DNA of 64,000 bases. Origin: Candidatus Lindowbacteria bacterium RIFCSPLOWO2_12_FULL_62_27 (GTDB lineage Bacteria; Lindowbacteria; 2-12-FULL-62-27). Positions 1 through 64,000 of this stretch are shown here, one piece after another (the stretch's first letter is position 1; each line of letters opens with the position of its first letter). The stretch spans positions 62,001 to 126,000 of the forward strand of contig MFPR01000020.1 of the NCBI GenBank assembly GCA_001784175.1, written 5' to 3'. The notes below the pieces were generated by a model, which worked only from the letters and a program-made list of their open reading frames with translations, did not search any database and was not told the origin of the DNA. The translations under genes and the position numbers were made by a program.

Positions 1-1
1 C

Positions 2-736
2 ATTCTTCTCGTGCTGACCGGCGTCGGCCCGGCCATCTCGTGGCGGAAGGCGACCGGATCGAACTTGGCGAGGAATTTTCTCACGCCGGCGGCCGGGGCC
101 GCGCTGTCGGTGGGGATTCTGTGGGCCGGGGGCGTGCGGCATCCAAAGGCGGCGATGGGGATCGGCTGCATCGTGTTTGTTCTGTCGTGTCTCATTCTCG
201 AATTCTACCGGGACACCGCCGCGCGGCGCCGGTCGACCGGCGAGGCATTTTTCCCCGCGATGGGGCGGCTGATCGGCAAGAACCGCCGGCGGTACGGCGG
301 ATACATCGTGCATGTGGGCGTTGCGGTTACGGCGCTCGGCATCGTCGCCTCGTCGGCCTATCAGGTTGAAAAACAACTGGAGCTTCAGCCGGGCCAGTCC
401 GCGCGCGTGGAGCGGTTTCGGCTGGAGATGGTGGACCTCACGGACGGCGTGCTGCCCAACGCGAAGACCGTCCGGCTGCGCCTGAACGTTTTCAACGAGA
501 ACCGTCCGATGGGCGAGCTTGTGGCTGAGAAGCGCTTGTACGAGAAAACGGAACAGCCGCACACGGAGACCGGCGTGATGGCCCGATTTTTTTATGACCT
601 CTATGTGGTCCTCGCCGGCTGGTCGGGCGACGGGACGGCGATGATCCATGTGTATGTGAATCCGCTCGTGAGCTGGGTGTGGCTGGGCGGCGGGATTTTG
701 CTGATGGGCGCCGTCGTGTGTTTGTGGCCGAAGTGA
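2..736 (+). CDS. ccmF: Cytochrome c heme lyase CcmF/NrfE, C-terminal part (5'-truncated by window)
   Basis: Frame open from the window edge; motifs RRRYGGYIVHVG, DLYVVL and VNPLVSWVWLGG typical of the CcmF C-terminus; followed by ccmH/ccmA/ccmB. Confidence 0.92.
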   Translation: MLLVLTGVGPAISWRKATGSNLARNFLTPAAGAALSVGILWAGGVRHPKAAMGIGCIVFVLSCLILEFYRDTAARRRSTGEAFFPAMGRLIGKNRRRYGGYIVHVGVAVTALGIVASSAYQVEKQLELQPGQSARVERFRLEMVDLTDGVLPNAKTVRLRLNVFNENRPMGELVAEKRLYEKTEQPHTETGVMARFFYDLYVVLAGWSGDGTAMIHVYVNPLVSWVWLGGGILLMGAVVCLWPK

Positions 737-1161
737 GCGCGTCGCTTGTGTTATTGCATCTGGCCCTCTTTTTCCCGGCTGCGACTCCCCAGCCCTCTGA
801 CTTGGTCTCGGAGTTCATGTGTCCGTGCCCCGACCGGTGCGGCAAGGCGCTCGAGGTGTGCGAGTGCTCGGACGCGGCCGGATACATCCAGGAACTCATG
901 GATCTGCGGAGCCGCGGCCTGAGCCGGGAGGCGGTGCGGGAGAAGTTCGTCGAGAAGTACGGCCCCTCGGTTCTGGCGTCCCCGCCCGCGAAAGGATTCG
1001 GCCTCGTCGTGTATCTGCTCCCGCCCCTGGCGGTACTCGGCGGCGCCGTTCTGGCGGTCGGGGTCGCGCGGCGGTGGAAGCGCCGGCCTGTTGGCGCGCC
1101 CAAGGTGACGGATGCGGATTTAAAACGGGCCGAGGAGGCGATGAAGAAATGGCGATCGTAG
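733..1161 (+). CDS. ccmH: Cytochrome c biogenesis protein CcmH-like
   Basis: GTG overlaps the ccmF TGA; signal-like N-terminus, Cys-rich motif CPCPDRC..CEC, 'FVEKYGPSVLASPP.KGF...YLLP' plus TM helix as in CcmH. Confidence 0.8.
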   Translation: MSASLVLLHLALFFPAATPQPSDLVSEFMCPCPDRCGKALEVCECSDAAGYIQELMDLRSRGLSREAVREKFVEKYGPSVLASPPAKGFGLVVYLLPPLAVLGGAVLAVGVARRWKRRPVGAPKVTDADLKRAEEAMKKWRS

Positions 1162-1424
1162 GCGCGGTCATGATGCTCCTGTCCGCCGCCGCGCTCTTGT
1201 ATGTCTTCTCGGCGTTTTTGAGCGATCCGGCCGGCGTCGGAGACGCCGGCACTTGGGGCGCCGGAGGCGCTGATCCGCCGTCACCGGCCGCCCGCGCGGC
1301 CGAAGCGATCGCCGAGATGGAAATGGATCTTGCCGCCGGAAAGATTTCCAGGGAGGATTTCGAGACGATCCGCAGTCAGGCCGTCGCGGAGTTGGCGGCG
1401 GAATTAAAGAAAGGACGCGCATGA
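1149..1424 (+). CDS. Small membrane protein, CcmI N-terminal-like
   Basis: N-terminal TM helix then 'EMEMDLAAGKISREDF' resembling the CcmI-1 domain; overlaps both neighbours. Confidence 0.6.
   Translation: MAIVGAVMMLLSAAALLYVFSAFLSDPAGVGDAGTWGAGGADPPSPAARAAEAIAEMEMDLAAGKISREDFETIRSQAVAELAAELKKGRA
1226..1277 (+). repeat. Intragenic palindromic element, copy 1
   Basis: ccggccggcgtcggagacgccggcacttggggcgccggaggcgctgatccg; 9-bp stem gccggcgtc/gacgccggc; near-identical copies at 2321-2371 (inverted) and 3743-3796. Confidence 0.9.
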
Positions 1425-2383
1425 ATCGGTTGTGGGGTCATTCTGTTAGTTTGTTAGTCAGCCATTGGTTCATTGTTGCATTCTCAATGTTGAATGTATC
1501 CGCCGTCCCCGCCGCCGGCGCCGAGCCGGGCCTGGCGATCCGGCAGAATCACCTGTTCTTTGAATTCGCCGGGGAGAGCGGCCGGGTGGTGTGCGGGATA
1601 CAGGAAATCGTGGTGATCGAAAACGCCGGCTCGGCGATTCCTGAAAATCCGGCCGGAACGGTCCGGTTGTCGGTTCCGGTGGCCGCCCTCTCGGTCCGCC
1701 CGATGCCGGTGCCGCCGGTCATGCCGGGCGCCGAATCTGTCCGGCCGCTTGAGGCATCGGAGGTGGACATCCAGCCGGGCGAATTGCGGATCAAACGACA
1801 TCTTCATGCGGGCAAGAACACGTTTTCGTACGCGTATATCCTCCCGGTTTCCGGCGACGCCGTCCGGTTTGAGAAGAAGGTGATCATGCCCACCCGCCTC
1901 CTCGTTTCCTTCGCGCCTGATGTCGGCGGGCTGACGTCGAAGACGCTGACGGTCGAACGCGCCGAGGGCGGATACAAGATCATCGGTCAGAGTCTGGCTG
2001 CGGGCACGATGATCGATCTGGAGTTCACCGGCGTCGGACGCGTGTCGGCTGGCGTCCCGACACCGGATCCCGGCGCCGCCCCGGTTCAGATCGCCCCGAG
2101 CCGGACCATCGAGGCGTTTCTGGCGCCGACGATGGCCGGCGTTATTCTGGCGCTGGTTGTGTTCCTACATCTTCGGCTGCGCCGGACCGCACGGTCGGTG
2201 GAGGCGCGATTCCGGAAATTTCTGATGGACGAAATCGAATCTCTCGACGCCGCTTTTGATCGAAGCGATGTGCGGCCGGAGTATCACAAGCGCAGAAAGA
2301 AACTCCTGATGGATATGCTCCGGATCAGCGCCTCCGGCGCCCCAAGTGCCGGCGTCTCTGACGCCGGCCGGGAGATTCATTGA
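1421..2383 (+). CDS. Exported membrane-anchored hypothetical protein associated with the ccm operon
   Basis: Signal-peptide-like N-terminus, beta-rich central region, C-terminal TM helix and short helical tail; 4-nt overlaps with both neighbours. Confidence 0.65.
   Translation: MNRLWGHSVSLLVSHWFIVAFSMLNVSAVPAAGAEPGLAIRQNHLFFEFAGESGRVVCGIQEIVVIENAGSAIPENPAGTVRLSVPVAALSVRPMPVPPVMPGAESVRPLEASEVDIQPGELRIKRHLHAGKNTFSYAYILPVSGDAVRFEKKVIMPTRLLVSFAPDVGGLTSKTLTVERAEGGYKIIGQSLAAGTMIDLEFTGVGRVSAGVPTPDPGAAPVQIAPSRTIEAFLAPTMAGVILALVVFLHLRLRRTARSVEARFRKFLMDEIESLDAAFDRSDVRPEYHKRRKKLLMDMLRISASGAPSAGVSDAGREIH
2321..2371 (-). repeat. Intragenic palindromic element, copy 2 (inverted)
   Basis: Reverse complement matches copy 1 over 51 bp with 1 mismatch. 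Confidence 0.9.
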
Positions 2384-3012
2384 TATCCATCACGGACCTC
2401 ACCGTCGATTTCGGTCCGGTACGGGCCTTGGATCACGTGACGCTGGATCTGCCGTCCGGCGCCATCATGGTTCTTGCCGGTCCGAACGGTTCCGGAAAGA
2501 GCACCCTGCTCTGGGCGATGGCGGGCCTGCTCCTGCCGACGTCCGGCGCCGTGCGACTGCGCGGGCCGGCTGGCGTGCCGTCGATCGGATTTCTGGCGCA
2601 TCAGAGTTTTCTGTATGAGGAACTCACCCCGCTTGAAAATCTCGTTCTGGCCGCGCGGCTGTGCGGTCTGTCCGATCCGGCCGGCCGGTCCATCGGGATG
2701 ATCCGGAAGATCGGGCTGGAATCCGAGTCCCGTCGGCGGGTGTCTACCTTGTCCCGGGGGCAGCAACAGTTGGCGGCGTTTGCGCGCGCGGTGTTGCCGG
2801 ACCCGCCGGTTCTGTTTCTGGACGAGCCGTTTTCGAATCTCGACCGGACGGCCGTCCACGTCATCCGTCAGATGCTTGATCCCTTTGTGTCCCCGGACCG
2901 TCTGGCGGTCATTGCGACGCACGATCCGAATCCGGAACCGTTGTCCGGCTTGCCGACCCGTTGCATCCAGATCGAATCGGGGCGGGTCCGCATGGTCCGC
3001 GGAGCATCATGA
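2380..3012 (+). CDS. ccmA: Heme exporter ABC ATP-binding protein CcmA
   Basis: Walker A GPNGSGKST, signature LSRGQQQ, Walker B VLFLDEPF; directly upstream of ccmB. Confidence 0.85.
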   Translation: MISITDLTVDFGPVRALDHVTLDLPSGAIMVLAGPNGSGKSTLLWAMAGLLLPTSGAVRLRGPAGVPSIGFLAHQSFLYEELTPLENLVLAARLCGLSDPAGRSIGMIRKIGLESESRRRVSTLSRGQQQLAAFARAVLPDPPVLFLDEPFSNLDRTAVHVIRQMLDPFVSPDRLAVIATHDPNPEPLSGLPTRCIQIESGRVRMVRGAS

Positions 3013-3677
3013 ATCCCGTATCGGCGCTGGCGGCGGCGGAACTGAAAGTCGAATGCCGGAACCCTTCGGGTGTTGTCTCCGCCGCAATGTTTTCCTGCCT
3101 CGCGCTTCTGGCGCAGGCGCTGGTCCTTCCAGGCGTGGTTGCGGCGCGCCCGGAGGCGGCCTTTGCGGCGTGTTTCATCGCTGTCTTTTTTTCGGTGCTT
3201 CTGGCGGAAACCGGCCGGATGGCGCGGGAATCCAAAACGGGAACGCCGTTTGTCCTTGCGCTCAGCCCGGCCTGCTCGCCGGCGCTCTTTGCGGGGAAAT
3301 CCGCTGTGCCGTTCGGTTTCATGATGCTGGTCGAAGCCTGCATGGCGCCGCTTCTGATTGTGTTCTTTAACCTGCCAGTCCGGGGGCCCTGGTGGGCCGT
3401 CGCGCTTCTCGCGGCGCTGGTGAATCTGTCCCTGGCGGGATTGACCACACTCCTCGGCGCCGCCGCGTCGTCCTGGAAAGGCGTCGCCCGCGCCGTCTCG
3501 TTGCCGCTCCTGGTCCTTCCGCTCGCGCTGCCCGTTCTGGCGACGGCCGTGGTCGGCGCCGCCCGCGCGATGGCGCACGATCCGTTCGGCGCGCATCTCC
3601 GGCTGCTTCTTGCATCGGCTCTGGCGATCTGGACCGTGGGCATGGCGACGTACGGGAAATTGCTTGGAAGATATTGA
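3009..3677 (+). CDS. ccmB: Heme exporter permease CcmB
   Basis: Hydrophobic ~222 aa; 'ELKVECR' N-terminus and 'LPLLVLPLALPVL' motif typical of CcmB; ATGA overlap with ccmA. Confidence 0.8.
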   Translation: MNPVSALAAAELKVECRNPSGVVSAAMFSCLALLAQALVLPGVVAARPEAAFAACFIAVFFSVLLAETGRMARESKTGTPFVLALSPACSPALFAGKSAVPFGFMMLVEACMAPLLIVFFNLPVRGPWWAVALLAALVNLSLAGLTTLLGAAASSWKGVARAVSLPLLVLPLALPVLATAVVGAARAMAHDPFGAHLRLLLASALAIWTVGMATYGKLLGRY

Positions 3678-3699
3678 TCGAAGAGATACCGTAGAGCGT

Positions 3700-4674
3700 A
3701 TGAGCGATTCGACCGGCCCGGAGGTTGGTCCGGAGGCGAAATTCCGGCCGGCGTCAGAGACGCCGGCACCTGGGGCGCCAGAGGCGCTGTTCCGCCCCCA
3801 GCTTCTGGTGCAGTGGTTTGTCATCCCGCTTCTCGTGGTGGGCTTGTGTGTCGGGCTGTATCTCAGTTTCCGGCTGCTGATGCTGGAGAGCAAGACGACG
3901 GAAGACTATTTGAACGAGCTGCGAAGCGGCAACCCGCATCGCGCCTGGCAGGCCGCGTTTGCGCTCGCCAACCAGGTCAATCTCGGCCGCCTCCCGGAAC
4001 ACGAACAGTCTGCGGTCGGCCGGCAGCTCCTCGAGATGCTGGACCAGAGTTCGGCCGGCGCAGGCGAAATCCGGCACTATCTGATTCTGACCCTGGGCCG
4101 GCTCCGGTACTCGGAGGCCGTTCCGCGCTTGCTCGCATTGGCCGACGGCGCGGACGCGACGGAAAAAATATACGCGCTGCTGGCGCTGGGAGAGATCAAA
4201 CCGGTCGAGGCGATCGACGCCGTGTCCCGGTCGCTGAATGATCCGGACCCGGGCGTCCGGAAAACCGCCGCGCATCTTTTCGCTGTGCTGAATCGCCCGC
4301 TGCCCGCCGGCCGGGTCAGCGCCTATACCCTGCCGCCGGACTGGCCGGTGCGCCTTCGGCCGGTCCTGAACGATCCGGTTGCGGACGTCCGATGGAACGC
4401 GGCGATTTCACTTGCCGAGTTCCGCGACCCGGCGGCCATTCCAGTGCTGGCCGGTATGCTGGACCGGCCGGTGCTGGCGGCCGAGCTGAAAGAATTCGGC
4501 GGACTTGACGAAACGAAGGTCGAAAAGATAATCAAGGCGGCACTGGCCGCAAGCCTGCAGTATCGGGATGCCGGCCTGGGCGGGAAAATCCAGACGCTGG
4601 CTGAATCGGATCCCAACGCCGCGGTGCAGGCGACTGCCCGACAGGCCTTGGAGCGCTTAAGAGGGACGAATTAA
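3700..4674 (+). CDS. Membrane-anchored HEAT/PBS-lyase repeat protein
   Basis: One N-terminal TM helix; repeats LNDPDPGVRKTAA, LNDPVADVRWNAA, ESDPNAAVQATA. Confidence 0.85.
   Translation: MSDSTGPEVGPEAKFRPASETPAPGAPEALFRPQLLVQWFVIPLLVVGLCVGLYLSFRLLMLESKTTEDYLNELRSGNPHRAWQAAFALANQVNLGRLPEHEQSAVGRQLLEMLDQSSAGAGEIRHYLILTLGRLRYSEAVPRLLALADGADATEKIYALLALGEIKPVEAIDAVSRSLNDPDPGVRKTAAHLFAVLNRPLPAGRVSAYTLPPDWPVRLRPVLNDPVADVRWNAAISLAEFRDPAAIPVLAGMLDRPVLAAELKEFGGLDETKVEKIIKAALAASLQYRDAGLGGKIQTLAESDPNAAVQATARQALERLRGTN
3743..3796 (+). repeat. Intragenic palindromic element, copy 3
   Basis: tccggccggcgtcagagacgccggcacctggggcgccagaggcgctgttccgcc; 4 mismatches to copy 1. Confidence 0.88.
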
Positions 4675-5223
4675 ATGGCGGAACAACCACAATCCCCAAA
4701 CGTCGAACCCAAACCCGCCGCACTTGGGGCGCCGGAGGCGCGGACCCGGCGCGGGTTTTTCAAGTGGCTGGGCGGCGCATGGGCGGCGTTTACGGCCGGC
4801 GTCGGCATGATGAACATTCTGACGGTCCGATTCCTCTATCCGAACGTGCTGTTCATTCCGCCCACCGACGTCAAAGTTGGCTTGCCGGAGGAATTCCAGG
4901 TGGGTCAGGTGGACACGCGGTTCAAGGACAAATTCGGGTTCTGGATCGTGCGGACCGAGGAGGGATTCTACGCCGTGTCGACGGTCTGCACCCACCTCGG
5001 CTGCCAGCCCAACTGGCTGGAGGCGGAACAGAAATTCAAATGCCCGTGCCACGGATCAGGATTTTATGTTTCGGGGATCAATTTCGAGGGCCCGGCGCCC
5101 CGGCCGCTTGAGCGGTTCCGCATCGTCCTCGCGGACGACGGGCAGATCTTGGTGGACAAGTCGAGAAAGTATCAGCATGAGTTAGGGCAATGGACAGACC
5201 CAGAGGCGTTCCTCAGAGTTTAA
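4675..5223 (+). CDS. qcrA: Rieske 2Fe-2S subunit of a Rieske/cytochrome b complex
   Basis: Tat-like TRRGFF, TM helix, CTHLGC and CPCHGS boxes, GPAPRPL. Confidence 0.95.
   Translation: MAEQPQSPNVEPKPAALGAPEARTRRGFFKWLGGAWAAFTAGVGMMNILTVRFLYPNVLFIPPTDVKVGLPEEFQVGQVDTRFKDKFGFWIVRTEEGFYAVSTVCTHLGCQPNWLEAEQKFKCPCHGSGFYVSGINFEGPAPRPLERFRIVLADDGQILVDKSRKYQHELGQWTDPEAFLRV
4720..4741 (+). repeat. Intragenic element, partial copy 4
   Basis: 22-bp exact match gcacttggggcgccggaggcgc to the right half of copy 1. Confidence 0.7.
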
Positions 5224-5257
5224 GAACGCCTCGTTTCGTAGCTCCCCGTTGCGGGGC

Positions 5258-5281
5258 TTCTGATTTTCTGAATTTCTGATT
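5258..5281. repeat. 3 x 8-bp tandem repeat TTCTGA(T/A)T
   Basis: ttctgatt-ttctgaat-ttctgatt in the Rieske-cytochrome b spacer. Confidence 0.7.
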
Positions 5282-5295
5282 TGAGGTGTACCCTG

Positions 5296-6114
5296 ATGTG
5301 GGACAAGATTAAGAATTACGTCACCGACTCCCAAGTCTGGAAATCCGTCATCCGGCACGGATACCCGGACACCCGCCGAAACCGTGTCCTGGTGGTCCTG
5401 ACCAACGTCTTTTTGCACCTGCACCCGACCAAGGTCCCGGCGCATTCGCTCAAGCTCTCCTACACGTGGTGCATGGGCGGCCTCACGTTTTTCCTGTTCC
5501 TGGTCGAGACTCTGACCGGCGTTCTCCTCATGTTTTACTACCGGCCCGTCGGCGAATACGCCTACAACGACATTCTCGCCCTCCGGGAACACGTCCCGCT
5601 CGGCATCATGCGCGAAATTCACCGTTGGGGCGCGCACGCCATGGTCATCACGGTCTGGCTTCACATGCTGCGCGTCTTTTTGACGGGTTCCTACAAGCCG
5701 CCCCGCGAGTTCAACTGGGGCGTCGGCGTGATTCTGCTCACGCTCACGCTCCTGTTGTCCTTCACCGGATATCTTCTCCCCTGGGACCAGCTCGCGATCT
5801 GGGCCATTACGGTTGGGTCCAACATGGCGCGCGCCACGCCCTTTGTCGGGCATGAAGGTCCGGGATCAAAACTCCTCAATCCCGGCCTGCTTGGCATGGA
5901 GGACATTCCGCTGATCCATGCGACCGACGACGCCCGGTTTGTGCTCTTGGGCGGCCCATTTGTCGGTGAAGCCACGCTGCTCCGGTTTTACGTTCTGCAC
6001 TGCGTCTTCATCCCGCTGGCGGCGGCCACCCTGATCGCCGTGCATTTCTGGCGGGTCCGAAAAGACGGAGGCATCTCCTCGCCGACGGACGACTTTTCCC
6101 AGAAACCCCTGTGA
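5296..6114 (+). CDS. qcrB: Cytochrome b N-terminal subunit (cytochrome b6-like)
   Basis: WCMGG, REIHRWGAH, HMLRVF, YKPPREFNW, TGYLLPWDQ, RFYVLH...HF heme-b ligand motifs. Confidence 0.95.
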   Translation: MWDKIKNYVTDSQVWKSVIRHGYPDTRRNRVLVVLTNVFLHLHPTKVPAHSLKLSYTWCMGGLTFFLFLVETLTGVLLMFYYRPVGEYAYNDILALREHVPLGIMREIHRWGAHAMVITVWLHMLRVFLTGSYKPPREFNWGVGVILLTLTLLLSFTGYLLPWDQLAIWAITVGSNMARATPFVGHEGPGSKLLNPGLLGMEDIPLIHATDDARFVLLGGPFVGEATLLRFYVLHCVFIPLAAATLIAVHFWRVRKDGGISSPTDDFSQKPL

Positions 6115-7190
6115 TCGAGACCCTCAAACACTGCATTAACGCCCTCGCCGCGCCGACGATCTTTTTGCCCCTGGTGGCGGCCGCGTTTTTCCTCGTCCTG
6201 CATTTTTACCGCACCATCACGCGCCCGAAGGTGGCGCTCGGTATCCTGATCGGCGCGATCCTGTTTTACGTCGTGTCGCTCTTCGACCCGAATTTCCAGC
6301 ACATCGTCGCCAAGCCGGACAACGTGCCGATCACGATCATGCTCCTCCTGTGTGGATTCTGCGTCTGGCTGGCCCTCCGGCAGGCCGCGATCAACGACGA
6401 GCGGATGGAACGGGGCCTTCCGCCGCTCGAAAAGGAGTCGAGCGAGACCATTTTCGTCTGGCCAGACCTCGTCTACATCGAATTTTTGTCCGCCATCCTT
6501 GTCGGCGTCATCCTGACCCTGTGGTCGATCGAGCTGAAAGCGCCGCTGGAGCAGCCGGCGAGCCCTTTCAAGGCGCCGAACCCCTCCAAGGCGCCGTGGT
6601 ACTTTCTGGGGTTGCAGGAAATGCTGGTGTATTTCGACCCGTGGCTGGCCGGCGTGGTTTTCCCGAGTCTGATCATCTCCGGGCTGATCTCTATTCCGTA
6701 CATGGACACCAATCCGCGGGGCAGCGGCTACTACTCGTTCAAACAGCGCCGGATGTCGATCACGATTTATCTGTTCGGATTCCTGTTTCTTTGGGTCACG
6801 CTCATCATGCTCGGCACGTTTTTCCGGGGACCCAACTGGAACTTTTTCGGGCCTTATGAATTCTGGGACGTCCACAAAGTCGAGCCGCTGGTCAATATCA
6901 ACCTGAGCGAGATCATCTACGTGAAACTCCTCCACACGGGCATGCCGGCCCACTGGCTGCCGCGGGAGATATGGGGCCTGCTCCTTGTCGGATTCTACCT
7001 CTTTGCCCTCCCGCCGATCCTGCAGAAAACGGTGCTGAAGAAATTTTACGCCGAGATGGGCTTTGTCCGATACAACGTCTTCATGATGCATTTCCTGATG
7101 ATGATGATGCTCCCGCTGAAGATGATCTGCCGGTGGATGTTCAACCTGAAATATTTCGTCGCCGTCACCGAGTTCTTTTTCAACATCTGA
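6111..7190 (+). CDS. Cytochrome b C-terminal / subunit IV-like membrane protein
   Basis: VWPDL, APLEQPA..PNPSKAPWYFLGLQE (PEWY-equivalent), PYMDTNP; multiple TM helices. Confidence 0.88.
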   Translation: MIETLKHCINALAAPTIFLPLVAAAFFLVLHFYRTITRPKVALGILIGAILFYVVSLFDPNFQHIVAKPDNVPITIMLLLCGFCVWLALRQAAINDERMERGLPPLEKESSETIFVWPDLVYIEFLSAILVGVILTLWSIELKAPLEQPASPFKAPNPSKAPWYFLGLQEMLVYFDPWLAGVVFPSLIISGLISIPYMDTNPRGSGYYSFKQRRMSITIYLFGFLFLWVTLIMLGTFFRGPNWNFFGPYEFWDVHKVEPLVNINLSEIIYVKLLHTGMPAHWLPREIWGLLLVGFYLFALPPILQKTVLKKFYAEMGFVRYNVFMMHFLMMMMLPLKMICRWMFNLKYFVAVTEFFFNI

Positions 7191-7192
7191 CC

Positions 7193-10063
7193 ATGGCCCA
7201 AAAACCGCCTGCCGACAAATATTTCCGGGACATGCCGGCCGTCCACATGGTGTTCTTCGCCTCGGCGGTCGCCATGGTGGCCGTCATCGCGTGGATGTCG
7301 TGGGACGATTACGCCAGGGACTGGAAGGGATATCAGCGGCACTTCGAAAAGCTCGAACGGGCCCTGGCGAAGGAGGAGCTGAAGGCGGCCAAGGCGCGGC
7401 TGGACGGGGAGAAAATCCAACAGCTTCAGCAGGACATCGCCGCCGAGGCCGGGGCGTTGAAGAAAAACCGCGTCGAATACGAAAAGGCTCGCGCGGAGCA
7501 CCGCAAGGCCGACGCGGACCTGTACCGGAAGAGAACGGTCATGGCGTTCGCCAAATCCGACCTCGACGCCGGCCGGTACCAGTACGAGGAGGCGACCCGA
7601 CACGGGCCGAACGAACGGGCGCTGAAGAAATTCGAAGCGATTGAGAAGAGGCACCGCGACGCCCGCGAGGCCTTCATGCGCCAGGAAACCCTCGTCAAGA
7701 CGCTCGAGGAACGCGTGAAATCTTTTACGGACCGCAAGGAGCAGCTTGAAAAGGCGCTGGAGCGGGCGCAGTCGGAGGGCCGGATCCTCGCGGCCAAAAT
7801 CGACAAGCTTTCGCCCAACCCTCTCAAGTTTCTCCTGAACGCCCCGATCCTCGATTTCGTCGCGCCGACGTCCAGAATCCGCCAGACGGTCCTCCCCGAT
7901 CTGCACGACGATTATAATTTCCTGATGGTCGAGAAGGTCGACCGGTGTCACACCTGCCATCTGGGGATCGAGAAACCGAGCGTGAAGGACGCCGACGGCA
8001 ACGTCGTCAAGCTCGGATACGACGACGACAATCCCAATGCGCCGTACCGCGCGCAGCCGTTCCGGGCGCATCCTCGCCTGGATTTGTACGCCGGCGCCGG
8101 ATCAAAGCATCCGGTGGAAAAATTCGGCTGTTCGACCTGCCACGCCGGCGTCGGGCACGCCGTCAGCTTCATGGACGCCGGCCATACGCCGAAAGACGGC
8201 GCGCAGGAGGCGGCATGGAAGAAGAAATACGGATACAAGCCGCTCGACCACAACCATCTTTCCGATTTCCTGTGGGACTACATGATGTATCCGGGCGACC
8301 TGGTGGAGGCGTCCTGCCTGAAATGCCATCAGGGCGTGGTGGAAATTCCGGAGGCGCGCGCGCTGAATGCCGGCCGGCGGCTGTTCGAGGACTACGGCTG
8401 TTACGGATGCCACAAGACGGCCGGGTTCACGGAGCTTCGAAAGCCCGGGCCGCCGCTCACGCATCTCCAGGAGAAAGTGTCGGCCGACTGGGTCAAGAAA
8501 TGGCTGAAGAACCCGAAACGGTACCGTCCCACCACCCGGATGCCGCGGTTCTTTGATCTGTCGAACACTTCGAGCGCGGAGGACGTGCGGCGAAGCGACG
8601 CCGAAATCGCAGCCATCACGGCGTTCCTGTACGACCGCGCGCGTCCTCACACGAAATTCGACGCGCCGCCGGGCGCAGGCGACGCGAAACGAGGGAAGGA
8701 ATTGTTCGAAACGGTCGGCTGTCTGGGCTGCCACAGCATGACGGCATCCAACCGGTCGGCCAATGATTTCGGGCCGGACTTGGGCGCGCTCGGGAGCAAA
8801 ATCTGGGACCGCGCGTGGCTCTTCACGTGGCTCCGCGATCCCCGGCGGTATTTCCCGCACACCAAGATGCCGAGTCTGCGGCTGACGGACGAGGAGGCGG
8901 GGGACATCGCAGCGTATTTGCTCAGCCTCAAGAATGCGGAGTTCGACGAGGCGCCGGTTCCGGCGGGCTCGGTCGACGACGTCGACGCGATTCTCCGGCA
9001 GTTCTGGTCGGCCAAGGAAACGTCGATCCGAATGGACGAAAAATTGCAGGAAATGCCGGAGAAAGACAAATGGATCGCAGCCGGAGAAAAACTGATCGGC
9101 CAGTACGGCTGTTTCGGATGCCACGATATCGCGGGCTTCGAGAAAACCAACCCCATCGGCACCGAGCTTTCGGAGGAGGGCAGCAAGGACCTCGACAAGC
9201 TGGATTTCGGCGGCCTGCATCTCGCGCACGACCGCATGACATGGTTCACGCAGAAACTCACCGACCCGCGCGCGTTTGACCAGGGCAAGCAGAAGGACCG
9301 GCAGGACAGGCTCCGGATGCCCAATTTTGATTTCACGCCCGATCAGGTCCATCAGCTCGTCACGCACATCTTTTCGATGACGAAGGACCAGGTCCGGCCG
9401 GAGCGCCGGCGGAGGCTGTCGGCGCGGGAGGAGATCGTCGAGAAAGGCCGGCGGCTGGTCCGCGACCACAACTGTTACGGCTGTCACACGGTGGACGGCC
9501 ACGAGGGCGGCATCCGGGCGTACTATCAGGAGGACCCCGGTCTTGCGCCGCCCATCCTGTTCGGGCAGGGCCGGAAGGTCCAGGAGTACTGGCTGTATGA
9601 GTTCCTGAAGCATCCGACGACGATCCGCCCGTGGCTCAAGGTGCGAATGCCGACGTTCGGATTTTCAGACGAGGAGGCGACGGCCGTCGTCAACTATTTT
9701 CAGGCCCTCGACGACGTCAAACACGTCTATCGCCCGAAGGATTTTCACAAACCCGACGCCCAGCTTGCGGCCGCCGGCCGGGACCTGTTCGACAAATTGC
9801 AGTGCATGAAATGCCACGTCGTCGGATCGCAGGCGCCGCCGGGCCGCGCGGCCGGCGATCTCGCGCCGGACCTGGCGATGGCCAAACAGCGCCTGAACGC
9901 CGACTGGCTGATCGACTGGCTGTCAGACCCGCAAAAACAGATGCCGGGCACCCGCATGCCGGCCTTCTTCGCCGAGGGCCGCCCGGCCCTGCCCGACGCT
10001 TTGGGCGGCAGCGCTGAAAAACAAATCCAAGCCCTTCGGGACCACGTTCTAAGTCTTCGTTAG
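7193..10063 (+). CDS. Membrane-anchored octaheme cytochrome c (956 aa) with N-terminal coiled coil
   Basis: Eight CXXCH motifs: CHTCH, CSTCH, CLKCH, CYGCH, CLGCH, CFGCH, CYGCH, CMKCH; recurring 'W...P....P..RMP' class I domains. Confidence 0.93.
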   Translation: MAQKPPADKYFRDMPAVHMVFFASAVAMVAVIAWMSWDDYARDWKGYQRHFEKLERALAKEELKAAKARLDGEKIQQLQQDIAAEAGALKKNRVEYEKARAEHRKADADLYRKRTVMAFAKSDLDAGRYQYEEATRHGPNERALKKFEAIEKRHRDAREAFMRQETLVKTLEERVKSFTDRKEQLEKALERAQSEGRILAAKIDKLSPNPLKFLLNAPILDFVAPTSRIRQTVLPDLHDDYNFLMVEKVDRCHTCHLGIEKPSVKDADGNVVKLGYDDDNPNAPYRAQPFRAHPRLDLYAGAGSKHPVEKFGCSTCHAGVGHAVSFMDAGHTPKDGAQEAAWKKKYGYKPLDHNHLSDFLWDYMMYPGDLVEASCLKCHQGVVEIPEARALNAGRRLFEDYGCYGCHKTAGFTELRKPGPPLTHLQEKVSADWVKKWLKNPKRYRPTTRMPRFFDLSNTSSAEDVRRSDAEIAAITAFLYDRARPHTKFDAPPGAGDAKRGKELFETVGCLGCHSMTASNRSANDFGPDLGALGSKIWDRAWLFTWLRDPRRYFPHTKMPSLRLTDEEAGDIAAYLLSLKNAEFDEAPVPAGSVDDVDAILRQFWSAKETSIRMDEKLQEMPEKDKWIAAGEKLIGQYGCFGCHDIAGFEKTNPIGTELSEEGSKDLDKLDFGGLHLAHDRMTWFTQKLTDPRAFDQGKQKDRQDRLRMPNFDFTPDQVHQLVTHIFSMTKDQVRPERRRRLSAREEIVEKGRRLVRDHNCYGCHTVDGHEGGIRAYYQEDPGLAPPILFGQGRKVQEYWLYEFLKHPTTIRPWLKVRMPTFGFSDEEATAVVNYFQALDDVKHVYRPKDFHKPDAQLAAAGRDLFDKLQCMKCHVVGSQAPPGRAAGDLAPDLAMAKQRLNADWLIDWLSDPQKQMPGTRMPAFFAEGRPALPDALGGSAEKQIQALRDHVLSLR

Positions 10064-10089
10064 GAGGTAAGTGTTCAGGTCGTCTTTTT

Positions 10090-10120
10090 CTTTATCCCCC
10101 CTTTACAAGGGGGGATAAAG
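10090..10120. repeat. Perfect 14-bp-stem palindrome (REP-like, possible terminator)
   Basis: ctttatcccccctt-tac-aaggggggataaag directly after the cytochrome operon. Confidence 0.7.
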
Positions 10121-10172
10121 GGGGGGGTCGATCCACCGTTGCCGACCCCTTGCATCCGCCGCCAGATTTCCC

Positions 10173-10201
10173 TTGACAATCGCCCGTCGGTTCGATAGAT
10201 T
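10173..10201 (+). promoter_or_regulatory. Sigma70-type promoter
   Basis: TTGACA-17 bp-TAGATT upstream of the D-T-rich protein gene; SD GGGGAGG near 10275. Confidence 0.7.
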
Positions 10202-10292
10202 CCCGTAATTTGCATTCCGCACAGGCAGGATGGATTTATCGTTCAAATACCTGTCGGAGGCTTCGAAACTTCAAGGGGAGGTGGTTATTACA

Positions 10293-12587
10293 ATGATTCG
10301 CAAGCAAACGATGGGGATGATGGGATGTTTGGCTTTGATGTTTGTCCTTGCCTGCACGGTTCCTTCCTTCGCTACATTTACAGAGGACACGATGGTGTTG
10401 AGGGGCACGACGGATACGTCGTCGAGTACTTTCAACGCCGCCGGCGGCCTGAATGGAGATACGAATGTGACGACCATGCTGGATGTGGCCGTGGACAGTT
10501 CGGGACAGATGTATTTCCTGCATTTTCACAGCGAAGCGGGTGACACGGAGATTTTGATCACCAAATATGACAACGCCGGTAATTTCAAATCGGTTCTGAC
10601 GGTCGACGACAATCCGGAAACGGATATTGTCATGATGGCGCTGGCGGTCAACAAGCAGTCGGGTGCCATCTATGTCGCTGCTGCCGGTTTGACGGGTGCC
10701 TTGTACCTGTATACGGATACAGGTCCACACACGAACTCACGTTTTACGGTTGACACCATCCAGTTCGGTCTGATCAACATGGACTCCAAATTCGGTTCAG
10801 TGGACGTCACGGTGTTTGGCAAGAGCACCGTCGATTCCGTGTATGTGGTCGCTATTTCAGACACTACATTTCGGCCAACTGGAAATCGTGATTCTGGTGT
10901 CCTGCTGTGGAGATTTAACCATACCGGAATGATCACCGACACCAAGGTTCTGATCCGGAGAAACGACACGGAGGCGGAAGACACCCTGGCTCTAAGCCGG
11001 GGTTCCATTCCGGCGAGGGTTCTGATTGAGGCCATCGATACGGATAAAATCGCCGTTGTGTCGATCGGCCGCGCTCCGTACCCGGCGCGGTTGGGCGGGG
11101 TCGGCTACGATACGGGCAAGTACGGTGTGTATTATGACACGTTCCAAATCGGCCCGGATGGGACGATCGTCACAGATTCCATGGCCGATACGATAACGGT
11201 CCTGGCCGACTCCGTGACGGTCAATTCCATCGCGGCGTTCGACATGAAGTGGGATACCTTCAACAACCGGATCGTAATCTATTACGCGCTTCGGACTTCT
11301 TCCACCAAGCTGTCCAGAATCTACATCCCGGCCTTTGGGTACTTCACATCTTCCGGGAGCAACACGGCAGTTTCCGACAATTTTTCCTTCGATACTCTGC
11401 CGTCGGCCATTTCGTTGAGCATCCACAAGCTGACGGGGCAGTCCGTGAAGGAGCATCTCGCGTATCGTTCCCGAGGGGCGGGAACGATTCACTACATTAA
11501 ACGGGAAGCTGATGCGACGACGGGAAACGTCGAGATCGACACGGTAGCCGGCACTCGTGACCGTGCCAGTGGATCCGTCTCCTTGAGCGATTCGTTGCCG
11601 GTCGTGATCGCCGTCACGAACGACGGCGCGCCCAGGATCGCGTATGAGCAGCGGGTGCATAACCAGATTTTCATCAACCTCGCGCGCCAACAGGGCGCGT
11701 CGGTGGCGAGCGGGGAGAACGTGTCGGTCACAACGTCCCAGACGTTCACGTCCTCCTCCGGCGCCGGCACGGCGTCGGCGCCGCTGGTTTCCACCATCGT
11801 CCCTGCGTTCAACAGTACGATTGACAGCCCGGCGCAGCTCGCCCAGATCGCGTTGACGTCCTCTCCGACCTCTCCCGCCACGTCCTCGTCCGGGCTTACC
11901 GATTTCACCACGCCGTCGTATGTGGTCGCGGTCCCGCTCGGAAACGCGCACGGGGACACGCTCACGGTTCAGCTTAAGGCGACGGGCAACGGCGCCGGCG
12001 TCGCGGTCTACATGCGCCGCCTGACCGACACGAATCCGTCGGGCGGAATGGGCGGCAGCAGCTCGACGCCGGACACCAGCGTGTTCGCGGGCCTGTCTGA
12101 CTCCCAGTTCACGGCTTGCGCCCAGACTTGGGTGAAAATCCGGCTGGGCGACACCGCCGGCAACGTCTATGACGACAACGCCTTTTCCGACACCCTCGCC
12201 GTCCGGCTGTCCTTCACGCTGACGCCGGCCGTGCTGGCGTCGTTGATGAATGCGGGCATCGACACTACCCCGGGCCAGCTTGCGGTGTGGGTCCTGAACA
12301 GCAGCAACGCGTTCGTTCAGATCGGAAATTCGTCCGCCTACACGCAGACCGAACTGAACGCCGGCGGCGCCGTGACGCTTGTATCCAACACCATCACGAG
12401 CTTCTCGCCGGGTGGCGTTGCGAAAGCGGTGGGTGCCGCGTCCGGAAGCGACGGCGGCATCTGTTTGATGGGCCGCTGCGTCGAAAGCGCCTCTCCTGCG
12501 GCCGGCGCGTTCCGGTCGGTGCGGGACACGTTTCTATCGAGCAAAGTGGGCCGCGTGTTGACGTCGCTGTATTATCGGATGAAGTAA
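10293..12587 (+). CDS. Secreted Ser/Thr- and Asp-Thr-rich surface protein with CFI-box-CTERM-like tail
   Basis: Signal peptide (LALMFVLACTVPSFA); about 24 DT dipeptides; C-terminus GGICLMGRC...FRSVRDTFL...GRVLTSLYYR. Confidence 0.8.
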   Translation: MIRKQTMGMMGCLALMFVLACTVPSFATFTEDTMVLRGTTDTSSSTFNAAGGLNGDTNVTTMLDVAVDSSGQMYFLHFHSEAGDTEILITKYDNAGNFKSVLTVDDNPETDIVMMALAVNKQSGAIYVAAAGLTGALYLYTDTGPHTNSRFTVDTIQFGLINMDSKFGSVDVTVFGKSTVDSVYVVAISDTTFRPTGNRDSGVLLWRFNHTGMITDTKVLIRRNDTEAEDTLALSRGSIPARVLIEAIDTDKIAVVSIGRAPYPARLGGVGYDTGKYGVYYDTFQIGPDGTIVTDSMADTITVLADSVTVNSIAAFDMKWDTFNNRIVIYYALRTSSTKLSRIYIPAFGYFTSSGSNTAVSDNFSFDTLPSAISLSIHKLTGQSVKEHLAYRSRGAGTIHYIKREADATTGNVEIDTVAGTRDRASGSVSLSDSLPVVIAVTNDGAPRIAYEQRVHNQIFINLARQQGASVASGENVSVTTSQTFTSSSGAGTASAPLVSTIVPAFNSTIDSPAQLAQIALTSSPTSPATSSSGLTDFTTPSYVVAVPLGNAHGDTLTVQLKATGNGAGVAVYMRRLTDTNPSGGMGGSSSTPDTSVFAGLSDSQFTACAQTWVKIRLGDTAGNVYDDNAFSDTLAVRLSFTLTPAVLASLMNAGIDTTPGQLAVWVLNSSNAFVQIGNSSAYTQTELNAGGAVTLVSNTITSFSPGGVAKAVGAASGSDGGICLMGRCVESASPAAGAFRSVRDTFLSSKVGRVLTSLYYRMK

Positions 12588-12607
12588 TTTAAGGATCGCA
12601 TTCGTTC

Positions 12608-12657
12608 CTCCCCACTTCCGACGGCTGGCCATACTGTTGGAAGTGGGGAGTTTTTTT
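12608..12657 (+). terminator. Rho-independent terminator
   Basis: Stem ctccccacttccgacgg/ctgttggaagtggggag followed by a T7 run. Confidence 0.85.
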
Positions 12658-12691
12658 ATTCGGAATTGGGGGCTTGGGAATAGAGAAGTAA

Positions 12692-13215
12692 GTCTCACGC
12701 AAAGGCGCGAAGGTGCAAAGGCGCAAAGAAAACATGACGTAGCGGTGAGGGAAGCGTTTGACTGAGAATGAGATTGCCGCCATTGTTGTGGATGTGGCGT
12801 ATAAGATCCATGTCAAACTGGGGCCGGGGGTTTTCGAGTCCGTCTACGAAGCCGTTATGACACGTGCGCTCACGAAACGTGGACTCGAGGTGAAACGACA
12901 ATATCCGATCCCGGTCAGCTATGACGGTGAGGAGTTTGATGAAGGATTCCGCGCCGACCTCATCATCGAGAACAAAGTTATCATCGAATTGAAATCCCAA
13001 GAAACCGTCTTGCCCGTCCATAAAAAACAATTGCTCACCTATCTGCGTCTGTCGGGGTTGAGGCTCGGACTGCTCATCAATTTCGGCCAAGAATATATCA
13101 AAAACGGAATCCATCGCGTAGTCAACGGCCTTCCGGATGAGTCCTCCTCCTCATAACCCCAAGTATATGTTTCTCCGCGTCTCGCGCTTTGTGTCTTTGC
13201 GCCTTTGCGTGAGAC
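12692..13215. mobile_element. Putative small element: GxxExxY gene flanked by terminal inverted repeats with 8-bp periodic arrays
   Basis: Left end gtctcacgcaaaggcgc(g)aag; right end reverse complement gtctcacgcaaaggcgc(a)aag (17 bp perfect); internal GCGCAAAG-like iterations. Confidence 0.6.
12758..13156 (+). CDS. GxxExxY protein (PD-(D/E)XK-like nuclease family)
   Basis: GPGVFESVYE motif, RADLIIENKVIIELKS, QLLTYL...GLLINFG. Confidence 0.95.
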   Translation: MTENEIAAIVVDVAYKIHVKLGPGVFESVYEAVMTRALTKRGLEVKRQYPIPVSYDGEEFDEGFRADLIIENKVIIELKSQETVLPVHKKQLLTYLRLSGLRLGLLINFGQEYIKNGIHRVVNGLPDESSSS

Positions 13216-13237
13216 CCCATGGTTTCTAATCTTCCTG

Positions 13238-14077
13238 TCACCATTCCAGTTGATTTCTCAATAACTTTCCGTACATCCGGGGCGGCAGGAAGGCGTGGGC
13301 GTGGATTTCCGCGCTGTAGAATTTTGTCTTGACAGAATGCCTTCTTCTCATTTTCCTCGGCGTCCATTTCCGGGACGCCACCGCGAAGCTCCACCAGTTG
13401 CTCGGATAGGTCGCGATCGGCGCGGTGTAGAGATCGACGATGGGAAAATGCCGTTTGAGTTTTCGTTGCATCGCGATGATCGTTTTCTTGTGAAAGTGCA
13501 TCGATTCGGTGTGGGTCACGAAGAAGCCGTCGGCGCTCAGGCAATGTTTGACGAGCTTGAAAAAATTGTCCGTAAACAGGGTGTTTGCGATTCCCGTGAT
13601 GTTGGTGGAATCAACGATGACCGCGTCGATATTCTCCGGTTTGCCGTCTCTCAAGAAGGCCGCCCCGTCGCCTACGTGAATCTCAACCTTGTCGTCATCC
13701 ACGCGCCCGGCCACCTTCGGAAAAAACCTCCGGGAAACATCGATCACTTCCCCGTCCAATTCGGCGAAAAAGACCTTCTCAACCGTCCTGTGTTTCAACA
13801 CCTCCCGCACGATCCCGCCGTCGCCGCCGCCGATGACGATGATCCTGCGAGGCGCCGGATGCGCGTGCATCACGACGTGCGTGAGCATCTCGTGATAGAA
13901 AAATTCGTCCCGCTCGGTGATCTGCACGGCGTCGTCCAGGATCAGCATCCGGCCGAAATACTTGTGCTCGGCCACCATGATCTTCTGGTATTTGCTCTTG
14001 TGCCGATACAGCACCCTCTCAATGTCATAGGAAAAAATGACGGGCGAGTACCGCGCATTTTCTGAGAATCTGGCCAC
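13238..14077 (-). CDS. speE: Spermidine synthase (polyamine aminopropyltransferase)
   Basis: SKYQKI, LDDAVQITERDEFFYHEML, GGGDGG, IVDST. Confidence 0.95.
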   Translation of the reverse strand: MARFSENARYSPVIFSYDIERVLYRHKSKYQKIMVAEHKYFGRMLILDDAVQITERDEFFYHEMLTHVVMHAHPAPRRIIVIGGGDGGIVREVLKHRTVEKVFFAELDGEVIDVSRRFFPKVAGRVDDDKVEIHVGDGAAFLRDGKPENIDAVIVDSTNITGIANTLFTDNFFKLVKHCLSADGFFVTHTESMHFHKKTIIAMQRKLKRHFPIVDLYTAPIATYPSNWWSFAVASRKWTPRKMRRRHSVKTKFYSAEIHAHAFLPPRMYGKLLRNQLEW

Positions 14078-14144
14078 CGTGTCACCTCCGATTTCTCACG
14101 CGAAGACGTATCTTATCTCATCTTCAAAAATTTTAGCAATTTTC

Positions 14145-14173
14145 TTGACATTGGGGTTCAAAGTTGCGATATT
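14145..14173 (+). promoter_or_regulatory. Possible sigma70 promoter for speD
   Basis: TTGACA-17 bp-GATATT with TGn extension, in an AT-rich divergent spacer. Confidence 0.45.
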
Positions 14174-14202
14174 TCGTGAACATTTGCGCAAAGAGGTGAA
14201 GG

Positions 14203-14610
14203 ATGAAGCAGTTGGGGAAGCATTTGCTGGTTGAGCTGTATGATTGCGATCCGAAGCTGTTGAACAATACGTCGACTGTGGAGCGTGAGATGCAGCGCGC
14301 GGCGCGCGCGGCCAAGGCCACCATTGTGCGGTCGACCTTTCACACCTTCAGTCCCTGGGGCGTTTCCGGGGTTGTCCTCATTGCCGAATCTCATCTCACC
14401 ATTCACACCTGGCCCGAACACAATTACGCCGCCATCGACATTTTCACCTGCGGCGGGTCCGTCGAACCCTATACGGCCTATCAGGTCCTGAAAGACGCGT
14501 TTCGGTCGAAAAATTCATCCGTGATCGAACTCAAGCGGGGCCTGATCGAAGGCGCCGTCGAAAAGGCGCGCAAAATCGCCCGCCGGAGCCGCGCAAAGCA
14601 GCCCGCCTAA
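14203..14610 (+). CDS. speD: S-adenosylmethionine decarboxylase proenzyme
   Basis: GKHLLVELYDC, GVSGVVLIAE-SHLTIHTWPE autocleavage site, DIFTCG. Confidence 0.96.
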   Translation: MKQLGKHLLVELYDCDPKLLNNTSTVEREMQRAARAAKATIVRSTFHTFSPWGVSGVVLIAESHLTIHTWPEHNYAAIDIFTCGGSVEPYTAYQVLKDAFRSKNSSVIELKRGLIEGAVEKARKIARRSRAKQPA

Positions 14611-14633
14611 ATTCATTTCCTCCTGTTTGACCC

Positions 14634-15551
14634 TTGAAGATATTTCTGACCGGCGCTTCCGGCTTTGTCGGATCGCACCTGGCGCGGCTTCTGGTACGCG
14701 CCGGCCACGAGGTCCATGCGCTTCTAAGGCCGGGCGCGTCCGTCGAGCGCATCGGCGACATCCTGGATCGGCTGGCCGTCGTGGAGGGGGATCTCAAACG
14801 ACAGGATGAGTGGTTCGCGCGGATCGACCGCGGCCGGCCGGAAGTGTGGGTTCACCTCGCTTGGATCGCCACACCGGGCGTTTATCTCAAAAGCCCCGAA
14901 AATACGGAGTACGTGGCCGCGAGCCTGCAACTCGCCAAACGGCTGGCTGAGACGGGATGCCGGCGATTCGTTGCGGCGGGCACGTGTTTTGAATATGCCC
15001 CGTCGACCACTGCGCTTTCGGAAAGTGCGCCCACCGGCCCGCGAACGATCTACGCGGCTTCCAAGCTGGAATTCGAAGTATCGATCGAGCGTCTGGCGGC
15101 GTCGTGGGGCGTTCATTTTGTCTGGCCTCGGCTCTTTTACCTCTACGGCCCCGGCGAGCATGAAAAGCGGCTGGTGCCGGTTCTGATCCGCTCGCTGTTA
15201 AGAAATGAAATCGCGAAACTGGCCTCCGGAGACAGGGTGTTTGATTACCTGCACGTCGAAGACGTCGCGGCCGGAATCTGGGCGGCTGCTCAATCGGATC
15301 TTCGCGGCCCCGTCAACATCGCGTCGGGCCGGCCCGTCACGCTGCGGGATCTGGCGGAGGAGGTCGAGCGGCAGATCGGCGTGGCCGGTCTTTTGGCGTT
15401 TGACGCTTATGCGTCCGATCCGATCGACCTCGCACACGTGCTGGGTGACAACCGCCGGCTCCTCAGCACGGGCTGGAAACCGCGATACACGCTTCAGGAG
15501 GGGATTCGGCAAACGATTGAGTGGTGGAAAAACAGGATGCGCGCGAATTGA
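14634..15551 (+). CDS. NAD-dependent epimerase/dehydratase (extended SDR)
   Basis: TGASGFVG, GTCFEY, YAASK, RLFYLYGPGE. Confidence 0.9.
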   Translation: MKIFLTGASGFVGSHLARLLVRAGHEVHALLRPGASVERIGDILDRLAVVEGDLKRQDEWFARIDRGRPEVWVHLAWIATPGVYLKSPENTEYVAASLQLAKRLAETGCRRFVAAGTCFEYAPSTTALSESAPTGPRTIYAASKLEFEVSIERLAASWGVHFVWPRLFYLYGPGEHEKRLVPVLIRSLLRNEIAKLASGDRVFDYLHVEDVAAGIWAAAQSDLRGPVNIASGRPVTLRDLAEEVERQIGVAGLLAFDAYASDPIDLAHVLGDNRRLLSTGWKPRYTLQEGIRQTIEWWKNRMRAN

Positions 15552-15560
15552 CCGCTATGG

Positions 15561-15675
15561 TATCCCCCCTCTCCCGCCTTTGGCGGGAGAGGGTCGGGGT
15601 GAGGGTGGTCCCGCCGTCATCGACCCCCCTCACCTCAATCCTCTCCCCCCTTCGGGGGGAGAGGAGGTGAATAGA
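15561..15675 (+). repeat. Bipartite G/C-tract REP-like element, family A copy 1
   Basis: ccctctcccgcctttggcgggagagggtcggggtgaggg...ccctcacctcaatcctctccccccttcggggggagaggagg; near-identical to 18661-18779. Confidence 0.9.
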
Positions 15676-15681
15676 TACCCG

Positions 15682-16593
15682 TTACGGCCGCCTGAACCCC
15701 AGCGCCTGGAGGATGTCGTGGAACATGTGTTTGGTCCGGCGGGCGAGAAAGAAGAAGGCGACGCTGGCGAGCATGACGGGCTTTCGGCGGATGGAGTGGG
15801 GCGAGCGCAGGACGGCCGTCAGGTGATCAAAGAACTGCCGCCAGTGCGTCATCCACATTCGGAAATATTTTGGTTTGGGGCACGTCGCCGGATAAAAAGT
15901 CGTCTTATACCGCTCCAGCACGTCCCGGAGATGCGCGGAGGGTTTGGTTTTCCGGAAGTACATCAGGTCTTCGTGCACGCAGGCGATGGCGCCGATGAGG
16001 GAAAGCTCAAAAATCAGCAGGTTGTCCGGTGAGATGACATGGTGGTACATCCGTGTCCGCCGCAGGGCATCGGCGCGAAAGAGTCCGCCTATTTGATTGC
16101 ACCCGCTGGATGACCAGAGCATGATGTTGAGTCTGGACACAACGTTGAGGGCCCGGGTGTCCATCCAGGCATTGAACCGAGGATCCGATATCACTTTACC
16201 GTCCGTGTCGATCACGGGGATCAGAGGATAGGCGCAAACCACGGCCGGGTTCGATTCGAGGACCGGCAGGAGTTGCGAAATGTAGTTGGGCCGCCAGAGG
16301 TCGTGGCCGGCCGCCCACATGAAGAAGGGCGCGCGGGCCTGGCGGAACACGAAGTTCTGGTGATCGATGATGCCCAGCCGGGACGGCTGGCGAAACAACC
16401 GGACGCGCTTGTCGCGCTCCGCGTATTGCCCACATATGTCGCCGGTCCCGTCCGTGGAGTTATCGTCGGAAAGGATCAGCTCAAAATCGGTGAAGTCCTG
16501 CGCCAGCAGGGACTCGATGGCTTCGCGCGCAAACCTCCCGTCGTTGTAGGAGGTGAATCCGATACTGACGCGCGGGCTTGCTGGATCCGGCAT
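15682..16593 (-). CDS. Glycosyltransferase family 2 (paralog A)
   Basis: VSIG...YN, FELILSDDNSTDGT, FFMWAAGHDLW. Confidence 0.9.
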   Translation of the reverse strand: MPDPASPRVSIGFTSYNDGRFAREAIESLLAQDFTDFELILSDDNSTDGTGDICGQYAERDKRVRLFRQPSRLGIIDHQNFVFRQARAPFFMWAAGHDLWRPNYISQLLPVLESNPAVVCAYPLIPVIDTDGKVISDPRFNAWMDTRALNVVSRLNIMLWSSSGCNQIGGLFRADALRRTRMYHHVISPDNLLIFELSLIGAIACVHEDLMYFRKTKPSAHLRDVLERYKTTFYPATCPKPKYFRMWMTHWRQFFDHLTAVLRSPHSIRRKPVMLASVAFFFLARRTKHMFHDILQALGFRRP

Positions 16594-16600
16594 GTCGCGT

Positions 16601-17521
16601 CTAGGGGCGGGGCAAACCGAGTGCCTGAACGCCGTCGTGGATCATGTGCTTGGTGTGCCGTGCCATGAATCCGAAAACGGTGCTGGCGAGCATGACGGGT
16701 TTGCGGCGTGGGGAGTGTGCCGAGCGAAGGACGGCGGCGAGATGTTCGTAAAAGAGCCGCCAGTGGGTCAGCCACATCCTGAAGTATCGGGGCATCGGAT
16801 CGTCTTCGGCGTAAAACACTGTCTTGTAACGTTCCAGCACGTCCCGGAGATGCTTCGAGGGAGAGGTCTTCCGAGAAATCAGGAGTTCCTCGTGCACACA
16901 GGCGATGGCGCCGATCAGGGAAAGCTCAAAAAGCATCAGATTGTCCGGCGCGATGACGGGCCGGATGAGCCGCGTCTGCCTGAGCGCGTCCGACCGAAAT
17001 ATTCCGCCGCCCGGATTGCAGCCGCTGGCGGACCAAAGCGCGATGTTGAGTCTGGAAACGACGTTGAGCGCCCGCGTATCGACCCAGCAATTGGCTGCAT
17101 GGGCGGTCGGATTAGAGATGATCATTCCATCGCTATCAATGACCGGGATGAGGGGATAACTGCAGACCACGGTCGGGTTATTTTCGAGGATCGGCAGGAG
17201 CCGGGAAATGAAGTCCGGTCTCCAGAGGTGCTGGCAGGTGGTCCACGCAAAGAAGGGAGCGCGGGTCTGGCGAAACACAAAATTCGCCTGGTTGACGATT
17301 CCCTGCCTGCGGGGCTGCCGGAAAAACCGGATACGGGGATCCTGATCCGCGTATTTCCGGCAGACATCGGCGGTCCCGTCCGTGGAGTTGTCGTCGGACA
17401 GGATCAGCTCAAAATCCTTGAACTCCTGCGCCAGGAGCGACTCGATGGACTCGCTCACGTAATGGACATCATTGAAGGCGCTGAGTCCTATTCCGACACG
17501 CGGGCTCTGTCCTTCTGACAT
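16601..17521 (-). CDS. Glycosyltransferase family 2 (paralog B, tandem duplicate)
   Basis: FELILSDDNSTDGT; aligns end to end with 15682-16593. Confidence 0.88.
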   Translation of the reverse strand: MSEGQSPRVGIGLSAFNDVHYVSESIESLLAQEFKDFELILSDDNSTDGTADVCRKYADQDPRIRFFRQPRRQGIVNQANFVFRQTRAPFFAWTTCQHLWRPDFISRLLPILENNPTVVCSYPLIPVIDSDGMIISNPTAHAANCWVDTRALNVVSRLNIALWSASGCNPGGGIFRSDALRQTRLIRPVIAPDNLMLFELSLIGAIACVHEELLISRKTSPSKHLRDVLERYKTVFYAEDDPMPRYFRMWLTHWRLFYEHLAAVLRSAHSPRRKPVMLASTVFGFMARHTKHMIHDGVQALGLPRP

Positions 17522-17546
17522 GGAGAGTATGCTATCTTAGGCGGAT

Positions 17547-18644
17547 ATGTTGCGCCAGATTTTGAAAACGGTTGTGCGGACGGCGGTGTCCCTGTTGTTC
17601 CGGCTGTACAAGCGATGGTGGCGGCCCCGCAGTCCCGCCGTCTTTGAGCGGATCCTGGTGTTTTCGACCGGCGGCATCGGCGACACGCTGTCGGACACGC
17701 CGGCGGTGCGCGCGGTCCGGCAAAGTTTCGCGGATGCGCGGATCGAGGTGGTGGCGGACCGGCGTCGCGCCGTGATCTGGGAGGGCAACCCGGACGTGGC
17801 GGCGGTTCATACGTATCGGAAATCGGTCCTTACGTTCTTGCGCCTCGCGGCGGCGGTTCGGAACCGATATGATCTCTCGATCGTTCTCCGCGCAAACGAT
17901 CCGGATATTTATCCGCTCGCCTATCTGGCCTCCCGCAACGTCCTGGCCAACCCGCACCGGACGCAGATGCCGTTTCTGGTGACCCGGCCCCATGCCGATC
18001 CACGCTGGCGAAAGAGGCATGGCGTGGAACAGATGCTGGACGTGGTGTCGGAAATCGGCGCCAAAACGAGCGACCCGCGCCTGGTGCTGATGATTTCCGA
18101 TCGCGAGGCGTCGGAGGCCGAACAGAGGCTGCGTTCATCCGGCGTCGATCCCCGCGCGGCGGTGGCGGTGCAGGTCGGCGGAAGCGGCCGGCAATACTGG
18201 CGGGAATGGCCGGCGTCATCGTTTGCGGCGCTGCTCGATCTTCTCCACGCCGCGCGGCCGGAGTTGACGCCCATATTGATCGGCGGCCTGAATCTGAGGG
18301 ACAAGGCCTGTGAGATTCTGCGGCTGTGCCGCAAGGCCGCGCCGCTCAATTTCGTCAATGCGACCAGCCTCCGGCAGACCGCCGCGCTCCTGTCGGTCGC
18401 CGGCGCCATGGTCACGACCGACACCGGCATCATGCACGTGGGCTATGCGGTCGGCTGCCCGACCGTAGCGATCCTTCACTGTTCGATTCCGCAAACGGAG
18501 GTCGGCCCATACGGCTATGATCCGAAACGCTATCGCATCCTGGAACTGCGGCCGCCCCAGGGCATGGACTGCTCGGAGAGCCTGACGCTGGCGTCGATTC
18601 CGCCGAACCTCGTGCTGAATGCGTTGTTGTCGCTCTTGACATGA
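17547..18644 (+). CDS. Glycosyltransferase family 9 (heptosyltransferase-like)
   Basis: GGIGDTL, REWPASSF, TTDTGIMHVG. Confidence 0.9.
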   Translation: MLRQILKTVVRTAVSLLFRLYKRWWRPRSPAVFERILVFSTGGIGDTLSDTPAVRAVRQSFADARIEVVADRRRAVIWEGNPDVAAVHTYRKSVLTFLRLAAAVRNRYDLSIVLRANDPDIYPLAYLASRNVLANPHRTQMPFLVTRPHADPRWRKRHGVEQMLDVVSEIGAKTSDPRLVLMISDREASEAEQRLRSSGVDPRAAVAVQVGGSGRQYWREWPASSFAALLDLLHAARPELTPILIGGLNLRDKACEILRLCRKAAPLNFVNATSLRQTAALLSVAGAMVTTDTGIMHVGYAVGCPTVAILHCSIPQTEVGPYGYDPKRYRILELRPPQGMDCSESLTLASIPPNLVLNALLSLLT

Positions 18645-18660
18645 AACGTGATTATTCAGA

Positions 18661-18779
18661 TATTCCCCCTCTCCCGCCTCTGGCGGGAGAGGGTCGGGGT
18701 GAGGGTGGCGATGCCGCCGCTGTCTGACCCCCCTCACCTCAATCCTCTCCCCCCTGCGGGGGGAGAGGAGGTGAATAGA
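18661..18779 (+). repeat. Bipartite REP-like element, family A copy 2
   Basis: Both hairpin arms match 15561-15675 with few mismatches; central spacer differs. Confidence 0.9.
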
Positions 18780-18781
18780 CC

Positions 18782-19870
18782 ATGAAACTCCGTCTACGCG
18801 ACTGGCTCCTCTCGACCGTGTTTCAGGCCCTGCTCGATCGCGGCGCCGTTCAGGGACGGCCGTTGGCGCAGTACGGCGCGCAGGACACGCCGAGACTGCT
18901 CCTGGTGATCACGACCTCGTTCGGGGATCTCGTGGCGTCCACGGCGGCGCTCGAGGTGTTGCGGCAGACGTTTCCGAAGGCGGTCATCGGCGTCATGGGA
19001 AAACATCCGTTCGAGACGGTGCTGAAGGATGATCCGCGCGTGAACGCGCTGATTCCGTACTGGGGGAAATACCGCCGCGTGTGCCGGACGCGCCGAATGA
19101 TCCGTGAAGGGCGGTTTGATACGGCGTTGCTCCTGAACATGAATGATCCGGATGTCATCCCGCTTCTGTATGTTTCAGGCGTCCGTTGTTTCGTGCGGAT
19201 GCCGGGCCGGACGACGATCTATCGGCGCATTTGCGCCAATCAAAATGATCTTGGAACCGGAATCGAAGGCGAACACATGTACGAGGCGATGGACCGGATT
19301 GTGCGATACTTTGGCCTCTCCCTCCCCTCACCCCAGCCGGTGTTGCGGCCGTCGCCGGCGGCACAGGATCAGGCTCGCCGGTTTCTGGATGGCGCGGGAT
19401 TGGCCGGCAAGCGGCTGGTGGCGGTCCACCCCGGCGCATCGATTCCGGCCAAGGCATGGTCCGAAGGGCGTTTCGCGGAATTCATCCGGTTTTTTCATGA
19501 GCGACGCCCGGACGACGAAATTCTCCTGACGGGCGCTCCGGCCGAAACCGGCAAGTGCGAGCGGATCGCGCGCCGGTGCGGCGCCCCGGTGCGCGTGGTG
19601 ACGTCGGAGCTGGACCTGCCGGCCTTTGCGGCGTTGTTTTCACACCTTTCGTTGTTCATCGGCGGCGACAGCGGCGCGTTTCATCTCGCGCAGGCCTTTC
19701 AAATCCCGGGCGTGATTCTCTACTTCCAAACGCCGGTCTTTCGAACCCGCCCACTGCCCGGCGCCGGTCGCTACCGCATATTGCAGGCGTCCGGCGCTGT
19801 CACGCGCCACGGGGTGGATGCGATTGAGCCGGCAGATGTCGTTGCGGCGGCAATGGAATTGCAGTCATGA
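18782..19870 (+). CDS. Glycosyltransferase family 9 (heptosyltransferase-like)
   Basis: SFGDLV, HPGASIPAKAWS, GGDSGAFHLA. Confidence 0.9.
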   Translation: MKLRLRDWLLSTVFQALLDRGAVQGRPLAQYGAQDTPRLLLVITTSFGDLVASTAALEVLRQTFPKAVIGVMGKHPFETVLKDDPRVNALIPYWGKYRRVCRTRRMIREGRFDTALLLNMNDPDVIPLLYVSGVRCFVRMPGRTTIYRRICANQNDLGTGIEGEHMYEAMDRIVRYFGLSLPSPQPVLRPSPAAQDQARRFLDGAGLAGKRLVAVHPGASIPAKAWSEGRFAEFIRFFHERRPDDEILLTGAPAETGKCERIARRCGAPVRVVTSELDLPAFAALFSHLSLFIGGDSGAFHLAQAFQIPGVILYFQTPVFRTRPLPGAGRYRILQASGAVTRHGVDAIEPADVVAAAMELQS

Positions 19871-20574
19871 CGGCGCCGTTTGTTTTCAAGCATGTCATTT
19901 CAGAATTGAGCGCGCGTCCGTGCGGTCCGCTGCTCGATATCCCGGCGGGCCGGTTGGAGATGTGCTGGGTCCTGTCGGGAAGGGGATTCGAATGTGTCGC
20001 CGCCGATCTGTCGCTGGCGGATGGAGAGGAACCCATGCCAGACGGAAAGACCATCCGGCGATGCCGGGTCGACCTGAACCAATCCCTGCCGTTTCCCGCG
20101 GGCGCCTTCCAGTATGTTTTGTGTGTTGAAGGCCTCGAACATGTCGAAAACACATTTCTTGTATTAAGGGAACTCCATCGGGTCCTGCGCCCGGGCGGGG
20201 AGATATTCATCACAACGCCCAACATCCTGAACATCCAGTCCCGGATGCGGTTTCTGCTGTCCGGAACGTACATGAGTTTCCCGCATCTGACGGCGCCCGT
20301 TCGTGCTGCCGAACACGCCCATATCAATCCTGTGGCGTATCCGATGCTGGACTTCGCTCTAAGGCAGGCAGGATTTGATCACATCGTGGTTCACAGGGTC
20401 CACAGGAAATGGAAACTGCTTGTGTACGCTCCAATCCTCCTCATGATCAAGTTCCTGAACGTATTTCCACGCCACGGCCAGTCGCCGGACAGTGCGCGGA
20501 TTAGAAATACCATTCAGTCCACGAATTTTCTGATGTCCGACGCAATGGTGGTCAGCGCCCGGCGGGCTGCATGA
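19867..20574 (+). CDS. Class I SAM-dependent methyltransferase
   Basis: LLDIPAG, DLNQSLPF, EGLEHVEN, RVLRPGG..ITTPN. Confidence 0.88.
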   Translation: MTAPFVFKHVISELSARPCGPLLDIPAGRLEMCWVLSGRGFECVAADLSLADGEEPMPDGKTIRRCRVDLNQSLPFPAGAFQYVLCVEGLEHVENTFLVLRELHRVLRPGGEIFITTPNILNIQSRMRFLLSGTYMSFPHLTAPVRAAEHAHINPVAYPMLDFALRQAGFDHIVVHRVHRKWKLLVYAPILLMIKFLNVFPRHGQSPDSARIRNTIQSTNFLMSDAMVVSARRAA

Positions 20575-20576
20575 CG

Positions 20577-20616
20577 AACCCCCCATCCCAGCCTTCCCCC
20601 ACAAGGGGGGAAGGGG
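20577..20616 (+). repeat. REP-like element, family B copy 1
   Basis: aaccccccatcccagccttcccccacaaggggggaagg between convergent genes; same core at 22263. Confidence 0.88.
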
Positions 20617-21399
20617 TCAGCCCTCGCGGATCGCGTGCCCGTAGAGGCGGATGCCGCAGCAGTTCGGCAGCGCCGGGCCGAGGAGTCGTTCCGCGTTGAA
20701 GGATGCGGACATGAGCCACGAGTTTTTGGTGCGGGCGACATCATCGAGGAGGCGCCGGCGTTTTTCCTCCATGGTTTTGCGTCCCATGGACCAGCGGCCG
20801 TATTTTTTGACGGCGTAAAACGCCGGATACAATAAAACGCCCATGTAGCGGATTGCCCGGATCGCAAATCCCACCGATCGGATCTTGTCGCGAAATTCCC
20901 GCTTTCCGTATCGCCGCACGTGATGGACGACCTCGTCGTAATAATTGTAAAGCGACGGTCCGGCCGGCACCATGAAAAAGGCCGAACCCCCTGGTTTGAG
21001 CAACCGGAATATTTCGCGGATCGCCCCTGCGTCATTTTCGATGTGCTCCAGCACGTTCAGGCATGAGATCGCATCGAACGACGCCGGGGCAAACGGGGCT
21101 TGCAGGAGGTCGAACTGGACGACGCGCCGGCCGGCCGGGCGGGCTTTGGCGGCGTTCAGCGCGGGCAGAAACGCGTCGGCGCCGTAGACTGCGGCGTTCG
21201 GAAACATTTTTGCCGCGTCCTCCAGGAGCCACCCTGCCGCGCAGCCGGCGTCCAAGTAGGCCGCGCCAGGCCGGCGCAGGGCCGGCGCCAGAACCTCGAG
21301 GGCCACACGCCTCGACGCGACCTCGACCGCATGGGTCGGCGCCGCCTCCTCCAGCATCTCCTCGTTGTCCGCGGTCCAGTGCCGGTCTGGCGAATTCAT
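20617..21399 (-). CDS. Class I SAM-dependent methyltransferase
   Basis: YLDAGCAAG, LNVLEHIEND, LLKPGG..VPA, HVRRY. Confidence 0.9.
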   Translation of the reverse strand: MNSPDRHWTADNEEMLEEAAPTHAVEVASRRVALEVLAPALRRPGAAYLDAGCAAGWLLEDAAKMFPNAAVYGADAFLPALNAAKARPAGRRVVQFDLLQAPFAPASFDAISCLNVLEHIENDAGAIREIFRLLKPGGSAFFMVPAGPSLYNYYDEVVHHVRRYGKREFRDKIRSVGFAIRAIRYMGVLLYPAFYAVKKYGRWSMGRKTMEEKRRRLLDDVARTKNSWLMSASFNAERLLGPALPNCCGIRLYGHAIREG

Positions 21400-21451
21400 C
21401 GGCGGTCACCATAGCAGAAAACCGGGAGCCGATGGTAGGGTTCACGCGATC

Positions 21452-22258
21452 ATGAGCGTCTGTTCCGTCATTTCCGTCGATGAATTCGAACGCGACCCGC
21501 GGTTCCGGAAAATCCTCGGCGACATGCACGCCCTCATGGGCGTGCCGGACCATCCTCTGGGCCGGCACTGCAAGACGGGCCACGGGCGGCTGCGCCGGGC
21601 GGAGATCGAGGGCGGGAAGCATTTCGAATATCCATGGGCGGTGGTTCACGGCGATTTTCAGCCGGGAATGCGGGTGCTGGACGCGGGCTGCGGCCGGGGC
21701 GTTCTCCAGTATTATCTGGCGCGCATGGGATGCCGCGTGTCCGGCTGCGACCTCGACGGGTTCAGGTCCAGGAAATTGCTCAGGATTCACAGACTCCTGC
21801 ACCGGCTGGGTATCGCGCCGGCGCCGGACCTGACGTCGCGGCTTCGAAAAAACGCACGGTATTTCGGCATCGAGGTCGATTACCACATAGAGCCGATGCA
21901 GGCTCTTTCCTGGCCGGACGCCGCGTTCGATCGCGTCTATTCGATTTCGGTGCTTGAACATATTCAGCCGCTCGATGAGCAGAAGCGCGCGGTGGAACAG
22001 TTGGCGCGCGTCCTGAAACCGGGCGGAAAGATGATTCTCACGCTGGATTACGCCGAGAAGACTGCGGGTCGTGAGAGCGTCCCCGGGTTGTTCCAGCCGG
22101 CCGACGTCGAGCGCGTGATCGGATGGTCGGGCCTGCGTCCTGTCGAGCCGCCGGTATACGACTCCGGCGGCTGGGCCGATTATCTGATCAAGCTCGCGCA
22201 ATTTTTCGACGTCCCGTCGGGCTCGTACAGCGTCTTCACGCTGGTGCTCCAGAAGTAA
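21452..22258 (+). CDS. Class I SAM-dependent methyltransferase
   Basis: EYPW, VLDAGCGRG, SISVLEHI, RVLKPGG. Confidence 0.88.
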   Translation: MSVCSVISVDEFERDPRFRKILGDMHALMGVPDHPLGRHCKTGHGRLRRAEIEGGKHFEYPWAVVHGDFQPGMRVLDAGCGRGVLQYYLARMGCRVSGCDLDGFRSRKLLRIHRLLHRLGIAPAPDLTSRLRKNARYFGIEVDYHIEPMQALSWPDAAFDRVYSISVLEHIQPLDEQKRAVEQLARVLKPGGKMILTLDYAEKTAGRESVPGLFQPADVERVIGWSGLRPVEPPVYDSGGWADYLIKLAQFFDVPSGSYSVFTLVLQK

Positions 22259-22262
22259 TTGT

Positions 22263-22303
22263 AACCCCCCATCCCAGCCTTCCCCCACAAGGGGGGAAGG
22301 AGG
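22263..22303 (+). repeat. REP-like element, family B copy 2
   Basis: Same sequence as 20577-20614, between convergent genes. Confidence 0.88.
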
Positions 22304-25300
22304 TTAAAACCTCAGTTCCGCCGTGGCCGCGAAGCTGGTGACGCTGCGGTCGTCATCCGGGGTGATTTCGTTGCTGGTGACGTTGTAGCCGAAGGTGCCG
22401 TTCACGCGGAAATTTTCGCGGATGTCATAGTTCAGTCCGAGGGTGCTGCCATAACTCATATTGTCGTCCTTTTTCGCTCCGTCCAGTTCCCGCTCGTTTG
22501 CGGCCCAGTTCATGCCGCTGGTGAGTTCCAGGCGGTTTTGGAACCGGAGGAGGTTCCCGGTGAAGGAGGTCATTTTGAACGGATTGGAGATGAGATAGGA
22601 CATCGAGTAGGCGGAGTTCTGGCCCGCATTTTTCGAAAAGGACAGCCGGTCCTTGGCGTCGCTGAAATTGAACGCGTAGCTCAGGCTGGTCCGGAACCGG
22701 TCGGTCCACGACACCGGCCAACTCACGTTGTTGGTGATGTTTCTCGACTGGGTCGTCCGCGTGACGCTGGAGCTGAAGGCGTATCCGTAGGTCAGCGCGG
22801 CGGAATTGGGCCCCTTGAAGAGCCGCGAGGCCCGTTTGAGGTCCCAAGTGTTGTTGAGGTTGAAGCTGAATGCGTCGGAGACCTCCACCGAGTTGAGGCT
22901 CTGGACCTCGGACGCGCTGAACCCGCTGCTGTAGGTGGTCGACAGGCTTTCCCAGATCTTGATCGATCCTCCGAAACTGTGGCTCCGCGATGTGCTCGCG
23001 GAATTTCGCAGGAGCGCGAGCGTGTCCGACGTGACCTCGAGCTTGCCGCCCTTCCAGAAAAGGAATATGTTCTTGTAAAAATCGTCGAAGACCGCCGCCA
23101 GCCCGAACCGTTCGGGCAGGTTCTGATAGGCGGCGCTGCCGCCGACGGAATAGGCGTAGGAGATGGTGAAAAACTTGAGTCGCCGCCACCACTTCTCCGG
23201 CGCGATGCCGATGCTTGCCCCGAAATTCCCGCTGGACTGGATGCTTTTGAATTCGCTCTCGTTGTTGAAGCTTTCCGAAAAATTGAAATTCCAGTTGAGG
23301 GAGGGCGTGAGGCCGATAAAGGTCGGAAGCGGCCAGGACCAGCCGTAGCCGCGCCCGCGCCCGCTTTCCCTGAGCGGCGCCGTTTCCGACAGCGTCTGCC
23401 GGGACAGCGACTGGTTGAGGGTGAAGCTCCAGTCGAACCATCGGGTGATGATGTAGTGGACGCTGAGCGAGACGTTGTCGGACTGGCTTTTCTGGAACGA
23501 ATTCTTTTCCGTGCCCAGGAGAATGTCCCGGTCGCGGACGCTCGTGCCGCGGGAAAAGCCCGTGGTGTAATCGAACGACCGCCCGATCGGAATGAACCAG
23601 AGAATCTTCCGGTTGAAACTCTGCCCATAGGACGTGGAGTAGCTGCGGTCGGTGTTTTCCTGCCTGGAAACGAATGTTTTCTGATTGACGTCCTCCTCTT
23701 GTTTGCCCCAGTTGGCGCTGAAGCTCGGCCATTTGGGGCCTCGCGTGACGCTGAACCCGAGCGTCTGTCCCTGCGCCGACCGGTGCCCGATTTCGGTCCG
23801 CTTCAGATTCTCGACGAGATCGGGATTGACAAAGGTTTTGGACTTGTTCTTGGTAAAGTTCGCCGGGATCTCCAATTTCAACAGGCGGTCGAGGAACAGG
23901 AGCTTGGAGACTTTCACCGATCCGTTGTACGCCTCGGACTTGCGGTCCTCCGTCACATAATCGCTGACGCCGCCGTAATTGATGCGGCCGACCGGCCGGA
24001 ACGTGTTATCGACGATTTCCTGGCTGCCGTTCAGGGTCATGAGGTTGTCGAAGAGGGTGCTGCTGAAGGACGATTTGTTGGCCGTGCCCTTTTCCTCCTC
24101 GATGTCCTTGATGATGATTTCGTCCAGAAAAATCTGCCCCGAATTGCCGTTGGAGTTCACGCCCGCGCCCATGAACCGGACGCGGTCGAGGGTGGGCGAG
24201 CCGAAAACCCGGACGCCGTTCACGGTGACGTTGAAGGGGGGTTTCGTGTCCTGATTGAGTTTGACGAGATCGAGTTCGATCTGATCCAAGCTGACGGTCC
24301 GCTCCACCCAGTCGGTGCTGGCGGTGAGGGTATCAGCGATCTCAAAAAAGTTGGCGGCGTCGGGGCCGAACCGAAAGATGAACGTGTCGCCGGCGTTCGT
24401 GGGAACCTGACCGGCGAGACCGTTGCGGTACCAGTACGACATGTTGCGATAGAGGGAAAGGCGGAGGTCGTTCAGGGGAAGAAACTTCGTCACGTTCTGT
24501 CCCGTGCGGCTCGCGTAGCTGATCGACAGGGCCTTGGCATCGAGCGCCTGAACGTCCGCCGCAAGGACGGGCGGCGCGTCGAAGTTCGGATCCGTGCGTT
24601 TGGACACGACGCCGACCGTGAAGGTCTGCGTGTCGTTGAAATTGTCGTCTTCCCAGCTCACCCCGCGGATCGAGATGTCGTTGACCAGGATCGTCCCCGT
24701 CGTCCCGGCCGCCAGTCCGGTCTTCGTGAAGATCAGCCGGATGTCCTTGATGACCTTCGCGTCCGGTTTCTGCGTGCTGCCGACCGCCAGTCCCGCCGCC
24801 TCGGTCGCGCCGCCGGCGGCCAGCAGTGTGCCGAGAAAGACGCGGTATCGGCGCCATTTGTTTTCCGGGAAGAACGTGATCTCGGCGATGGACGAGTCGG
24901 TGTTGAGCCTGGTCCTGAAAAACGCCTGGTCGACGTCTAGCGTGCCGTCGCGGTCGCGGTCCTCCGAGTCGAGAATGCCGTTGCCGGACCCGACCGGGAT
25001 GCCGGCGAGGACGATACCGCCGTCCTCGCCGGAATTCAGCAGGTTGTCGGCGTTCTTGTCCTCCGTTTCCAGCCCGTCGCCGTCCGCGTCCTCGTTCAGA
25101 ATCCCGACATCGAGCGTCACGTCCGGGTAGTTGTCGTCCCGCACCCAGAATTCCAGAAAGGTTTTCTTGGAAAAGTCCTGGGCGACGTCGGAGATGTGGA
25201 ATGAGATCGCGACGTAGGTGTCCTCGGCATTGAACGTGTAGCCGACCGAGAGGGACGACTGGTTGCGCAGGTCCTGGGAACTGACGTTGGGCAGTCCGTC

Positions 25301-27745
25301 CAGATGCCCGACTTCAGACACCTGGCCGATGCTGAAGGTGGCGATGCCGGTGTCGCCGAATCCGTCGGGGATTTCGGGCCGCCACTGGTTCTGGCTGATG
25401 CCGAGCTGGTCGATGAGGCCGGCGTCCTCGAAATCGGCGAGGATGGCGACGCCCCGCGTGTTGAAGTTGAACCGGCTGGTGGCGTTCTCAAACTGGATGC
25501 CCAGGCTGAACCGGTCGAGCAGTTTGGGCGGCGTGAACCAGTTGCCGAGCCAGTTCTTGGTCATGCCGAGGGGATTGAAGCTGACCGAGAAGTCCGAGAT
25601 GTCGATCTTCTTCGGCTCTTCGCCGACCCTCGGCTTTTCCGCCGGCTTTTCGTCGAAGTTCGACACGAAGGTTGCCGCCCAGTTGATGTTGGGCGACACG
25701 TCCATGTAGAGGCTCGTACCGATCAGCGTCTGGTTGGACCGCTGCGTGAACGGGAAATATTCGTAGTCGACCACGATCAGGCTCTTGGACGTGATCAGGT
25801 CGGGCCGGAGGAACTGGAGGAATCCCGAGGTGTAATCCAGAAAATAGTCCTGGTCGCGGATCATCCGGGTGCCGTCCACCGTGATGATCTCGCTGTTTTT
25901 GACGATGCTCGGATTGAGCAGATACACATTGGTTTTCTGTATGTACTCGACGTGGATTTTGTATTTCTGCGTCGGGATGTTGGACGTGTAAATCTGCGGG
26001 TTGGACAGATCCGCCCGCCCGGCCAGCCCGAGGGCCGCGAGCGTCGCGTCCTCCGCGATGAACGGCGTCGAGTCGGGAAACCGGAGAATGCCGAAATCGA
26101 AATCGACGTTCTTCTCGTCCACGCGCCCGTCCCCGTTCTGGTCCAGCCCGAAGATCTGGTTGTAGGGCACGTCCGGCGTGCGCTCGGCGTCGCTGTCCTT
26201 GTCAAACCCCGGGTTATTGTTGAGGTCCCGGATCTGAACGATGAAGTCGGGGTCATTCCGGATGATGTTGTTCGATCCGAGGGCATACCGGTTCTTCAGC
26301 TCGTAGACCCGGTAACTGTCCGTCACGTTCTCGTTCTTGATCATGCTGTCGGTCACGACTGTGCCATCGGCGGCGGTGAAAGAGACGGAGAGGACGGCGT
26401 TGCCGGACACCGGCGTTTTGAACTGGACGATGCCGAGCTGGTAGTCGATGAAGTAGTCCTGGCCGGTCACCAGGGGATCGAAATCTCCGGCGAAGGTGTC
26501 GGCGCCCTGGCCGAAGATTGTTTTCTTGACGGTATTGGCCGTGTTCGTGGCGAGGTTCCGGTCGTCCCGGAAAAGCCTTTCCGATCCCACCTTGATCGAC
26601 AGTTTCGTCGCCCGGACCGCCTCCGGCAGATCGCCCAGCAGGTCATAGTAGGTTCTGGCGAGGAAGATAATGTCGGAGATGTCGCGGACGACGAGGGAGT
26701 TCTGCCCGGAGAATTCGCGGTGCGCGCTGATGCCCTTGGTCTGGGTGGCCACGAACCGCGAGCGGAACTGTCGGGCGCGAAAGACGTCGAAGAAGTGGAA
26801 GTCGTCGAAGGTCAGCGCGGCGGTGATGCCGAAGAGTCCCTTGTTGTAAAAGGCGTAGGAGGTCCCCTCCAGAAGAAGGTTCACGTCGCCGAACTCGGCG
26901 ACGGGCGACATGGCGCCGAGCGGCGTCTGGAATTTTTTGGGCGACCCATTCGCTTCCTTGGGCTCAAACTTGATCGTGATCGCCTGCGCCTGGTTTTTGT
27001 CGCCCTCGGCGTCGTCGAAATGGACGCCGACCGTGAGCGCCTCCTGGAACTGAAAGGCGACGCCCCCGCCGATCTGGATCTGGAGCTGCTGGTCGACGCG
27101 GACGTCCTTCGAGTTCTTGCGCACTTCGGTCGGTTTCTTGTAGCGCGTCGAGTTGGCGGTCCATCCGATGAATTTACGCCCCCGGACCGACAGCGATGAC
27201 ATTCCCTTACCCCCGAACGGCAGTGTCTTGGTGTACGACCGCTCTCCAAATATGCCGAGCGTCGGCTCCTCCCCCGCCGATTCCGGCGGTTCCGTCATCA
27301 GGCCGGGCAGGGAGCGCGCGCCAAGCGAGATGGAGGAGAGCTTGTCCCGGATCAGCGGCTTGGGTCCGGTGATCAGGTGGGGCTGGGTGACCTCGAGGAG
27401 CTGCCGGACGTCCACCCGCACGCCGCGGATGGTTTCGTATTGCCGCACCACCGCCAGGCCGTCGGAGTAGGACTGCAGACGCTTCTCGCTCCACTTGGAG
27501 CGCTCCGCGTCGTCCGCGCTCTCCTGGAACAGCGCGTCGTACAGGTGGTAGGCCCGGAAGTAGTTCATCGCGGCCAGACCAAACTCCCCCTCCAGTTCCG
27601 CCTTCCGGCCGTTGGACCACATTCCCTGCGCCAGAAGCTCCCTGGAGAAAGACGCCGTCTGTTCGACGGCCGAGACTGCGGCCGGCGCGAGGAGAATCGC
27701 GAGCACGGCCAGCGCCTGATACAGCGTTTGAGTTCTTGCTCTCAT
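22304..27745 (-). CDS. SprA/Sov-like very large outer-membrane beta-barrel protein (1813 aa)
   Basis: Signal peptide; SprA-like segments VDQQLQIQIGG, NSEIITVDG...DYFLDYTSGFLQF, DFSKKTFLEFWV, TEDKNAD..EDGG..LDSED, WRRYRV; C-terminal amphipathic strands ending in Phe. Confidence 0.75.
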   Translation of the reverse strand: MRARTQTLYQALAVLAILLAPAAVSAVEQTASFSRELLAQGMWSNGRKAELEGEFGLAAMNYFRAYHLYDALFQESADDAERSKWSEKRLQSYSDGLAVVRQYETIRGVRVDVRQLLEVTQPHLITGPKPLIRDKLSSISLGARSLPGLMTEPPESAGEEPTLGIFGERSYTKTLPFGGKGMSSLSVRGRKFIGWTANSTRYKKPTEVRKNSKDVRVDQQLQIQIGGGVAFQFQEALTVGVHFDDAEGDKNQAQAITIKFEPKEANGSPKKFQTPLGAMSPVAEFGDVNLLLEGTSYAFYNKGLFGITAALTFDDFHFFDVFRARQFRSRFVATQTKGISAHREFSGQNSLVVRDISDIIFLARTYYDLLGDLPEAVRATKLSIKVGSERLFRDDRNLATNTANTVKKTIFGQGADTFAGDFDPLVTGQDYFIDYQLGIVQFKTPVSGNAVLSVSFTAADGTVVTDSMIKNENVTDSYRVYELKNRYALGSNNIIRNDPDFIVQIRDLNNNPGFDKDSDAERTPDVPYNQIFGLDQNGDGRVDEKNVDFDFGILRFPDSTPFIAEDATLAALGLAGRADLSNPQIYTSNIPTQKYKIHVEYIQKTNVYLLNPSIVKNSEIITVDGTRMIRDQDYFLDYTSGFLQFLRPDLITSKSLIVVDYEYFPFTQRSNQTLIGTSLYMDVSPNINWAATFVSNFDEKPAEKPRVGEEPKKIDISDFSVSFNPLGMTKNWLGNWFTPPKLLDRFSLGIQFENATSRFNFNTRGVAILADFEDAGLIDQLGISQNQWRPEIPDGFGDTGIATFSIGQVSEVGHLDGLPNVSSQDLRNQSSLSVGYTFNAEDTYVAISFHISDVAQDFSKKTFLEFWVRDDNYPDVTLDVGILNEDADGDGLETEDKNADNLLNSGEDGGIVLAGIPVGSGNGILDSEDRDRDGTLDVDQAFFRTRLNTDSSIAEITFFPENKWRRYRVFLGTLLAAGGATEAAGLAVGSTQKPDAKVIKDIRLIFTKTGLAAGTTGTILVNDISIRGVSWEDDNFNDTQTFTVGVVSKRTDPNFDAPPVLAADVQALDAKALSISYASRTGQNVTKFLPLNDLRLSLYRNMSYWYRNGLAGQVPTNAGDTFIFRFGPDAANFFEIADTLTASTDWVERTVSLDQIELDLVKLNQDTKPPFNVTVNGVRVFGSPTLDRVRFMGAGVNSNGNSGQIFLDEIIIKDIEEEKGTANKSSFSSTLFDNLMTLNGSQEIVDNTFRPVGRINYGGVSDYVTEDRKSEAYNGSVKVSKLLFLDRLLKLEIPANFTKNKSKTFVNPDLVENLKRTEIGHRSAQGQTLGFSVTRGPKWPSFSANWGKQEEDVNQKTFVSRQENTDRSYSTSYGQSFNRKILWFIPIGRSFDYTTGFSRGTSVRDRDILLGTEKNSFQKSQSDNVSLSVHYIITRWFDWSFTLNQSLSRQTLSETAPLRESGRGRGYGWSWPLPTFIGLTPSLNWNFNFSESFNNESEFKSIQSSGNFGASIGIAPEKWWRRLKFFTISYAYSVGGSAAYQNLPERFGLAAVFDDFYKNIFLFWKGGKLEVTSDTLALLRNSASTSRSHSFGGSIKIWESLSTTYSSGFSASEVQSLNSVEVSDAFSFNLNNTWDLKRASRLFKGPNSAALTYGYAFSSSVTRTTQSRNITNNVSWPVSWTDRFRTSLSYAFNFSDAKDRLSFSKNAGQNSAYSMSYLISNPFKMTSFTGNLLRFQNRLELTSGMNWAANERELDGAKKDDNMSYGSTLGLNYDIRENFRVNGTFGYNVTSNEITPDDDRSVTSFAATAELRF

Positions 27746-27775
27746 TATCACACCGAAGTTATACTTGATGTATAT

Positions 27776-28831
27776 ATGCAAATCTTATACCGGTACATTT
27801 TCCATCGGGCGGCCGTCGCCTCCCTATTTGTCGTAACGACTTGTGTGGTAATCGCTTCTCTCATTAACCTTTTCGACATTCTGGACGAGGTTGTGAAGCA
27901 GAATGTCGGACTGGATATTCTCTTTCGATATCTCGGAATCAATTGCGCGCCGCGGATGATGGATCTGTTGAACGTGATGATGATTCTGGCGGGATTGTTT
28001 ACGATGGGTGAGCTGGGCCGCCGCCTGGAACTGGTTTCAATGCGGGCCGCGGGGCTGAGCGACGGCAGGCTTCTTCAGCCGGTGGTGTGGCTGGCCGGCA
28101 TTTTATTTGTCGTGATTCTTGGCGGCTCACTCGAAGCGATCCCGAAGTTGCAGAAGGAAGGAGACCGATTGAAGGGGATTTTGCGGACCGGCAAGGTGAT
28201 GGAGCCGCAGGCGGCGCCATTTTTTGTGCAGATGGGCGGCACGGCCCTGCAGGCGTCCGGATACTGGCCGGACCGGCGGGAGATGCTGCAGGTCCGGCTG
28301 GTGCGGTTTGAGGGAGACCGGGTGTCGGAAATCCATCAGGCCGAGCGGCTCATCCGGTCCGGCCGGCAATGGGACCTCGTCGCCGGCGTCTACCGGAAAA
28401 TGGATCCGCCCACCGGCCAGGTCATGAAATACGAGCCGTTCGCGCGCAAGCCCTTTCCGGCCGGATATGCCACGCCGGAGGAATTGCTGTTCGAAATGCG
28501 GAACCGGAAAAACATGGTGTCTTGGATGAGTTTCACGCAACTCATGTCCGAGCGGACATTTCTGGCGCGGCAGGAGATTCACAAGCGAGTCGCGCTGGCG
28601 ATGTCGACGGCGATTGGTCTTTGCGTGGGCGCGTGGTTTGGCGTGAAGATGCAGCGATTCAACGCCGCGCGGGCCATCTGTCTTGCGATCCTGATCGGAT
28701 TCGCCTACCGGCTGATTTTTGACGGATGTCTGGCGCTGGGCGTGGAACTCGGAGCGTCCTGGGTGTGCCATGGCGCGAATCTCATCCTGATCGGCGTGGC
28801 GCCTTTCTCGCGATTCTTGACGGCCACGTAG
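27776..28831 (+). CDS. LptF/LptG family LPS export permease
   Basis: MQILYRYI start, ELVSMRAAGLS motif, TM / periplasmic beta-domain / TM layout, ..GANL near the C-terminus. Confidence 0.85.
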   Translation: MQILYRYIFHRAAVASLFVVTTCVVIASLINLFDILDEVVKQNVGLDILFRYLGINCAPRMMDLLNVMMILAGLFTMGELGRRLELVSMRAAGLSDGRLLQPVVWLAGILFVVILGGSLEAIPKLQKEGDRLKGILRTGKVMEPQAAPFFVQMGGTALQASGYWPDRREMLQVRLVRFEGDRVSEIHQAERLIRSGRQWDLVAGVYRKMDPPTGQVMKYEPFARKPFPAGYATPEELLFEMRNRKNMVSWMSFTQLMSERTFLARQEIHKRVALAMSTAIGLCVGAWFGVKMQRFNAARAICLAILIGFAYRLIFDGCLALGVELGASWVCHGANLILIGVAPFSRFLTAT

Positions 28832-28851
28832 ACCCGTAGGATAGTGGAGCG

Positions 28852-29472
28852 ATGAGAGAGACAGCGTATCGGCAGATCCGGGACGCCGGGGAGAAACTCC
28901 TGGCGCTTGGCATCAACACGACGCATTCCGGAAACGTCAGCGTCCGGAGCGAAACGGAAATCTTCATCACCCGGACCGGCTCCCGGCTGGATCGGCTGGC
29001 GGAGTCGGACGTGATTTCGGTCGGCTTGAACGAGGAAGGCAAGGGCATCGCGTCCGTCGAGCTGCCGATGCACCGCGCCATCTATCAGAACACGCCCGCG
29101 AAGGCCATTCTCCACGCGCACCCGCCGTACACGATCGTGTTTTCCCTCATGGAGGATTCGATTTTCCCGGTGGACAATGAGGCGTTCCTGTTTCTGGGCG
29201 AGATTCCCATCCTCAAGCCCAAAGAGGTGTCAGGGTCGGCCGAGACCGGAAATCTGCTGGCGACGGCGTTCAACCGGGGCACGCACATCACCGTGATCCG
29301 GGGACACGGCAGTTTCGCCGCCGGCGAGAATCTGGAGGAGGCGCTGCACTGGACATCCACGCTCGAGCGCGCCTGCCAGATGGGGTATCTCCTCCGGACG
29401 CTCTCCGAGTTCCGGTACCGGGAGATCATCCGGGCGCGCCGGGATGAGATTCGGAAACAAAAACGCAAGTAA
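28852..29472 (+). CDS. Class II aldolase/adducin family protein
   Basis: SGNVS, ITRTG, SVELPMHRAIY, HAHP, GHG metal-binding motifs. Confidence 0.9.
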   Translation: MRETAYRQIRDAGEKLLALGINTTHSGNVSVRSETEIFITRTGSRLDRLAESDVISVGLNEEGKGIASVELPMHRAIYQNTPAKAILHAHPPYTIVFSLMEDSIFPVDNEAFLFLGEIPILKPKEVSGSAETGNLLATAFNRGTHITVIRGHGSFAAGENLEEALHWTSTLERACQMGYLLRTLSEFRYREIIRARRDEIRKQKRK

Positions 29473-30351
29473 TTGGACTGGCTCCTCGTTAATCTGGCCT
29501 CCCGATCGGGCCGCGTCCAGTCGCAACTGGACGGCGTCCGGTCCCAGTTCAAGGCGCACGGAGTGGAGGTGGCCGAAAAGGCCGCGTCCACCATGCCGGA
29601 ACTTCAGGACATCGCGCTCAAGGCGGTCCAGTCCGGCGCGGACCGGCTGTGGGTGTTGGGCGGAGACGGCACGCTGGCCGCCGCCGCGACGCATCTTTGC
29701 TATTCGCCGACCGTGCTGTGCGCGCTGCCCGGCGGCACCGCCAACGTCTTCTGCCGGGAGATGGCCATTCCCTTGGACGCGCCGGCGGCCGTCCCTGCAC
29801 TGTTGTCAGGAAGGCTCATGACGATCGACGTGGGGGAAGTGGACGGGATTAAATTTTTGCTGATGGCAAGCGTCGGGCTGGACGCGCAGGCTGTGAGGGA
29901 CGTGAATGTGGGGCTCAAGCAAAGGGTGGGACCGCTGGCCTATGTGATCGAGGGCGTCCGGAAACTGTTTTCGTTCGGCTCGCCGCGGCTTACTGTGACG
30001 GACGAGCACGACATCGAGCATCATGGATACCATGTCGCGGTCCAGAACGCGCGGTTGTACGGCGGATCGATCGAAATGGCGCCAAAGGCGAAACTGGACG
30101 ACGGGCGGTTCGATGTGGTGCTCCTGAAAAAACCGGGCCGGCTGGCGATTCTTCGTTTTTTGTGGGCTGCGGCCGCCGGCCGGCATGTCCGGCTGCCCCA
30201 TGTCGAGTATTTCCGTTCGCACAGCGTGCGGATTCACAGCGCGACGGAGCTGTCGCTGCAGGCCGACGGAGATTGTCTCACGAAACTGCCGGCCACCGTT
30301 TCTATATTGCCGAGAGCACTGAAAGTTCAGTCAGCCCGCAGCCAGGCGTGA
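29473..30351 (+). CDS. Diacylglycerol kinase family lipid kinase
   Basis: GGDGT, PGGTANVF, SVGLDA, ADGD. Confidence 0.9.
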   Translation: MDWLLVNLASRSGRVQSQLDGVRSQFKAHGVEVAEKAASTMPELQDIALKAVQSGADRLWVLGGDGTLAAAATHLCYSPTVLCALPGGTANVFCREMAIPLDAPAAVPALLSGRLMTIDVGEVDGIKFLLMASVGLDAQAVRDVNVGLKQRVGPLAYVIEGVRKLFSFGSPRLTVTDEHDIEHHGYHVAVQNARLYGGSIEMAPKAKLDDGRFDVVLLKKPGRLAILRFLWAAAAGRHVRLPHVEYFRSHSVRIHSATELSLQADGDCLTKLPATVSILPRALKVQSARSQA

Positions 30352-31394
30352 TGAGCGGCCGGATTCCGGAAATCATGAAGGCGGCGATTCTGCATGCGCC
30401 GCTCGACCTTCGGTATGAAACTGTTCCGGTTCCGGCTTTTTCCGACGGTGAGATACTGATCCGGGTGCGCGCCGCCCTCACGTGCGGGACCGACCAGAAG
30501 GCGTATTTGCGGGGCCATCCGAAGATCCGGATTCCGGGCGCGCTGGGCCACGAGTTTTCCGGTGAAGTGGCCGCGGCAGGGCGCGCCGTTCAGAACGTGC
30601 GGGTCGGCGACCGGGTGGCGTGCGTGCATACGGCGCCCTGCGGCGAATGTTTTTTTTGCGGCAAGCGCCAGCCGAACTTGTGCGAGACGCTGACGGACCG
30701 GATGGCCTACGGGGCCTACGCGGAATACATCCGGATTCCCGAGCATGTGCACCGGCAGAATTGCCTGCCGCTGCCGCCGGGTCTGACGCATGAAGCGGCG
30801 GCGCTGACGGAGCCGCTGGCCTGCTGCGTGTACGGGATGAAGCAGGTGAATGTGCGTGAAGGCGAAACCGTCCTGATTCTGGGCGACGGCCCGGTGGCGC
30901 TGATGATGGTCGCGCTCGCGCGTCTTCGCGGCGCCCACAGCGTGGCGGTGGCGGGCCGGCACAAGGCGCGGCTGGACGTGGCAGCGGCGGCAGGCGCGCA
31001 GCGAGTGTTCGGGGAACAGTCGGCGGCCTCAGAGATTCTGGATTTTTTCCGGCCTCGCGGCCCGGATGTGGTTCTCGAGTGCGTTGGAAACCCGGATACG
31101 TGGAGACTCGCGCTGTCGCTGGTCCGCCCGGGCGGCCGTATTCTTCTGTTTGGCGGCTGTCCGCCGGGCGTTGAAGTGCCGATCGACGCGGGAAAAATTC
31201 ATTATGGGCATCTTGCGATTTACGGCACATTCCATTTCACGCCGGTGGAGGTCCGGGAGGCGCTCAATCTTCTGGAAAGCGGTTCCATCCCGGTGTACCC
31301 GCTGATCACCGCCCGCGTGCCGCTGTCCGACATCCCCCGATACTTTTCGGCGGACGCGCCGAAGGATTACCTGAAAGTCGCGTTCATTCCCTGA
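30351..31394 (+). CDS. Zinc-dependent medium-chain dehydrogenase
   Basis: CGTD, GHEFSG, CGECFFC...C structural Zn site, EPLACC. Confidence 0.9.
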   Translation: MSGRIPEIMKAAILHAPLDLRYETVPVPAFSDGEILIRVRAALTCGTDQKAYLRGHPKIRIPGALGHEFSGEVAAAGRAVQNVRVGDRVACVHTAPCGECFFCGKRQPNLCETLTDRMAYGAYAEYIRIPEHVHRQNCLPLPPGLTHEAAALTEPLACCVYGMKQVNVREGETVLILGDGPVALMMVALARLRGAHSVAVAGRHKARLDVAAAAGAQRVFGEQSAASEILDFFRPRGPDVVLECVGNPDTWRLALSLVRPGGRILLFGGCPPGVEVPIDAGKIHYGHLAIYGTFHFTPVEVREALNLLESGSIPVYPLITARVPLSDIPRYFSADAPKDYLKVAFIP

Positions 31395-31395
31395 C

Positions 31396-32418
31396 ATGAA
31401 ACTCGCACGTTGCTATTCTTTCAATGACGTCCGCGTGGAAGACGCGCCGCCGCCGAGGATCGGCCCGGGGGAGGCGCTCGTGAAGGTCAGCATCTGCGGC
31501 GTCTGCACCGGCGAGGCGATGCCGTGGTATGTCAACCGCAAGTGCCCGACGGTGCTCGGGCACGAGCCGGTGGGGATCATCCAGCGGGTCGGCGCGGGCG
31601 TCACGGGTTTCAGGCCGGGAGACCGCGTTTTTTTCCATCACCACACGTCCTGCGGCCGGTGCGTGGAATGCCGGCGGGGCCATCGGACGCTGTGCCGGGA
31701 ATTCCACGAAACGCGGCTCGATCCCGGCGGGTTCTCCGAATTCGTGCGGATCCCGAAACTCAATCTTCAAAAAGACACATTGAAACTGCCGAAATCGGTA
31801 ACGGATGAGCGGGGCGTTTTGATCGAGCCACTGGCCTGCAGCGTGCACGCCGTGCGGCGACTCAACCTGAACGCCGGCGATACGGTGCTTGTGATCGGCG
31901 CCGGCGTCATGGGCCTCTTGAACATTCAGGCTGCGAAACTCTTCGGCGCGCGGAAGGTCCTGGCGTGCGATCTTTTGCCGGAACGCCGCCGTGCGGCGCT
32001 GCGGTATGGCGCGTCAGCGGCGTTCGCACCGTCCCTCGCGCGGTTGCGTTCTGAAACGGCCGGCCGTGGCGCCGATTGCGTGATCGTCGGCCCGCCGCGT
32101 CCGGAGGCGCTCGAATTCGGCCTCGCCGCCGCCTCGCCCGGCGGCACGGTCCAGCTTTTCGGTCCGATGCCGCCGGGTTCGCGTACCCGGGTCGAGTTCC
32201 ATGATCTCTATTTCAGAGAGCAGTCCATCACCACAAGTTATTCCTGTGACGCCAGCGACACTCGCGCGGCCCTGCGCCTTTTGGCGGCCGGGAAAATAAA
32301 AACGCGTGGATTGATCACGCACCGATTCAGTCTCGGCGGCGTCGGCATGGCGCTCAAGAAAACATTCAGGGGGAGCGGAAATTTCCTAAAAGCGGCCGTG
32401 TATCCTCACCGGGACTGA
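31396..32418 (+). CDS. Zinc-dependent medium-chain dehydrogenase
   Basis: GHEPVG, CGRCVEC...C, EPLACS, GAGVMG. Confidence 0.9.
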   Translation: MKLARCYSFNDVRVEDAPPPRIGPGEALVKVSICGVCTGEAMPWYVNRKCPTVLGHEPVGIIQRVGAGVTGFRPGDRVFFHHHTSCGRCVECRRGHRTLCREFHETRLDPGGFSEFVRIPKLNLQKDTLKLPKSVTDERGVLIEPLACSVHAVRRLNLNAGDTVLVIGAGVMGLLNIQAAKLFGARKVLACDLLPERRRAALRYGASAAFAPSLARLRSETAGRGADCVIVGPPRPEALEFGLAAASPGGTVQLFGPMPPGSRTRVEFHDLYFREQSITTSYSCDASDTRAALRLLAAGKIKTRGLITHRFSLGGVGMALKKTFRGSGNFLKAAVYPHRD

Positions 32419-32458
32419 TTTTTTCCGGCAGATTTTCGCATAAGGGCCAAGTAGCTGA

Positions 32459-32566
32459 TCCCCTCTCCCCCGAAGGGGGAGAGGGTTAGGGTGAGGGGGT
32501 CCCTCGGCGCCGGAAATGGCCACCCTCACCCCAGCCCTCTCCCGCCAGAGGCGGGAGAGGGGGAAA
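32459..32566 (-). repeat. Bipartite REP-like element, family A copy 3 (inverted)
   Basis: Reverse complement ccctctcccgcctctggcgggagagggctggggtgagggtgg...ccctcaccctaaccctctcccccttcgggggagagggga. Confidence 0.85.
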
Positions 32567-32593
32567 ATCACAGTAATCTTAGCGGCCATGATC

Positions 32594-33133
32594 CTAAAAC
32601 AGCCTGCGGGCCTTTCGCGCCGTGATGATCTCCGTGTTCATGCCGACCCAGTGGAGGCTGCCGTTGTATCGGCCATGCTCCATTTTCACGCACTTGTCCA
32701 TGACGACGTCGAGTCCGGCGGCCTCGGCCGCCTGCGCTGCATGTTCATTTACGATGCGAAGCTGAAACCAGACCGTTTTGGCTTTTTTTTCGATCGCCTG
32801 TTGGACGATTTCATCGCATTCCTCCGGCCTGCGGAAAACTTCAACGAGATCGATGGGGTGCGGGATCGACCGGACGTCCGGGTAGGCTTTCTCGCCGAGA
32901 ATCTCCTTCGCCTTCGGATTGACCGGAATAATCCGGTAGCCCTCGTACTTCAGGTACGACGCGACGAAGTAACTGGGGCGCTGCCCGTCGGAGGAGAGGC
33001 CGACCATGGCGATGGTTTTCGATTCGGCGAGAATTCTTCGGATGAGGGACGGGTTCTGGTACCGGTCCTGCAGGTGTTTCGGCAGAATGGAATTTAGCGA
33101 GATGTCGCAAGCAAGGCTTGATCCAGATCCCAT
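32594..33133 (-). CDS. CoA-binding protein (YccU-like)
   Basis: TIAMVGLS, RPSYFVASYL, IIPVNP, VVMDKCVKMEH; start uncertain (overlaps the metY 3' end). Confidence 0.85.
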   Translation of the reverse strand: MGSGSSLACDISLNSILPKHLQDRYQNPSLIRRILAESKTIAMVGLSSDGQRPSYFVASYLKYEGYRIIPVNPKAKEILGEKAYPDVRSIPHPIDLVEVFRRPEECDEIVQQAIEKKAKTVWFQLRIVNEHAAQAAEAAGLDVVMDKCVKMEHGRYNGSLHWVGMNTEIITARKARRLF

Positions 33134-34380
33134 AGCAGATCCTCCAGAGTTTCCAGGCCGATGGACAGCCGGATGAGTTCGGGTCCCACGCCGCATTTTT
33201 GCAATTCCTCGTCCGAGAGCTGCTGGTGCGTGGTGGACGCCGGGTGAATGACGAGGCTCTTGGCGTCGCCGACGTTGGCGAGATGGGAAAAAATCTGCAG
33301 CGCTTCGATGAATTTCTTCCCGGCCTCGCGCCCGCCCCGGACGCCGAACGCAAACACCGCACCGGGGCCCTTCGGCGTGTATTTCTTCGCGAGCGCGTGA
33401 TAGGGGCTGTCCGGCAAGCCGGCGTACGACACCCACTCGACCTTTGGATGGCTCTTCAGAAATTGCGCGACCGCCAGCGCATTCTGGACATGCCGCTCCA
33501 TCCGGAGGGACAGCGTTTCGAGTCCCTGGATGAGGAGAAACGAATTGAAGGGCGAGATGCAGGCCCCCACGTCCCGGAGCGTTTCCGCGCGGGCTTTCAT
33601 GAGGAATCCGTAGTGGCCGAACGTCTCGTAAAATTTGAGATTGTGGTACGAAGGCGACGGATCGGAGACGGTCGGGTAATGGCTGTAATCAAAATTGCCG
33701 GACTCCAGGAGCGCTCCGGCGATGGACGTGCCGTGCCCGCCGATGAACTTGGTCGCCGAGTGGACCACGATCGTCGCGCCGAAATCGATCGGGCGGCACA
33801 GCCAGGGCGTCGCGAAGGTGTTGTCGACGATCAGCGGGATGCGCCGCGCTTTGGCGATCTCCGCCGCCGCCTCAATGTCGAGGATGCTGCCCCGGGGATT
33901 GCCGATGGTTTCCCCGTAGAGTGCGCGGGTCTTCGGCGTCAACGCGCGTTCAAAATTTTTCGGGTCTGTCGGATCGACAAAGTGGGCTTTGACGCAGAGT
34001 TTTCTCAGCGTATGGGAGAACTGGGTGTAGGTGCCGCCGTAGAGGTGGGCCGAGGCGACGATTTCGTCTTCGGGCTGAAGGAGCGTCGCCAGCGCGATGA
34101 ACTGGGCGGCCTGGCCGCTGGCGGTGGCGAGGCATCCGGTTGCGTTTTCAAGGGACGCGAGCCGCTCCTCGAACACGGCCGTGGTCGGGTTCATGATGCG
34201 CGTGTAGATGTTGCCGTACTGTTTGAGCTCGAAGAGTTGGGCGGCGAAATCGGTGTCGTCGAAGACGTAGGAGGTCGTCTGGTAGATCGGGACCGCGCGG
34301 GCGCCGGTGACGGCGTCCGGGATATGGCCCGCGTGGAGCATGCGGGTCTCGAACCCGAACGCGCGTTTGGACTCGTTCAT
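33094..34380 (-). CDS. metY: O-acetylhomoserine aminocarboxypropyltransferase (sulfhydrylase)
   Basis: [27 protein letters not shown] (PLP Lys), ANVGDAKSL. Confidence 0.95.
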
Positions 34381-34841
34381 ATTTTGATGAAGCGCGCCGC
34401 GGCACGGCGCCGCCGGCGGAGGCGTGCGGCCATGCCGGGCGAAACGAGTTCGGGCCGGTCGCGGGAGGCGGCGACCATGCACAGAAAACCGAACGGTTCG
34501 CGGCCGACCTGGTGGAACTGGTGGACGGCGTTTCGTCCAATGTAGACGGCGTCGAACGGTTTCAGGTCGTGCACTTTATTTTTTAGAAACATTTTCCCGC
34601 GCCCGCGGATGATGACAACAGCGTGCCGGTGGGCGTGCCGCTCGAGGCTCGAGTAGCCACCGTTGCGGATCTCGAAATAGCGCACCTGAAACGGCAGGTC
34701 CGGCTCGCGGTTGCCCAGCACCACGCGCCGGATGATATTTTTAAATCCGGTGCCGGCCGGTTTGTAGATCAGCGTGGGAACTCCCTGCCAACGGAACCCT
34801 CGCCGGGCCCGGACAACCGAAACGCCGCGCGTCCTGGCCAC
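34377..34841 (-). CDS. Cupin protein resembling MTXu-5P methylsulfurylase-type cupins
   Basis: FRWQGV..YK, RYFEI..GGYSSLERH.H.H, HQF, GFLCMV...RDRP. Confidence 0.8.
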   Translation of the reverse strand: MARTRGVSVVRARRGFRWQGVPTLIYKPAGTGFKNIIRRVVLGNREPDLPFQVRYFEIRNGGYSSLERHAHRHAVVIIRGRGKMFLKNKVHDLKPFDAVYIGRNAVHQFHQVGREPFGFLCMVAASRDRPELVSPGMAARLRRRRRAAARFIKI

Positions 34842-34843
34842 GG

Positions 34844-36025
34844 TCAGGCCGCTTGGTTGGCTTCTAGAAATTCGCGGATGATCGGCGCCATCCGGTTGGC
34901 CTCCAGGAAACAGGCGTCGTGACCGTAGGTCGTCTGAATCGTTTCGTGCCGGACTTCCCTGCCGGCGGATTTCAGCGCTTCAGCAAGTTCGACCGACCGT
35001 TCGACCGGATAGAGCCAGTCGGAGGTATAGGACAGGATCAGGAACTTGGAGGGGCATTTTTTGAATCGGGCGGCGAGATGCGCCTTCAGGCTCCCGCCGT
35101 TTCTGAGTCCGTTCGCGAGATCAAAGTAATCGATGGCCTTCGTGATATACAGATAGCTGTTGGGGTCGAAACGCTTGACGAAGATGTCGGCCTGGTGCTG
35201 AAGGTATGTTTCGACCTGGAATTCCGGCACGAAATCAAACGCGAGCCGGTCGCCGTTCATGAGGCGCCGGCCGAACTTGTCCCACATCGTCCGGCCGCTC
35301 AAGTAGGAAATGTGGCCGATCATGCGCGCCACGCCCAAGCCCCGGACCGGCCGGGCCGTGCGGCCGTAGTAGTCGCCGCCGTTCCAGTCGGGGTCGGCCA
35401 TGATCGCGCGCCGGCCGACTTCCTGCAGCGCGATATTCTTGGGGGACTGCCGGGCCGCGGCCGCAATGGGGATCACGCACCGGACGGACGAGGGATACTC
35501 GACCGCCCACTGGAGCGCCATCATGCCGCCCATGGACCCGCCGGTGACGGCGAGAAGCTGGCGAATTCCGAGATGGTCCGTCAGCGTCTTCTGCGCACGG
35601 ATCATGTCCCGGAGTGTCACGATGGGAAAAGCGGATCCGTAAGGCCGGCCGGTCCGGGGATTGATCGAACCTGGCCCGGTGGTGCCGCGGCAGCCGCCGA
35701 GAACGTTCGCGCAGATGACGAAGAGCCGGCCGGTGTCGAACGCTTTGCCGGGGCCGATCATGTTGTCCCACCAGCCGGGTTTCGGATCGTCCGGCCGGCA
35801 TCGGCCGGCGGCATGGTGGTCACCGGACAGGGCATGGAACACGAGAACGGCGTTGGACCGCCGGCGGTTCAGGCGGCCGTACGTCTCGTAGACTTGCGTG
35901 ATCGGTCCGAGTTTCCGGCCGCAGTCGAGTTTGAGTTCATGGGGAGGGGTGAAACCGGTCAACGAGCGGGGTTTGATGACCCCCACCGACCCGTCCGCCC
36001 CCGGCGCCATTTCCTGATCCTGCAT
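34844..36025 (-). CDS. metX: Homoserine O-acetyltransferase
   Basis: HALSGD, GWWDNMIGPG, GGCRGTTGP, GGSMGG nucleophile, GHDACF. Confidence 0.95.
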   Translation of the reverse strand: MQDQEMAPGADGSVGVIKPRSLTGFTPPHELKLDCGRKLGPITQVYETYGRLNRRRSNAVLVFHALSGDHHAAGRCRPDDPKPGWWDNMIGPGKAFDTGRLFVICANVLGGCRGTTGPGSINPRTGRPYGSAFPIVTLRDMIRAQKTLTDHLGIRQLLAVTGGSMGGMMALQWAVEYPSSVRCVIPIAAAARQSPKNIALQEVGRRAIMADPDWNGGDYYGRTARPVRGLGVARMIGHISYLSGRTMWDKFGRRLMNGDRLAFDFVPEFQVETYLQHQADIFVKRFDPNSYLYITKAIDYFDLANGLRNGGSLKAHLAARFKKCPSKFLILSYTSDWLYPVERSVELAEALKSAGREVRHETIQTTYGHDACFLEANRMAPIIREFLEANQAA

Positions 36026-36032
36026 AGGGCTG

Positions 36033-36061
36033 AAAATAACCTCGCGGGCCGTCAGCGTCAA
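36033..36061 (-). promoter_or_regulatory. Sigma70 promoter giving a leaderless metX transcript
   Basis: TTGACG-17 bp-TATTTT ending 7 nt before the ATG; no SD. Confidence 0.65.
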
Positions 36062-36095
36062 GGAGACGGCCGCCACGGCCGCCTCGCGCTTTCAA

Positions 36096-37331
36096 CTACG
36101 AAAACAGATAACTTTCCCCCCACAGGAGAATCTGGTACGGCACGGTGCATTTCTGGAACTGACTGAGGGCGTCCCGGAGGGAGGCGCGGCCGCCCAGCGG
36201 ATAATGCGCAAGCTCGCTGAGGTGTCCCGGAATGATGAGGCCGGCGTCGCCGTACCGGAAAAGGATTTCCAGGACTTTTTCGTTCGGATACTTGGGTGTG
36301 ACGCCGTCGAATTTTGGGATCAGGATGTCCGGCGGCTCCTGCCAGTCGAGGGATTCGGCGTAGTCGTGGTCGCCGGTGTGAAAGATGCGGACGCCCGTGT
36401 CGGTGACGATTTCGTACGTGAAACAGGGGACGTTGCGGCCATTGTCGTAGACGTGAACGCCGGGCCGGGCCATGACGTCGACACCCCGGAGGCTCCGGCG
36501 CTCCCACGCGTCGATGCCGGTCACGCGGGCGGAGAAGTGCGGCCGGAGGACGGAAGGGACGATCACGGGCTTCTGGTGCGCGGTCATCCGCGCGATGATT
36601 TCGTGATCCGCATGGTCGCTGTGGTTGTGGGTCACGAGGAGCATCCCCAGCGCGCGGGCCAGCCGCTCCGGGATTTCGTCGGGAATCTCCCAGGCGAGGT
36701 TCCAGATATGGCGGGTGGTGACCACATCGACACCAAAACAAATTTTTGGCGTTTTGAAGACATAGCCATGATTATAGATGTACCAGACCCGGACGCCGTT
36801 CCGGACCTCCGTGCGCTCAATCTCATCCAGCGCGTGGAACAGCCGCTGGACGAGAAACCCGCGGACCGTCGAGCTGCGATTGACATGGGGTTGGAGGAGA
36901 TAGTCATCGAGGAACATCGTACAGAGGTCGCGGACCCAGGGATTGCCGGTTCCGGGCGGATGCTGGATCAGGGAGTCGTGAATGCCGTTCAACTGGGCCG
37001 AGACGCCGGGTATGTCGGCCCACGTGTCGAAAAACGAGGCCGGGCCGTGTTTGTTTTGCGTCCGGTTGAAATTCAACGGGTCGTCATAAAACCTCTCGCC
37101 GTCCAATTGAAACCGGTAGAGGTGGCGCGCCGGCGCCGGCACTTGGACCGGGTCGGAGATCCACCAGCCGTCGTGAATCCGCCGGAGCGGATGGGCGTCC
37201 TTTTTCCAGCCATTGAATGATCCCACCGCCGATACCTGGAGGGCGTCCGGGATGTGCACAAAGAACACGACGGTGTTGTCGCAGACATAGGGCGAGGTTT
37301 CGAGTTCGGCAAGTTTCCGATGATTTAACAT
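36096..37331 (-). CDS. CBM48/AMPK-type glycogen-binding domain fused to an MBL-fold metallohydrolase
   Basis: N-terminal VSAVGSFNGW...YRFQLDG...DPLN; C-terminal THNHSDH, FHTGD, IPGH. Confidence 0.8.
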   Translation of the reverse strand: MLNHRKLAELETSPYVCDNTVVFFVHIPDALQVSAVGSFNGWKKDAHPLRRIHDGWWISDPVQVPAPARHLYRFQLDGERFYDDPLNFNRTQNKHGPASFFDTWADIPGVSAQLNGIHDSLIQHPPGTGNPWVRDLCTMFLDDYLLQPHVNRSSTVRGFLVQRLFHALDEIERTEVRNGVRVWYIYNHGYVFKTPKICFGVDVVTTRHIWNLAWEIPDEIPERLARALGMLLVTHNHSDHADHEIIARMTAHQKPVIVPSVLRPHFSARVTGIDAWERRSLRGVDVMARPGVHVYDNGRNVPCFTYEIVTDTGVRIFHTGDHDYAESLDWQEPPDILIPKFDGVTPKYPNEKVLEILFRYGDAGLIIPGHLSELAHYPLGGRASLRDALSQFQKCTVPYQILLWGESYLFS

Positions 37332-37335
37332 GGAT

Positions 37336-38457
37336 TTAAAACGGGACGCGCGCGACCGCCAGCGTACAGCGGGTTCCCTTGACTTTGGGCACGAGCAACT
37401 GGGCTTTCCCCGCCGGCGAGCTTTCTGATGGAGCGGAGGATTCGGCGGCCAGAAGCGCGGCCGGCTCGGAGACGCCGACGACCTTCAAATATTTTTCCGC
37501 ATAGGGCGACGGCGTGACGACGCGGTCTTTGAGGCCGTTGAGAAGGTCGCGGGTGAATGATTCGAACTCGTATCCGTGCTTGTTCACGAACGCCACCAGT
37601 CCCGGCTCGTTTTGTTTCAAGTCCACCGTTGCCACTTTCCGAACGCACCGGGCCGACAGGCCGTGGGATTGGAGCGTCGGAAAAACGAGGGCCTCCAGGT
37701 CCTCCACCGTGACGCCCGAATCGCAGCCCATGCCAAGACACAGAGACCTGGGACGATAGACGACGGTGCGGTCCGCGAGGCGCCCCAGATCCGCCCGAAC
37801 GCTGAGCCGGTCGGTCACGAGAAGGACGGCTGAAAACGGGGGCCGGCCGTTTTCAAAAATCGACGCGATCCGGTCGAACAGAGAAACGGTTGGGGGAACC
37901 GGCGTTGGCCGTGTCCACCAGTTTTTTTCCCCCGTTTCCTGAACGAAGGCCACGGGCTCCTCGTTCACGACCGCGGCGCTGACGGCCGTCACGGGTGAAA
38001 AATCCTCGATCGTCCAGCCGAGCTTGCGGCCGACGAGGTCGACCGGCACGGTCTTGCCGACGTCGGATGCGGTGGTGACGATGGGCGCGGCGCCGATTTT
38101 TGCGGCAAGGAGTTCCGCCATCTCGTTGGCGCCGCCGAGGTGCCCGGAGAGGACGCTGATGACATATTTGCCGGCGTCGTCCACCACCAGCACGGCGGGA
38201 TCCGTCTTCTTGTCCTTCAGAACCGGCGCGATGAGCCGGACGACGGCGCCGAGCGACACATAAAACACCAGCGTGATGTAGCCGTCGAAAATTTTCGCTA
38301 TGAGATCCTTCAGAGGCTCCTCATAATAAATCGCAACTCGGTCGTCCTTGAATTTGGGCGAGACGTAAAGGTCCGCGTCGGGGACTTGGGCGGCGAGCCG
38401 CCGCGCGTTTTCCGCGCCGTGTTTGGTGATGGCAACGATGGCGATCGGCTTTTTCAT
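37336..38457 (-). CDS. cbiG: Cobalt-precorrin-5A hydrolase
   Basis: LGAVVRLIAP..DKKTDPAV, LSGHLGGAN, VTTASD, GMGC, GVSEPAAL. Confidence 0.95.
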   Translation of the reverse strand: MKKPIAIVAITKHGAENARRLAAQVPDADLYVSPKFKDDRVAIYYEEPLKDLIAKIFDGYITLVFYVSLGAVVRLIAPVLKDKKTDPAVLVVDDAGKYVISVLSGHLGGANEMAELLAAKIGAAPIVTTASDVGKTVPVDLVGRKLGWTIEDFSPVTAVSAAVVNEEPVAFVQETGEKNWWTRPTPVPPTVSLFDRIASIFENGRPPFSAVLLVTDRLSVRADLGRLADRTVVYRPRSLCLGMGCDSGVTVEDLEALVFPTLQSHGLSARCVRKVATVDLKQNEPGLVAFVNKHGYEFESFTRDLLNGLKDRVVTPSPYAEKYLKVVGVSEPAALLAAESSAPSESSPAGKAQLLVPKVKGTRCTLAVARVPF

Positions 38458-39692
38458 CCGGCCTTCCATGCGGTCACGATGACAACGGGGTTCAGGGCCT
38501 CAAAGCGGGTCATGTCGAGAATGGGCGCGCCCCGGCTGATCTGGACCTGCATGAGTTCATGCTGGAGTCCGAGTTTCCGGATCGACTCGATCGTTTCGGC
38601 GAGATTTTCGACGGTCGCAAGATTTAGAACAATGCGCCCGTCCGGTTTCAAGCGCCGTGAGACGGCTTCCAGAATGTCATACATGCGGCCGGCGCTGCCG
38701 CCGATGAAAACGGCGTCCGGGTCGGCCGGAATCTCGTCGAGCGCCTCCGGGGCGCGTCCGAGGATGGGCGTGACGTTGGCGGTGTGAAACCGGGCGATGT
38801 TTTCACGAACATTTTCGATATCTTCCTCATTTTTTTCGATCGCGTAAATTCTGCCGAGCGCCGCAATCCGCGCGGATTCGATCGACACGCTGCCCGACCC
38901 GGCGCCGATGTCCCAGACGACGGCGTCGGGGGAAAGGCGGAGCTTGGCGATGGAGAGAATCCGGATTTCGGATTTCGTGATCAGGCCCAGCTTGGGTTTG
39001 CGGTGCGCAAATTGCTCCTCGGGCAGGCCCAGATCGAGACGCGATTTTGGTCCTCGGGGCTGTTTTCGGACAAGGAGGACGGTATTGAGAGGATCAAACA
39101 TCTGTCCGTTGAGTTCGGCGAGCGAAAACCGTCGCACGGTCTGGGTTTCGTTTCCCAGCCGTTCACAGACGATGGCGTCAAAATCGCATATCCCGTGTTG
39201 TGCCAGTAATCCTGCGATTTTCCCGGGCGTGGCGCCGTCCTCGGTAAAAACGCCGATGACGTCCGCCTCGCGCGCCGGCGGCAGAATCCGTTCGAGGGGT
39301 TTGGCGTGCACCGACACCAGCGAGGCCTCGTCCCACGACAGGCCGGCCGCGGCAAAGGCGAGCTGCATGGCGGAAACGGCGGGGAGAACAGCGACTCGGT
39401 CCGCCGAAAATCTTTTTGCGAGGTACCCGCCGACGCCGTAAAAGAGCGGATCGCCGGAGGCGAGGACGACCATCCGTTCCTGCCGTCCAAGTCCCTCCTC
39501 GAGGCGCTGCGCGAGTTCTTTGAGGTTGGATTTCACAACGAGTTTTATCGCCGGATGATTCGGAAAAAAGGCGAGGTGCCGTTCTCCTCCGGCCAGAAAC
39601 TGCGCCGCCTCGATCCGATCCAGCGTTTTTTGAGGAAGACCCGCCGGGCCGTCGTCCCCAAGTCCGATGACGTAAATCTTATTCCAGTCCAT
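38454..39692 (-). CDS. cbiET: Bifunctional precorrin-6Y C5,15-methyltransferase (CbiE-CbiT fusion)
   Basis: LASGDPLFYGVG, SVH, ITKSEIR, WDIGAGSGSVSIE, FIGGS. Confidence 0.93.
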   Translation of the reverse strand: MDWNKIYVIGLGDDGPAGLPQKTLDRIEAAQFLAGGERHLAFFPNHPAIKLVVKSNLKELAQRLEEGLGRQERMVVLASGDPLFYGVGGYLAKRFSADRVAVLPAVSAMQLAFAAAGLSWDEASLVSVHAKPLERILPPAREADVIGVFTEDGATPGKIAGLLAQHGICDFDAIVCERLGNETQTVRRFSLAELNGQMFDPLNTVLLVRKQPRGPKSRLDLGLPEEQFAHRKPKLGLITKSEIRILSIAKLRLSPDAVVWDIGAGSGSVSIESARIAALGRIYAIEKNEEDIENVRENIARFHTANVTPILGRAPEALDEIPADPDAVFIGGSAGRMYDILEAVSRRLKPDGRIVLNLATVENLAETIESIRKLGLQHELMQVQISRGAPILDMTRFEALNPVVIVTAWKAG

Positions 39693-40791
39693 ACGATCCC
39701 AACTTTTTTCCTTCAAAATCGGTCAGAAGGCAAGCCACGCGGGCCTCGTGGTTGATGTGCTTCCCGCAATTTCCGACGACCCGCTCGCATATCTTGTCGA
39801 AAAATCCCGGCAGACCGTTTTTTTCAACAATCTCATAGACATGCCGGGCCGTGTTGGCCTGCGATATTTCGTCGACCGTCGGCTGGGGCGCTCCGCACGA
39901 TTTGGCGATTTTGGCGAGCATGCCAAGGTCGACCTCCGAGCCGGAGGCGTGGGTCATCATGCGGCCCTGCGCGATTTTCGATATTTTGCCCGGCATCCCG
40001 CAAATCCGGATCTCCCGCACGCCGCGCTGGACGGCGGCCTTGAGGGAAAATCCGACGAAGTCGCCCATCTGAACGAACGCCTCTTCGCGCAGGCTCGAAA
40101 ACGCCTGCTGGGCGAACCGCTCGCTCTTGCCGCCGGTGGTCAGAACGACGACGGACGATCCGGCCGTGACCGCGACGTCGATTGCCTGCTCGATGCTGGC
40201 CTTGTAGGCGGCGGTGGAAAACGGTTTGACGATTCCCGTTGTTCCGAGGATCGAGATGCCGCCGAGGATGCCCAATCGCGCGTTGAGCGTTTTCTTCGCC
40301 ATCTCCTCTCCGCCGGGAACGGAAATCACGACCCGAAAGCCCTTTGGCGCCACGATGCTCGCCGCCGTCCGGCGCGCCTCTTCAATGGCCTGCGCGATCA
40401 TCTGCCGCGGGACCGGATTAATGGCCGGCGCGCCCACGTCGAGGCCGAGCCCGGGTTTGGTGACGCGGCCGACCCCGGCGCCGCCCTCGATCAAAATCCC
40501 GGCCGACTCATTCCGGTTCACGGTCGAGATGATGTGTGCGAGGTGGGTGCAATCGGGATCGTCGCCGGCGTCTTTCACGACTTCGGCCTCCGCCGATCCT
40601 CCGCGCACGTCACACCGGACAACGGCGAACGTCACTTTTTTTCCGATGGGCAGCGTGATTTCGACGCTCGACACCGGTTTCCCCGCGAGCATCGCGAGCG
40701 TTGCGGCCTTTGTGGCGGCGGCGGCGCAGGCGCCGGTGGTGAACCCGGTCCTCAGAGATTTTTTGTCGGCCGGGGGCTTTTCAACGTCCAT
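39679..40791 (-). CDS. cbiD: Cobalt-precorrin-5B C1-methyltransferase
   Basis: LRTGFTTGACAAAA, KDAGDDPDCTH, AINPVP, GGISILGTTGIV. Confidence 0.96.
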   Translation of the reverse strand: MDVEKPPADKKSLRTGFTTGACAAAATKAATLAMLAGKPVSSVEITLPIGKKVTFAVVRCDVRGGSAEAEVVKDAGDDPDCTHLAHIISTVNRNESAGILIEGGAGVGRVTKPGLGLDVGAPAINPVPRQMIAQAIEEARRTAASIVAPKGFRVVISVPGGEEMAKKTLNARLGILGGISILGTTGIVKPFSTAAYKASIEQAIDVAVTAGSSVVVLTTGGKSERFAQQAFSSLREEAFVQMGDFVGFSLKAAVQRGVREIRICGMPGKISKIAQGRMMTHASGSEVDLGMLAKIAKSCGAPQPTVDEISQANTARHVYEIVEKNGLPGFFDKICERVVGNCGKHINHEARVACLLTDFEGKKLGSYGLE

Positions 40792-40815
40792 GAATCGGAA
40801 CTTGCGACCGAAGGG

Positions 40816-41454
40816 TCAGGCCGATTTGGCGAGAGCGAGCAGCGCGTTGAGGGCGGCGACCGCGACCGGCGTTCCGCCCTTCCGGCCACGGGCGGCGATA
40901 TGGGGGTATCCGGACGCGATCAGCGCGTCTTTGGATTCGACGGCGGAGACGAATCCGACCGGAACGCCGACGATCAGCGCGGGCGCCATCTGCTTTTCCT
41001 CGACCAGCCGGATGGCCTCGAAGAGCGCCGTGGGCGCGTTGCCGATCGCGTAGATCGCGTCGGGCGCCGCGCGTGCGGCCTTTCGCATGGATGCGATGGC
41101 GCGCGTGATTCCCTCGCGCTTGGCCTCCTCCACGACGTCCGGGTCCGTTATGAACGACAGTACCCGGCCGTTTCCGAATGACGCGAGGGCCGGTTTGGAC
41201 ACGCCCGCCTGGATCATGGCGACGTCGACCACGAGGTCGCACCCGCGCCGGATCGCCTGCATCGCGCGGGCGATCGCGTCCGGGTGAAAGACGAGATTGC
41301 GGGCGAACTCAAAATCGGCCGTGGCGTGGATCACGCGGCGGATAATTTGGAACTCGTCGGGAGAAAAGCCATGAGGCCCGAGTTCCTCTTCAATGATCCG
41401 GAAACTTTCCGCTTCGATCGCCTCCGGCGCGCGAAGTTTCGGTTGAACGCTCAT
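40816..41454 (-). CDS. cbiC: Precorrin-8X methylmutase
   Basis: IEAESF, RVIHATAD, IGNAPTAL, PVGFV, GRKGGT. Confidence 0.95.
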   Translation of the reverse strand: MSVQPKLRAPEAIEAESFRIIEEELGPHGFSPDEFQIIRRVIHATADFEFARNLVFHPDAIARAMQAIRRGCDLVVDVAMIQAGVSKPALASFGNGRVLSFITDPDVVEEAKREGITRAIASMRKAARAAPDAIYAIGNAPTALFEAIRLVEEKQMAPALIVGVPVGFVSAVESKDALIASGYPHIAARGRKGGTPVAVAALNALLALAKSA

Positions 41455-42854
41455 CGACGCCTTTTTACCATGCGCGCGGAGCCCCACTCAACCAGCCGGC
41501 GGAAAAATTCTGAATTGCCGTGCGGCGAAAGGTGCAGATAGGACGCAAAGACGGTGCCGGCCAGCCAGCCGGCGGCCTGGCGGTCGCGCGCGCCGATTTT
41601 TCGCGACTCATAGACAGGTCTCGCAGCTTTGCCGGGCTCATAGGTGGACCAGTGATATTCATGGCCGATGAGCACGAGGTTCTTTCGCAGAAATTCCGTG
41701 TTCCGCAATACACGCGCCTTCCAGTACCCCAGCGCCTGCCGCCGGGCATGCATGCGGCACCGTCCGGGCAGCGCGCCCGCCATCGGGTGGGAAACGCCGT
41801 CCGTTGTCTCAATCTCGCGGGACAGATACATGAGACCGCCGCATTCCGCGTAGACATGAGCGCCGTCCGCAATGCGCCGCCGGAGGTCCTCGCGGAACCG
41901 CTGGTTGCCGGAGAGCCGCGCGGCATATACTTCCGGAAACCCGCCTCCGAAATAGTACAGGTCCGCGTCGGGCGCTACCCGGTCTTTCAGCGGGGAAAAC
42001 TCAATCATCTGCGCGCAGCGGGCGCGGAAATAATCGAGAGTTTCGGGATAGTAAAAGGAGAAGGCTTCGTCCATGGCGATGGCGACGGTCAGGCTCCGCC
42101 GAACAGAATCGATGGCACGTGCGTGCGACGGCCGCGCGGATATTTTTTCAACCGGCGCCGCTCGCGCGGCATCGCGGAGAAGCCGGTTCAGATCGAAGGC
42201 GCCGGAGATCGCTTTTCCGCAGCGCGCATAGACGCCGTCCTGCGCGTGGAATTCGGCGGCCGGCACAAGACCCAGATGTCTGGACGGCATGGCGGGCAAC
42301 GCGTCCCGGAAAAGGCATCCCGCGACGCGGATGCCGGCCATCGACCGGACGCCCCTGGCCAGAAGTTCCGCGTGCCGGGGTGACCCGACGAAGTTCAGCG
42401 CAACGGCCGCGATCGGTACGTCGCGCAAGAGCGTGCGCGCACCAACGATCTCGGCCGAGATGCTCTGCGCGCAGGACCGTGTGTCGCATACCAGCAGGAC
42501 TGGCAGGCCGAACCGTCCGGCGATGTCGGCGGTGCTGCCGGTGGCCTTCCCGGGAATCGGCCCGTCAAACAGGCCCATGACGCCTTCGATGATCCGCGCG
42601 TCCACCGGCCCCGACCCATGAAACAGGTCGTTCATGCCCCGGGACGATTGCAGGATCGGGTCGAGATTCCTCGCGTAGACAGCGCCCGCGTTTTGGTAGT
42701 GGCTTGGATCGAGAAAATCCGGGCCGATTTTGTACGCCGCCACCTTCAGGCCGCGGTCGGTCAGCGCGCGGATCAGGCCGAGCGTGACGGTCGTCTTCCC
42801 GACGCCGCTTCTGAGACCCGCCACGACCAGCGCGGGAATTGGTTTTAGAGCCAC
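41451..42854 (-). CDS. cbiA: Cobyrinate a,c-diamide synthase
   Basis: SGVGKTT, KIGPDFLD, EGVMGLFDG, SRHLGLVP, ECGGLMYL, GHEYH; GTG start estimated. Confidence 0.93.
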   Translation of the reverse strand: MALKPIPALVVAGLRSGVGKTTVTLGLIRALTDRGLKVAAYKIGPDFLDPSHYQNAGAVYARNLDPILQSSRGMNDLFHGSGPVDARIIEGVMGLFDGPIPGKATGSTADIAGRFGLPVLLVCDTRSCAQSISAEIVGARTLLRDVPIAAVALNFVGSPRHAELLARGVRSMAGIRVAGCLFRDALPAMPSRHLGLVPAAEFHAQDGVYARCGKAISGAFDLNRLLRDAARAAPVEKISARPSHARAIDSVRRSLTVAIAMDEAFSFYYPETLDYFRARCAQMIEFSPLKDRVAPDADLYYFGGGFPEVYAARLSGNQRFREDLRRRIADGAHVYAECGGLMYLSREIETTDGVSHPMAGALPGRCRMHARRQALGYWKARVLRNTEFLRKNLVLIGHEYHWSTYEPGKAARPVYESRKIGARDRQAAGWLAGTVFASYLHLSPHGNSEFFRRLVEWGSARMVKRRR

Positions 42855-43774
42855 AGGATTCCGCACAGAAGCGCGGCGAACGTCAGAGACGCGCCGGTTA
42901 CCAGTCGCGCCGTCAGGAGGAGGTCGGCCGGAACCGGCGGGCGGAGTCCTCCGCCCAGGAACGGTTTTTCCGTTTCTTTTCCGAAATAATATGCGGGGCC
43001 GCCCAGCCGGAGGCCCAGCGCGCCGGCGGCGGCCGATTCGGGCCAGCCCGCGTTGGGGCTTGGATGCAGGCGCGCATATTCCCACATGCAGCGCCATCCG
43101 TCGCGGACCCGGCCGCGCGCAACCGGCGACCAGAGCGACAGGAGGACGGCCGTGAGCCGTGCCGGGATGAAATTCAGAATATCGTCCAGCCGGGCGGCGG
43201 CCCGGCCGAACCGCAGATACTTTTCGTTTTTGTAGCCGACCATCGAATCGAGCGTGTTGGCGATCCGATACAGCCACGCGCCGGCGGGCCCGAGGAGCGC
43301 CGCGTAGAAGATCGGTGCGGTGAACCCGTCGACGCTGTTTTCCGCCAGGCTTTCCACCGTCGCCCGTGTGAGGCCCTCGCGGTCGAGGCGGTCCACGTCC
43401 CGGCCGCACAACCGGGCGACGCCGGCGCGCGCGTCGTCCACACGCCCCGCCTCCAGCGCCGAACGCACGTCATGCCCGGTCCTGAGGAGAGAACCGAGCG
43501 CGATGGAAAAATAGACGATGACGGTTCCTGCCGCGAATTGCGCCGCCGGGGACGCGGCGATCAAAACGATCGCGACGACCGGAAACCCGCACAGCGCGAG
43601 GGCTAGAATCACGAGCGCGGCGCCGCCGACCCGTCCGTCCCATTTTAACCGGCGGAGCGCCGCCTCGATCCATTCGATCCCGCGTCCCGCCATCCGCACC
43701 GGATGCCATCGGACTTCGGGATCTCCGATGAGCAGGTCGAGGCCAACGGCGGCGATTAGAATCCACGCGGTCAT
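42845..43774 (-). CDS. cbiB: Adenosylcobinamide-phosphate synthase
   Basis: GDP..HPV, ESLAENSVDG, NTLDSMVGY, SPNAGWPE. Confidence 0.95.
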   Translation of the reverse strand: MTAWILIAAVGLDLLIGDPEVRWHPVRMAGRGIEWIEAALRRLKWDGRVGGAALVILALALCGFPVVAIVLIAASPAAQFAAGTVIVYFSIALGSLLRTGHDVRSALEAGRVDDARAGVARLCGRDVDRLDREGLTRATVESLAENSVDGFTAPIFYAALLGPAGAWLYRIANTLDSMVGYKNEKYLRFGRAAARLDDILNFIPARLTAVLLSLWSPVARGRVRDGWRCMWEYARLHPSPNAGWPESAAAGALGLRLGGPAYYFGKETEKPFLGGGLRPPVPADLLLTARLVTGASLTFAALLCGILWL

Positions 43775-45264
43775 GAATGTTTTATTAACCGCCGAAGAAT
43801 TGCGCCGACGTCCAAATGTGATTCGACCAGGTCGGCGGCCCGGTCAATCAGAGAGTCCAGGTCGTACCGGGCCGGCGGCCGCAGCGGCCGGCCGGCTCGC
43901 TTTCTCAAACCGTTCAGAAACGCCGCGCGAAACCGGTCCGAGTCAAACACGCCGTGAGTGAGTGTCCCGATCACGCGCCCGTCGGAGGAGATGCATCCTT
44001 CCCGGGTTTCATTTTCGCCGTGAAACAACGGCTGACATGCACCGGTTGATCCGTCGATCACGGAAACCATTCCGTGATGAATTTCATATCCCCGAATCAA
44101 CGCCTTCGACGGCCGGTGGCGCCACACCACGGGTCGGACGATTTTTTTCCGGGAAAATCGCGTGACGACGGGGAGCAGCCCGAGACCGGCCGTTCGGGCC
44201 GGTCGACCGGCTTCGACGCCGCCCGGATCGATCATCGCTCTACCCAGAAGCTGCAATCCCCCGCAGATTCCGACGATAGGGAGGCGGGTGTCGCTTCGCA
44301 AGGCATCCGCCAGGCCGCTCCGTCGAAGAAAGTCCATGTCGCCGAAAACATTTTTGGATCCCGGCAGGAGAACTGTGGAAAGACCCGACAGGTCTTTGGG
44401 CCGGACCACGTCGCGGATCATGACGTCAGGCTCGACTTGAAAAGGATCGAAGTCCGTAAAATTCGCGATGTGCGGGGTCCGGACAAGCCCGAGTGCGAGG
44501 CGGCGGCCGTCCCGCCCCTGCCGGCCCGGTGTCCGCCAACCGAGCGCGAGGCTGTCCTCTTCGGGAAGGCGCAGCTCGGTATCGTAGGGGATGACGCCGA
44601 GAACAGGGTGTCCGGTTTTTCGCCGAAGAAACCGCAATCCGGAATCCAGGAGCGTCGCGTCGCCCCGGAATTTGTTGATGCAAAGCCCGATGAGCGTGTC
44701 CCTCTCGTCCGGCCTCAGCAGGCGGACGGTCCCGAAGAGCGAGGCGAAAACGCCGCCGCGGTCGATGTCGCCCACGAGGATCACGCGCGCGCCGGCCATT
44801 TTCGCGACGCGCATGTTCGCAAAATCGACGCTGCGCAGATTGATCTCGGCGGGACTCCCGGCGCCTTCGATGACCATCGCGTCATTCTCCGCTGAAAGCG
44901 TTTGAAAAGCGCGGCGGACCGTTTTGAACCAGACCGGTTTTCTCCGGTCGATCTGCCGCACGGTAAACGTTCCGACGGGTTTCCCCATCAGCACCACCTG
45001 GCTGCGCCGGTCGCCGGATGGTTTGAGCAGGACCGGATTCATCCGGACATCAGGGTCGACGCGCCCGGCGGCCGCCTGCAGCGCCTGAGCCCGGCCGATC
45101 TCCCCGCCGGCGACGGCCGCCGCGTTGTTGGCCATGTTCTGCGCCTTGAAGGGCGCCACCTCGTATCCGCGGCGGAGAAGGATCCGGCAGAGGGCGGTGG
45201 CCAGGAAACTTTTTCCGACGTGCGAGCCGGTGCCTTGGATCATCAACGGCTGAAGTTTTCTCAC
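43771..45264 (-). CDS. cobQ: Cobyric acid synthase
   Basis: MIQGTGSHVGKS, PFKAQNM, EGAGSPAEINL, GICGG, GYEIH. Confidence 0.95.
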   Translation of the reverse strand: MRKLQPLMIQGTGSHVGKSFLATALCRILLRRGYEVAPFKAQNMANNAAAVAGGEIGRAQALQAAAGRVDPDVRMNPVLLKPSGDRRSQVVLMGKPVGTFTVRQIDRRKPVWFKTVRRAFQTLSAENDAMVIEGAGSPAEINLRSVDFANMRVAKMAGARVILVGDIDRGGVFASLFGTVRLLRPDERDTLIGLCINKFRGDATLLDSGLRFLRRKTGHPVLGVIPYDTELRLPEEDSLALGWRTPGRQGRDGRRLALGLVRTPHIANFTDFDPFQVEPDVMIRDVVRPKDLSGLSTVLLPGSKNVFGDMDFLRRSGLADALRSDTRLPIVGICGGLQLLGRAMIDPGGVEAGRPARTAGLGLLPVVTRFSRKKIVRPVVWRHRPSKALIRGYEIHHGMVSVIDGSTGACQPLFHGENETREGCISSDGRVIGTLTHGVFDSDRFRAAFLNGLRKRAGRPLRPPARYDLDSLIDRAADLVESHLDVGAILRRLIKHS

Positions 45265-46316
45265 AAACCCCGGAGTGCGCCGTCCGGCCTTTCCTGGAGT
45301 ATGGTTTTCATCGCGCCGATCAGCCGGCCGTTTTCCTCCGGCAGGCGCGTCGAGACGCGGATATCGTGGCGGGTCAATCCCGGCATGCCGGCGTGCGTGC
45401 GGATCCACAGATGGTGGTCGGCCAGCCTCCGGGACACTTCCGGGCCGTCGGGACCTTCGGCGGGAAGGCGGATCAGGAAAAAATGAATGTCGGATTCAAC
45501 TGGCGCCACGCGCGGCAGGGTCCGGAAGGCTTTCCGGAACGAATCGGCCCACACGCGAATCCGCCGCCGCCGGTCGCGGACCTTCTCCGGCGCCATCTCC
45601 AATGCGGCTTTCACCGCGGCCCCCGCCGCTTGCGAGAGCGGCCATGGCGGAAGGTCGGATTCGACGCGATCGGCGATGTCGGCCGGCATGAGCGCAATTC
45701 CGGCGCGAATTCCAGGGAGCGAATAAAATTTGAGCGGCGAACGAAGAATGATGAGCGGATACGTATCGAATTCCTTCGCCGGCCATTCGCGCGGCCCGGC
45801 GTCGGAAAAATCGGCGTAGGCTTCGTCCATGATCAGAAATCCCTCCGCGTCCCGCGCCTCCCGCAGCCACGCCGCCAGCGTCTCTTCCGGAAGAACCTTG
45901 CCGGTCGGATTGCAGGGATTCGACAGGATCACGCATGCGTGAGGCGGCAATTTCGCCGGCGCCTCCGCCGCATGCAGGATCACCCGGGCGCCGGCGCGGG
46001 CGGCTGCGAAGGGATACTCGGAGAAACACGGCGTAGGCAGCACGACGATTTCCGGCCGAAGCGCAAACAGGATGTGATACAGAAGAGAGGAACTCCCGGG
46101 ACCGGCCAGAATCTGCTCCGGCGGGAGATTCAGCCGGTCCGAGTATGCCGCGCGGATCGTTTCGGCCCGAGGTTCCGGGTAGCGGGTAGATTCAGACAAG
46201 CCTGCGGCTGCGGCACTCAAGATTTCCGCCGGGGGCGGGGCTGGATGAAGGTTGGACGAGAAATCGACAAAGCCGGCCGATGGCGGATTCGCTCCGTGCG
46301 GCGGTTTCGGTGTCAT
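45261..46316 (-). CDS. cobD: Threonine-phosphate decarboxylase (PLP class I/II)
   Basis: DFSSN, YPEP, NPCNPTG, DEAY, RSPLKFYSLPGIR; cobalamin operon context. Confidence 0.85.
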   Translation of the reverse strand: MTPKPPHGANPPSAGFVDFSSNLHPAPPPAEILSAAAAGLSESTRYPEPRAETIRAAYSDRLNLPPEQILAGPGSSSLLYHILFALRPEIVVLPTPCFSEYPFAAARAGARVILHAAEAPAKLPPHACVILSNPCNPTGKVLPEETLAAWLREARDAEGFLIMDEAYADFSDAGPREWPAKEFDTYPLIILRSPLKFYSLPGIRAGIALMPADIADRVESDLPPWPLSQAAGAAVKAALEMAPEKVRDRRRRIRVWADSFRKAFRTLPRVAPVESDIHFFLIRLPAEGPDGPEVSRRLADHHLWIRTHAGMPGLTRHDIRVSTRLPEENGRLIGAMKTILQERPDGALRGL

Positions 46317-47050
46317 GTGCGAAGGACGAACACGAACAAAACGGCCGTTTCGGCGAACTCCACGATCGCGCCCAGCACGTCGCCGGTGATGCCGCCGAAT
46401 GACCGGTGGGCCACGCCGCCGATCCCGATCCCGACCAGGGCAGCAACCAGCATCGGGATCGCGATGGCACTTTTTGAAAGGAAGAGAACGCCGGCCGTGA
46501 AGACGGTTGTCCACAGGATGTGTCGCCACCCCGCTTTGCCGATGAACGCCGTGCCCAAGCCTTCCGGACGTGCGTACGGGAACATCGCACAGCCGATCAC
46601 AACCACCCATCGGGCCGTCACGGCGGCGCAGACGACCGCAAGACCCCGCGCGGCCTGCGCAATGGCGGCGAGGGACCAGACTTTGGCGATCAAGATCAAC
46701 GCCACAGCCGCAACTCCGATCGGCCCGACGCGCGGGTCCCGGAGGATTTCGAGCCGACGGGCGCGGTCGGCGACGGCGCCCAGCGCGTCAAAGGTGTCCG
46801 CCACGCCGTCGATGTGGAGGCCGCGCGTCAGCACGAGCCAGAGAGCGACGACGATGAGTGGAGTGAGAATGCCGATATTGACCGACTCAACGGCCATCGT
46901 GAGGCCTGTCTCCATCCCCGCGAGAATCAACCCAACGACCAGCCCGGCGGCCGGAAACCAGTACAGGAGCGCGGGCCGCGCCGGATCTCGCCCGGCCGGA
47001 AGCGGGAGGATGGTGAGGAGGCGGATCGCGTCGAGAAACGAACGGATCAC
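46313..47050 (-). CDS. cobS: Adenosylcobinamide-GDP ribazoletransferase
   Basis: LTILP, GLHIDGVADTFD, DPRVG, GGITGDVLGA. Confidence 0.95.
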   Translation of the reverse strand: MIRSFLDAIRLLTILPLPAGRDPARPALLYWFPAAGLVVGLILAGMETGLTMAVESVNIGILTPLIVVALWLVLTRGLHIDGVADTFDALGAVADRARRLEILRDPRVGPIGVAAVALILIAKVWSLAAIAQAARGLAVVCAAVTARWVVVIGCAMFPYARPEGLGTAFIGKAGWRHILWTTVFTAGVLFLSKSAIAIPMLVAALVGIGIGGVAHRSFGGITGDVLGAIVEFAETAVLFVFVLRT

Positions 47051-48105
47051 GTGGCGGTGTCGACCCCGGCCGATTCGAACGTCGCCATGTCCCGGTACAT
47101 CGCGACCGCGCAGTCCAGCACGTGCATCGCGACGGCGGCGCCGGTGCCCTCGCCGAGCCGCATTTCAAGGTCCAGAATCGGCGTGGCCTTGAGATCCTGA
47201 AGCGCCCGCGCATGGCCCTGTTCGGCGGATTGGTGGGAGAAGAAAAGATAATCCTGGACGCCGGGCCGGAGCCGAATCGCGAGGGCCGCGGCGGCGGTTG
47301 AGATGAATCCGTCGACCAGCATCGCGCATCGCCTGGATGCGCCACCAAGAAAACAGCCCGCCATCTCGCCGATCTCGAACCCGCCGACCTTCGCCAGAAC
47401 GTCGACGGCGTCGGCGGGGTTCGGCCGCCTCTGTTTAAGACTTTCGTCGATCACCGAGACTTTTCGCGATAGTCCCTTGTCGTCCAGGCCGGTGCCCCGG
47501 CCTGCGACCTCTTGGGCCGGCCGGCCCGAAAGAGCGCAGAGGACGGCGGCGGCCGACGTGCTGTTCCCGATGCCCATATCGCCCACGCCGGCCATGTCGA
47601 TCGGCGCGTTCCGGTATTCTTCAAAGAAAACGTCCGCGCCCCACTCCAGACACCGGACGGCCTCTTCGCGCGTCATGGCGCACTCGTTCAAAAAATTTCT
47701 CGTCCCCGGCCCGATCCTTTTTTGGATCAGCCTGGGATCGCCGATGGGCGTCAGCGTGCCGGCGTCGATGACACGGACCTCCGCGTGGGCCTGCCGGGCC
47801 AGCACGTTGACGGCGGCGCCGCCTGTCAGGAAATTCAACACCATCTGGCCGGTCACGCTTCGCGGATAGAGGCTGACGCCCGCGACTTCCGCGACGCCGT
47901 GGTCCGCCGCAAAAGTGAAAATGACCCTCCGGCGGATCCGCAGGTCCGTCGTGCCGAAGACCTGGACCAGCCGGGCGGCGTTCGATTCCAGCTTGCCGAG
48001 ACTCCCGATGGGCTTCGTCAGATGATCGATCCGGCGACGGGCGGCGTCGCGAAGTTCGACGGAAACGGGGTGGATGCTTTCAAGAAGACGATTCAACTCT
48101 GTCAT
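47047..48105 (-). CDS. cobT: Nicotinate-nucleotide-dimethylbenzimidazole phosphoribosyltransferase
   Basis: LTKPIGSLGKLE, AADHG, GDMGIGNSTS, MRLGEGTGA. Confidence 0.96.
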   Translation of the reverse strand: MTELNRLLESIHPVSVELRDAARRRIDHLTKPIGSLGKLESNAARLVQVFGTTDLRIRRRVIFTFAADHGVAEVAGVSLYPRSVTGQMVLNFLTGGAAVNVLARQAHAEVRVIDAGTLTPIGDPRLIQKRIGPGTRNFLNECAMTREEAVRCLEWGADVFFEEYRNAPIDMAGVGDMGIGNSTSAAAVLCALSGRPAQEVAGRGTGLDDKGLSRKVSVIDESLKQRRPNPADAVDVLAKVGGFEIGEMAGCFLGGASRRCAMLVDGFISTAAAALAIRLRPGVQDYLFFSHQSAEQGHARALQDLKATPILDLEMRLGEGTGAAVAMHVLDCAVAMYRDMATFESAGVDTAT

Positions 48106-48662
48106 GGGATTCCTCCTTTGGATGTGGACCGGGGTTTGATTTGCATCGGCAGGCCGGAGATCACGAGCAGGACGCGGTCGGCCTGCGCGGCCAGCCCGGC
48201 ATTGAGCCGGCCCAGCGCTTCAGAAAACTTCCGCCCGGCCCGCGTCACCGGAACCATGCCCAGACCGACTTCGTCTGAAACCACAATCACCGGCGCCCGC
48301 TGCCTCAGCATCTCCAGCAGCGCCCGCAGGTCTTCTTCCAGCGCTTGGGTGGTCCGGTCCTGAAAACGGGCGGCCACCCAGAGGGTCAGGCTGTCGATTA
48401 ATACACCTGCCGGCCGCCGGCCCGTCCGTACGCGATCAAGCGGCCGGCCGTTCAAGACCACAGTCTTCCAGGTTTGGGGCCGGCGCGCCCGATGACGGCG
48501 TATTTTTTCATGCCATTCCTTTGTTTGAGCGCCCGGCAATCCGGCCAGACCGGTCGCGAGATACAGGATCCGCCGGCCCAGCCGGCCGGCGATCCATTCC
48601 GCATATTCGCTTTTTCCGCTGGCCGCGCCGCCAAGAACCAGGGTGAGCGGATGTTTTCGCAT
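48102..48662 (-). CDS. cobU: Adenosylcobinamide kinase / cobinamide-phosphate guanylyltransferase
   Basis: GGAASGKS, HRARR, DSLTLW, SDEVGLG. Confidence 0.93.
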   Translation of the reverse strand: MRKHPLTLVLGGAASGKSEYAEWIAGRLGRRILYLATGLAGLPGAQTKEWHEKIRRHRARRPQTWKTVVLNGRPLDRVRTGRRPAGVLIDSLTLWVAARFQDRTTQALEEDLRALLEMLRQRAPVIVVSDEVGLGMVPVTRAGRKFSEALGRLNAGLAAQADRVLLVISGLPMQIKPRSTSKGGIP

Positions 48663-48690
48663 GCGTTAGAAATATCTTATGGGAGGGAAT

Positions 48691-48721
48691 AAAAAAACCC
48701 CGCCCGCGGGGGCGGGCGGGG
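48691..48721 (-). terminator. Rho-independent terminator after the flagellin genes
   Basis: 10-bp GC stem ccccgcccgc/gcgggcgggg followed by T7 on the minus strand. Confidence 0.85.
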
Positions 48722-48763
48722 GATGATCCATCTATCCCAAAAATAGGGGTGGAGCTTACGAGC

Positions 48764-49693
48764 TTACGAGAGCAATTGGAGAATGCTCGTTGGTTTCAAG
48801 TTCGCTTGGGCCAGCATTGCCTGACTTGCCTGCACCAAAACCTGCGCTTTGGTGAAGTTAATGACCTCCTCGGCCATGTCGGTGTCGCGAATCCGGCTTT
48901 CAGACGCCTGCATATTCTCCGCCGCGATCCCTACAAAATTGTAGGTGTGCTCGAGACGGTTGAATGCAGCGCCCAGCTTGGAGCGTCGCGTGACCAGCTT
49001 GTTGATGGCGCTGTCGATGATCGCAAGCGCGCTGTTCGCCTTGTCCTGCCTAGAAATCCCGAGCGAGTTCACGCTCAGAGTCGGCCTGGTGAAGTTGCCG
49101 GTCACCGCGCCAGAGGACGAGAACAGGTTGTTCAGGCCGAGCGAGACCACGGACGTCGTGCTGATGAACGTGCTGAACTTCTGCTTCGTGTTGGCGCCGA
49201 CATGAAACACCATGCTGCCGACAAAAGACCCGCCGCCGAGCGGCGTGCCGCTGACGGACGAAAACGTTCCGTCGAGAAGCTTCTGCTTGTTGAACTCGAT
49301 CGACGTCATCGAACGGTTGATCTCGTTCAGCAACTGATCGACTTCAAGCTGAATCAAGGCCCGGTCCGAATTGGTGTAGATGCCGTTGGCCGACTGGACC
49401 GACAGCTCCCGCATCCGTTGAAGGATGTCGTTCAATTCGGTCAGGCCCGCCTCCGCAACCTGAATCATGCTCAAGCCGTCCTGAATGTTCCGGCCGGCCT
49501 GCTGCAATCCTCGAACCTGCGCTCGGAGCCTTTCGCTTACGGCCAACCCGGCCGCGTCATCGCTGGCCCGGTTGATCCGGTAGCCCGAACTCAGCCGCTC
49601 CAGGGCTTTCGTCAGGCTTGTGTTGTTCAGCGTCGCCTGCCTTTGCGCGAACATGGCTTCTACGTTGTTACGTACAGAAAAATCGAGACCCAT
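48764..49693 (-). CDS. fliC: Flagellin (309 aa)
   Basis: ERLSSGYRINRASDDAAGL, LQRMRELSVQ, SRIRDTDMAEE, MLAQAN. Confidence 0.97.
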   Translation of the reverse strand: MGLDFSVRNNVEAMFAQRQATLNNTSLTKALERLSSGYRINRASDDAAGLAVSERLRAQVRGLQQAGRNIQDGLSMIQVAEAGLTELNDILQRMRELSVQSANGIYTNSDRALIQLEVDQLLNEINRSMTSIEFNKQKLLDGTFSSVSGTPLGGGSFVGSMVFHVGANTKQKFSTFISTTSVVSLGLNNLFSSSGAVTGNFTRPTLSVNSLGISRQDKANSALAIIDSAINKLVTRRSKLGAAFNRLEHTYNFVGIAAENMQASESRIRDTDMAEEVINFTKAQVLVQASQAMLAQANLKPTSILQLLS

Positions 49694-49847
49694 CGTGTGG
49701 GAACCTCCTTGTCTTGAGCAGACAAGACCTTTGGATCGTCAATGATCCTCAGGTTCGTTCGCCACAGCCGACGCTTACCGTTCCGTCAGAATGAGTACCA
49801 CCTTTCCGGCCCGCGGGTGATGACCGCCGGGCCGACGTTTCGCCTTT

Positions 49848-50780
49848 TTACCCCAGAAGGGAAAGCACGTTCTGAGGCAGAAGGTTGGCCTGTGCCAGCA
49901 TGGCATTGGCCGCCTGAACCAGAACCTGGGCTTTGGTGAAGTCAATGATCTCCGCCGCCATGTCCGTGTCCCGAATCCGGCTTTCCGCCGCCTGCAACTG
50001 CTCGCGGATGGTCCCGGCGTAATTCAGCGTGTGCTGAAGCCGGTTCTCCATCGCGCCGAGCTTGGATCGGTTGCGGGTGATGTTGTTGATCGCGCTGTCT
50101 AACAGCGCCATCGCACTCTCGGCTTTGATCTGACTGAGCACCCCGTTGAAGGTGCCGGTTTTCGTGAAATTCCCGGAAACTGCCCCGCTCGAAGAAAAGA
50201 GCGAGTTCAGACCCATCCCGAAGACTGACAGAGTCGCGATGCTGACGCGGATGGTCTGGTTCTTGTTGGCGCCCACGTGGAACAGAATGCTCCCGAGGTA
50301 CGTGCTGCCGCTGGGCAGGGCGCCGGTGGGTTGCGTGCTGGAAAACGTGCCGTCCATCAGCTTCAGGCGGTTGAATTCGACCGAAGTCTGCATCCGGTTG
50401 ATCTCGTTCAGCAGTTGGTCGATCTCCTGCTGAATCAGGCTTCTGTCCGAATTGTTGTAAATGCCGTTGGCCGACTGGATCGAGAGTTCCCGCATCCGCT
50501 GCACGATGTCGTGCAGCTCCTGCATCCCCGATTCAGCGACCTGAATGAGACTGATGCCATCCTGGATGTTCCTGAGCGCCGCCGCGTACCCGCGAACCTG
50601 GGTCCGCAGCCGTTCGCTCACGGCCAGACCGGCCACGTCGTCGCCGGAACGGTTGATCCGATAGCCGCTGGACAACCGCTCCAATGAACGAGTGAGCTGA
50701 CCGTTGTTCAAGGTCGATTGACGGTGGGCAAACATCGCTGTGACGTTATGACGTACAAAAAATCCGTCTGCTACTGGCAT
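49848..50780 (-). CDS. fliC: Flagellin (310 aa), second paralog
   Basis: ERLSSGYRINRSGDD, QRMRELSIQ, SRIRDTDMA, MLAQAN. Confidence 0.97.
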   Translation of the reverse strand: MPVADGFFVRHNVTAMFAHRQSTLNNGQLTRSLERLSSGYRINRSGDDVAGLAVSERLRTQVRGYAAALRNIQDGISLIQVAESGMQELHDIVQRMRELSIQSANGIYNNSDRSLIQQEIDQLLNEINRMQTSVEFNRLKLMDGTFSSTQPTGALPSGSTYLGSILFHVGANKNQTIRVSIATLSVFGMGLNSLFSSSGAVSGNFTKTGTFNGVLSQIKAESAMALLDSAINNITRNRSKLGAMENRLQHTLNYAGTIREQLQAAESRIRDTDMAAEIIDFTKAQVLVQAANAMLAQANLLPQNVLSLLG

Positions 50781-50784
50781 GACT

Positions 50785-50828
50785 GGATTCCTCCTTGAAT
50801 CAAATCCCGTGGTTCATCCTTGAGCCAC
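50785..50828 (-). promoter_or_regulatory. Two CsrA-binding hairpins in the flagellin 5' leader
   Basis: gtggctca-AGGA-tgaaccac and gattc-AAGGAG-gaatc (overlaps the SD); csrA and fliW are adjacent. Confidence 0.7.
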
Positions 50829-50967
50829 GTATTAATCTATAATCAGTATGATCCGAATATCCTCCCGCAGGCCGCCCTCCTCGCCATGATGTCGGATGAA
50901 TGAATTGGCTCGGAAACGGCCGCGAGGCCGAACAGAATGTCCCGTCCTGTATTTCTGGAGGACGCCG

Positions 50968-50994
50968 CTAACCGGGGGCTCTGGGTTTTGTCAC
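50968..50994 (-). CDS. Putative 8-aa upstream ORF (MTKPRAPG)
   Basis: TAAGGAGGTGA SD, 6 nt, then GTG ACA AAA CCC AGA GCC CCC GGT TAG. Confidence 0.4.
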   Translation of the reverse strand: MTKPRAPG

Positions 50995-51065
50995 GCCGTT
51001 TCACCTCCTTATGCCGTCGGTTCCTCCGCCTCATGCGGAGGGTACATGGAAAACTCCTGTTCACA

Positions 51066-51093
51066 TTTTCGGCGCGGGGGCCGGGAATCTTGA
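51066..51093 (-). promoter_or_regulatory. Sigma28 (FliA/SigD) promoter for the flagellin genes
   Basis: TCAA-16 bp-GCCGAAAA. Confidence 0.75.
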
Positions 51094-51110
51094 ATGAATT
51101 GTGCGGGGGA

Positions 51111-51368
51111 CTACTTGTTTCCGGATGGTTTCGGTGGGATCTCTTTCTTGAACAGCTGCGCGGCCTTGGCCAGGCTGTCGACCTTCTGCCGGGCGGCCTC
51201 TATGTTTTCCTTCTGGATGGCCTCGTAAACCTCGCGCCGGTGCACGGTCACCTCCCGCGGGGCCTTGATGCCGATCTTCACCTGTTCGCCGTGTACCGAC
51301 ACCACCACCACCTCGATGCCGTCGCCGATCATGATGCTTTCGTTCACTTTGCGGGTCAGGACCAGCAT
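51111..51368 (-). CDS. csrA: Carbon storage regulator
   Basis: [28 protein letters not shown]. Confidence 0.97.
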
Positions 51369-51378
51369 GGCGGCGCCC

Positions 51379-51837
51379 TCAACCTTCCGCGGGCGCGGCG
51401 GCCCGGTCCTTTTGGGCGTCGAACAGCGGGTGGCGGACCGTATACGGTTCGACCTGCGAGATCACCTGGCGGGCCTGCATACTTTTGGGGTGGACCACCA
51501 CGGGACCCTTGAGATTCACCGTGATCTTGCGCATGTCGTCCGGGATCACGCAGACGATGTAGCAGAGCAGCTCCGACTCTGATCCCACGTTCAGCGCGGT
51601 CTTGTCCGCCTCCGAAATCTGAAGCTGGTAGGCCGGCATGAAGGCCTCGGGACGGATCACGACGAAAGCGATGCCGGGTTCGTCGATGCACTGCAGCCAC
51701 TCGAAGGGTTTCTGCTCCTGCACGCCGACCAGGGCGAACCGCTCGAATCCCTCAAACCCGAACATCCCCCCCTGCACGGTGATGATCCTGGTCTCGTCGA
51801 TCTCAATCTCTCCAAACGGCCGGCTTTTGATTTTCAT
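51379..51837 (-). CDS. fliW: Flagellar assembly factor FliW
   Basis: [25 protein letters not shown]; adjacent to csrA. Confidence 0.95.
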
Positions 51838-51860
51838 CGGTGTCCCTTCATATCACGTTC

Positions 51861-53279
51861 TCAGAGAAAATCCAGAAGCGTCAGGCTGAAAATGCGCGCG
51901 CCGGTGGCCAGCGCCGCCTTCTGGACATTCTGCTGCTGCTGGAATTCCGTGAGGGCCTTGGCGAAGTCCAGGTCCTCCACCCGCTGGAGCAATTGAGTCG
52001 AATTGTTCTCGAAATCGGTGTTCCGGCCCTCCGCGGCGTCCAGCCGGTTGACCCGGGCGCCGAAAACGGCGCGGCTCGACAGGATATTGTCCAGCGCCGC
52101 GTCCAGGTTCGACAGGCTCGACCCGCCGATCTTGAGCGGGGCCTTCATGATCGCGCTCAGGGGCGGGACGGCGAGGTCCCCCACGCCGTCGCCGTTCGTG
52201 TCGGCGCCGTATCGTTTGACGAAATCGGGATTCGTCAGCCCGATCCGGATGTCGAGGTCGTCCCGCAGGTTGATGAGGGACTGAAAGACGGACACATTGC
52301 TCTCGATCGCGGTCGGATCGATGTTGTCCGGCTGGTTGGGATCGGCCGTGGAGTACGCGGTGCCCTCGACGATCTGCAGGTCGTCGAGCAGGCCGTCGAC
52401 CCTGGTCGTGGCCGTGCCGGTGTCGATGTCGAGCAGCTCCATCTGGTGGGGATTGGTCGTCTCGAGTTTCAGCCGCTTCGTGCTGTTGAGGGTGACGACG
52501 CTCGCCTGAACTTCAATGCCCGCCTGGTTGACCCGGTCCGCGATGGCGCGGAGGGAGTCACGCGAAACGTCATAGTAAATGAGCGTCCCGTCGAGCCGGA
52601 GGTATCCGCTGCGCGACTTGGACGGGATTCCCGCGGCCGACGAGAGCGCAAGTTCCTCGTCGGTCACGCCGGTGAATCCCATCGTGACGGATTGGTTCGC
52701 CCCCGCGAACACCTTGTTCCCGGGCACGCTCGCGGAGATGAACTTGCCCTCCGCGATCTGCCGCAGCCGGTCCTGCCGGTCGCCCTTGTATTTGACCTTG
52801 ACGATGTGCCCGCCGACCCGGTCCACGACGAAGGGCGACTCGTTGAAGGTCTCATTCAGCGTCTCCGACCCGCTGAAAATGAACTTGCCCTCGAATTCGC
52901 TGTTCGCGGCGCTCACCATCTCTTCGAGAACCTGCTCCACCTCCAGCGCCAGATGCGACCGGTCGGACTCGGTGAGCGTGCCGGTGGCGCCCTGGATCGC
53001 GATCTCCCGCGCGCGCTGCAGGAGGTCCACCGCGTTCGAGAGCGCCGCGTCGCTCGCCTCGAGCACCCCTTTGGCCTCGCCGATGTTGTCGTTGAATTTC
53101 TTGAGCCGGAGGATGTCGGTCCGAAGCTGCATCGACTGCGCCGCCTTGACCGGCTCCTCGTGCGGAAACCGGAAAAGCCGTCCGGAAGAAATCTGCTGGT
53201 TCAGCCGGTCCAGCTCGGTCTGGTTCTTCTGCAGATTCCTCAGGACGTTTGCGTAGATGGAATCGGTCGCGATTCTCAT
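51861..53279 (-). CDS. flgL: Flagellar hook-associated protein 3
   Basis: QISSG, ANSEFEGKFIFSG, GARVNRL, EDLDFA, SLTLLDFL. Confidence 0.93.
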   Translation of the reverse strand: MRIATDSIYANVLRNLQKNQTELDRLNQQISSGRLFRFPHEEPVKAAQSMQLRTDILRLKKFNDNIGEAKGVLEASDAALSNAVDLLQRAREIAIQGATGTLTESDRSHLALEVEQVLEEMVSAANSEFEGKFIFSGSETLNETFNESPFVVDRVGGHIVKVKYKGDRQDRLRQIAEGKFISASVPGNKVFAGANQSVTMGFTGVTDEELALSSAAGIPSKSRSGYLRLDGTLIYYDVSRDSLRAIADRVNQAGIEVQASVVTLNSTKRLKLETTNPHQMELLDIDTGTATTRVDGLLDDLQIVEGTAYSTADPNQPDNIDPTAIESNVSVFQSLINLRDDLDIRIGLTNPDFVKRYGADTNGDGVGDLAVPPLSAIMKAPLKIGGSSLSNLDAALDNILSSRAVFGARVNRLDAAEGRNTDFENNSTQLLQRVEDLDFAKALTEFQQQQNVQKAALATGARIFSLTLLDFL

Positions 53280-56200
53280 GAGGCGCCCATCCCGAGAAGC
53301 ACGTCGATCATCTGGTCGGTGACGTTGAGAAACCGCGCGGAGGCCTGAAAGCCCCGCTGATACTTCATGAGGTTCACCATCTCCTCGTCCAGCGACACGC
53401 CGGATATGCTTTTGTTCAGAAGCTCGACGCTGTTGAGGACGTCGAGCTGGGTCTGCTGGTTGGTGTCGGCCAGCCGGGTGTCGATGCCGACGGTCGAGAC
53501 GAGCCCGCCGAAAAACTGGTCCATGGTCGACGAATTGTTGTCCATGATCCGTGCGTCCTTGATGTCCGCCAGTTTCAGCATGGTGTCGCCGTTGCCCGGA
53601 CCCAGACTCTGGTTGCCCACGCCGTCCAGGTCCTGGTCGAGCCCGCCGGCGGCGGCGATTTTGCGGAGGTCGTTCTTGACCGAATCGGAAACGTCGATCG
53701 AAAACGCGAAATTGTCGACCGGCGGCCGGCCGTACACGCCGGTGATGTAGACTTCCGACGCGGCATCGCCGGAGGTGTAGACCTGGCTGCGCGGCGCGAT
53801 CCGAAGCACCTGGGTGAGATCTCCCGTGTCCCGCCAACTGCTCACGCCATTTACGATCAGCCGGTTGTCCTCCGTCAGGCTTGCCGACACACCGCTCATC
53901 AGGGTCGCATTGGCGGCGGCCGAGGCGTTGATGGCGTCCCGGACATTTTCGAGCGTGATATTGGAGACGAGGTTCTGAACGCTGTTGTAGAGCAGGCCGG
54001 GCAGCGTCGGCGGCGTGCCGGTGCTGGACCGGGCGTCGTACAGCGTCGGCGCGGTCGCCTGCGCTCCCAAGCCGGCGTTGGGCACATTGTCCGTGAACGA
54101 GGTCGTGGTGTTGTCCGCGATCGTTCCGACCAGCCGGAACGCCGGCGAATTGCCCTCGAGGGTCCTATATATTTTCCGGCTTGCCGTGCCGGTCGGCCCG
54201 GTCGGAATGCCGGACAGGCTGACTTGGGACGCCGTCGAGAGCGTGACCACCGCCGAAGGCGGTCCTGGGAGGCTTTCGACGCCGTTGGAGTCCACGTAGG
54301 TGACGACATACGTATGCGTTCCGACGTCGACGAGCCCGGCGGCGCCCGCGGTCGGCGTGGGGGCAGTGGCCGGGCCGACCCGCCGCTGGCTGAATATGTC
54401 GACGCCATTCACAAACAGGAATCCCTGCCCGGCGGGCCCGCGGTTGATGTTGTTCCTCTGCGAATCGAGATAATGCGTCCCGCCGGCGGAACCGTCCGTT
54501 CCCGAATCGAGCACGAGAAATCCGCTTTCGAAGGTGGAACTTGCGGACAGGACGCCGAGCCGCTCCAGAAGGTTTCCGGTGTCCGACAGTTCCTGGATTT
54601 TGAAATCGTTGCCGGCCGTGGCCCGGAGCGTAAATCGGTTCTGAGCGTTGATCTCGGCGGTGACGCCGATCCGGAGGTCGTTGATGCGCCGGACGATGTC
54701 CTGGAGCGAATCGGCATTGCCGTCGTAAAACACCTTGTATTGATCGATGGATATCTGGCCTTTGCCGACCCGGAGCTGTCCCGTGGGATAGTTCTGGGCG
54801 TTGGCGGTGGTGTTCTCAAAGTTTTCCTTCTCGGGCGTCATGCCCAGTTTGTTCAGGAGATTCCCCGAATCCTTCATCGAGTATACGCCGTTGATCACGA
54901 GCTTGCCGTCGACGATTTTGGCCTCGGCCCCCGTGCGGCGCAGCGTCGGCGCCGCGGGATTGACGCCGGAGGCGATGGACACGTTCCGGTTGATGTTGTT
55001 CACGATGTCTTCCAGCGTGTCGGTCGTCAGATCGTACGCGACGTACGCCGCCGTGCTGGTGTCCCCGCTGTCCAGATCCACGGTGCCGCCCGTCAGGACC
55101 TGGGCCCCGTCGCTGTCGAGGTCGTCGTCGTTGATGTCGTTGAAGGTCAGTGTGCCGCTGGTCTGAAGGCCCGTCGTCGTGCTGTTGCCGTCGAGGGCGC
55201 CGTTGAAATTCGCCGAGCCGTTCAGGAGCCCCCGGATGTCCTGCACCCTGACGGTCCCGTACAATCCGCCGTTCAGGGCAAGCTCCGGATTTTTCACGAA
55301 GGTCTTGCCCGTGATTTTGTGGATGCCCTCCGACTGGGTGAGAAACGGATCGAAAAAATTGACGTTCGTGCTGCCGTCGAGGCCGAATCCGTTCCGATGG
55401 ATGTCGTTGAACTTGTCGACGAGGGTCACCGCAAAATCCGACAGCCCCCGGATGTGGGCGGGCAACTGAGTGTCGCGAAAGTCGAAGAGCGCCTTGAGTT
55501 CCCCGCCGTTCGGCATAAGTTCAGTGGTGGTGCCTTTCACGTATATCCCGAGGGTTGCGTCCGATTTCAACCGCGTCTCGTACTGGGTCGCGTAGATGCC
55601 CTGGGCGAGGGTGAGGCCGGAGACGGTCGCCAGAAAATCGTCCCCGTCGCTTTCCGTGACCTGCAGGTTGATCTGTTTGGACAGCCGTTTGATGATCCCG
55701 TCGCGCTGGTCGAGAAGATCGTTGGGTTTGTGGCCGGCGGCGATCTGGACCTGGATCTGCCGGTTGAGCTGCGCGATTTCCTGAGCGGCGCCGTTCAGGT
55801 CGTCGACGATGATCTTGATGTCGCGATTGACGGCGGTGTTCAGGGTCTTGCCGCCGAGCCTCCCAAATTCCTCCGCCTGCTGGCTGATGATTTCCGTCAG
55901 TCCCAGCGCGTTTTCACGCACGGCCGCACGGACGGCCATGTCCTCCGGATGGTTCGAGAGATCCTGCAGCGTCTTCCAGAACTCGTCCGCCCGTGCCCGC
56001 AGGGAGTTGTCGGACGGCTCGTTGTAGATCAGTTCCACCTGATGGAGATAATCAAAGGCCTTCGCCCACTGGCCCAGGTCCTCGTTCTCCTCGCGAATCC
56101 GCCGTTCCAGAAATAAGTCCCGCATTCGCTCGATCATCTTGACGTCCACGCCCGTCCCGATCTGACGCGAAACGGTCGCGCCCGGAAACCCCAGCGGAAA

Positions 56201-56350
56201 CAGCGGGCTGGTGGCCTCCATCACCACACGCTGCTTGTGGTAATCCTCGTTGTTTACGTTGGCGATGTTTTGCCCCGTGACATCGAGCGCCTGCTGGTTG
56301 GCGAAGATGCCGCTTCGGGCGATCTCAAGACCAAATATGCCGCCTGGCAT
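53276..56350 (-). CDS. flgK: Flagellar hook-associated protein 1, unusually long (1024 aa)
   Basis: ALDVTGQNIANVN, GTGV, PNDLLDQRD, SGVSLDEEMVNLMKYQ. Confidence 0.95.
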   Translation of the reverse strand: MPGGIFGLEIARSGIFANQQALDVTGQNIANVNNEDYHKQRVVMEATSPLFPLGFPGATVSRQIGTGVDVKMIERMRDLFLERRIREENEDLGQWAKAFDYLHQVELIYNEPSDNSLRARADEFWKTLQDLSNHPEDMAVRAAVRENALGLTEIISQQAEEFGRLGGKTLNTAVNRDIKIIVDDLNGAAQEIAQLNRQIQVQIAAGHKPNDLLDQRDGIIKRLSKQINLQVTESDGDDFLATVSGLTLAQGIYATQYETRLKSDATLGIYVKGTTTELMPNGGELKALFDFRDTQLPAHIRGLSDFAVTLVDKFNDIHRNGFGLDGSTNVNFFDPFLTQSEGIHKITGKTFVKNPELALNGGLYGTVRVQDIRGLLNGSANFNGALDGNSTTTGLQTSGTLTFNDINDDDLDSDGAQVLTGGTVDLDSGDTSTAAYVAYDLTTDTLEDIVNNINRNVSIASGVNPAAPTLRRTGAEAKIVDGKLVINGVYSMKDSGNLLNKLGMTPEKENFENTTANAQNYPTGQLRVGKGQISIDQYKVFYDGNADSLQDIVRRINDLRIGVTAEINAQNRFTLRATAGNDFKIQELSDTGNLLERLGVLSASSTFESGFLVLDSGTDGSAGGTHYLDSQRNNINRGPAGQGFLFVNGVDIFSQRRVGPATAPTPTAGAAGLVDVGTHTYVVTYVDSNGVESLPGPPSAVVTLSTASQVSLSGIPTGPTGTASRKIYRTLEGNSPAFRLVGTIADNTTTSFTDNVPNAGLGAQATAPTLYDARSSTGTPPTLPGLLYNSVQNLVSNITLENVRDAINASAAANATLMSGVSASLTEDNRLIVNGVSSWRDTGDLTQVLRIAPRSQVYTSGDAASEVYITGVYGRPPVDNFAFSIDVSDSVKNDLRKIAAAGGLDQDLDGVGNQSLGPGNGDTMLKLADIKDARIMDNNSSTMDQFFGGLVSTVGIDTRLADTNQQTQLDVLNSVELLNKSISGVSLDEEMVNLMKYQRGFQASARFLNVTDQMIDVLLGMGAS

Positions 56351-56359
56351 CGAAAGCTC

Positions 56360-56920
56360 CTACACCTTCTGGTCCACGAGGAGGGACGTCGAACCGGCCG
56401 GCCCGCCCGCCTTCTTTGCCCGCCGACCGGGCCGGCCGTACGCCTCCCTGGGCGCGGCGCTGGACATGATCTTCTCGAACGTGTGGTGGAGGAGCAGGAG
56501 TCGGTCGGACAGAAGCGTGTTATTGACCTTTGCCTCCCGGCGGAGCTGCAGCAGCTTCGATTCATAGGCCCGCAGAGATTTCTCCAGAACTGGCCGAAGG
56601 TTCTCCGGGGCCGCCGACAGGATGACTTGGCGGAGCCGGCCCTGGGCATAAGGCCGCGGCACGAGCGTTTCTCTCGCGCCCCGGTAGCCGAGGTCCGAGT
56701 AGAATTCCGCCATCTCGGTCTTGCGGAGTTTCCGCAGCCGCATGAGTTCGTCCATCAGCGAGTCCTCGGCATTCGACAGAGCGACAATTTCGTCCGCCGC
56801 GCTTCGCAGGATCGCCTGCCGCTTCCGGCGCGCCACGTCCAGAAGACGGTCCAATTCGGTCTCTTCCCTGGACAGAAAATCCAGGTACGCCTCAAATCGT
56901 TCCACGCCTATGCCCTCCAT
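56360..56920 (-). CDS. flgN: Flagellar export chaperone FlgN-like
   Basis: Helical protein directly upstream of flgK; NNTLL and C-terminal LLVDQKV. Confidence 0.75.
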   Translation of the reverse strand: MEGIGVERFEAYLDFLSREETELDRLLDVARRKRQAILRSAADEIVALSNAEDSLMDELMRLRKLRKTEMAEFYSDLGYRGARETLVPRPYAQGRLRQVILSAAPENLRPVLEKSLRAYESKLLQLRREAKVNNTLLSDRLLLLHHTFEKIMSSAAPREAYGRPGRRAKKAGGPAGSTSLLVDQKV

Positions 56921-56953
56921 GGGTTTTGGGTATTCTCAGTCCACCTGTTGAAC

Positions 56954-56981
56954 TTTTCGGCAATCGGAGGGTGAGGATTTA
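56954..56981 (-). promoter_or_regulatory. Sigma28 promoter for flgN-flgK-flgL-fliW-csrA
   Basis: TAAA-16 bp-GCCGAAAA. Confidence 0.85.
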
Positions 56982-56985
56982 ATCA

Positions 56986-57025
56986 ACCTCCTCCCCCCTT
57001 GTGGGGGAGGATTGAGGTGGGGGGT
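56986..57025 (-). repeat. REP-like element, family B-related (inverted)
   Basis: Reverse complement ccacctcaatcctcccccacaaggggggaggaggt combines the family A right arm with the family B loop. Confidence 0.75.
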
Positions 57026-57029
57026 CCGC

Positions 57030-57776
57030 TCACCCCCCGCGCGCGAGCGCGAAGAGGACGACCTTCTGGGCGCCGCGGTCCTTGAGGGCGGCGGCGCAGG
57101 CAGAAGCGGTCGCGCCGGTCGTCAGGATGTCGTCGACCAACAGCACGGCGCGGACACGCTGGTCTCTCGGAATGGCGGCGGCGAATGCGCCCTCCACGTT
57201 CTTGATCCGGTCCTTCCGCGAAAGCTCGAATTGCGGGCGGGTGTCGCGGATGCGGCGAAGAAGGGCCATGTGCGGCCGTTTGTATTTTTCCGAAAGATGC
57301 CGGCTGATTTCCTCGGCTGGATCAAACCCGCGTTCCTGCCGGCGGCGTTCCGAGGTGGGAACCCACGTGTAGAGATCGAAGAGGTACGGATTGAATTCCT
57401 CCTCCGGCCCGATCTTTTCCAGCGCCGACTCGACGATGGAGGGAATCCAATCCGGCCGGTTGGAAAATTTGACGCGGTGCCAGAGTTTTCTGAATGTCCC
57501 GCCGTACAGGAAAGCCGATACGGCCACATCGAACCGCCGCGTCCCGGATTGGCATTCCCGGCACTGGGTCCGGGCTGCGCCCGCCGCCGCGCGCTTCAGG
57601 TTCACTTTGCCGCATTTCGGACAGCGTTCCTTTGGAATCGTCCGAAGACCTGCTTCGCAGGTGTCGCACAACGAGATCGGATCGCCGCCCGGCGCCATCT
57701 CGTCGCCGCAGACGCGGCATTCCGGCGGGAAGACCAAATCCATGAGGCCCCGCAGAACGCCGGTCAGAAGCGCCAT
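57030..57776 (-). CDS. comF: ComF family protein (double zinc ribbon + PRTase domain)
   Basis: Four CxxC pairs, ERGFD, LLVDDILTTGAT. Confidence 0.93.
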   Translation of the reverse strand: MALLTGVLRGLMDLVFPPECRVCGDEMAPGGDPISLCDTCEAGLRTIPKERCPKCGKVNLKRAAAGAARTQCRECQSGTRRFDVAVSAFLYGGTFRKLWHRVKFSNRPDWIPSIVESALEKIGPEEEFNPYLFDLYTWVPTSERRRQERGFDPAEEISRHLSEKYKRPHMALLRRIRDTRPQFELSRKDRIKNVEGAFAAAIPRDQRVRAVLLVDDILTTGATASACAAALKDRGAQKVVLFALARGG

Positions 57777-59047
57777 AATCGGTCGGCGAGCGCGCGCGCT
57801 TCCAGGATCACATCTGAAATCGCCACGTAACGCCAGGCGCCGAAGCGGCCCATAAGCTCCACGCCCTCTACCCGGAGACGCCGCGCCAGGCGGTCGCGGT
57901 ATCGGGCGAGACCCCGCAGCGGGATGGGATAGGCGTATCGGAGGTCCAGCCGGTGCATGGTGTCGACCGCACGCGCGTTTCGAATCAGGCCGAACTTCAT
58001 GAAATGCACGAGGATGGTTTGAAATCGGAACCGGCCCAGAGCGTCGGGCGGCGCGGCGCATTCGATGTAGAGGGCGCTGTGTCCCGCCGGGGCGGCGCGC
58101 CGGGAGATGTTCGAGTAAACGCCAAAACGGTAAAACGGCAGGCGGGGAGACGGCACATAGCACCAATGGAAATCCTCGGGAAAGGGAACGCGCAGGCCGA
58201 CGTTGAAAACGGTGACGCCGGTCGATTTCAGAATCGGCGGCGGCGTCCCGCCCGAAAGGCGCAGGAATTCCGGAAGCGGAATCGTCGAGACCAGCCGGCG
58301 ATACCGCCACACCTCCTGCGCGCCGTCGGAGCGAATGATCGCGACCGTCTTTGCGTCGATGTCGATCTGCACGATCCGGGCCTGCGTCGTGGTGCGGTCA
58401 CTCACGGTTTCGGCCAGTCTCGACCCGATGGCGCCGATGCCGCCGCGGACCGGATAATAAAAAATCGCGTTGTATCCCCACGGCACCTTCTCCCGGTAAA
58501 ACGCGCTTCTTAAAATCGCCTTCGCGTCCGACGACGGAAGAAACCGCGGCACCCAGTCGATCGCCATCCGGCGCAGGTCCACGTTCCAGAGTTTCCGGTT
58601 GTACGGATACAGAAACTGGGTTCCGACGCCGTCGCCGTAATTGGCGTGCAGCCATTCCTTGAAATTCCGCGGGGTCCCCCCGCGGCGGCGGAAAAAACCG
58701 GTCAGCGCTTCCCGGGTTTGTTCCGGATCGAGATAAAACAGGTTCTGCTGGTAAGGAAACGGGATGAATCGGCCGTCGGACCAGCAGACCGATCGGCGGG
58801 CAATCCGGGCCAGCGGCACGCGGAGCCGCCGTTCCACCAGACGCAGAATCTCCGGTTCATTCGTATGAAGCAAATGGCCGGAGTGATCGAAGGTATAGGG
58901 GCCCGCACGGAAACTGCGCGCAAGGCCACCCGCTGTCTCGGATTTTTCCAGCACATGTGACGCCACGCCGCGGTCTTTCAGGAAAAGCGACAACGACAAC
59001 CCCGCCGGCCCTCCGCCCAGAATCAAAACGTCGGTGGACCGCATCAC
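57764..59047 (-). CDS. FAD-dependent oxidoreductase, UDP-galactopyranose-mutase / protoporphyrinogen-oxidase-like
   Basis: GGGPAG, GGLARS, FDHSGH, FYYP..GGIG, YAYP, GRFGAWRY. Confidence 0.8.
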   Translation of the reverse strand: MMRSTDVLILGGGPAGLSLSLFLKDRGVASHVLEKSETAGGLARSFRAGPYTFDHSGHLLHTNEPEILRLVERRLRVPLARIARRSVCWSDGRFIPFPYQQNLFYLDPEQTREALTGFFRRRGGTPRNFKEWLHANYGDGVGTQFLYPYNRKLWNVDLRRMAIDWVPRFLPSSDAKAILRSAFYREKVPWGYNAIFYYPVRGGIGAIGSRLAETVSDRTTTQARIVQIDIDAKTVAIIRSDGAQEVWRYRRLVSTIPLPEFLRLSGGTPPPILKSTGVTVFNVGLRVPFPEDFHWCYVPSPRLPFYRFGVYSNISRRAAPAGHSALYIECAAPPDALGRFRFQTILVHFMKFGLIRNARAVDTMHRLDLRYAYPIPLRGLARYRDRLARRLRVEGVELMGRFGAWRYVAISDVILEARALADRLWRF

Positions 59048-60057
59048 GCCCCGGTCGGCCGGATCGCGGCAAGCGCCATCCCGATGCCCACGCAGGACAG
59101 AAGCGTGACGCCGGCCAGAAATGCGGCATAGGGAAACGGAAGAAATACGGCGCCCGGCGCAAGAACGGCGGCGGCGGCCGACAGCCCCAAGAGGCTTGAC
59201 AGGACCCGGCCGTCGCTCCAGCCCAGGGCCCTCAGGCGGATCGCGATGTGATCGGGACTGCCCCGAATGGGCGATTGGCCCCGGGCCAGGCGAAGAACGA
59301 CCACGAACAACAGGTCGTACAGGGGAACCAGAAAAAGAAGAAATGGCACGAGAAGCCCCACCAGGTGGTCCGGCGTGTAGGATTCGCCGATCGCCAGGCC
59401 CGACAGAAGAAATCCCATCGGGAGGCTCCCCGCATCACCCAGAAACATCCGGGCCGGCGGGCGGTTGACCAGGAAGAACGCGGCGCTCGCGCCGGCCAGC
59501 GCCGCCGCGCTGACCGTCACGAACGTCTTGTCGAACAGCGTCGTGAACACGGAAACGAGCAGGAGCCCCGCGGAGATGAGCGAGGCCGTGCCGCTGCAGA
59601 GACCGTCGTGGACGTCAATGATGTTGAAGGCGTTCGTCATCGCCAGCATCCACACCACCGTCAGAAAATAATTTGCGGCCGGCGGCAGGGCCACGATGCT
59701 TACCCGCAGTCCCCCGGCGATCGCCAGCGCGGTCGCGAATCCCTCAAGGACGAGTTTGACGTAAGGAGAGATCGGCCGCAGATCATCCGCAAGGCCAACC
59801 AGAAAGAGAATGAACGCGCCGCCGAGAAGTCCCGAAAGTTCCGGCGGCATGCGGCCGGGATACATCAAGAGCCCGAATGCCACGCCTGCGACCACCACAC
59901 CGCCGCCCAGATACGGTACGGCGCGCCCGTGCGTCTTGAGCGGAGGCGCCGGCCGGTCCATTACGTCGAACCGCCCGGCCAGCCACCGGAACAGCGGAAT
60001 CGCCACGCCGGCGGATAGAAATGACGCGACCATCGGGATCAGCACGTTGCGGATCAT
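59044..60057 (-). CDS. MraY/WecA-family polyprenyl-phosphate sugar-1-P transferase
   Basis: PYLGG, GLADD, NAFNIID..DGL, FLGDAGS, DHI. Confidence 0.9.
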   Translation of the reverse strand: MIRNVLIPMVASFLSAGVAIPLFRWLAGRFDVMDRPAPPLKTHGRAVPYLGGGVVVAGVAFGLLMYPGRMPPELSGLLGGAFILFLVGLADDLRPISPYVKLVLEGFATALAIAGGLRVSIVALPPAANYFLTVVWMLAMTNAFNIIDVHDGLCSGTASLISAGLLLVSVFTTLFDKTFVTVSAAALAGASAAFFLVNRPPARMFLGDAGSLPMGFLLSGLAIGESYTPDHLVGLLVPFLLFLVPLYDLLFVVVLRLARGQSPIRGSPDHIAIRLRALGWSDGRVLSSLLGLSAAAAVLAPGAVFLPFPYAAFLAGVTLLSCVGIGMALAAIRPTGA

Positions 60058-60085
60058 GGACGGATGGAACTTGTCTTGCGGTCGG

Positions 60086-60268
60086 TTACGGTCGCGTGTC
60101 TGAGGTCGGTGCAGGCTGGGTTTGAACGCTGTCGGGTGACCATATTTCCTTGATTTGAGGTCCCAACGCCACAAAGACGGCGATGACGATGATGGCGATT
60201 AATCCGATGATCAATCCATACTCCACCACACCCTGGCCTTCGCTGCCCCTTTCAAAAGACGATTTCAT
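60086..60268 (-). CDS. Flp family type IVb pilin
   Basis: EG/QGVVEYGLIIGLIAI class III signal with E5-Y6. Confidence 0.9.
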   Translation of the reverse strand: MKSSFERGSEGQGVVEYGLIIGLIAIIVIAVFVALGPQIKEIWSPDSVQTQPAPTSDTRP

Positions 60269-60274
60269 GTGTGA

Positions 60275-60303
60275 AACGTAACAGAGCGGCGGAGGCGCGT
60301 CAA
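60275..60303 (-). promoter_or_regulatory. Sigma70 promoter giving a leaderless pilin transcript
   Basis: TTGACG-17 bp-(TGn)TACGTT ending 6 nt before the ATG. Confidence 0.65.
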
Positions 60304-61784
60304 GCAACTGTTTCCAGAGTTTCGACCAGCGATTCCAGCGTCGATTCCGGCGATTCGGCATGGACCGGCAGTCCCGCCCGGCGCGCCGCCTTGGTCGTGA
60401 CCGGACCGATGCTCACCAGCCGCAGGCGCCCGATTTGGATTTTCGCGGAGGCCATCGCGAAGGCCCGGGCCATCGAGGCGCTGGTGAGCGGCACCAATCC
60501 CGGCCCTGCGGTGTTCGCCCAGCGACCGATCTTGCCGATGTGGCTCCGGAGAAATTGTGTTCGATAAACCGGGATGGCAAAAACGGCGTGCCTCGCGCGT
60601 TTCAACATCCGGCCGAGAATCGCCCGCGCGTCTTCCGCTTGGGGCAGGAGAATCCGTTGCGGCGCCCGGTTCCGCCGGATCATTGTTTCGGCAAGGCCCT
60701 CGGCGTGGAAGTCTTGTTTCGGCACGAGGTCCGCTCGAAGCCCGATGGACCGCAGTGATTCGGCCGTCCCGGGGCCGATCGCGGCCAGCCTCGCGCGCCG
60801 CCGCGGGTTGGTCAGAATCGCCTTGAGAAGGCGCACCGTGTTTCCGGACGTCAGCACAATCCAGTCATATTCGCCAAGGATGCGTTCGGCCCGGTCCAGC
60901 CGGGGGTTCGGACGGATCGGCACGATGCCGAGGATCGGACATTCGGTCACCCGCGCGCCTTTTTGGCTCAGGAGGTCGCTGAGCCGGCCTGCCTGGTGTT
61001 CCGGCCGCATGACGAGGACGGGCCGGCCAAAAAGCGGCGGCGGCCGGAGGCTCACCACGCGCCCGATGATCGTGAGCGCCGGCGATTCGAGCCGATGGCG
61101 CACGGCGGCGGCGTGGATGCCGGCCAGGGTTCCCGTGACGACACGCTGCAGCGGCGTGGTCGCGCGGGAAATCACCGCGGCGGGCAAAGTCCTGCGGGCG
61201 CCGGAAACGATCAGGCGGCGGACGATCTTGGGAAGCGCCTTGAGGCCCATGTAAAAAATCCAGGTGCCGCCCAGCCGCGTCAACGACCGGAAATCCTGCG
61301 GCGGAAGGGGGCTCCCACCGCCGCTGTCAGCGGCACTCGCCGTCAAGAGCGTCACGCTCGACGCGCATCGCCGGTCGGTGACCGGGAAGCCCGCATAGGC
61401 GGCGGCCGCCATCCCGGATGTGACGCCCGGGATGACCGACACCTCGATTCCCTCCGATCTCAACGCGTCCGCCTCTTCGCCGCCCCGACCGAAAACCAGC
61501 GGGTCGCCTCCTTTCAGCCGCACCACGCGCCGCCCCGCCCGCACGGCCGCCACGAGCCGGCGGTTGATCTCATGCTGTGCCGGTGATGGCCGGCCGCCGC
61601 GTTTGCCGACGTTGATCCGATTGCGTTTCGGGATTCTTTTCAGAATTTCTTCCGAGACCAGAGCATCGTAAAACACGACGTCGGCCGAATCGATCGCCGC
61701 CTCGGCCGCCTTCGTCAAGAGGCCCGGGTCGCCCGGGCCCGCGCCCACGAGGATTACGCGCGGGCGCAATGTGTTCGGTTCCAT
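60300..61784 (-). CDS. cobA: Uroporphyrinogen-III C-methyltransferase / synthase fusion (CobA-HemD)
   Basis: VGAGPGDPGLLT, RLKGGDPLVFGRGGEE; C-terminal HemD motifs AIGPGTA and SIGPVT. Confidence 0.93.
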   Translation of the reverse strand: MEPNTLRPRVILVGAGPGDPGLLTKAAEAAIDSADVVFYDALVSEEILKRIPKRNRINVGKRGGRPSPAQHEINRRLVAAVRAGRRVVRLKGGDPLVFGRGGEEADALRSEGIEVSVIPGVTSGMAAAAYAGFPVTDRRCASSVTLLTASAADSGGGSPLPPQDFRSLTRLGGTWIFYMGLKALPKIVRRLIVSGARRTLPAAVISRATTPLQRVVTGTLAGIHAAAVRHRLESPALTIIGRVVSLRPPPLFGRPVLVMRPEHQAGRLSDLLSQKGARVTECPILGIVPIRPNPRLDRAERILGEYDWIVLTSGNTVRLLKAILTNPRRRARLAAIGPGTAESLRSIGLRADLVPKQDFHAEGLAETMIRRNRAPQRILLPQAEDARAILGRMLKRARHAVFAIPVYRTQFLRSHIGKIGRWANTAGPGLVPLTSASMARAFAMASAKIQIGRLRLVSIGPVTTKAARRAGLPVHAESPESTLESLVETLETVA

Positions 61785-62695
61785 TCCAGTATTTTTTGCC
61801 CGCCTTTTTCCAGGAGATGCGCCGCCAGTTCCTGTGCGGTCGCTTCCGGGTCCCGGCCGGACAGGCCGGCCCGCACACGAAATTTGCCTTCCACCGAGTA
61901 CATCGCCGCCTCGATCGCGCACCCGCCGGCCGGGTCAGCGTCTCCGACGCCGGCCTGCGCCCACGCGGCCACCGGCCAGCGGCAGTCCGCGCCCAGGGCC
62001 TTGACCAACGCGCGTTCGGCTCGCAGCGCCGTGGCGGTCGGCGCGTCGGTCAGTTCAGAGAAGGCCGGCGCGTCGGCCGTCCTCGATACGAGCATGAGCG
62101 CGCCCTGCCCGGGTGCGGGCAAAAAATCGGCGGTGGGAATCCGCGCGTATTTCAATCCGCGCGATTCGATGACACGGGCTGCGCCACCCAGCCGGTTGAT
62201 CCCTGCGGCCGCCACCACGACGGCGTCGCACACGGATGGATCGCCCAGAATCTTTCCCAGCCGCGTCTCCACATTGCCCCGGATTTCGACGATCTCAAGA
62301 TCCGGGCGCAAATAGAGAAGCTGGGCCGAACGCCTCAGCGACGCGGTCCCCACCCGGCCGCCGGCTGGCAATGCCTTCAAGTCGGCGCCGGTCCGGCTGA
62401 CCAGAAGATCCCCGGCGTCCTCGCGGGCCGGCACGGCGGCTACGATCAGGCCGGGCGCTATCTCCACAGGCACGTCTTTCGCGCTGTGCACGGCCAGATC
62501 GATCCGGCCGGCCAGGAGCGCCTCGTCCAGCGCCTTCACGAACATTCCCTTGTCACGCAACAGCCCTCTGTCACCCTCCGTCACTATCCCAATCAGTTCA
62601 ACCGCCATGTCCCTGTTCCTCAGCAGCCCGGCGACCCACTCCGCCTGCGCAAGGGCCAGCGGACTTTTGCGCGTGCCGATTCTGACGGTTGCCAT
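61754..62695 (-). CDS. hemC: Hydroxymethylbilane synthase
   Basis: GTRKSPLALAQ, AVHSAKD, IRGNVETR, PAPGQGAL, cofactor Cys in LGADC. Confidence 0.96.
   Translation of the reverse strand: MATVRIGTRKSPLALAQAEWVAGLLRNRDMAVELIGIVTEGDRGLLRDKGMFVKALDEALLAGRIDLAVHSAKDVPVEIAPGLIVAAVPAREDAGDLLVSRTGADLKALPAGGRVGTASLRRSAQLLYLRPDLEIVEIRGNVETRLGKILGDPSVCDAVVVAAAGINRLGGAARVIESRGLKYARIPTADFLPAPGQGALMLVSRTADAPAFSELTDAPTATALRAERALVKALGADCRWPVAAWAQAGVGDADPAGGCAIEAAMYSVEGKFRVRAGLSGRDPEATAQELAAHLLEKGGQKILEWNRTHCARA
61931..61955 (-). repeat. Internally deleted copy of the intragenic palindromic element
   Basis: ggccggcgtcggagacgc-tgacccg = left 18 bp of copy 1 joined to its right end. Confidence 0.55.
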
Positions 62696-62699
62696 GCGG

Positions 62700-63959
62700 C
62701 TACAATCCGAAAAATTCTTTCAGCGCCTGGACCAGCGCCTGGCGGTCCTGCGCCCGGCCGCCCCTGCGGCTCTTGGCAAACGCCTCCGACAACACGCGGT
62801 TCGGGATGCTTTTCTTCAGAGACTCGAGCGAATCCGGCGAAATGTTGGATCGGCGCAGTTCCTCCTCCACGACGCTGGTGATTCGCGCATGAAACCGCCG
62901 GAGCGGCTCCTCGAGCTGCGCGTGGGCCAGCCGGTCCCAGAACGACTCCGTCTCCTCCCGGATGATCGCCTCGCAGCGCGGAATTTCCTGCTCGCGCTCA
63001 TGCCGGTGGTCTCGCGCAATTTCGTCCAGGTCGTCGAGGTTGTACAGAAAAACGTTGTCAAGGCCCGCTGACGCAGGGTCGATGTCCCGAGGGATCGCAA
63101 GATCCACCAGAAACAGCGGCCGGCCGGCGCGCTGCTTCTGCGCGATCCGCACGGCGTCGGCCGTGAGAAGCAGGTGTGGCGCGCCGCTGCCGCTGATCAC
63201 GATGTCCGCGTCCGGCAGCCGGCCGGCCAGCGATTCAACCGGCAGGCACGGCGCCGAAAACGAGCGTGCCAGCGCCTCGGCCGGCTCGCGGCTGCGGGTC
63301 GAGAAAATTTCGAGCCGCGCGCCGCGCTCGTGCAGATGTTCGGCCGCAATCGTCGAAATCTCTCCGGCGCCGACCACCAGCACGCGACGGCCCTCCAGCC
63401 GGCCGAATATTTTTTCGCATAGCCGCACCGCCACCGAACTCACCGACACCGGCGTCTCGGCCAGCCGCGTCTCCGCGCGGATGCGCTTGCCGACGGTCAG
63501 CGCGCGTTGAAACAGCATGTTCAGAATCTGGCCGGTCATCCCGTGTTGCCTCGAAATTTCGTACGCCTCCTTGACCTGCCCGAGAATCTGCGTTTCGCCC
63601 AGAACCTGCGCCTCCAGACCGCCGGCCACGGAAAAGAGATGCCGTACCGCGTCTTTTTCCTTGAAGGTCGTCAGGCGGCTGGACAGTTCCGGCGCGAACT
63701 CCGGCGCCCGGCGGCCAATCCATCCGGCGGCGTCACGGTCGGCCGGGGAATAAATTTCAAACCGGTTGCAGGTGGAAAGAATGACGGCTTCCTCGAGCCC
63801 GCAGGTTTCCCGCAGGTCCGCCAGCGCCTCCGGCAGGACCGAAGGCCGCAGATGAATCCGCTCGCGAAGCGACAGGTCCGCGGTGTGATGGGACACGCCG
63901 ACACAAAGTAGTCGGACAGGAACGTCCTGGTGATTCGGGCTAGAACTGGTGTCGGCCAC
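62700..63959 (-). CDS. hemA: Glutamyl-tRNA reductase
   Basis: GVSHHTA, STCNRFE, GETQILGQ, GAGE, DLAIPRD. Confidence 0.96.
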   Translation of the reverse strand: MADTSSSPNHQDVPVRLLCVGVSHHTADLSLRERIHLRPSVLPEALADLRETCGLEEAVILSTCNRFEIYSPADRDAAGWIGRRAPEFAPELSSRLTTFKEKDAVRHLFSVAGGLEAQVLGETQILGQVKEAYEISRQHGMTGQILNMLFQRALTVGKRIRAETRLAETPVSVSSVAVRLCEKIFGRLEGRRVLVVGAGEISTIAAEHLHERGARLEIFSTRSREPAEALARSFSAPCLPVESLAGRLPDADIVISGSGAPHLLLTADAVRIAQKQRAGRPLFLVDLAIPRDIDPASAGLDNVFLYNLDDLDEIARDHRHEREQEIPRCEAIIREETESFWDRLAHAQLEEPLRRFHARITSVVEEELRRSNISPDSLESLKKSIPNRVLSEAFAKSRRGGRAQDRQALVQALKEFFGL

Positions 63960-64000
63960 TGGAGATGAAATTCACGGCGAAAAAGGAAATCAGGCAGATC
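63940..64000 (-). CDS. C-terminus of a CcsA/HemX-type membrane protein (partial)
   Basis: Reads ...ICLISFFAVNFISSGRHQF*; typical CcsA/HemX end and position upstream of hemA. Confidence 0.6.
   Translation of the reverse strand, partial: ICLISFFAVNFISSGRHQF

What the first reader, a model, noticed from the sequence alone, without database searches (positions are those of the whole stretch)
12692..13215. GxxExxY nuclease-like gene packaged as a 524-bp unit with terminal inverted repeats and 8-bp iterons
Seen: left end gtctcacgcaaaggcgcgaaggtgcaaaggcgcaaag; right end on the reverse strand gtctcacgcaaaggcgcaaagacacaaagcgcgagacgcggag. That is 17 bp of perfect terminal inversion continuing inward as GCGCAAAG-like units. 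The only gene inside is GxxExxY, there is no DDE transposase, no obvious target duplication, and the unit sits between a terminator and the speE stop. Established: GxxExxY proteins are PD-(D/E)XK-like, of unknown function and often multicopy. Inference: a minimal selfish element whose nuclease recognises the iterons; the ends could also pair in RNA to loop out the ORF.
Basis: partly seen in the sequence, partly recalled or inferred. Interest (0 to 1): 0.7.

Follow-up and report, generated by a model that had tools for sequence, protein, structure and literature searches.

The report
Nuclease gene bracketed by cognate repeats
A tiny nuclease gene sits between two mirror-image arrays of an 8-letter DNA word, and the same gene-plus-word package recurs in many distant bacterial phyla, which marks it as a mobile unit of a kind that is barely described.

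Summary
Window 12692-13215 is a 524-bp unit. It holds an intact 132-aa GxxExxY / PD-(D/E)XK gene between inverted arms: 17 nt perfect, 29 nt at 86%. The arms are 8-nt words (N-CGCAAAG) and end in CTCAC.

The design is not local. Of the 80 nearest relatives (53-68% aa identity, 15 named phyla), 77 had usable flanks. In 43 of those 77 a flanking inverted repeat was found without any word model, and all 43 arms carry the same word class. The arms stay 27/27 identical where synonymous sites are saturated.

Paralogues in one genome carry different words. A Nostocales site shows four states: empty, gene-less hairpin, and cassette in either orientation. A sister genus holds two copies with sharp borders at the arms. 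Some genomes hold 80-100 gene-less arrays but only one or two cognate genes.

Best reading (confidence about 0.5): a REP/RAYT-like or homing-like selfish unit whose nuclease acts on its own word arrays. Binding and cleavage are inferred, not shown. The main rival is an RNA stem like that of rRNA intervening sequences.

No paper that my searches reached links this gene family to repeats. This scan has noted the same design in other genomes.

The parts
12608..12657 (+). Context: hairpin (15-nt arms, 93%) plus T-run after the 785-aa upstream ORF. It is the probable terminator and marks the left limit of the spacer that holds the unit.
   Evidence: pair I3
12692..12729 (+). Left arm: outer end GTCTCA followed by four 8-nt words in the phase N-CGCAAAG (CGCAAAG, CGCGAAG, TGCAAAG, CGCAAAG).
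   Evidence: consensus of relatives
12747..12754 (+). Purine-rich stretch GAGGGAAG 3 nt before the start codon, a probable ribosome-binding site. No sigma-70-like promoter was found between the arm and the gene.
   Evidence: 0 promoter-like sites in 12400-13400
12758..13156 (+). GxxExxY gene, 132 aa, TTG start. The N-terminus MTENEIA aligns with the starts of relatives. E27, D67, E77 and K79 of the PD-(D/E)XK site are invariant in 33 sequences.
13180..13215 (+). Right arm: a degenerate word, then three words read as the complement (CTTTGTG, CTTTGCG, CTTTGCG), then the outer end TGAGAC.
   Evidence: In most metagenome contigs that match this arm, position 13192 reads C, which restores the canonical word.
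12692..13215 (.). The whole 524-bp unit (arms plus gene).
   Evidence: Borders are inferred from the conserved CTCAC end in relatives and from the two-copy unit in a sister genus.
13238..14077 (-). Context: speE (spermidine synthase), convergent with the unit. Its stop codon lies 22 nt from the right arm.

Best explanation
The unit is a complete, single-copy member of a widespread repeat-plus-nuclease system. A small PD-(D/E)XK nuclease gene of the GxxExxY family travels together with inverted arrays of its subfamily's own 8-nt word (N-CGCAAAG, outer end CTCAC).

Shown here:
- Gene and arms form one unit with sharp borders.
- The unit is gained, lost, duplicated, found in either orientation at one site, and spread across phyla.
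- The word sequence itself, not only the pairing of the arms, is under purifying selection.
- The protein is under purifying selection.
- Gene-less copies of the arrays can reach about 100 per genome, beside one or two cognate genes.

Inferred:
- The encoded nuclease, probably as a dimer or higher oligomer, reads the iterated words on the palindromic, hairpin- or cruciform-prone arrays and nicks or cuts there.
- Host replication or recombination then copies arms plus gene, or arms alone, into other arrays or hairpin loops.
- Because the arms are symmetric, insertion can go in either orientation and leaves no target duplication.

In working logic the unit stands between a REP-RAYT system (cognate enzyme gene flanked by the repeats it propagates) and a homing endonuclease gene (gene sitting inside its own palindromic target). 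In this genome the family has not proliferated: the only arrays of these exact words are the two arms.
For: (1) Anatomy is confirmed and far beyond chance.

(2) In 77 loci of the nearest relatives, the best upstream-versus-reversed-downstream alignment scores 18 or more in 43. In the same loci shifted by 1 kb, 0 of 77 reach even 15.

(3) Those 43 arms were found without any word model. Of them, 36 hold at least two CGCnAAG words, 7 hold at least two words of the wider class, and 0 hold neither. The background is 17 of 6,222 windows.

(4) The word consensus and the outer T, C and C at positions -3, -2 and -4 are near-invariant (46/46, 45/46, 38/46). Positions beyond -5 are not conserved.

(5) Arms are 27/27 identical between two Nostocales loci whose synonymous divergence is 1.16.

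(6) dN/dS is 0.02-0.23 in 10 pairs. 77 of 80 relatives have complete frames.

(7) Words go with protein subfamily. Paralogues in the same Nostocales genome carry CGCAAAG, CGCAGAG, AATCCGT or AATCCTG words. Sister genera of this genome carry CCAGGAAG or CACAAAAGG words. Non-canonical words cluster on the protein tree: 9 label changes against a shuffled mean of 11.9, as low in 0 of 200 shuffles.

(8) Occupancy varies at one Nostocales site: empty, gene-less hairpin, cassette on the + strand, and a 75-77% identical cassette on the - strand, all at the same junction.

(9) Two copies about 95% identical over roughly 445 bp, with unrelated flanks, lie in a same-family genome.

(10) The array count is 100, 73 and 44 in three Nostocales genomes and 97 and 83 in two Planctomycetota genomes, with a reversed-pattern control of 0-1. 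These genomes hold 1-2 high-scoring cognate genes each.

(11) Among 151 cyanobacterial genomes, all 11 with a gene scoring 194 bits or more have arrays, against 7 of the other 140.

(12) The phyla are thoroughly mixed on the protein tree.
Against: - No binding, cutting or transposition was observed. No solved or characterised close homologue exists: the best fold matches are generic PD-(D/E)XK proteins with Z of at most 8.2.
- The layout is not uniform. The nearest arrays are F...R in only 35 of 80 loci. Eight are R...F, others have whole hairpins on one or both sides, and 2 have none.
- Seven cyanobacterial genomes hold arrays without a high-scoring gene, one of them with no match at all at E up to 1e-10.
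- In Nostocales most arrays are single and sit inside a larger element with its own terminal repeats, so they may spread by that element's means.
- RAYT-type Y1 transposase genes are present in all 5 array-rich genomes checked and in this genome, so a trans-acting enzyme is not excluded.
- The genome counts come from related genomes, which are not independent.
- In this genome the unit is single-copy, and a strain about 3% diverged has it at the same place, so no recent movement is visible here.
Confidence: 0.5

Rival explanations
1. RNA-level cassette, as in ORF-bearing intervening sequences of 23S rRNA. The arms are transcribed with the gene and pair into a long stem that closes the ORF in a loop. 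The stem is cut by RNase III or shields the message. The words are only a by-product of how such stems arise.
For: The arms abut the start codon and no promoter-like site lies between arm and gene, so the arms are probably in the transcript. The minimum-energy and centroid RNA folds of 12685-13222 both close with the terminal arms (z = -4.34; 0 of 100 shuffles fold as well). Arms of one locus share more deviations from the consensus than arms of different loci: 46 of 213 (0.216) against a permuted mean of 0.129 and a maximum of 0.205 in 1000 permutations. There is a precedent: the Coxiella IVS is excised by RNase III (abstract of PMC4990558).
Against: Pairing alone does not need one word to be kept across 15 phyla while synonymous sites saturate. 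78% of deviations are not mirrored in the partner arm. Arrays also occur singly, in R...F order, and as gene-less alternating clusters. The upstream array nearest the gene is in the opposite sense in 23 of 80 loci. No RNA data could be laid.
Confidence: 0.2
2. The arrays are REP/MITE-like repeats moved by another enzyme in trans, such as a RAYT-type Y1 transposase or the transposase of the larger element that carries them. The GxxExxY gene is then a passenger or addiction/defence gene caught between two arrays.
For: This genome holds about ten RAYT-like genes (Y1_Tnp 6.9e-16 and 2.5e-7 for the two tested). Each sits between inverted repeats that hold two 8-9-nt sub-repeats, and gene-less hairpins with the same sub-repeats lie elsewhere. 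Y1_Tnp matches occur in 5 of 5 array-rich genomes. In Nostocales the array is an integral part of a roughly 125-bp element with its own terminal repeats: 33 of 33 matches to the element's inner flanks hold the array.
Against: The word class co-varies with the GxxExxY subfamily, not with the host or with any RAYT examined. The RAYT flanks in this genome have different sequences. What crosses phyla together is this gene plus these words. Y1_Tnp is common anyway: it is found in 6 of 14 control genomes.
Confidence: 0.15
3. A domesticated site-specific DNA-binding or cutting protein, for instance a regulator, a nucleoid or defence factor, or a restriction-like enzyme. The arrays are its operators or protected sites. 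The unit spreads only by ordinary horizontal transfer and recombination, not by its own activity.
For: Strong purifying selection on the protein. The unit is stable at this site in a diverged strain. Binding sites next to the gene that encodes their binder is a common arrangement for autoregulation (general knowledge, not tested).
Against: This reading does not explain 80-100 gene-less arrays in intergenic hairpins and alternating clusters. Nor does it explain the empty, solo and two-orientation states at one site or the whole-unit duplication with sharp borders. Relatives are rare on plasmids (7 of 72,556 records) and were not found in 50,697 phage records, so no obvious vehicle is seen.
Confidence: 0.1
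4. Chance inverted repeat next to an ordinary small gene.
For: None beyond the fact that short GC-rich inverted repeats are common in a 61% G+C genome (574 pairs with arms of 20 nt or more, within 2.5 kb).
Against: as described above.
Confidence: 0.01

Closest known systems
REP / REPIN elements with their RAYT genes (REP-associated tyrosine transposases; Nunvar et al. 2010, PMC2817692, abstract and passages read; Bertels & Rainey 2011, PMC3116915, passages read)
   Same: A single-copy enzyme gene is flanked by two copies of a short repeat in inverted orientation. The same repeat is dispersed in tens to hundreds of gene-less copies, often as inverted doublets and alternating clusters. Enzyme and repeat trees go together. 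No target duplication is seen.
   Different: The enzyme here is a roughly 130-aa PD-(D/E)XK nuclease, not an HUH/Y1 transposase. The repeat is a tandem array of 3-4 8-nt words rather than one imperfect palindrome with a GTAG-type head. The package is spread over at least 15 phyla. In this genome there are no dispersed copies of these words.
ORF-bearing intervening sequences of 23S rRNA (for example the Coxiella burnetii IVS with S23p; PMC4990558, abstract read)
   Same: A small ORF of 400-500 bp is closed by complementary ends that can form a long stem. The element is horizontally acquired and described as selfish. The four-helix-bundle (PF05635) genes of this genome have the same design of inverted word arrays.
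   Different: The unit is not in an rRNA gene. Its protein is a different family. The ORF is under strong purifying selection, not decaying. Arm sequence, not only pairing, is conserved.
Homing endonuclease genes, including PD-(D/E)XK-type ones (recalled from general knowledge; no paper read)
   Same: A lone nuclease gene sits inside a sequence that exists elsewhere uninterrupted (the gene-less hairpin). Alleles with and without the gene occur at one site. No transposase and no target duplication are present.
   Different: The presumed target is a multi-copy palindromic word array rather than a unique site in a conserved gene. Cleavage is untested. Either orientation occurs at one site.
Tandem heptamer/octamer repeats of bacteria: GGGAATC of Xanthomonas with 70-75 convergent pairs (PMC4692102, passages read); TAACTGA of Beggiatoaceae, Cyanobacteria and Bacteroidetes (PMC4679880, passages read); cyanobacterial STRR and small dispersed repeats (recalled; Elhai et al. 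2008 could not be opened)
   Same: Short-period intergenic tandem words, often in convergent pairs, with a patchy cross-phylum distribution that suggested horizontal transfer with no known mechanism.
   Different: In the passages I read, those papers tie the repeats to no gene. Here a specific word class is tied to a specific nuclease subfamily.

Membership tests
GxxExxY protein (NCBIfam TIGR04256) / PDDEXK_3 (Pfam PF13366) | Full-length match above the curated cut-off | tested here: met
   137.8 bits against a cut-off of 35, profile positions 2-116 of 116. 136.3 bits against a cut-off of 22, positions 2-117 of 117.
PD-(D/E)XK nuclease superfamily | Alpha-beta core with the catalytic E ... D ... 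E-x-K residues kept | tested here: met
   E27, D67, E77 and K79 are invariant in 33 sequences. Model pLDDT is 92.2. Fold matches are Cas4, Hjc, restriction enzymes and lambda-exonuclease-like proteins, with Z 5-8.2. Activity was not tested.
REP-RAYT system | The associated gene is an HUH/Y1 (IS200-like) transposase | tested here: not met
   The gene is PF13366. It has no Y1_Tnp match.
REP-RAYT system | The gene is flanked by two copies of the repeat in inverted orientation | tested here: met
REP-RAYT system | The same repeat is dispersed in many gene-less copies in the host genome | tested here: inconclusive
   Not met in this genome: the exact words occur only at the two arms. Met in other hosts: 44-100 copies.
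23S rRNA intervening sequence | Located within a 23S rRNA gene and removed from the precursor by RNase III | tested here: not met
   The unit lies between protein-coding genes and no Rfam match was found in 11500-14800. Processing is not testable with these tools.
Insertion sequence / MITE | Terminal inverted repeats plus a target-site duplication and a known transposase (for a MITE, a transposase supplied in trans) | tested here: not met
   Inverted ends are present. No duplication is seen at this unit, at the multi-copy gene-less elements or at the two-copy unit. No transposase family matches.
Homing endonuclease gene | Alleles with and without the gene at the same site, with the gene interrupting its own recognition sequence | tested here: inconclusive
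   Empty, gene-less-hairpin and filled states occur at one Nostocales site. Recognition and cleavage were not tested.

The most novel reading that the evidence does not exclude
GxxExxY proteins are the enzymes of a new class of minimal mobile element. A lone PD-(D/E)XK nuclease of about 130 aa reads tandem 7-10-nt words and, with host repair or replication, propagates both itself and gene-less word arrays. Each protein subfamily has its own word. If so, this system, together with the parallel four-helix-bundle cassettes, is a main source of the long-unexplained excess of heptamer/octamer tandem repeats and word-built hairpins in bacterial intergenic DNA across phyla.
Probability: 0.35. Interest if true: 0.85.

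Novelty: new variant of a known kind. Interest (0 to 1): 0.7.

Why it matters
GxxExxY / PF13366 is a very large family of tiny genes with no known function. The 2012 PD-(D/E)XK survey lists it as 'Unknown, multiple transfers' (PMC3424549). Short-period tandem repeats and their convergent pairs are a known but unexplained feature of many bacterial genomes.

Tying one word class to one nuclease subfamily across phyla gives both puzzles a concrete hypothesis that can be tested at the bench: protein plus its array. If the nuclease is sequence-specific for an iterated 8-nt word, it would also be a new kind of programmable-looking recognition module, with different words for different subfamilies.

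For annotation, such arms should not be mistaken for terminators, riboswitches or CRISPR-like arrays.

Tried and rejected
- **Rfam**: no match at E up to 1 in window 11500-14800.
- **RNA evidence**: no RNA holder was listed among the sequencing runs, so expression and end mapping could not be examined.
- **Empty site in close kin of this genome**: only three same-family genomes exist among those held, and the spacer there is rearranged. G001 has a gene-less hairpin of other words. G002 has a toxin-antitoxin pair, a transposase fragment and a TPR gene. speE there is of another type and place. No clean empty allele was found.
- **Array as a separate insertion into the Nostocales carrier element**: all 33 matches to the element's inner flanks hold the array, three of them with two words, so no array-free copy was found.
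- **RAYT absence test**: Y1_Tnp is present in all 5 array-rich genomes, so the test does not discriminate.
- **Vehicles**: 7 of 72,556 plasmid records, mostly very large replicons, and no phage record hold a relative at E up to 1e-5.
- **Dimer prediction**: complex prediction was never accepted because the queue was full. The oligomeric state is therefore open.
- **Literature**: searches for GxxExxY (3 papers, none on function), PDDEXK_3, PF13366/TIGR04256, a 15-nt piece of the arm, heptamer repeats with hairpins, and small dispersed repeats found no paper that links this family to repeats. Elhai et al. 2008 on very small cyanobacterial repeats could not be opened and may describe the Nostocales array. 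Subscription journals are largely outside the library.
- **Wasted or incomplete scripts**: one search printed nothing. In one search, two pairs that involved the window failed and are not counted.
- **Tree**: the tree is the quick one, because the careful search did not finish.

Full report
**1. The observation**

The repeat finder reports arms 12692-12720 and 13187-13215 (29 nt, 86% complementary, 466 nt apart). It also reports a second register of 15 nt at 100% and an 8-nt direct periodicity in the left arm.

The outer 17 nt are a perfect inversion. With up to two mismatches that 17-mer is found twice in the window, at the two arms, and never in 100 shuffles. A 14-mer of the end occurs only at these two places in the whole 4.39-Mb, 44-contig genome.

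Read in the phase N-CGCAAAG, the left arm has four words and the right arm three.

The gene between the arms (12758-13156, TTG start, 132 aa) is a full-length GxxExxY / PDDEXK_3 protein: 1.9e-40 and 7.7e-40.

The unit lies 42 nt after a hairpin plus T-run that follows a 785-aa ORF with no family match. It lies 22 nt before the stop of a convergent speE, and an AdoMet decarboxylase gene follows. No direct repeat flanks the unit.

**2. The design recurs in this genome, with other words**

The genome has three GxxExxY genes.
- The copy at C28:253416 is 59% identical to the target. It sits between arms of CGCGAAGG/CGCAAAGG words, and these are in turn nested inside a second inverted pair built of GGGTTCGA words.
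- The third copy is 29% identical. It overlaps the stop of the gene before it and has only a downstream hairpin of CACGAAGGAG words.
- Seven further arrays of that CACGAAGG type lie elsewhere in the genome. In all, 16 arrays of three or more words of the wider class are found, against 1 in the reversed genome.

Four-helix-bundle genes (TIGR02436 / PF05635, five hits) are wrapped in the same way, by 7-8-nt words of other sequence.

A genome-wide scan for inverted repeats (574 pairs) also brought up about ten genes of roughly 300 aa. The two that I tested are Y1_Tnp (RAYT-like). Each lies between inverted repeats that contain two 8-9-nt sub-repeats, and gene-less hairpins of the same sub-repeats occur elsewhere.

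**3. The target's subfamily carries the same word in many phyla**

A scan of one genome per species with an alignment of the three local copies found 441 relatives. The best 80 are 53-68% identical to the target. By record titles and tree labels they come from 15 named phyla, among them Planctomycetota, Cyanobacteriota, Bacteroidota, Verrucomicrobiota, Acidobacteriota, Nitrospirota, Bacillota, Chloroflexota and Pseudomonadota.

Inverted repeats around the gene:
- For the 77 loci with at least 150 nt on both sides, I aligned 300 nt upstream against the reverse complement of 300 nt downstream.
- The score is 18 or more in 43 loci and 15 or more in 50. In the same loci shifted by 1 kb, 0 of 77 reach 15.
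- Upstream flanks paired with the downstream flank of a different locus still reach 18 in 20 of 77. This already shows that the arms of different organisms are alike.
- All 43 arms found in this word-blind way hold the word class: 36 with at least two CGCnAAG words and 7 with at least two words of the wider class C[GA]Cn[AG]AG. The background is 17 of 6,222 30-nt windows.

Array density and layout:
- Word arrays are 22 times denser within 300 nt of the genes (212 in 52,804 bp) than in the rest of the loci (45 in 247,663 bp).
- The layout varies. The nearest arrays are forward...reverse in 35 of 80 loci and reverse...forward in 8. Whole hairpins on one or both sides account for most of the rest, and 2 loci have no array.

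**4. What is conserved**

In the 23 loci with three words at exact 8-nt spacing in both arms, the consensus is (C)TC(A) CGCAAAG R CGCnAAG R CGCAAAG R.
- The three letters before the first word were not part of my search pattern, yet they are T 46/46, C 45/46 and C 38/46. Letters further out are not conserved.
- The unit therefore ends at CTCAC.
- The fourth letter of each word and the spacer letter vary freely.
- Only 46 of 213 deviations from the consensus are shared by the two arms of a locus. That is more than in 1000 permutations (mean 0.129, maximum 0.205), but it leaves 78% unmirrored.

So selection acts first on the identity of each word and only second on arm-to-arm complementarity.

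Selection on the arms is real. Two Nostocales loci with synonymous divergence of 1.16 have arms identical at 27 of 27 positions.

The protein is also constrained:
- dN/dS is 0.02-0.23 in the 10 pairs computed.
- 77 of 80 relatives have complete frames. Two are broken and one is cut by a contig end.
- E27, D67, E77 and K79 are invariant.
- The model is confident (pLDDT 92.2) and has a generic PD-(D/E)XK fold. The nearest solved chains are a Spirosoma restriction-endonuclease-like protein (Z 8.2), BpuSI, CinB, Cas4 (Foldseek E 9e-4), Hjc and XisH. None is close enough to transfer a function.

**5. Words go with the protein, not with the host**

- In single Nostocales genomes the GxxExxY paralogues carry different words: CGCAAAG, CGCAGAG, AATCCGT and AATCCTG.
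- In the three same-family genomes of this organism the genes are of other subfamilies, with CCAGGAAG/GCAGGAA words (two genera) or 9-nt CACAAAAGG words.
- On a quick maximum-likelihood tree of 80 proteins, 68 have CGCnAAG words. The GAG-ending words fall mostly in one supported clade. The labels need 9 changes, against 11.9 when shuffled, and no shuffle in 200 is as low. Phyla are intermingled.

**6. Gain, loss and copying**

Around the Anabaena copy, 41 related genomes were compared.
- Ten genomes have the cassette in one piece with both flanks (88-94% identity).
- Four genomes have, at the same junction, a cassette whose gene lies on the other strand and is only 75-77% identical.
- One genome has a 43-nt gene-less hairpin of two words per arm.
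- One genome, with flanks 80% identical, has the two convergent genes abutting with no arm at all.
- One genome has 831 bp of other repeats.
- In the remaining genomes the flanks lie apart and the state was not resolved.

In genome G003, of the same family as this organism, two copies about 95% identical over roughly 445 bp lie on different contigs. Homology starts and stops at the arms and the flanks are unrelated.

For the window itself, Logan contigs of a run from another study hold the unit at the same place. Two contigs of 307 and 495 nt carry 9 and 17 differences and bridge arm-to-gene and gene-to-arm-to-speE. Many other short contigs in four runs join a left-arm-like piece to a right-arm-like piece over 19-36 other letters. 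These are gene-less hairpins of the same words, most likely in other organisms, because the matching sides are only 22-28 nt.

**7. Gene-less arrays**

Copy numbers:
- The 27-nt arm, with up to 3 mismatches, occurs 100, 73 and 44 times in three Nostocales genomes. The reversed control gives 0.
- The three-word pattern occurs 97 and 83 times in two Planctomycetota genomes, 17 and 18 times in a Verrucomicrobiota and a Flavobacteriaceae genome, and 0 times in a Pseudohongiella genome whose arms use a 9-nt variant.
- These genomes have one or two genes scoring 194 bits or more with the subfamily profile.

Forms of the arrays:
- In Nostocales most arrays are single and sit in the middle of a roughly 125-bp element with its own terminal repeats.
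- In the planctomycete they form multi-copy units of about 130 bp, built as forward array, purine-rich stretch, inner hairpin of CACGGAG words, reverse array. These units end exactly at CTCAC/GTGAG and show no target duplication.
- There are also reverse-spacer-forward units with a conserved 12-nt spacer, and alternating clusters like BIMEs.

Among 151 evenly drawn cyanobacterial genomes, 18 have arrays. All 11 genomes with a gene scoring 194 bits or more are among them. Of the other 140, 7 have arrays (1-13 copies). The genomes with 19 or more arrays all have the gene. These genomes are kin, so this is an association, not a statistical test.

**8. Reading**

The evidence shows a unit of gene plus cognate arms that is selected as such, moves within and between genomes, and has gene-less derivatives or targets.

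I think the most likely mechanism is that the nuclease reads its own iterated words and cuts at the arrays, after which host repair or replication does the copying. Five observations fit this:
- the conserved word,
- the conserved CTCAC end,
- the lack of a target duplication,
- the two orientations at one site, which are expected for a symmetric target,
- the nesting of one word-hairpin in the loop of another.

This is inference. No tool here can show binding or cleavage.

The RNA-stem reading remains possible as an added layer, since the arms do close the fold. A trans-acting Y1 transposase cannot be excluded.

**9. What is known**

In the library searched, no paper links GxxExxY / PF13366 to repeats.
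- The family appears as 'Unknown ... multiple transfers' in the 2012 PD-(D/E)XK survey and as a neighbour label in one reverse-transcriptase paper.
- Heptamer repeats and their convergent pairs are described without an associated gene.
- REP-RAYT and rRNA intervening sequences are the nearest described systems.

Earlier notes of this scan report the same design, GxxExxY or four-helix-bundle genes between inverted word arrays, in at least eight other genomes. They agree with what I found here but are not independent evidence.

- the cross-phylum conservation of one word class with one subfamily,
- the conserved terminal motif,
- the test against synonymous saturation,
- the four-state site,
- the two-copy unit in a sister genus,
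- the REP/BIME-like population structure of the gene-less arrays.

Noticed in passing
L199 (G000:C1:98200-99400), L200 (C44:3700-4950), L202 (C43:154800-156000) and about seven more places listed: About ten RAYT-like genes of roughly 290-330 aa (Y1_Tnp; one has a weak DnaA C-terminal HTH match). Each sits between inverted repeats that hold two 8-9-nt sub-repeats (for example TTGACTTT, TAGACTTA, TAAGTTGT). Gene-less hairpins of the same sub-repeats lie elsewhere (for example C11:14981-15033 and 15968-16020; C20:232697-232996). This looks like a REP-RAYT-like system in a lineage far from the gammaproteobacteria where it was defined.
   Followed up: partly
L201 (G000:C4:214900-219500): A 4.5-kb cluster in which the same 36-44-nt arm of AGAAGAC words recurs seven times in alternating orientation. 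The arms separate an AbiEii-type nucleotidyltransferase gene, a four-helix-bundle gene (PF05635, 1.5e-35), a retropepsin-like aspartic protease gene, and a truncated second four-helix-bundle copy that is itself interrupted by other word hairpins.
   Followed up: partly
L021:4255-4375 (G001, same family): At the position that corresponds to the window's unit (after the homologue of the 785-aa ORF, before speH), the sister genus has a gene-less hairpin built of CACAGAG-type words followed by a T-run. In G002 the same spacer holds a toxin-antitoxin-like pair, a transposase fragment and a TPR gene. The spacer is a hot spot.
   Followed up: partly
window 13238-14077 compared with L021:5090-5614 and L022:6220-6744: speE of this genome is only about 31% identical to the speE-like gene of the two sister genera. 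It also lies on the other side of speH and on the opposite strand. The polyamine locus has been rebuilt, perhaps together with the arrival of the unit.
   Followed up: no
window 1227-1277, 2321-2371, 3744-3794, 4720-4749 (C20:63227-66749): A 51-nt, roughly 80% G+C sequence recurs in alternating orientation at about 1-1.4-kb spacing. Similar copies lie on C31, C33 and C38. Not examined.
   Followed up: no
own genome, for example C1:18818-18871, C1:193429-193496, C13:37714-37769 and at least 12 more: A perfect palindromic repeat built of the 8-nt unit TGATATCA (AAAGTGATATCATGATATCATGATAG and its complement) is dispersed over many contigs.
   Followed up: no
own genome, for example C1:281636-281656, C14:45241-45306, C20:94477-94543 (= window 32477-32543): GGGAGAGGGTnGGGGTGAGGG-type palindromic elements. 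I only saw the repeats.
   Followed up: no
L141-L170 (Nostocales), for example L141:1390-1640: The 27-nt CGCAAAG array sits as a single copy in the centre of a roughly 125-bp element with its own terminal repeats (GGCGTTGCTGA ... TCAGCAACGCC). Copies have three words or, in 3 of 33 matches, two. This may be one of the named small dispersed repeats of cyanobacteria, but that paper could not be opened.
   Followed up: partly
L171-L178, L184-L187 (Planctomycetaceae genome G227): Units of reverse array, GTGAG, a conserved 12-nt spacer, CTCAC, forward array. They look like abutted element ends. Runs of alternating arrays are flanked by CCTCATC-type heptamers.
   Followed up: no
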